From: an uncultured virus (IMG/VR IMGVR_UViG_3300021407_000014)
Taxonomy: Duplodnaviria; Heunggongvirae; Uroviricota; Caudoviricetes
DNA length: 20,000 bases
IMG/VR virus record: IMGVR_UViG_3300021407_000014
Strand: one strand, 5' to 3'
The position numbers and the translations under genes are program-made. The stretch's first letter is position 1. Every line of letters starts with the position of its first letter. Shown piece after piece: positions 1 to 20,000 of this stretch. The notes beneath the pieces are model-generated. The model was not told the DNA's origin and searched no databases. It worked only from the letters and a program-made list of their open reading frames with translations.

Positions 1-273
1 CGGGTTGACCTTGCGTCCGCTCGTCGCTTCCGCGCGCGCCACGGCCTGCCGGAGCGCCCACGAGTTTTCCAGCGCGAGCGTCCGATAGGCGCACACGTCG
101 CTTACGTCGTCTCTGTCGGCCCACCCCTGGAAGACGATCGCCCCGTTCGGGCCGATGCCCACCCGCACCCGTCCCGCGCTCAAGTAGGTCTCAAGCCGCT
201 TGAGCGTGCGCTTGACCTCCGACATGCGATCCTGAAGTGTCTGCCCCCGGCGGGGCGTGCTCGTGCAAGGCAT
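1..273 (-). CDS. Hypothetical protein, third gene of the AAA operon; 3' end runs off the window
   Basis: Manual translation from ATG at 273: MPCTSTPRRGQTLQDRMSEVKRTLKRLETYLSAGRVRVGIGPNGAIVFQGWADRDDVSDVCAYRTLALENSWALRQAVARAEATSGRKVNP, open to position 1. It starts 4 nt after the stop of 278-1087 and is not in the ORF track. Confidence 0.75.
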   Translation of the reverse strand, partial: MPCTSTPRRGQTLQDRMSEVKRTLKRLETYLSAGRVRVGIGPNGAIVFQGWADRDDVSDVCAYRTLALENSWALRQAVARAEATSGRKVNP

Positions 274-277
274 GGCG

Positions 278-1087
278 TCACGCGTTCCCTTCCGGGACGT
301 TGGACGGGGAGTCAAAGTCGAAGTCGAACCGCTGCAAGTCGACCGCGGGAAGCGCGGGCTCGCTTGGGGCCGCGTGCTCGCCTTCTGTCACCTGCGCAGG
401 CTCCGGCGCGAGGTCCAAGAACGCGAACCGCGCTTTCTCCAGCGCGCCGCGCTGAATGTCGGCGAGCACGACCGCCGCGTCTTCGCCTTCTTTCTCGATT
501 CGCTTGACGATGACTCGCGCCGCCTTGCGCGCTTGCTCTACAGCTTCGCCCACGGCCTTGACTTGGTCCTCGCCGAGCATGGAACCAAGGCTCGCGGCCT
601 TGCTCGCGGCTTCCCGGATCTCGGCGACGTCAAGCTGCGCGATGCCGCGATCCATTGCGTCCAGGAGTGAGCGAACCTCGCCCGAGATAGCCCGCGCGGC
701 TTCCTCGTCGGTGCTCGCGATCCGCCCCTTGAGGCAGTAGATAGCCACGCGCGTGCACGTCGCGTTATCGTTGTGCTCCTCCACCATGGCGCGCGCCTTC
801 TTCACGGCTTCGTCAAGCTCAGACTCGCGGTCTTGGGGACAGATGAGCCCGAACGACGTAGCGGCCGCGAGCCCGCGAATCAGGCCAAGCGCCTTGCCGC
901 GCACCTTGACGGCCCGATCGTGCTCGGCGGGATCCACGATCACGCGAGTAGTTTCCCATCGCGCGACGCTCGCGCCGTTCGGGGTCTCGCTTCCCGCGTC
1001 CAAGTCAACCCGCTTGTATTCCACCCCGCCCGTAACGGTGGACTTGAGAGCTACCAGAATGCCCGGGCGAATGACGGTGGTTTTCAT
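278..1087 (-). CDS. Hypothetical 269-aa largely helical protein, downstream partner of the AAA ATPase
   Basis: Start re-assigned to ATG 1087 (MKTTVIRPGILVALKS...), which is preceded by GGAAAGGACCAAACC. The longer ORF-track version overlaps the ATPase gene. Ala/Glu/Arg-rich helical body and acidic tail. Confidence 0.85.
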   Translation of the reverse strand: MKTTVIRPGILVALKSTVTGGVEYKRVDLDAGSETPNGASVARWETTRVIVDPAEHDRAVKVRGKALGLIRGLAAATSFGLICPQDRESELDEAVKKARAMVEEHNDNATCTRVAIYCLKGRIASTDEEAARAISGEVRSLLDAMDRGIAQLDVAEIREAASKAASLGSMLGEDQVKAVGEAVEQARKAARVIVKRIEKEGEDAAVVLADIQRGALEKARFAFLDLAPEPAQVTEGEHAAPSEPALPAVDLQRFDFDFDSPSNVPEGNA

Positions 1088-1119
1088 GGTTTGGTCCTTT
1101 CCTAGTATGGTTCGTACGG

Positions 1120-2691
1120 TCAGATATCCAAGACGCGATTGCGTTGAGCCTCGACAGACTCCGGCGAGCTTGCGGGGCGCGCGCGTCCCTTGGCCCATTC
1201 GCGCAACGCTTGCAGCTTGTCCCCCGCGGTTTTGCTCAGGGGCACCACGGTTGCAGCGGCCGCGAGCAGGTCCCCTGTGGTCAAGCATCGCTCCCCGTCC
1301 GCGAACGCGGTGAACATGGCGTCCGGGACGAGCGCGGCGATCTCCGCCCCCGAGAATCCCGCGCACGCGCGCGCGACTTGCCCGACGTCAACGGGCGGCG
1401 CACCTACTTGGCCGTTCGCGAGAACGGGCGCCAGCGTCGCGCGCAAGACTTCGGCGCGCTCGCGCTCCGTGGGGAGGTCGACCCAAAAGACTTCGTCAAA
1501 GCGACCCTTGCGAAGTAGCTCGGGCGGAAGGCTTCGCACGTCGTTTGCTGTCGCGATGACAAAGACGGATCCCGTGCGTTCTTGCATCCACGACAGGATA
1601 ACTCCAAGCGCATCGGCGCTTACCCCGCCGTCCCCTTGCGGTCCCGTCGCGCCAGCCATGGCTTTTTCTATCTCGTCCACGTGAAGCACGCACGGCGAGA
1701 CTGTGTCGGCCACGGCGAGAGCCTTGCGGATGTTCCCCTCTGACTCGCCCACATACTTGGACTTGAGTGCTCCCATGTCGAGGCGCAACAGAGGGAAACC
1801 CCACGCGGTCGAAACACACTTGGCGGTGAGAGTCTTTCCCGTTCCGGGCGGACCGCAAAGGAGCATCCCCCGGGGAGCCGAAAGACCGTAGGCGCGAGCG
1901 CGAGGAGAAAAAGCAGACTTGCGCGTCATAAGCCAAGACTTCAGGAGATCCAGGCCTCCGATCGCGGACAACCCTCGCGGGTCGGGATCGTGCCAGGTGA
2001 GCACGCGTTCGCGAGCAATCACGCGCTTTTTCTCGCTGGCGACAAGCTTGGGGTCAATCGCGCCGCGCGTCTTCACGAGCGAAAGCGAGTAGCAGTTAGC
2101 GGCTTCCTCGGCCGACAGTCCCACAGCGGCATCGATCGCCGCGTCGCGCGTCCCGTTGGGCGCCGCGTTCGCGCGCTTGTCCTCGGGGAGGACTGACACA
2201 GCATCTTCGAGTAACTTCGCAATCTCCGCGCGGTCCGGAAGGGGGTACTCGAGCACAGTCGCATGTCCCGCTAGCTCGGGCGGAACGTCCCCCGAGGGGG
2301 AGAGCACGACGATCGCGCGCTGTTCTGTAAGCGGCGTCCCCTGAAGACTCCGCGCGAGGTTGCGCATGCTGCGAAGGACGATCGGGTCAAGCCACTTGTG
2401 AAGGTCGCGCAGCACGTAGACGTAGCGCTCGCGCGAGTCACGAATGAACGCCAGCATACCGGACGGGTCAGCTAGGCGCGCGTCCAGGATCTTGCCTAGT
2501 TCGTCCGTCATGCCTTGCGCGCAATCCCAGAACCGGACGGGGAGCTTTGCGGCCGCGCTCGCTTCGATGAGAGAGTTTTCGGCACGCTTCTCTTCGCGGG
2601 AAACGATCCAGAGAAGCGCATGCCGCGAGCGGAGTAGCGCGGTTATGTCTTGGTTCACGCGCGCGCCGCGCGTGAGAGAGTCGCTAGTCAT
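1120..2691 (-). CDS. AAA+ ATPase, Ycf46-like architecture (degenerate N-terminal AAA-like domain plus active C-terminal AAA domain)
   Basis: Walker A GPPGTGKT, pore loop KSKYVGESE, Walker B VLHVDEIEK, sensor-1 ATAN, Arg-finger region PPELLRKGRFDE, lid GFSGAEI, C-terminal LREWAKGRARPAS. Confidence 0.93.
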   Translation of the reverse strand: MTSDSLTRGARVNQDITALLRSRHALLWIVSREEKRAENSLIEASAAAKLPVRFWDCAQGMTDELGKILDARLADPSGMLAFIRDSRERYVYVLRDLHKWLDPIVLRSMRNLARSLQGTPLTEQRAIVVLSPSGDVPPELAGHATVLEYPLPDRAEIAKLLEDAVSVLPEDKRANAAPNGTRDAAIDAAVGLSAEEAANCYSLSLVKTRGAIDPKLVASEKKRVIARERVLTWHDPDPRGLSAIGGLDLLKSWLMTRKSAFSPRARAYGLSAPRGMLLCGPPGTGKTLTAKCVSTAWGFPLLRLDMGALKSKYVGESEGNIRKALAVADTVSPCVLHVDEIEKAMAGATGPQGDGGVSADALGVILSWMQERTGSVFVIATANDVRSLPPELLRKGRFDEVFWVDLPTERERAEVLRATLAPVLANGQVGAPPVDVGQVARACAGFSGAEIAALVPDAMFTAFADGERCLTTGDLLAAAATVVPLSKTAGDKLQALREWAKGRARPASSPESVEAQRNRVLDI

Positions 2692-2717
2692 TGCTTGGTC
2701 CTTTCTGAGACTATGAG

Positions 2718-2746
2718 AGTGTATGTCTCGCGTATCGCGAGGTCAA
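2718..2746 (-). promoter_or_regulatory. Sigma70-type promoter of the AAA operon, with a palindrome in the spacer
   Basis: Minus strand TTGACC-N17(TCGCGATACGCGAGACA)-TACACT. Confidence 0.8.
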
Positions 2747-2904
2747 TGGGTCAGCCAACCCAAGTAGACCCAAACGCCGCAAGGCCTCACGTATTCGTCA
2801 ACATGAGTAAAGCCAGAGACAACGCGATAGCGGTAGCTGTATCCCTGTTCCGCCATGGGGTGCACGTCGTGAACGGTCCATCCGAGGTTAGTTTTGCGGC
2901 TCAT
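2743..2904 (-). CDS. Small hypothetical protein (53 aa)
   Basis: MSRKTNLGWTVHDVHPMAEQGYSYRYRVVSGFTHVDEYVRPCGVWVYLGWLTH; ATGA overlap with the stop of 2901-3278; below the ORF-track cutoff. Confidence 0.55.
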   Translation of the reverse strand: MSRKTNLGWTVHDVHPMAEQGYSYRYRVVSGFTHVDEYVRPCGVWVYLGWLTH

Positions 2905-3278
2905 GGCTTGGCGAGCGCTTTCTCAAAGTGGTTTCGCAGAACGATGAACGTGTCGGCCGTCAACGAATCAGGCCATAAACCTCCCAGGCGTCCGCAGTAG
3001 TCAGCAACTTGGAGCATGCCTCGGATTGCTTCGTTGTCTCTGTCCTCGCGAATGCGATCGATCGTCCACACGATCGAGTCGTACAGCCACGCGGTGTAGC
3101 GTGTTTTCGCGTCTGCGTTTGCGCCGAACGTAAGGACTTGGTCCAAACGCTCGACTCCTAGCCGCTGCAAGCCTACCAACGCGTTGCGCTGGTAGCGTGC
3201 CCAATCGTCCGGGAAAGAGTGAGCGCTTGGCCCCGACGTCGGACGAGCCTGCTCTATCAGGTCAGAAACGGTTTGCAT
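2901..3278 (-). CDS. Hypothetical protein (125 aa), early region
   Basis: Start re-assigned to ATG 3278 (MQTVSDLIEQ...), directly after GGAAAGGACCAAACC. Confidence 0.8.
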   Translation of the reverse strand: MQTVSDLIEQARPTSGPSAHSFPDDWARYQRNALVGLQRLGVERLDQVLTFGANADAKTRYTAWLYDSIVWTIDRIREDRDNEAIRGMLQVADYCGRLGGLWPDSLTADTFIVLRNHFEKALAKP

Positions 3279-3352
3279 GGTTTGGTCCTTTCCTCTCATG
3301 AGCCGACCACGCCAGCGCACCCCCCTACGCTGGCGAACGTCGACGCGCGAGG

Positions 3353-3538
3353 CTAGCGAGCGCGAGTCGTAAAACCTTCGTACGCCCCGCGTATCCACTC
3401 CTTAGGATTCCCTTCGTCTTCCTCCGCGGAAGGGATGAACGAGTGAAGATCGGAGATGTAGACGTGCGCGCGCTTGGCGTACTTTCTGCCAAACGCGTAC
3501 CCGAGATCAAAGGATCTCTCTGTCGGATTGTTGCTCAT
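3353..3538 (-). CDS. Small hypothetical protein (61 aa), early region
   Basis: MSNNPTERSFDLGYAFGRKYAKR...WIRGAYEGF; ATG 3538 follows AGAAAGGACCAAGGCC. Confidence 0.75.
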   Translation of the reverse strand: MSNNPTERSFDLGYAFGRKYAKRAHVYISDLHSFIPSAEEDEGNPKEWIRGAYEGFTTRAR

Positions 3539-3577
3539 GGCCTTGGTCCTTTCTACTTCGTCCCCCCGACACCCAAC

Positions 3578-3630
3578 AATGTACGTCGCGCGTATCGCGG
3601 CGCTTGTCACCCAAACGGATGACACTCGGG
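3578..3630 (-). promoter_or_regulatory. Second copy of the early promoter/palindrome cassette (good -10, poor -35)
   Basis: Minus strand CCGCGATACGCGCGACG-TACATT; imperfect ~50-bp direct repeat of 3903-3957 including the TGACACTCGG tail. Confidence 0.6.
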
Positions 3631-3873
3631 TCCGGCCGGATGGAAGTCCCATCCCACCACGCCAGCGGTTTGCAGGTAGAGGCCCCCCGTGTGGTGCTTC
3701 CGTAGGATGGTGGTCGCCATTCCGTCAGGAGTGTAATAGAATCGTCCTACCTCCTCCGACCCCGACCACACGTCAGCAGGCACCGGGCCCGCGGCGATCG
3801 TGTAGGGGGATGGATTCGTCGCTTGAGGCTCGCGCTTGGCTCGCGGGGCCCGGCGCGCGTAGTAGCGTCGCAT
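3607..3873 (-). CDS. Hypothetical protein (88 aa), first gene of the early region
   Basis: ATG 3873 follows CGAAAGGACCAAGTCA; promoter immediately upstream. Confidence 0.75.
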   Translation of the reverse strand: MRRYYARRAPRAKREPQATNPSPYTIAAGPVPADVWSGSEEVGRFYYTPDGMATTILRKHHTGGLYLQTAGVVGWDFHPAGPECHPFG

Positions 3874-3902
3874 TGACTTGGTCCTTTCGTCCCCCAGGAA
3901 GA

Positions 3903-3931
3903 AACGTATGTCGCGCGTATCGCGGAGTCAA
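3903..3931 (-). promoter_or_regulatory. Sigma70-type early promoter with a palindrome in the spacer
   Basis: Minus strand TTGACT-N17(CCGCGATACGCGCGACA)-TACGTT. Confidence 0.78.
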
Positions 3932-3973
3932 GGCCACCCGTTCGGGTGACACTCGGCCGAGTGACGCTTCTTT

Positions 3974-4006
3974 TTCTCCACAAGTTATCCACAAGCACCC
4001 CCACAA
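3974..4006 (+). promoter_or_regulatory. DnaA-box cluster (candidate replication origin or DnaA-controlled site)
   Basis: TTATCCACA (3985-3993, perfect consensus), TTCTCCACA (3974-3982, 1 mismatch) and a degenerate ACCCCCACA (3997-4005), all co-oriented, in a divergent intergenic region. Confidence 0.55.
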
Positions 4007-4160
4007 TGCACCCTAAGTCATCGTGACACTTCCGCTCTAGTCCAGGGGGGCGCCCTAGTTTCGGCCCCTTTTGCGGGCCCTGTACGGCCCCAAGACGGTC
4101 AAGAACCGGGCCCGTCCACGTGTCACCCACGGGAGCACCGCGGGACCCCACGCGCCCCGC

Positions 4161-4189
4161 TTGGCGCGCGGCGCAAAGCGCGATAGCCT
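4161..4189 (+). promoter_or_regulatory. Putative promoter for a leaderless transcript
   Basis: TTGGCG-N17-TAGCCT, 7 nt before ATG 4197; no Shine-Dalgarno. Confidence 0.5.
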
Positions 4190-4196
4190 GCAAAAC

Positions 4197-4607
4197 ATGC
4201 AGAAAGAAGCGCTGTTATGGGCAGGTGCGGGGCTACTGGGTGGGCTTGTGGTCGGCGCCCTCGTCGGCGCGGCGCAAAGCTCCCCTGCCGTGGTCGGCGC
4301 CGAGGCGAATGCCGGTCTTCTCCAGAACGTGAGCGCCGGGGGGACCTTGCAGCCGTCCTGGATGTACTACTTGACCATGAACGGGCCCGGCGCATCCAAC
4401 GTGCAAAGCCTCGAAAGCTATCTGCAATCGCTAGGGTTCGTGGATGCCAGCTCGGGCGGCATCCCGCTGGTGACCTCGGTGTCGCCGACTCAGGCCACGG
4501 CGCTGGCGATCTACAGCGGCACGAGCCCCGGCGCGCTGCCGGCGAATACGTCGAACCTGGCCATCACAGCGTCCGGTTACCCCACGCCGAGCGTCCTAAG
4601 CGCTTAG
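4197..4607 (+). CDS. Membrane-anchored or exported protein (136 aa)
   Basis: Start re-assigned to ATG 4197 (MQKEALLWAGAGLLGGLVVGALVGAAQSS). N-terminal Gly-rich hydrophobic helix followed by a Ser/Ala/Gly-rich domain. Confidence 0.75.
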   Translation: MQKEALLWAGAGLLGGLVVGALVGAAQSSPAVVGAEANAGLLQNVSAGGTLQPSWMYYLTMNGPGASNVQSLESYLQSLGFVDASSGGIPLVTSVSPTQATALAIYSGTSPGALPANTSNLAITASGYPTPSVLSA

Positions 4608-4609
4608 AA

Positions 4610-5230
4610 CTACTTCAAACGTCTAGGATCTTTCACCATTACACCGACAATCAGGTCGGTGCTGCCGTACGGCCAACGAGCCAAGCCCCCCTCGCTGCGT
4701 AAGTGCGCCAGGGTGCGTGGTGCTCTCGTGGTCCCTATCTCGAGCGGAACCGACCGAGGACAGAGGGTATGCTTGGATGCGACCTGTTTGTTGTCGCGTA
4801 TTACTGTAGTAATTCCAACTATTTCGTCGTTCCACTTGAACCAACCGTCGCTGTCGCAAAGACCGTTGTAGACGGTCGCCGTGAAGAGCGGCTCAAGGCT
4901 CGATAGCACTTCGGCATTCCGCTGACGTGCCGAGTCAGCAAACGGCTCATCCCCGACTTCTACGTGAAAAAAGCACAATTCTCCTGACAACATATGGTCC
5001 CAAACACTGATGAAGCAGTAGGCGTCCTCGATGCTTGGCTCGTGTCCGCCCCAGCGCCTCGCATTGCACGGAGCTTGGAACACGAAGTCGACCATCTCCT
5101 CTGAATAGAAGCCTGATTTCAGCTTATTGCGGATGTCGTGAAGAAACTCGTAGCCGGAAATTCCGTCAGCCGAGTACTCGAGACAGAGTCTTTCGGCGCC
5201 TTTTATGGCTCCACGTTCCCAGACGTTCAC
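4610..5230 (-). CDS. Hypothetical protein (206 aa), lower GC, possibly PD-(D/E)xK-like fold
   Basis: GTG 5230 overlaps the recombinase stop (GTGA). Visibly more AT-rich than its flanks. Motifs DSDGWFKW...VPLEIGTT. Confidence 0.7.
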   Translation of the reverse strand: MNVWERGAIKGAERLCLEYSADGISGYEFLHDIRNKLKSGFYSEEMVDFVFQAPCNARRWGGHEPSIEDAYCFISVWDHMLSGELCFFHVEVGDEPFADSARQRNAEVLSSLEPLFTATVYNGLCDSDGWFKWNDEIVGITTVIRDNKQVASKHTLCPRSVPLEIGTTRAPRTLAHLRSEGGLARWPYGSTDLIVGVMVKDPRRLK

Positions 5231-6171
5231 AGCAACCCCGTCGCCGCGTTGTCGATGAAGAGCGAACCGTGCTCGATGTAGCCGCGCGCCACGGTCTCCG
5301 AGCGCCAACGGCCCTGTTTCATGATGGAAGCGGTCGATCTGCCCTTTGCCGCGGCGGAGGTCGCCAGGCCTCTCCTGAGGCTGTGAGCGCCGAAAAGCTT
5401 CTTGTCGCCGAGGCCAGCGCGCACGGCCGCGCGCTGTACGATGGTCGCGATAGCTCGGGGGGCCGGGAAAAGGCGCGCGCCTGGGGCGAGAGAGGCCATG
5501 TAGGCCTGCATCGTGCGCACAGGGCACCCTAAGTGATTGGAAGCGTACGGTATTCCTACCTCTGCCCCCCGGCCTTCCTGATCCATTTTCGACTTTCGAA
5601 CCAGGACGATCAGCCCTTCGGGGACGAACGAAAGGTCTGCGGGCTCGAGGGCAGAGAGCTCAGAGCGACGGAAAGCTCCAAACCACCCCACGAGCAGGAG
5701 CGCGCGCTCCTGGAGAGGCGCATCCTTGACCATCGAGAGGAGCTGTTCGGCCGAAATAGGCTTCTTTCCTGAGCGTTTGGAGCCTAGATCCTGCCGAATA
5801 GCCTTCATCGTCTTTCGGAGAGCCTCCGAGCGCGGGGGTTCGTGTCCGTTGGCCTCGTGGAAGTGCCAGATCCCCGAGAGGGCGCGCTCGATCGTGGAGA
5901 CCTTGCGTCCCTGTTCCGAGAGCCACTTCACGTAGGCGATGATCGTGAGAGGATGCGCCGGGAGCGAAGGGAGCCCCCGAGAGCTCGTCCAGGCCTGAAA
6001 CCCCTTCCAATCGGCCGCGTAAGCGCGCCGCGTGGCCTTGGGACCCCCTTTGCGCACTCTCTCGTCAGCTCGGGAGAGCAGGCCAGAGACCTCGAGAGCT
6101 GCCTCGGGGGCGATGGAAGCGTCGGTCGGAGCGACGAGAGCGAGGGGAGCGGGAGGGGGGTCGGAATGCAT
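5227..6171 (-). CDS. Tyrosine recombinase, Cre-like (core-binding plus catalytic domain)
   Basis: N-terminal ATRRAYAADWKGFQAW and KVSTIERALSGI; catalytic R (GAFRRSEL), K (KSKMDQ), HxxR (HSLRRG), W (GRWRS), Y (ARGYI). Confidence 0.95.
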   Translation of the reverse strand: MHSDPPPAPLALVAPTDASIAPEAALEVSGLLSRADERVRKGGPKATRRAYAADWKGFQAWTSSRGLPSLPAHPLTIIAYVKWLSEQGRKVSTIERALSGIWHFHEANGHEPPRSEALRKTMKAIRQDLGSKRSGKKPISAEQLLSMVKDAPLQERALLLVGWFGAFRRSELSALEPADLSFVPEGLIVLVRKSKMDQEGRGAEVGIPYASNHLGCPVRTMQAYMASLAPGARLFPAPRAIATIVQRAAVRAGLGDKKLFGAHSLRRGLATSAAAKGRSTASIMKQGRWRSETVARGYIEHGSLFIDNAATGLL

Positions 6172-6212
6172 GCTGATAAGCGCATACTATCGGCAAGCAA
6201 GGCGCCTGTGAA
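6171..6212 (-). promoter_or_regulatory. Recombinase promoter overlapped by an inverted repeat (candidate recombinase binding site)
   Basis: Minus strand TTCACA-N17-TAGTAT; TGCTGATA-N9-TATCGGCA (6171-6195, arms match 7 of 8). Confidence 0.55.
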
Positions 6213-6454
6213 GGCCTTCTCGTCGGCCGCGACCCGAACCCCCAGAACCTCGCGTGACTCGCCCCCCCCTGGGAGAGCCTCGAAAAGGGCCCCAGGTCAC
6301 GCGGGACGCGCGCAGCGCGCGCGGGAGCGCCCCCGACGCCCCCTCGAGAGCCACAATAGGCCGTCCGACGCCCTCTCGACGCCCTCTTTCGCTCTCGGAC
6401 CCTACCCTCTGCGACAGAATTCCGCCCTCGGGGCATCTAGGATAGGCTTGCAGC

Positions 6455-6628
6455 ATGCGCGCGCGCCCATCCGCCCCCCTTTCGACCGAAGAGAAGGCTC
6501 TCCTAGCCGGCGCGGCCGCTTTGGTGGGGGCCATCGTGGGGTACTGGGTCTTCGCGCCGAGCGCGCCGGTCGCGTCAGCGTCGACGAGCGCTCCCGCGGC
6601 GCCCCCCGGGGGCTACGCGCAGGCGTGA
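6455..6628 (+). CDS. Small single-pass membrane protein (57 aa), similar to the 11.7-14.2 kb family
   Basis: Manual translation MRARPSAPLSTEEKALLAGAAALVGAIVGYWVFAPSAPVASASTSAPAAPPGGYAQA; TAGGCT 6 nt upstream of the ATG; not in the ORF track. Confidence 0.75.
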   Translation: MRARPSAPLSTEEKALLAGAAALVGAIVGYWVFAPSAPVASASTSAPAAPPGGYAQA

Positions 6629-6780
6629 GCAACGAGCTGCGCAACGCGTGGGCACTGCGCCGCTGGGTGCTCTACCTCGCATGGCGCAGCGCGCGCCGAC
6701 GCTGTCTCTGGCGTTGGCTGACGCGCGACCTGCCGCGCATCCTCGACGATGACTATCCGGCCGCCAACATGAGCGACTGA
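6625..6780 (+). CDS. Small Trp/Arg-rich protein (51 aa)
   Basis: GTGA overlap with the upstream stop; MSNELRNAWALRRWVLYLAWRSARRRCLWRWLTRDLPRILDDDYPAANMSD. Confidence 0.55.
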   Translation: MSNELRNAWALRRWVLYLAWRSARRRCLWRWLTRDLPRILDDDYPAANMSD

Positions 6781-6786
6781 TCCGAC

Positions 6787-6815
6787 TTGCGATACACGCG
6801 ACGTGCGGCTAGAGT
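6787..6815 (+). promoter_or_regulatory. Promoter (near-leaderless) containing a variant of the shared palindrome-related motif
   Basis: TTGCGA-N17(TACACGCGACGTGCGGC)-TAGAGT, 8 nt before ATG 6824. Confidence 0.7.
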
Positions 6816-6823
6816 GAGCCGTC

Positions 6824-7735
6824 ATGTCGAAACGACCTCGCATGTGCGGCTGCGGCCACGAGGAGACCAGCCACCTCGTGAACAAGAAGGACCCGAAGGG
6901 CCCGCGCGGCGCGTGCAACTACGGGCACGACCATGCGATGGGCGGCTGTCCGTGTCCGAGCTTCCATTCGCGGCGCTGGAAGAGCGACAAGCCGTTCCTA
7001 GTCCCCGGTCCGTTCCCGGGAGCAACGGAGCGACCGTCCATCGCGGCCGCGGTCAAAGCGCTCCGTCGAGAGGTGTTTGACGCGATCGACCGGTTCGAGA
7101 AGGCCGTGCTCGCGGCGCCGAAACCTGCAACGAAAGCCAAGCTTCGGGAAGAGCTTCAGTACCTGGTGCGGAGTGCCGGTCCTGAGCCCGTTTCGATGCT
7201 CGCGACCAACGGCATGTCCCGCGCGCACCAGGCGACCGGCCCCGTCATGGGGCGCTGCGAGCGCGCGCTCCTGGACGTCCTCGCGAGCCGACACGGAAAG
7301 CACACGAGCCCCGGGCAGCTCGCCGTCATGAGCGGCTACAGCTTGAAGAGCTCGGGGTTCGCGAACGCGCTCTCTTCGCTGCGCTCGAGGGGTCTCGCCG
7401 AGGGCTACCGCGACGAGATCCACGTCACCGAAGCTGGGCGCGCGGCGAGCCCCGACGCGAAGCTCCCCACGGGCAGAGCGCTGCTCGAAATGTGGCTTCC
7501 CAAGCTGGGACGCTGCGAGCGGGAGCTGATCAGGTGCCTCCTCGATGTCTACCCGCAGGGGATCCCGAAAGAGGACCTGTCCGAGATGACGGGCTACTCC
7601 ATCACGTCGAGCGGCTTTGCGAACGCGCTCTCGCGCCTGCGGACGCTGGAGCTCGCCGAGGGCTACGACGACATCCGCGCGTCGGCTGCAATCGGAGGGG
7701 AGAAGCCTCTCCGGGATGAGGAGCTAGCGAATTGA
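6824..7735 (+). CDS. Putative DNA-binding protein: N-terminal Cys/His zinc finger plus two tandem winged-helix-like repeats
   Basis: CGCGH..H...C...CPC at the N-terminus. Internal repeat GRCERxL...GYSxxSSGFANALSxLRxxxLAEGY occurs twice. Confidence 0.8.
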   Translation: MSKRPRMCGCGHEETSHLVNKKDPKGPRGACNYGHDHAMGGCPCPSFHSRRWKSDKPFLVPGPFPGATERPSIAAAVKALRREVFDAIDRFEKAVLAAPKPATKAKLREELQYLVRSAGPEPVSMLATNGMSRAHQATGPVMGRCERALLDVLASRHGKHTSPGQLAVMSGYSLKSSGFANALSSLRSRGLAEGYRDEIHVTEAGRAASPDAKLPTGRALLEMWLPKLGRCERELIRCLLDVYPQGIPKEDLSEMTGYSITSSGFANALSRLRTLELAEGYDDIRASAAIGGEKPLRDEELAN

Positions 7736-8079
7736 AAGTCATCGTCGCCGGCTCCCGCGACATCAAGTCTCTCGAAGACGTTCGCCACGCGATCCACGAG
7801 AGCGGCTACAGCGTGACGGAGCTCGTCTCGGGCTGCGCGAAGGGCGTAGACGCGCTTGGAGAAGCGTGGGCGCGCGCCGCAGGGGTGCCTATCAAGCGCT
7901 TTCGACCGAACTGGGCGGGCCAGGGCTCGTACGCCGGTCCGGCGCGCAACCAGAGGATGGCCGACTACGCCGAGGCGCTCGTGGCGGTGACCCACTCGCC
8001 CTGGACGCCGGGCACCGCGGACATGATCCGCCGCGCGCGAGCGAAGGGGCTGCTCGTGTACGTGAAGGAGGTTCCGTGA
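7732..8079 (+). CDS. SLOG-superfamily protein (YspA-related / DUF2493-like)
   Basis: MKVIVAGSR...ELVSGCAKGVDALGEAWA...NW...AGPARNQRMADYAEALVA...GTADMIRRA. Confidence 0.9.
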   Translation: MKVIVAGSRDIKSLEDVRHAIHESGYSVTELVSGCAKGVDALGEAWARAAGVPIKRFRPNWAGQGSYAGPARNQRMADYAEALVAVTHSPWTPGTADMIRRARAKGLLVYVKEVP

Positions 8080-8438
8080 TCCGACGTGCTCGCATCGTCA
8101 CGCTTCCCTTCCGACTCGTGAGCCCGAACCAGGTCCGCGGGCACTGGGGCAAGCACGCAAAGCGCGAGGAAGAGGAGCGCGGCATCGCGCGTCTCGCGTG
8201 CCGCGGCCCTCTACGGGAGTTCCGTCTCGAACTCAACGAAGCTCGTCACGTAGATGTCCTGATCACGCGCCTCGGACGGAAGCCGTTCGACTCGGACAAT
8301 CTTGCCATGGCCGCAAAACACGTGCGTGACGGCGTCGCCGACGCTCTCGGCATCGACGACGGAGACGAACGAGTGACCTGGCACTACGCGCAGCGAATCG
8401 AGATGTTCTACGCCGTCGAGATCCAGGTCTCTACCTAG
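8076..8438 (+). CDS. RusA-like Holliday junction resolvase (120 aa)
   Basis: GTG 8076 overlaps the upstream stop; LVSPN, FDSDNLAMAAKHVRDGVADALGIDD match the RusA DxDN..K..D..DD pattern. Confidence 0.85.
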   Translation: MIRRARIVTLPFRLVSPNQVRGHWGKHAKREEEERGIARLACRGPLREFRLELNEARHVDVLITRLGRKPFDSDNLAMAAKHVRDGVADALGIDDGDERVTWHYAQRIEMFYAVEIQVST

Positions 8439-8455
8439 CTATCGCCGTGTACGAC

Positions 8456-8833
8456 TTACTTGTGCGCGGCGGACCGGGCAGCCGCGATCTTGGCGCGCGC
8501 GGAGAGTGACGCGGGGGCCCTGGCCGAGGTGACCTTCCCCATGGCGAGCCCCGGCGATCCGGGAAGGCTGAACGTCGGGTTCGAGTTCACCGACGTCATC
8601 GTCGGCTTGAGGATCTTGTCGCGCATCGTTTGGAGCTGATCCGGGGTGAGCGTCGAGCAGAACTTGCACTGCTTCGCCGGAAGCGTCTTCGGGTCGACCA
8701 TCGTGGGCACTGCTCCCGGCAGGATGGTCACTCCGCAGGAGGTCACGTAGGCATGAGACCCGGACGCCGGGTGCACTCCGGTCCCGTGCACCGCGTGCCA
8801 GCCGTTGGGACTATTCACGTATTTCTGAGGCAT
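8456..8833 (-). CDS. Hypothetical protein with a probable zinc-binding motif and basic tail
   Basis: WHAVH...SCG...CKFC; SD-like CAGGAG upstream of the ATG. Confidence 0.75.
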   Translation of the reverse strand: MPQKYVNSPNGWHAVHGTGVHPASGSHAYVTSCGVTILPGAVPTMVDPKTLPAKQCKFCSTLTPDQLQTMRDKILKPTMTSVNSNPTFSLPGSPGLAMGKVTSARAPASLSARAKIAAARSAAHK

Positions 8834-8866
8834 GGGCTTCTCCTGTTGCGAACCTGAGACGTGAGC

Positions 8867-10870
8867 TTACGGTCCAGGGAAAACGACGGCGTCGAAGATG
8901 ATCGAGCTGAACGAGTCCGGACGGTAGGCGCCGCCCACGGCATCGTAGCCCGCTCCGCCCGTCGACTGGTGCGCTTGCTGGTAACCGCCTCCGCCTACGG
9001 GCGTGAGCAGTGAAGCCCACGTGAACGCCCGAAGGCCAGCGACCGACGCTCCCGTAGCCGGATCGAACGCATACGCCTCCGTCGGGCTTCCGCTCACGAT
9101 GGCCCCGTCCAGGATAGGGCCCATGAGCGCGTCCGCGAAACCACTCTTCAAGAGCGGCGGCAGAAGGTCGGCAGTCGCCGCGACGACCTGCACGATGTGC
9201 ATGCTCGTGTGCTCTCGGAACGTGTTCGTGGAGTTGCCGGTGAAGCTCGAATCGCCCCAGAGAGCGGGGTAGCCCATGGCCGACGTAAACGGCGAGGCCG
9301 CGTGGAACGAGATCGAGCTCTGCGGAAACATCGCAAAGTTCACGCCGTCCATGTTCCAGAACGCGAGCGGTCCGGCGGAGATGTTCGCGCCGCCGCCTAC
9401 CCCGAAGCCTCCAATGGAGAAGGTCGAATCCGGACCCGTGCCGTTGTTGCCCACGGACGTCACGCTGTCCACGTACATGAACGACCCGCCCTCGAACGAG
9501 GTCGCGAACGAGCCTTGGACAGCCCCGAAGGCCCAGCTACAGCCATCGGAGTTCGCCTGACCCAGGAACGTGACGAACGCGTTGTTGAAGCACGGGTTGA
9601 CGAGGAACGTCAGGTTCCCCGTGAACGTGATGTTCGGTCCCTCGTCCGGAGGCCCGTTGAAGATGACGTCGCAGTAGATCATGGTCGTCGTGGACGTGAG
9701 CGGGATGATCCCGTCCAAGATCACCGGTCCAGGGAACTGGGGCGCTGGCGTTGTCGCCGGAGGCGAGATGAGCGTCAGGTACTGGAGAGCGAAGACGCCG
9801 CTCTGTCCCGGCCGGGTCTGCGACTCGGCCGCCGAAGAGTCGTTGCCCGCGAGGCACGGGCCCAAGACTGCCGACGAGAACTTGACGACTCGGTACTCGT
9901 CCCCCGGAGCCGGGCTTCCGAAGAAAGAAGCAAGGCCGGTGAGCCCTGGCGAGAAGTTCGGGACCGGAAAGTTGCCCGTCTGCGAAGCGTAGAGGAGTTC
10001 CGAGAGCTGGACCGTGCCGCCGCCCTTGTCGATGACCGGGTAGGCCCTCGCTCCGAAGACGTCCTCGGGATAGAACGGTCCCAAGGCGCCCGTCAGGAAC
10101 TGCACCTGCGTCTGAAAGAGGAACGATGACCAGTCGGGGACGGTCGGGTCGGTGATCGTCCACGGCGTGTTGGTGAAGATGTCCTCGGTCTGCTCGGCCG
10201 TGATGGTCCCCGTATGCAGAACGGTCTGCGTTCCGATGATGACCACGGAGTTGTTGGCGCCGATGAAGTTGTAGAACGTGATGGGGTCGTTCACGGGCAG
10301 GTCGCCCAAGAGGAAGATGTTGATCTGCTTCACGATGGGCGTGTAGAGGACCGCGCCGCCCGTGTACGCGTTCACGAAGTGCGATCCCTCGAGCAGTAGC
10401 TCGGTGGGCGACACGACCTTCACGGTCCAGATCCCGATCGACTCGTGCGTTCCGATCGTCCCAGCGAAGGTGAGGAAGAACGCCGTCACCTCGACTTGGC
10501 TTCCCGTCACGACCCCCGCGGGCGGATTCGCGAGCGTGAGGAGGATCTGACCTCCGGCACCCGCGGTCATGTTCGTGATGTTGATCTGGTTGAAGGGCGG
10601 ATCCGGCGGGCCCGGTGGGTTCCTGTCCTCCGGGGGAGGAATAAAGATGGTCGTGAAGCGACCGAAGCGCTCCTGGAGCTCGGCGTACGTCTTGAGCGCC
10701 GTCTGTGGCGTGAAGCCGTTGGCGTTGTCGTCTCCGTTGACCGGATCGATGTAGTAGTTGGGGTTGACTGGGACGAAGTTCCCTCCGCCCTCTTCCCCCG
10801 GCATTCTGGGCCGGTACATCGCTTCGGCTGCTGCCCTTTGAATGTCCCCTCGAGCAACGGAGTTTCTCAT
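8867..10870 (-). CDS. Large spike/fibre-like protein, predicted beta-helix (667 aa)
   Basis: YYIDPVNGDDNANG...ALKTYAE cap motif typical of pectin-lyase-like beta-helices; G/S/T/F/N-rich; SD AGAGGAAAG. Confidence 0.8.
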   Translation of the reverse strand: MRNSVARGDIQRAAAEAMYRPRMPGEEGGGNFVPVNPNYYIDPVNGDDNANGFTPQTALKTYAELQERFGRFTTIFIPPPEDRNPPGPPDPPFNQINITNMTAGAGGQILLTLANPPAGVVTGSQVEVTAFFLTFAGTIGTHESIGIWTVKVVSPTELLLEGSHFVNAYTGGAVLYTPIVKQINIFLLGDLPVNDPITFYNFIGANNSVVIIGTQTVLHTGTITAEQTEDIFTNTPWTITDPTVPDWSSFLFQTQVQFLTGALGPFYPEDVFGARAYPVIDKGGGTVQLSELLYASQTGNFPVPNFSPGLTGLASFFGSPAPGDEYRVVKFSSAVLGPCLAGNDSSAAESQTRPGQSGVFALQYLTLISPPATTPAPQFPGPVILDGIIPLTSTTTMIYCDVIFNGPPDEGPNITFTGNLTFLVNPCFNNAFVTFLGQANSDGCSWAFGAVQGSFATSFEGGSFMYVDSVTSVGNNGTGPDSTFSIGGFGVGGGANISAGPLAFWNMDGVNFAMFPQSSISFHAASPFTSAMGYPALWGDSSFTGNSTNTFREHTSMHIVQVVAATADLLPPLLKSGFADALMGPILDGAIVSGSPTEAYAFDPATGASVAGLRAFTWASLLTPVGGGGYQQAHQSTGGAGYDAVGGAYRPDSFSSIIFDAVVFPGP

Positions 10871-10896
10871 GTCTTTCCTCTATCACGGGTCGGTGT

Positions 10897-11325
10897 TTAT
10901 GTCCGTTCCCGGATCAGATCCTGGAACCAAGTGTTGCTCAAAGCCCGCGGGCCTCGAGCTCTCTTCACAGCCTGGATAGCTGTCTCGGGGATGACGCCAA
11001 GCTCCATGAGCGCGTGAGCCACGACAAGTCCCGACCGGTTGAACCCCTGCCAGCACGTTACAAGCACTCGATTGCCCACCGCTCGAGCTTTCGCGACGAT
11101 GCGCCCGGCGTCTTCGGCCCAGCGTACTTGGTTCTCGGTAGGAGGCTTTCCCGAGTCATCGAGCGGTACGCGCAAGACGTGCGTGCCAGGTCCGAACGGC
11201 TCGCGCCACTGTGGGAGCTGGTACTCTTCGGCGCAGAGCACGACCAGATCGAACGGAAGCGTCTGTCCCGGCTTGGGCGCGCTTCCCTGGTACAGGCCGG
11301 GCGCCACCCGGGAAGCATCAAGCAC
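10897..11325 (-). CDS. Dual-specificity (CX5R) phosphatase (142 aa)
   Basis: Start re-assigned to GTG 11325. GLYQGSAP, general-acid loop VPLDD, P-loop VLVTCWQGFNRSG, AIQAVKRARG, LSNTWF. Confidence 0.92.
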   Translation of the reverse strand: MLDASRVAPGLYQGSAPKPGQTLPFDLVVLCAEEYQLPQWREPFGPGTHVLRVPLDDSGKPPTENQVRWAEDAGRIVAKARAVGNRVLVTCWQGFNRSGLVVAHALMELGVIPETAIQAVKRARGPRALSNTWFQDLIRERT

Positions 11326-11333
11326 GCGCGCTC

Positions 11334-11708
11334 TCAGGTGCCGGTGCTTACAGGAAGTGCGGGAGAAGGTGCGGGAGAAGCTTGTGCTTGCTCGGTCTGC
11401 TGCGTGTCCCAGCTGCTCTCGAGCTGGCCCGCCGAGTTGATGCACTCGGGCATGAGCCCGTAGGTTACGTAGTACCGCGCGGCCCAGAGCGAACCGATAA
11501 CGGTCCCCACGGCTCCAATCGCAGCGGTGACGCCGAACGCGCGCTGATACTTTTCTGACGCGAAGAGTCCCACGACTCCTACGCCCGTCGCGGCGAGCCC
11601 GAGAAAGAGCGTGCCCAGAGACCCGTACTGCTGAAGCGACAGGTCCGAGCACATGGGGGTCTGCGCGGGCGGGGACTGACCGAGGCCTCTGGAACGAATG
11701 GGTGTCAT
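11334..11708 (-). CDS. Small membrane protein with two predicted TM helices
   Basis: Hydrophobic segments GSLGTLFLGLAATGVGVVGLFA and AFGVTAAIGAVGTVIGSLWAA; one Cys on each side of the hairpin. Confidence 0.8.
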   Translation of the reverse strand: MTPIRSRGLGQSPPAQTPMCSDLSLQQYGSLGTLFLGLAATGVGVVGLFASEKYQRAFGVTAAIGAVGTVIGSLWAARYYVTYGLMPECINSAGQLESSWDTQQTEQAQASPAPSPALPVSTGT

Positions 11709-12154
11709 GCGTTGTCGACGATGGGTGTGGGTTGGTTCCCGATCGTCGTCCCTTGCTGGAGGAGCTGGTTCGCTTGGTTGTTCACGCCGACGACGCTCCC
11801 CTGGTTCGCAGCGAGCTGCGCTTGGGCCTGTGACGAGAGAGCGGCCTGGGAAGCCTGCGAGTTCTTGTAGATCGCGTACCCGATGCCTCCAAGCACCAGA
11901 GCGCCGAGACCTCCCAAGAGAAGCGTGTTGCGTGAGAGAGGGTTACCTCTCCACCTCGGCCACGTGGCCGTGTAGCTTTGCTCAAGCAATCGAAACTGGG
12001 TCTTGGCTGCCGGCGCAGAAGGGGCCCGGATGAACCTGTCGGAGTCGTCATCGCTGACGAGGTAGAGAGGGTCTCCGACCCCCCAGTATCGACCGCGCCT
12101 GTCGTAACCTTGGCGATCGATACGAATGCGCTCGGCGTAGACCCTGCCAGCCAT
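11705..12154 (-). CDS. Single-pass membrane protein with N-terminal extra domain (NP family)
   Basis: N-domain RIRIDRQGYDRRGRYWGVGDPLY..., then RWRGNP-LSRNTLLLGGLGALVLGGIGYAIYKN and a Gln/Ala-rich tail. Confidence 0.85.
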   Translation of the reverse strand: MAGRVYAERIRIDRQGYDRRGRYWGVGDPLYLVSDDDSDRFIRAPSAPAAKTQFRLLEQSYTATWPRWRGNPLSRNTLLLGGLGALVLGGIGYAIYKNSQASQAALSSQAQAQLAANQGSVVGVNNQANQLLQQGTTIGNQPTPIVDNA

Positions 12155-12516
12155 CAGTACCCCAGGTTCCAGCCAATTTCGTTGCCGCCGGTCACCTGCG
12201 CGGGGATCCCAGGCGACGCGGGCGTCGTGATGACGGGAGCGTTCTGCGCCTGGAGAGGAATGGTCGACGAGCCCGTGGGTGTGAGCACGTTGCTCGCGCC
12301 GGGGGGCGTCACCACGGTCGTCTGCGCCGACGCCGGAGGGAACGCGGGGGGCGCTGGGAGAACGCCGGACGCGACAGGGGCTACAGCAGGCTGGTTCGCT
12401 CGGTAGATCGCATACGCGATGCCCGCGATCACCGCGCCGCCCACGCCGAGCAGAAGCAGCTTCTGCGTGTCGGGAGAGATAGGATTGCGTCTGTAGTGCC
12501 TGCGTCTGCGTGCCAT
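12154..12516 (-). CDS. Single-pass membrane protein with Arg-rich leader (NP family)
   Basis: MARRRRHYRRNP-ISPDTQKLLLLGVGGAVIAGIAYAIYR; Pro/Thr/Ala-rich tail. Confidence 0.88.
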   Translation of the reverse strand: MARRRRHYRRNPISPDTQKLLLLGVGGAVIAGIAYAIYRANQPAVAPVASGVLPAPPAFPPASAQTTVVTPPGASNVLTPTGSSTIPLQAQNAPVITTPASPGIPAQVTGGNEIGWNLGY

Positions 12517-12519
12517 GAC

Positions 12520-12825
12520 TCAGCTCCCTGCCGGCACGGGCGTCCCGATGGGAGGCGCGCCTGCGTAGTTCCCGCCCAGAGCCTGCTCGGCAACGCCCTG
12601 GCTGACGTTGTAGACCGGATTGCCCTGCGTGAGCTGCTGGAGCGGGGAAGCCGCCTGCGTGACCTGGTTACCCACTTGACCTGCCGCTCCCGAGACCTGC
12701 GCAGCGGCGGCTTGGGTGCTCTGCTGCGTCTTGTAGACCGCGTACACGAGACCGCCCACGACGGCAGCTCCCACCCCGATCGTGATCCATTCGTTTCGCG
12801 TGAGGCCGTGCGTTTTCTTAGCCAT
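12520..12825 (-). CDS. Single-pass membrane protein (family member with short basic leader)
   Basis: MAKKTHG-LTRNEWITIGVGAAVVGGLVYAVYK; Gln/Ala-rich tail. Confidence 0.85.
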   Translation of the reverse strand: MAKKTHGLTRNEWITIGVGAAVVGGLVYAVYKTQQSTQAAAAQVSGAAGQVGNQVTQAASPLQQLTQGNPVYNVSQGVAEQALGGNYAGAPPIGTPVPAGS

Positions 12826-12837
12826 GCTTCTCTCTTC

Positions 12838-13032
12838 TCAAAGCCCCGGCAGGAGCGTAACGAGCCCGGCGACCGACGACGTGTCTTCCGCTGTTCCCAG
12901 CGTCGTCGGTGCCTGACCCAAGGACTTCACGATGGCGTAGAGACCGAGGCCCGTGAGAAAAAGCGACCCAACACCGAGCACCACGGTCTCTGTGTCCGTG
13001 ATGCCTTGATCTTGGGTCCCTTTCGCGCGCAC
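12838..13032 (-). CDS. Single-pass membrane protein (64 aa, family member)
   Basis: MRAKGTQDQG-ITDTETVVLGVGSLFLTGLGLYAIVK; SD AAGGAG upstream of the GTG. Confidence 0.82.
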   Translation of the reverse strand: MRAKGTQDQGITDTETVVLGVGSLFLTGLGLYAIVKSLGQAPTTLGTAEDTSSVAGLVTLLPGL

Positions 13033-13045
13033 GAGTTCTCCTTCG

Positions 13046-13444
13046 TCAGCCCGCGTAGTTCGGGTTGCCGACCGAGCCTGGCGCGACCGCGTTCGCCTGC
13101 TGCGCGTACTGCGCGGGGGTCATGCCTTGGTTGTACGCATCCTGCGCTTGCGCCGACGAGAGCCCGAGCTGCTGCGCTTGCGCATTGAAGTTCTGCGCGT
13201 ACTGCGTTGCGCTCGCGGCGAGAGCTTGGTCGCTCGCGTTGGCCGGGGCGGGCCCGCCGGATGCGCTCGTGCTCGCAGGAGTGCTCGAGTTCTTGTAGAG
13301 GATGTACCCGAGCGTCCCAACGACCGCGAGGCCCATCGCGCCGAAGACGAACATCCGCTCTTCGTGCTTCTTGTGAGCCGTGGGAGAGAGTCCTTCGGGA
13401 TTGGACCGGTAGTAGCGCCTATGCCTTCGACGGCGACGAGCCAT
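13046..13444 (-). CDS. Single-pass membrane protein with Arg-rich leader (NP family)
   Basis: MARRRRRHRRYYRSNP-EGLSP...MFVFGAMGLAVVGTLGYILYKN; Gln/Ala-rich tail; SD GGAGG. Confidence 0.87.
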   Translation of the reverse strand: MARRRRRHRRYYRSNPEGLSPTAHKKHEERMFVFGAMGLAVVGTLGYILYKNSSTPASTSASGGPAPANASDQALAASATQYAQNFNAQAQQLGLSSAQAQDAYNQGMTPAQYAQQANAVAPGSVGNPNYAG

Positions 13445-13446
13445 GA

Positions 13447-13878
13447 TCAGCCTCCCTGGGGAACGACTTCGTAGCCATTCAAGGTCTGGACACCCGTGGG
13501 CGTGACGCCCTGGACGGCCGCACCCGACTCGGCCGACGTCGGCAAGAGCGCGTTGCTCGCGCTCGTGCCCGCCGTGGGGTTGAAGTGCTTGTAGAGCAGG
13601 TAGCCGCCCACGCCGAGGACCGAGAGGCCGATGAGCCCCCCGATGACGATCTCGGTGTCGGTCGTGATGGGGTTGCGTCGTCGGTAGTGTCGCCTGCGGG
13701 CCATGGTCGTCTCCTGGGTGAGGTGAGAAGAGAGTAGCTTTGCTTCGCGGTCGGCTTTCCTGAAGCTCATGGGCCCCGCGACCGCCCGTGAGTGGAAGAA
13801 CACGTAGTGCGAGCGACCGACGTTCAGGACCGAGACGTCGGGCGCGTAACGGAAGTGCTTGGGTCTCCTGTAACTCAC
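13447..13878 (-). CDS. Single-pass membrane protein (NP family) with a probable second in-frame start at 13704
   Basis: GTG 13878 overlaps the upstream stop. Internal ATG 13704 has SD AGGAG and gives MARRRHYRRRNP-ITTDTEIVIGGLIGLSVLGVGGYLLYK. Confidence 0.82.
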   Translation of the reverse strand: MSYRRPKHFRYAPDVSVLNVGRSHYVFFHSRAVAGPMSFRKADREAKLLSSHLTQETTMARRRHYRRRNPITTDTEIVIGGLIGLSVLGVGGYLLYKHFNPTAGTSASNALLPTSAESGAAVQGVTPTGVQTLNGYEVVPQGG

Positions 13879-14162
13879 GAGAACCCCGGCACGAAAGGCG
13901 GAACCTGGTCTGCGACGCCGGCCATGGGCGGCATGGTCGCAGGCGTGGTCCCAGAGCTCGGGCTCGAGCCCTGCGAGCCCTGCGATAGCTGCACGGGCGC
14001 CGCGCTCGCCTTGGATGCGTAGGCGACGATCGCGACGAAGGCCGCGAGCCCCGCGAGGCCGAGCACGACCTTCTCGGTGTCGGTCATGGGGCCGGTCGGG
14101 TTGCGCCGCGCGTACCCGCGCCGCCTCTTGACACGTCTCCGTCGAGTGCTCAGGCGGCTCAC
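13875..14162 (-). CDS. Single-pass membrane protein with Arg-rich leader (NP family), first of the array
   Basis: MSRLSTRRRRVKRRRGYARRNP-TGPMTDTEKVVLGLAGLAAFVAIVAYASK; TAGGAT 6 nt upstream of the GTG. Confidence 0.85.
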   Translation of the reverse strand: MSRLSTRRRRVKRRRGYARRNPTGPMTDTEKVVLGLAGLAAFVAIVAYASKASAAPVQLSQGSQGSSPSSGTTPATMPPMAGVADQVPPFVPGFS

Positions 14163-14212
14163 TCCCGAATCCTACATCAAGTCGCGCGAACCATCTAGGC
14201 TCTGGCCTAGAG

Positions 14213-14575
14213 CTAAGCCAACGAAACGACGACTCTATCTCCCACCTTGACGTCGTGACGTGCTGCGAATCCGCCGTTTACCTCGAGCACTGTGGTCGAC
14301 GGACGATGGATCTGGTGACCGTCCCCCTCGGTGGGCTGGAGGGAGAGTACGCCAACCACGCGATCGTAGTCGAGAAAGATGAGGTCGAGTGGGATGCGCG
14401 TCCGACGCATCGTAAACACGTGGTTCGTGCGCGTCCCCAGCCAAAAGAGCATTCCGCCCATCTCGTCGAGCTCTGTACGACCCATGAGCCCTCGGGCGAG
14501 CTCCTCAGGGCTCTCGGCGATGTCGACCTGCACTGATACGCCCTGCCGGGGGAAGCTCACGAAGCCGGGGGTCAT
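14213..14575 (-). CDS. DUF192 family protein
   Basis: VDIAESPEELARGLMGR...GMLF...FTMRRTRIPLDLIFL...VLEVNGGFAARHDVKVGDRV. Confidence 0.92.
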   Translation of the reverse strand: MTPGFVSFPRQGVSVQVDIAESPEELARGLMGRTELDEMGGMLFWLGTRTNHVFTMRRTRIPLDLIFLDYDRVVGVLSLQPTEGDGHQIHRPSTTVLEVNGGFAARHDVKVGDRVVVSLA

Positions 14576-14584
14576 CTCGGGCTC

Positions 14585-15130
14585 CTAGAGTAGCTCAATC
14601 GAACCTCCATGCACCGAGGTCTGGGTGATGTCCGTCGAATTGCCGGGCTGGATCGTGAAGTCGAGATTGTTGGCCACGGTCGTATTCACCGTGGCGGCGG
14701 CCGTGAGCCCGACTCCCGCTTGCACAACCGCTCCGGCCGGCCCTCCGGAGTAGCCGATTTGACCAAGCGCGCTTCCCGTGGCTCCCAGCGTGTAAATGGC
14801 CGCGTTGGTCTCGTACGACCATGGAACCGTCGTCTTCGCTGCTGCGGCCGTGGTGAGCGCCACGCTCGCGATGACGGCGTTCGAGCTTGCAGCGCCTCCC
14901 ACGCCGTTCACAGCGCCCGTTCCCATACGCAGGCGAAGCGTGAGCGTGCTCGCCGCCGCGATGTTCGTCGACACGCCCCAGAGCTTGACCCGCACGAGAC
15001 GTCCGGCTGTGAGATAGCCCACCGGGATCCCGGTGAACGAGATCCCGACGAGCTCCGAGGTGACCGCTCCGAACGAGGTGATCGCGAAGACGCGGGCAAG
15101 AACCCGAGGGACAGAAAGAAGCGCGCTCAC
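14585..15130 (-). CDS. Beta-rich putative virion structural protein (181 aa)
   Basis: Start re-assigned to GTG 15130, just after the upstream stop; alternating beta-strand pattern, Thr/Ala/Gly-rich. Confidence 0.7.
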   Translation of the reverse strand: MSALLSVPRVLARVFAITSFGAVTSELVGISFTGIPVGYLTAGRLVRVKLWGVSTNIAAASTLTLRLRMGTGAVNGVGGAASSNAVIASVALTTAAAAKTTVPWSYETNAAIYTLGATGSALGQIGYSGGPAGAVVQAGVGLTAAATVNTTVANNLDFTIQPGNSTDITQTSVHGGSIELL

Positions 15131-15134
15131 GCTT

Positions 15135-15950
15135 CTAGTTGTTCGGCAGCGAATACAGCACGACCATGGCTCCAACCCCCGCTGCTGGAGCACCCGCAAT
15201 CGTCGCGAGCAAGGCCGCTGCACTTGCACCGACCGACGTGTCCTGCATAACCTGGTAGAGGCCCGCGACCGTCGCTGTGTTATCGCCCGTCGCCATGAAG
15301 AGAGACGTGCTGCCCGTGATGCCGAGCGAAATAGTTGTGCCCGCAGAGTAGGGCGTCGTCACGTCGAGGCGCACGTCGTAGATGATGGCGTTCGCTGGAA
15401 TCTGCGTGGCGGAGTTCTGCGATGCTGCTGTCGTGAGCGCTGTTCGAATCATGTACGTCGCGCCCGCGACCGACGGCGCGATATCGAGCCATGCCGTACC
15501 GGTCCAGACGTACATCTGGTTGGCCGCGAGCGAGATGGTGCCGCCCGAGAATGCAGCCGTCGTGACGATCGTGTTGCCCGTCGCTGCGGGAATGACCGCC
15601 ACGTTCCCGACGCCCGAGCCATCGTCCCAGAGGAGCTGTCCGATCGACGCGTTCACTCCTGAGGTCGTGACGACGTACCACTGCTCGGTTCCCGTGTTCG
15701 CGGGGAGAGCACTTCCTCCGTTGAACTGGAGCGAGACCGGGATGGGCTTGTTCGCGGTCTTGTCGACGTAGGCCTTCGTCGTGAGATCGTTGTCCCCTAC
15801 CGGAGTCGCGCCGCGCATGACAACGAACGCGTTGTTGGCTGCGTTCTTCGCTTCGAGCAGGCCTCCGTTGTTGTTGATGCCGGGACCTGCGGGGCCACCG
15901 ATTTGAAAGAAGCTCGACGTGACGCCTGCGAGTTTGGAGAAGAGGCCCAT
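15135..15950 (-). CDS. Putative virion fibre/spike-base protein (271 aa)
   Basis: DLTTKAYVD fibre neck-like motif, MYVWTGTAW fibre motif, C-terminal beta-sandwich-like IPANAIIYDVRLDVTTPY...ISLG. Confidence 0.78.
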   Translation of the reverse strand: MGLFSKLAGVTSSFFQIGGPAGPGINNNGGLLEAKNAANNAFVVMRGATPVGDNDLTTKAYVDKTANKPIPVSLQFNGGSALPANTGTEQWYVVTTSGVNASIGQLLWDDGSGVGNVAVIPAATGNTIVTTAAFSGGTISLAANQMYVWTGTAWLDIAPSVAGATYMIRTALTTAASQNSATQIPANAIIYDVRLDVTTPYSAGTTISLGITGSTSLFMATGDNTATVAGLYQVMQDTSVGASAAALLATIAGAPAAGVGAMVVLYSLPNN

Positions 15951-15960
15951 GGTGGTTCCT

Positions 15961-16377
15961 TCACTTCAACTTGTAGAGGAGGTATCCGGAGCCCTGCGTA
16001 GACCCGGACGAATGAATCGTGAGCTGGAGAAAGTCCGCGGCGAGAAACGGAAACAGGTCCTCGGTCGTGTACTGCTGGCCGGGGAAAGAGATCACCGTGT
16101 CGTTGAGAGAGATGATCCCCGCGGGCGCCGCGGTCGTGCCGAGAGTCAAGAGCGCACCAGGACCGTTGAACGGCACCGTGATGGCAATCGTAACCCGGTT
16201 GAGGAGCTGCCCCGGCGTGACGGCTTGAAGTACGAGGGGCGAAGGTGTCGCGAACGTGAAGGGAACCTGCTCGACGGTTTCGACTGTAGGCGGTACAGGC
16301 CCGGCGCCCCCGCTACGTGAACGGGCAAGGGCCTCGTAGGCGACCAGCCGATTTGTCGCCCAGGATTCACGGCCCAT
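15961..16377 (-). CDS. Putative virion protein (138 aa) with the shared N-terminal motif and a beta-sandwich-like domain
   Basis: N-terminus NRLVAYEALARSRSGG; body resembles the C-domain of 15135-15950; SD AAGGAG. Confidence 0.8.
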   Translation of the reverse strand: MGRESWATNRLVAYEALARSRSGGAGPVPPTVETVEQVPFTFATPSPLVLQAVTPGQLLNRVTIAITVPFNGPGALLTLGTTAAPAGIISLNDTVISFPGQQYTTEDLFPFLAADFLQLTIHSSGSTQGSGYLLYKLK

Positions 16378-16406
16378 CGCTCCTTGGAGAGGAGCCTATC
16401 ACAAGC

Positions 16407-16616
16407 TCAGGTGCCTCGTGAGCGCCGTCGCCGTTGTGCTACTCCCCGAGCCTGACGAAGCTTCGCTGCCGCGGGCGCGAGGATCTCGCGCTCGATTCTT
16501 TCCAGTCCATCGTCGGCGAACTCGGCCGCCGCGTTCGTGAGCATCTCTCCCAGAGCTCGAACGAAGGGCGCGGCCTCCGGGGGCACGCGAGGAATCTTGA
16601 CGCGCACGCGGGGCAC
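16407..16616 (-). CDS. Small helical basic protein (69 aa)
   Basis: GTG 16616, 2 nt after the upstream stop; MPRVRVKIPRVPPEAAPFVRALGEMLTNAAAEFADDGLERIEREIL...RRRRSRGT. Confidence 0.6.
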   Translation of the reverse strand: MPRVRVKIPRVPPEAAPFVRALGEMLTNAAAEFADDGLERIEREILAPAAAKLRQARGVAQRRRRSRGT

Positions 16617-16618
16617 TT

Positions 16619-16963
16619 CTAGTGCCCTCTCACGATAGAGAGCCCCGCTTTGTCTGCGCGGCGGACCATCTTGAGCTGCTCGCTGTTCACGATGCAGTTG
16701 GTCAGCTCGGCCTTGTTGCCCGTGAACGCCTCGCAGTGGATCCAGATCGCTTCGGGAGGGATCACGAGCGAATCGACGATCCATGGGTAGACCGCCGTGA
16801 CAATCCTGGGCCGCACGCCCCTGCCGTCTGGCGTGGGTTCGGGAACCATCGGCATCTCGAGCCGATGAAGACTCTTGAGCGTGCTCCCGTCGCGCTTCCC
16901 CACGAGGAAGATGCCGTTGGTCGCTACGATCCACCAGTCCGATAGGTCGAAGGGCTCTGACAT
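16619..16963 (-). CDS. Hypothetical protein (114 aa)
   Basis: Start re-assigned to ATG 16963 (MSEPFDLSDWWIVATNG...), 7 nt downstream of a -10 box. Confidence 0.75.
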   Translation of the reverse strand: MSEPFDLSDWWIVATNGIFLVGKRDGSTLKSLHRLEMPMVPEPTPDGRGVRPRIVTAVYPWIVDSLVIPPEAIWIHCEAFTGNKAELTNCIVNSEQLKMVRRADKAGLSIVRGH

Positions 16964-16970
16964 GAGCCCT

Positions 16971-16999
16971 AACCTAAGCGCACTTCGCGCGTATTGCAA
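16971..16999 (-). promoter_or_regulatory. Promoter for a leaderless transcript; near copy of the 6787-6815 promoter
   Basis: Minus strand TTGCAA-N17(TACGCGCGAAGTGCGCT)-TAGGTT. Confidence 0.7.
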
Positions 17000-17010
17000 G
17001 GCTCGCAGAA

Positions 17011-17880
17011 CTAGGGGATGGGGTGCGTGTTCGTCGTGTTCGCGGCGATGCGATCCAGGGCCTGCTGGATAGTCTTAGGCGCGGTCCCGGCCCAGTTCCC
17101 AGGAACGGCGGGCGTGTAGAGGATGTTCGGCGCGCTGTCCGAGGGATCGTACTGGTTCGCGCCCGAGAAAAGAGCGCTCGCGAGAGGCGGCGTGGACCCG
17201 TCCGCTTCCCACGCAACGGTCGACGTCTCGACGCCGCCGATCTCGTTGCCGGTGACCAGGAACTCGAAGTGCTGCGCCGCGTCCTGGACGAAGAACCGTC
17301 CCGTGGCGTTCGCGCTGATCTGGATGACCGCGACCGTGGGCGCTAGCGAGTTGTCCAAGACACTCAGCCGCGAGGCCATCGAGAAGAGTCCCCCTCCGAA
17401 GGTCTGGAGAGCCGGGACGGTCGCGCCCGCGTCGAGCACGATGCTCGCAAAATCGTCCATCACGAAGAGGAAGTTGTTCTCGAACGAGAGAGCGTTGGTG
17501 GTCAGGCACTGGCAAGCGACCACGAGCCCCTCGAACTTGGCCCAATCGCTCAGCGTGGCGCCGTCCAGGATGGTCAGGACGTCTGCGCCCGCCACGTACG
17601 CCGACAGCTTCGCCGCTCCGAATCCGTCATATGTTCCCGGAGGTACCTGCGCAGCCGCGAGCGACGAGTCCACGTAGAGCGTCGTGGCTCCCTGGACGGA
17701 CTGAAGCGCAGCGAACGCCGACGCCCAAGTCGTGTACACGTTCCCACCCGCGACGCCTCCCGGACGGAAGATGATCCCGTCGGCCACTGCGCTCGAGGCG
17801 CCTCCGCCCCCGCGAGTACGCAGAAGGGCCTCGTCGGCGACCTGACGCGTGATGATGTTCCCTCGGAAGTCTCGGCTCAT
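17011..17880 (-). CDS. Spike/fibre-like protein (289 aa), probable beta-helix core
   Basis: N-terminal TRQVADEALLRTRGGGG; VYTTWASAFAAL...VPPGTY; C-terminal YTPAVPGNWAGTAPKTIQQALDRIAA; SD AGGAG. Confidence 0.82.
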   Translation of the reverse strand: MSRDFRGNIITRQVADEALLRTRGGGGASSAVADGIIFRPGGVAGGNVYTTWASAFAALQSVQGATTLYVDSSLAAAQVPPGTYDGFGAAKLSAYVAGADVLTILDGATLSDWAKFEGLVVACQCLTTNALSFENNFLFVMDDFASIVLDAGATVPALQTFGGGLFSMASRLSVLDNSLAPTVAVIQISANATGRFFVQDAAQHFEFLVTGNEIGGVETSTVAWEADGSTPPLASALFSGANQYDPSDSAPNILYTPAVPGNWAGTAPKTIQQALDRIAANTTNTHPIP

Positions 17881-17899
17881 GACTTTCTCCTACAGTGAA

Positions 17900-18913
17900 T
17901 CAGGGGATGGGGCCAATTTTGGCCGCGATGCGGTCCAGGGCGTTGCCTATGCTCGACGGGCCAACTCCGGACCAGTTGGCTAGGTTTGTCGGGTCGTACT
18001 GAATACCGTCGCCCGTAGTGCCCAGGGTGACGGATGCGCCTCCGGCAACGACAAAGCCCGACGGGAATCCGTCCGCCGTGGACGTGTACGAAGCATTTGC
18101 TCCGGTCACGAGTAAAGGACCGACAACACTGCCTCCGGCAGCATTCATGTCGCAGGCTCCGGCTCCGGGAGCAGAGATAGTCAGCTTCGCAAAATAGGTG
18201 CTCTCTGGCTCGGACGTCGCCGCGACTGCTCCGGCAGACTGAAGCGTCACGTCATTCGCAATAGACGTGTTGAACGGGAAGAAGTTGCAGGTCGTGAAGA
18301 CTGCTGTGTTCCCGTCGCAAATACATGAATCCAGCGTGAACGAGCAACTATCATCTACACCGGTAACAGTGAGATTTCCGCTGTACACGACTCCAACGTT
18401 GTCCACGAAACCAGGTGTCGCGCTGTACGTGAACGTGGAGTCTCCAAGAATGTTGAAATTGAGTAGTCCTGTTTGTCCGTTCGCTGGGAACGCCGGGTCC
18501 AGTGAGACACCGCCCGTGAGCGTCGTGGTGATGATGTCTGGGCCCTCGATGTACACGCCACTCTTTAGGACGATGCTCTCTGCGTAGGTTCCCGGTCCCA
18601 CCGTGACCACGTACAGCTTCGAGGGAGAAGCGTCCGTGATGCTTGCTTGCGCGGCTCCGATGGTCAAAAACGGAAGCCCGATGGTTCCGTTTCCCGTCGC
18701 ATCACTCCCGCCCTTGTTCACGTAGACGATCTGTGAGGCCACGGGACGCGGGCCCATCCTCGCGACCTGACTTCCGGTGCCGGGCCCCGCGGTGACTTCG
18801 CCCGTGAGCTGGTCGATTCCTCCGGCACCCCCGGCGCTCCGCGAACGAAGAAGGGCCTCGTCCGCGAGGCGGCGCGTGTTCTGGATCTGCCGGAAATCTC
18901 GCATGGTGGGCAC
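17900..18913 (-). CDS. Spike/fibre-like protein (337 aa) with pectin-lyase-like beta-helix
   Basis: VYVNKGGSDATGNGTIGLPFLTIGAA...VGPGTYAE beta-helix cap; shared N- and C-terminal motifs. The start may be ATG 18904. Confidence 0.85.
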   Translation of the reverse strand: MPTMRDFRQIQNTRRLADEALLRSRSAGGAGGIDQLTGEVTAGPGTGSQVARMGPRPVASQIVYVNKGGSDATGNGTIGLPFLTIGAAQASITDASPSKLYVVTVGPGTYAESIVLKSGVYIEGPDIITTTLTGGVSLDPAFPANGQTGLLNFNILGDSTFTYSATPGFVDNVGVVYSGNLTVTGVDDSCSFTLDSCICDGNTAVFTTCNFFPFNTSIANDVTLQSAGAVAATSEPESTYFAKLTISAPGAGACDMNAAGGSVVGPLLVTGANASYTSTADGFPSGFVVAGGASVTLGTTGDGIQYDPTNLANWSGVGPSSIGNALDRIAAKIGPIP

Positions 18914-19312
18914 CTACGCTCTCGCGTTCTCGCTCTTACCGTTAGTGCTTTCAGCGTGCTGGCGCGGGTCTTCGACCGGGGCCTCGAGCACCGCCTTCTC
19001 GAAGTCGAGTAGCTGAAGATGAATGAGGGGCGCGTACAGGACGGGTTCGCCGCTGGGATGGGCCGCAGGGACGTCGATGATGTTCTTCAGGATGGCCCAG
19101 TCCTGATCCTCGAGCTCGATCCAGTTCCCTGGCTCCCTGCCGAACTGAGGGTAGACCTTCATGAGCCGCGCGAGGTTCGTCTTCGGTTTCTCCCATCGCG
19201 TGTCGTTGAGCCAGAGGCTCAAGGCGAAATCGCGAAAGGTGACTGTGTCCCCCGTTGTCCCGCGGAAGCGGTCACGGAGCTGGATGGGCTGAGGAATTTG
19301 GACGTATCGCAT
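18914..19312 (-). CDS. Hypothetical protein (132 aa), possibly a fibre-associated chaperone
   Basis: Soluble, charged protein lying between fibre genes, with WIELEDQDWAILK and its own promoter. Function is inferred from position only. Confidence 0.75.
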   Translation of the reverse strand: MRYVQIPQPIQLRDRFRGTTGDTVTFRDFALSLWLNDTRWEKPKTNLARLMKVYPQFGREPGNWIELEDQDWAILKNIIDVPAAHPSGEPVLYAPLIHLQLLDFEKAVLEAPVEDPRQHAESTNGKSENARA

Positions 19313-19318
19313 GAAGTG

Positions 19319-19347
19319 AGCCTAGCGAACTTGGCGATTGAAATCAA
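19319..19347 (-). promoter_or_regulatory. Promoter for a leaderless transcript
   Basis: Minus strand TTGATT-N17-TAGGCT, 6 nt before ATG 19312. Confidence 0.68.
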
Positions 19348-19363
19348 CGTTCCGTCCCGGATC

Positions 19364-20000
19364 TTAGTTTACAGCGGCGTCCCATTCATATTGCCAGTCG
19401 ACAGTGAATCCGGCCGTCGAAATATTCCCGTTCATCGTTACCGTGACAGCAGCTCCAGAAGTTCCAAGAGCGGGCGCGCTCACGCCACCGAAACTGGCAG
19501 CATCATTGAACACGCCCACGCCATCCGCAAGAGCTCCGACGGTCACAGTTCCGGCGATATTTTTGAATCCGAAACGATACTTCAGAACGACCGTGTCTCC
19601 TACGGATCCACCTGCACCTGGCACCACACATCTACCAATAACAATAATAAGTACAGATCCAGATCCGTCTGGAACAGGAATGGTTGCCGTAAATGTATTT
19701 GTTGTTCCAGCTATGGTTTGACCAGCAGCTCTTTCTTTCTGGCTCGTCATGGCTTGCCCAGTAAGGGTGCCGAGCCCGTTGGCTGCCATGCTCGTAATGG
19801 CGCCTCCGCCTCCTAGAGCGACCAAGCCTTGCGCGAACCCGTTGGTGTTCGTGCGCGTGTAGAGAAAGACGCTCCCGGCCGTGGAGCTGTTGGGCAGGAT
19901 GTCGGATGTAGCGTTGAAGATCGAGATGATGCGGCGGAAAGGATAGGCGACCGTCGCGATGCTTTCAAAGAACGTGACCGCAGCGAGCGTTCCCTGGTCG
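19364..20000 (-). CDS. C-terminal part of a fibre/spike-like protein (start outside the window)
   Basis: Frame is open from 19999 (DQGTLAAVTFFESIATVAYPF...) into the ORF-track product; G/T/A/V-rich beta pattern; AT-richer 3' part. Confidence 0.75.
   Translation of the reverse strand, partial: DQGTLAAVTFFESIATVAYPFRRIISIFNATSDILPNSSTAGSVFLYTRTNTNGFAQGLVALGGGGAITSMAANGLGTLTGQAMTSQKERAAGQTIAGTTNTFTATIPVPDGSGSVLIIVIGRCVVPGAGGSVGDTVVLKYRFGFKNIAGTVTVGALADGVGVFNDAASFGGVSAPALGTSGAAVTVTMNGNISTAGFTVDWQYEWDAAVN

What the first reader, a model, noticed from the sequence alone, without database searches (positions are those of the whole stretch)
11705..14162. Array of seven paralogous membrane proteins with Arg-rich leaders ending in R-x-N-P: candidate virion-membrane loading and processing system
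Seen: seven consecutive, tightly packed genes encode a basic N-terminus, a short [ILM]-[ST]-xx-[TE] cap, one Gly-rich TM helix typically ending Y-x-[ILV]-Y-[KR], and unrelated low-complexity tails. Five carry R-x-N-P before the cap (HYRRNP, YYRSNP, YRRRNP, YARRNP, RWRGNP). The two without it have short leaders ending in Gly. Established: tailless internal-membrane phages such as PRD1 and PM2 encode many small membrane proteins; Arg-rich peptides bind nucleic acid; Asn-Pro is the autocleaved bond in FlhB/EscU. Inference: these are virion membrane proteins whose Arg-rich leaders face the genome (positive-inside rule), and NP is a shared sorting or maturation-cleavage signal. I do not recognise this as a described family.
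Basis: partly seen in the sequence, partly recalled or inferred. Interest (0 to 1): 0.88.

Follow-up and report, generated by a model that had tools for sequence, protein, structure and literature searches.

The report
Arg–Asn-Pro membrane-anchor gene family array
Seven neighbouring genes of an uncultivated bacterial virus encode one unnamed family of small single-pass membrane proteins sharing an arginine-rich arm, an Asn-Pro turn and a glycine-rich helix, probably building or decorating a viral membrane.

Summary
Seven tightly packed minus-strand genes (11705-14162) are true paralogues. A profile built only from a related virus finds all seven among 350 window ORFs (E 1.4e-16 to 3.4e-4). The family has 162 clusters at E<=1e-3 among 1.84 billion proteins, all metagenomic, with no consistent Pfam or PHROG family. 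Asn-Pro is kept in 130 of 140 credible members, although the profile favoured it.

The virus belongs to a 55-127 kb group. Two of its three conserved capsid-like proteins were modelled and both look like jelly rolls. Searches found no terminase (two Pfam families), no HK97 capsid family and no FtsK ATPase over cut-off. This partly supports the tailless-virus idea.

Against a core virion role, strong multi-copy presence occurs in only 4 of 33 related genomes.

Best reading (0.45): N-in/C-out anchors of a viral membrane or assembly patch, in which R-x-N-P plus [LI]-[ST]-x-x-E forms a structural helix start. Cleavage at Asn-Pro is unsupported but not excluded (about 0.13). A role as accessory proteins in the host membrane remains a serious rival (0.27).

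The parts
13875..14162 (-). g1, 95 aa: RRRRVKRRRGYARRNP-TGPMTDTE cap, one TM helix, tail ending VPPFVPGFS
   Evidence: E 9.8e-12 with the leave-window-out HMM. The C-terminal motif recurs in P0088, P0142, L056:8812-9255, L057:6396-6947 and L059:5483-5677.
13447..13878 (-). g2, probably 143 aa (GTG 13878; alternative ATG 13704 gives 85 aa): 58-aa N-terminal domain, MARRRHYRRRNP, ITTDTE cap, TM helix, tail ending NGYEVVPQGG
   Evidence: E 1.4e-16; extension 55/58 identical to P0018, GC3 0.81; subfamily alignment A7
13046..13444 (-). g3, 132 aa: MARRRRRHRRYYRSNP, longer spacer (EGLSPTAHKKHEER), TM helix YILYK, Q/A-rich tail
   Evidence: E 8.5e-9
12838..13032 (-). g4, 64 aa: no NP (QDQG-ITDTE), TM helix, acidic tail of the EDTSxLAxLAxVV type
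   Evidence: E 3.4e-4. NP-bearing relatives of this tail type: P0070, P0071, P0135, P0138, L058:4435-4665.
12520..12825 (-). g5, 101 aa: no NP; begins MAKKTHGLTRNEW, which aligns to the residues just after NP in relatives P0059 and P0147
   Evidence: E 1.7e-5
12154..12516 (-). g6, 120 aa: MARRRRHYRRNP-ISPDTQ, TM helix YAIYR, Pro/Thr/Ala-rich tail ending GWNLGY
   Evidence: one relative, P0002, 79% identical; E 3.8e-12
11705..12154 (-). g7, 149 aa: about 60-aa N-terminal domain, RWRGNP-LSRNT, TM helix YAIYK, Q/A/N-rich tail
   Evidence: E 2.8e-8. The N-terminal domain is shared with P0043 and P0100. The Atlas gave leads only.
11334..11708 (-). Eighth gene of the block: 124-aa protein with two hydrophobic stretches by eye (no program run); not a family member
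   Evidence: no hit with the family HMM
14213..14575 (-). DUF192 gene directly upstream of the array; conserved neighbour
   Evidence: Pfam PF02643 E 7.4e-25. It is adjacent to the first array gene in the window, G003, G004 and G005, that is 4 of 5 genomes.

Best explanation
The seven genes are a tandem array of one undescribed, virus-borne family of bitopic membrane proteins.

Shown:
- They share a module. It consists of a basic, Tyr-containing arm, then R-x-N-P, then a helix-start box [LIV]-[ST]-x-x-[E/T], then a Gly-rich helix of about 20 residues, then Y-x-x-Y and K/Q.
- This module is joined to variable parts. About a fifth of members carry an N-terminal domain. The C-terminal part is a low-complexity tail or a small beta-rich domain, and it often ends in a subfamily-specific aromatic motif.

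Inferred:
- The proteins insert N-in/C-out late in infection. The basis is charge: +3.3 before the helix against +0.3 after it.
- The arm, the Asn-Pro turn and the capped helix fix orientation and depth.
- The Gly-rich helices let paralogues pack side by side into a virus-specific membrane patch.
- In this jelly-roll-capsid virus lineage, which lacks any recognisable terminase, the patch most likely becomes or organises a virion membrane. The arms on the cytoplasmic face would bind capsid or DNA, and the tail-end motifs would dock to other partners.
- Asn-Pro is read as a structural turn or helix start, not a cleavage site.
For: Paralogy and family:
- The leave-window-out HMM finds all 7 genes.
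- The profile search finds 162 proteins at E<=1e-3 and 17 at E<=1e-10 among 1.84 billion.
- NP is kept in 130 of 140 members and N in 138 of 140. R at -2 occurs in 100 of 130, L/I/V after P in 91 of 130, and S/T next in 79 of 130.

Topology: the net charge difference comes.

Late-gene context:
- The array lies in a co-directional block (19999 to 8456) between conserved late genes and spike-like proteins.
- Promoter and terminator matches there are at chance level.

Virus type:
- The window's own contig carries the capsid-like protein P0170 (same 74,785-bp longest contig).
- The 420/201/312 trio is syntenic in 36 of 37 loci.
- Terminase_6N 0 of 33, Phage_capsid 0 of 33, TerL_ATPase 0 of 24.
- The late module of relative G001 holds further proteins with C-terminal anchors.

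Co-occurrence: the three viral records found from the NP side all carry the capsid-like gene.
Against: - The family is not core to the virus group. Only 10 of 33 genomes match at E<=1e-3, and strong multi-copy presence occurs in 4 (13, 19, 9 and 8 matches). G002, which shares the late genes, has one weak helix-only match.
- Copy number and tails turn over fast. Only g2, and weakly g3, have a BLAST-detectable counterpart in G001.
- G001, G003, G004 and G005 hold further copies away from the array that follows DUF192 (G001 near 25-28 kb). One G004 member directly follows a lysin gene.
- No lipid, virion or expression data exist.
- No packaging ATPase of either known kind was found, so the particle type is not settled.
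- The profile contained NP in 13 of 15 rows, so the NP count is biased upward.
Confidence: 0.45

Rival explanations
1. Accessory proteins acting in the host cell membrane rather than in the virion. They could be lysis-timing or holin-like factors, superinfection-exclusion factors or envelope-remodelling proteins. Their extracytoplasmic tails and end motifs would engage the cell wall or surface components.
For: - Distribution is lineage-restricted and copy number is highly variable: 7 here, 8-19 matches in four relatives, 0-2 in the other 29.
- Tails are hypervariable and mosaic.
- Further copies lie away from the DUF192-linked array in G001, G003, G004 and G005.
- One member lies immediately after the Rv2525c-like lysin homologue in G004.
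- The virus is temperate, since it encodes an integrase.
- N-in/C-out with a large outside part is the layout recalled for class III holins such as T4 T.
Against: - No endolysin was recognised in the window.
- None of the few scattered sub-threshold Pfam and PHROG hits among the 120 members scanned was to a holin or exclusion family.
- Seven to nineteen paralogues is far more than known lysis or exclusion systems use.
- The tails are neutral, not charged like holin C-termini.
- The main array sits in the late block after structural-like genes.
Confidence: 0.27
2. R-x-N-P is a shared sorting or maturation-cleavage signal. The arm, or the N-terminal domain, is removed at Asn|Pro, either by autocleavage or by the conserved transglutaminase-fold enzyme, during loading of the viral membrane.
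For: - N-P is nearly invariant at a fixed distance from the helix: P to the most hydrophobic 19-residue stretch is mostly 5-6 residues.
- Natural leaderless variants start just after the NP position. These are g5 against P0059 and P0147, L057:7404-7724 and L059:5483-5677.
- The capsid-like protein carries NP in its first 40 residues in 24 of 50 relatives; by eye in the printed rows most of these follow basic residues and read N-P-x-R-h-I-G-L-G. The window virus's own copy, P0170, does not.
- A papain/transglutaminase-fold protein with conserved Cys, His and Asp is found in 31 of 37 loci.
Against: - In 29 of 134 members N lies more than 40 residues in, behind conserved domains. g2's domain is better conserved than its tail.
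- Eight members have N-Q, N-T or N-A in place of N-P.
- FlhB/EscU cleavage needs NPTH inside a folded domain (recalled). No such Pfam domain was hit, and only g1 has NPT(G).
- The enzyme is present in most genomes that lack the family.
- An earlier scan note also reports no link to the protease (unchecked AI note).
- [LI]-[ST]-x-x-E fits a helix capping box with a hydrophobic staple (recalled rule), which explains the conservation without cleavage.
Confidence: 0.13
3. Pilin-like subunits with an unusual class III signal. A basic leader would be cut before a hydrophobic residue with Glu at +5, giving subunits that polymerise through their N-terminal helices.
For: - If the cut were after Pro (or after Gly in g4 and g5), Glu falls at +5 in 37 of 130 members and in g4 and g5.
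- The helix ends in Y-x-x-Y, as recalled for type IVa pilins (Y24, Y27).
Against: - Gly at -1, the defining prepilin-peptidase feature (recalled), is absent in all 130 NP members.
- There was no N_methyl or Flp Pfam hit.
- Residues +2 to +4 are polar, unlike pilins.
- N-terminal domains of up to about 170 residues do not fit a class III leader.
- No pilus assembly genes were seen in the window or G001.
Confidence: 0.03

Closest known systems
Small integral membrane proteins of internal-membrane tailless phages (PRD1 membrane proteins; PM2 P3-P10) - recalled, not tested by sequence
   Same: Many small single-pass proteins are encoded together in late operons. The virus has jelly-roll capsid-like proteins and spike-like proteins.
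   Different: Those proteins are not one paralogous family and have no R-x-N-P module. Their viruses are 10-15 kb and encode an FtsK/HerA-type ATPase, which was not found here. Here the genomes are 55-127 kb, and the family is strongly present in only 4 of 33 relatives.
FlhB/EscU/YscU export-gate proteins (NPTH autocleavage)
   Same: An Asn-Pro bond lies near a membrane domain, and g1 reads NPTG.
   Different: The motif there lies in a folded cytoplasmic C-terminal domain after four TM helices (recalled). Here it sits in an unstructured juxtamembrane arm before a single helix. There was no Pfam match, and His is absent.
Type IV prepilin / Flp class III signal peptides
   Same: A basic leader, a hydrophobic helix, frequent Glu five residues after the putative boundary, and Y-x-x-Y at the helix end.
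   Different: There is no Gly at -1, the first helix residues are polar, there are no N_methyl or Flp hits, and some members have long N-terminal domains.
Inovirus major coat proteins (M13 g8p, Pf3 coat) - recalled
   Same: A small bitopic viral membrane protein with one basic end that binds DNA, inserted in the host membrane before assembly.
   Different: The polarity is reversed, with the basic end C-terminal in inoviruses. Those are a single gene rather than an array, and they have no long tails.
Class III holins such as T4 T - recalled
   Same: N-in/C-out with one helix and a sizeable outside part.
   Different: There is no adjacent endolysin in the window, no family match, 7-19 copies per genome, and neutral low-complexity tails.

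Membership tests
FlhB/EscU-type Asn|Pro autocleaving proteins | NPTH motif inside the conserved cytoplasmic export-gate domain (Pfam Bac_export_2; name recalled) | tested here: not met
   No such Pfam hit among the 7 window proteins or the 120 family members. The residues after NP are mostly L/I then S/T. Only g1 has NPT, followed by G.
Tat (twin-arginine) signal peptides | Invariant consecutive Arg-Arg in S/T-R-R-x-F-L-K, followed by an h-region and an AxA cleavage site near the N-terminus (recalled) | tested here: not met
   R at -2 occurs in 100 of 130, but the next residue is R in only 48, E in 28 and K in 19. P, not F/L, follows N. In 29 of 134 members the motif is more than 40 residues in.
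Type IV prepilins / Flp pilins | Gly at -1 of the cleavage site | tested here: not met
   By construction all 130 NP members have Pro at that position. Only g4 and g5 have Gly.
Type IV prepilins / Flp pilins | Glu at +5 in a hydrophobic N-terminal helix; N_methyl or Flp profile match | tested here: inconclusive
   E at +5 in 37 of 130 (E, Q or D in 54). Residues +2 to +4 are polar. There were no Pfam hits.
Virion membrane proteins of PRD1/PM2-like (double jelly-roll) phages | [quoted passage not shown] | tested here: inconclusive
Virion membrane proteins of PRD1/PM2-like (double jelly-roll) phages | FtsK/HerA-type packaging ATPase next to the capsid genes | tested here: not met
   FtsK_SpoIIIE: 0 of 24 genomes over cut-off, with one match at E 0.006. 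No Walker A motif in late-module ORFs of G001 or G002. Only one Pfam family was tried.
Virion membrane proteins of PRD1/PM2-like (double jelly-roll) phages | Protein physically present in a lipid-containing virion | not testable with these tools
   The virus is uncultivated and no proteome or lipid data were available.
Holins | Small membrane protein encoded beside the endolysin, with a match to a holin family | tested here: not met
   No endolysin in the window and no holin Pfam or PHROG hit. One member in relative G004 does follow a lysin homologue.
Tailed phages (Caudoviricetes), as the home of the array | Large terminase and HK97-fold capsid protein | tested here: not met
   Terminase_6N 0 of 33, TerL_ATPase 0 of 24 and Phage_capsid 0 of 33, with controls positive. 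PHROG and Pfam scans of G001 and G002 genes found none. Portal families were not searched one by one.

The most novel reading that the evidence does not exclude
In a large virus lineage with no recognisable packaging motor, the membrane-anchored Arg/Tyr arms would work together with the huge Arg-rich protein encoded beside the capsid genes. Together they would condense the genome and tie it to a viral membrane. R-x-N-P would be a shared maturation mark, also present at the N-terminus of many capsid-like proteins, and would be cut by the conserved transglutaminase-fold enzyme. That would amount to an adenovirus-like core-and-protease logic in a bacterial virus.
Probability: 0.1. Interest if true: 0.88.

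Novelty: new variant of a known kind. Interest (0 to 1): 0.64.

Why it matters
Small viral membrane proteins are usually orphans. Here one conserved anchor module (arm, Asn-Pro, capped Gly-rich helix) is reused 7-19 times per genome with swapped ends. That makes it a tractable handle on how a virus builds or addresses a membrane. It also marks a widespread group of 55-127 kb uncultivated bacterial viruses with jelly-roll capsid-like proteins and no recognisable terminase. The passages I read of the 2018 survey of prokaryotic double jelly-roll viruses (PMC5894146) give 7-18 kb for such genomes. If the proteins are virion components, they give testable candidates for capsid-membrane-genome linkage in a new kind of large tailless phage.

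Tried and rejected
- The whole genome of the window is not held.
- An exact 42-base pattern from the window end found nothing in viral contigs.
- blastn of 11000-15000 against phage records found no match.
- tblastn of two G001 late proteins against phages found no match.
- The word-indexed search with g6 found only itself and one relative.
- A genome-contig scan with the 271-aa late protein found none. The scan with the capsid-like profile found only 4 short MAG contigs, 2 Acidimicrobiales and 2 Ca. Binatia. The host therefore stays open, since binning is weak evidence.
- Sequence searches of PDB with the 512-aa protein and with profiles A4 and A5 found nothing.
- The Atlas search for the 312-aa protein gave no named family. 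For g7 the best feature score was 0.75, to a viral cluster, which is only a lead.
- Complex prediction of the capsid-like protein with g2 gave no verdict (score 0.00, controls not run). This is neither for nor against binding.
- Literature searches for the motif found nothing relevant. 'RRNP' hit only the RRNPP quorum-sensing papers (listing seen). Searches for large jelly-roll soil viruses and for DUF192 also found nothing. This is not proof of absence.
- Promoter and terminator scans were at chance level.
- A nucleotide-level explanation of the motif was considered but not pursued.
Full report
**Observation**

Seven ORFs lie head to tail on the minus strand between 14162 and 11705. Spacing runs from a 4-nt overlap to a 13-nt gap. 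Third-position GC is 0.73-0.88, as expected for real genes in this 57-69% GC window.

- Five carry R-x-N-P: YARRNP, YRRRNP, YYRSNP, HYRRNP and RWRGNP.
- g4 and g5 instead read QDQG-ITDTE and KTHG-LTRNE.
- Each has one strongly hydrophobic 19-mer.
- Y-x-[ILV]-Y-[KR] is exact in 5 of 7.
- The alignment of the seven keeps only M1, one Gly and one Tyr invariant, so paralogy needed an outside test.

An HMM built only from the eight members of a related complete virus (G001) hits exactly these seven among the 350 six-frame ORFs of the window. E-values run from 1.4e-16 to 3.4e-4. There is one marginal helix-only hit at 6446-6625. The array is real.

**Corrections**

g2 most likely starts at GTG 13878, which overlaps g1's stop.
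- The 58 residues upstream of the internal Met are 55/58 identical to relative P0018, against 69/84 for the rest.
- The three changes are R/K, K/R and L/I.
- GC3 of this stretch is 0.81.

So in g2 and g7 the NP lies at about residue 68-70 behind a small N-terminal domain, and only g1, g3 and g6 have short Arg-rich N-termini. An eighth membrane-protein gene (11334-11708) continues the block but is not family.

**The family**

A 47-position profile was built from 15 sequences (7 window, 8 G001; A2) and read against 1.84 billion representatives. It gave 162 proteins at E<=1e-3 and 17 at E<=1e-10.

Of the best 150, 134 have NP within 22 residues before the most hydrophobic stretch. I then dropped ten rows:
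- six that look like chance helix matches: P0092, P0103, P0104, P0109, P0130, P0139;
- four long or uncertain ones: P0078, P0099, P0113, P0117.

After that, 130 of 140 keep NP and 138 keep Asn. The exceptions are six N-Q, one N-T, one N-A, and g4 and g5.

Around NP the pattern is:
- R at -2 in 100 of 130;
- R, E or K at -1 in 48, 28 and 19;
- Y, R or H at -4;
- L/I/V after Pro in 91;
- S/T next in 79;
- Glu at the fifth residue in 37;
- then a Gly-rich helix and Y-x-x-Y.

Thirteen of the 15 profile rows contain NP, so this count is biased towards NP.

Net charge is +3.3 in the 20 residues before the helix and +0.3 after it. By the positive-inside rule (established knowledge) this means N-in/C-out.

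In 29 of 134 members Asn lies more than 40 residues in. Some of these may be mis-called starts. Others, such as g7, P0043, P0100 and g2, have conserved N-terminal domains.

Ten clusters looked up are all metagenomic and either unnamed or 'hypothetical protein'. Among the 120 members scanned, no Pfam or PHROG family recurs. The most is 2 members each, for TMP_2, Chordopox_A13L, Big_9 and DUF533.

**Tails**

The tails are low-complexity (Q/A/S/T/P/G), or in some relatives small beta-rich domains. They are not featureless, because subfamilies end in conserved motifs:
- VPPFVxG[FT], as in g1;
- NGYPV[AV], as in g2 (alignment A7);
- NWW[ND]S[LW];
- QVGYE;
- EDTSxLAxLAxVV, as in g4.

g5 begins exactly where relatives P0059 and P0147 continue after NP. 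Leaderless members also occur in G004 and G005.

**The virus**

The window holds an integrase, an AAA+ ATPase 46% identical to one of Mycobacterium phages, a dual-specificity phosphatase and DUF192. It has no tRNA.

Through the conserved 271-aa late protein I reached two complete relatives, G001 (63.4 kb) and G002 (69.6 kb). PHROG and Pfam scans of their genes found replication and recombination genes but no terminase, portal or capsid family.

A 420-aa G001 protein has 336 relatives at E<=1e-5. One of them (P0170) lies on a contig of the same length as the one holding g6, 74,785 bp.
- Its model has pLDDT 84.2 and pTM 0.83 and is beta-rich.
- Foldseek found nothing at E<=1e-3 in PDB or BFVD.

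The 420/201/312 trio is syntenic in 36 of 37 viral loci, from contigs of up to 127 kb; the fuller records are 53-127 kb.

Six-frame family searches gave:
- Terminase_6N 0 of 33;
- Phage_capsid 0 of 33;
- TerL_ATPase 0 of 24;
- FtsK_SpoIIIE 0 of 24 over cut-off.

Controls were positive.

So the array belongs to a group that is not recognisably tailed and has jelly-roll capsid-like proteins. Its packaging enzyme is unknown, and the fold evidence is moderate. Two earlier notes of this scan on a 127-kb member reached the same reading. They are AI notes, not independent evidence.

**Distribution**

Searching 33 genomes of the group with profile A2, 10 match at E<=1e-3. Only the four closest relatives are rich: G001 13, G003 19, G004 9 and G005 8 matches. 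The rest have 0-2 weak, mostly helix-only matches.

Within those genomes the first array starts right after DUF192 in the window, G003, G004 and G005, and three genes later in G001. Second arrays lie elsewhere, and one G004 member follows a lysin homologue.

Only g2, and weakly g3, has a BLAST counterpart in G001.

The three viral records found with the g2 subfamily all carry the capsid-like gene.

**Mechanism**

The conserved part is a membrane anchor.
- [LIV]-[ST]-x-x-E-hydrophobic fits the classical capping box with hydrophobic staple (recalled rule).
- Asn and Pro are favoured at helix N-cap and N1 (recalled).

I therefore read R-x-N-P as a turn that ends the arm and starts the helix.

The Gly-rich helix suggests lateral packing (inference).

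The late, co-directional context has no signals above chance. Together with the virus type and the other anchored late proteins of G001, this favours a role in a viral membrane or its assembly patch (0.45).

The patchy distribution, fast turnover and extra arrays support the rival that these are accessory host-membrane proteins (0.27).

Cleavage at Asn|Pro (0.13) has several hints:
- the leaderless variants;
- a similar NP motif near the N-terminus of the capsid-like protein in 24 of 50 relatives, though not in P0170;
- a transglutaminase-fold protein with conserved Cys, His and Asp in 31 of 37 loci.

Three things argue against it. N-terminal domains precede NP, the N-Q, N-T and N-A variants exist, and the enzyme is present where the family is absent.

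**Known families**

FlhB-type, Tat, prepilin and holin memberships each fail a defining feature (see Membership tests).

The nearest analogy is the set of small membrane proteins of PRD1 and PM2. The family itself is unnamed.

My four literature searches for the motif and the virus type found no description of either. I saw listings only, except for passages of PMC5894146, which give 7-18 kb for prokaryotic double jelly-roll viruses.

Noticed in passing
relatives: L018 10001-12891 (G001 54939-57829); 36 of 37 loci L018-L054: A strictly syntenic trio of about 420, 201 and 312 aa. Two of them model as jelly-roll-like folds. The genomes are 55-127 kb, and searches with two terminase Pfam families and the HK97 capsid family found none. 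This looks like a large uncultivated group of probably tailless bacterial viruses.
   Followed up: partly
L024 8223-9746; L018 8191-9924 (G001 53129-54862); 30 loci: Immediately upstream of the capsid-like gene lies a conserved protein of about 200-1200 aa (the two shortest lie at locus ends). Its first half is dominated by runs of Arg, and its C-terminal half is conserved. It could be a DNA-condensing core protein.
   Followed up: partly
L018 5864-6721 (G001 50802-51659); L024 6986-8005; 31 of 37 loci: A transglutaminase-core (papain-like fold) protein with conserved Cys, His and Asp sits in the late module. In G001 an NP-family member overlaps its 3' end and runs on downstream.
   Followed up: partly
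alignment A4, first 40 residues: 24 of 50 capsid-like proteins carry NP in their first 40 residues; by eye most follow basic residues and read N-P-x-R-h-I-G-L-G (not counted). This loosely echoes the family's arm. The window virus's own copy (P0170) has KGLARMIGLG instead.
   Followed up: partly
window 17900-18913, 17011-17880, 8867-10870: Three spike- or fibre-like proteins. Two share the N-terminal ADEALLR.R...GG and the C-terminal ALDRIAA motifs; only the 337-aa one also has QLTGEVTAGPG. The 667-aa one starts like a beta-helix protein (YIDPVNGDDNANG). A G001 counterpart carries a GDSL esterase domain (L004 224-1546).
   Followed up: partly
window 14213-14575 and relatives: A DUF192 gene with no signal peptide seen by eye sits directly before the first family gene in 4 of 5 genomes. 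Its role is unknown.
   Followed up: partly
G001 58184-58555, 58552-59199, 59561-60199, 47499-48806, 48790-50394: Late proteins with a single C-terminal helix. In three the helix ends in a G-[GV]-[IV]-A-Y motif and in three it is followed by basic residues. This is the opposite polarity to the NP family.
   Followed up: no
window 1120-2691 and 278-1366: An AAA+ (Cdc48/FtsH-like) ATPase matches phrog_8638 at E 3.5e-158 and is 46% identical to the AAA-ATPase of Mycobacterium phages. The neighbouring gene matches phrog_11021. No counterpart was found in G001 by BLAST.
   Followed up: no
window 10897-11652, 7732-8079, 5227-6171: A dual-specificity phosphatase domain lies just after the membrane-gene block, and its long ORF overlaps the eighth gene. 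There is also a YspA/SLOG-like domain protein and a tyrosine integrase.
   Followed up: no
L055 6919-7440 (G003): A family member whose N-terminal domain has two Cys pairs (CDDC ... CDAC). This zinc-ribbon-like module precedes the arm and NP.
   Followed up: no
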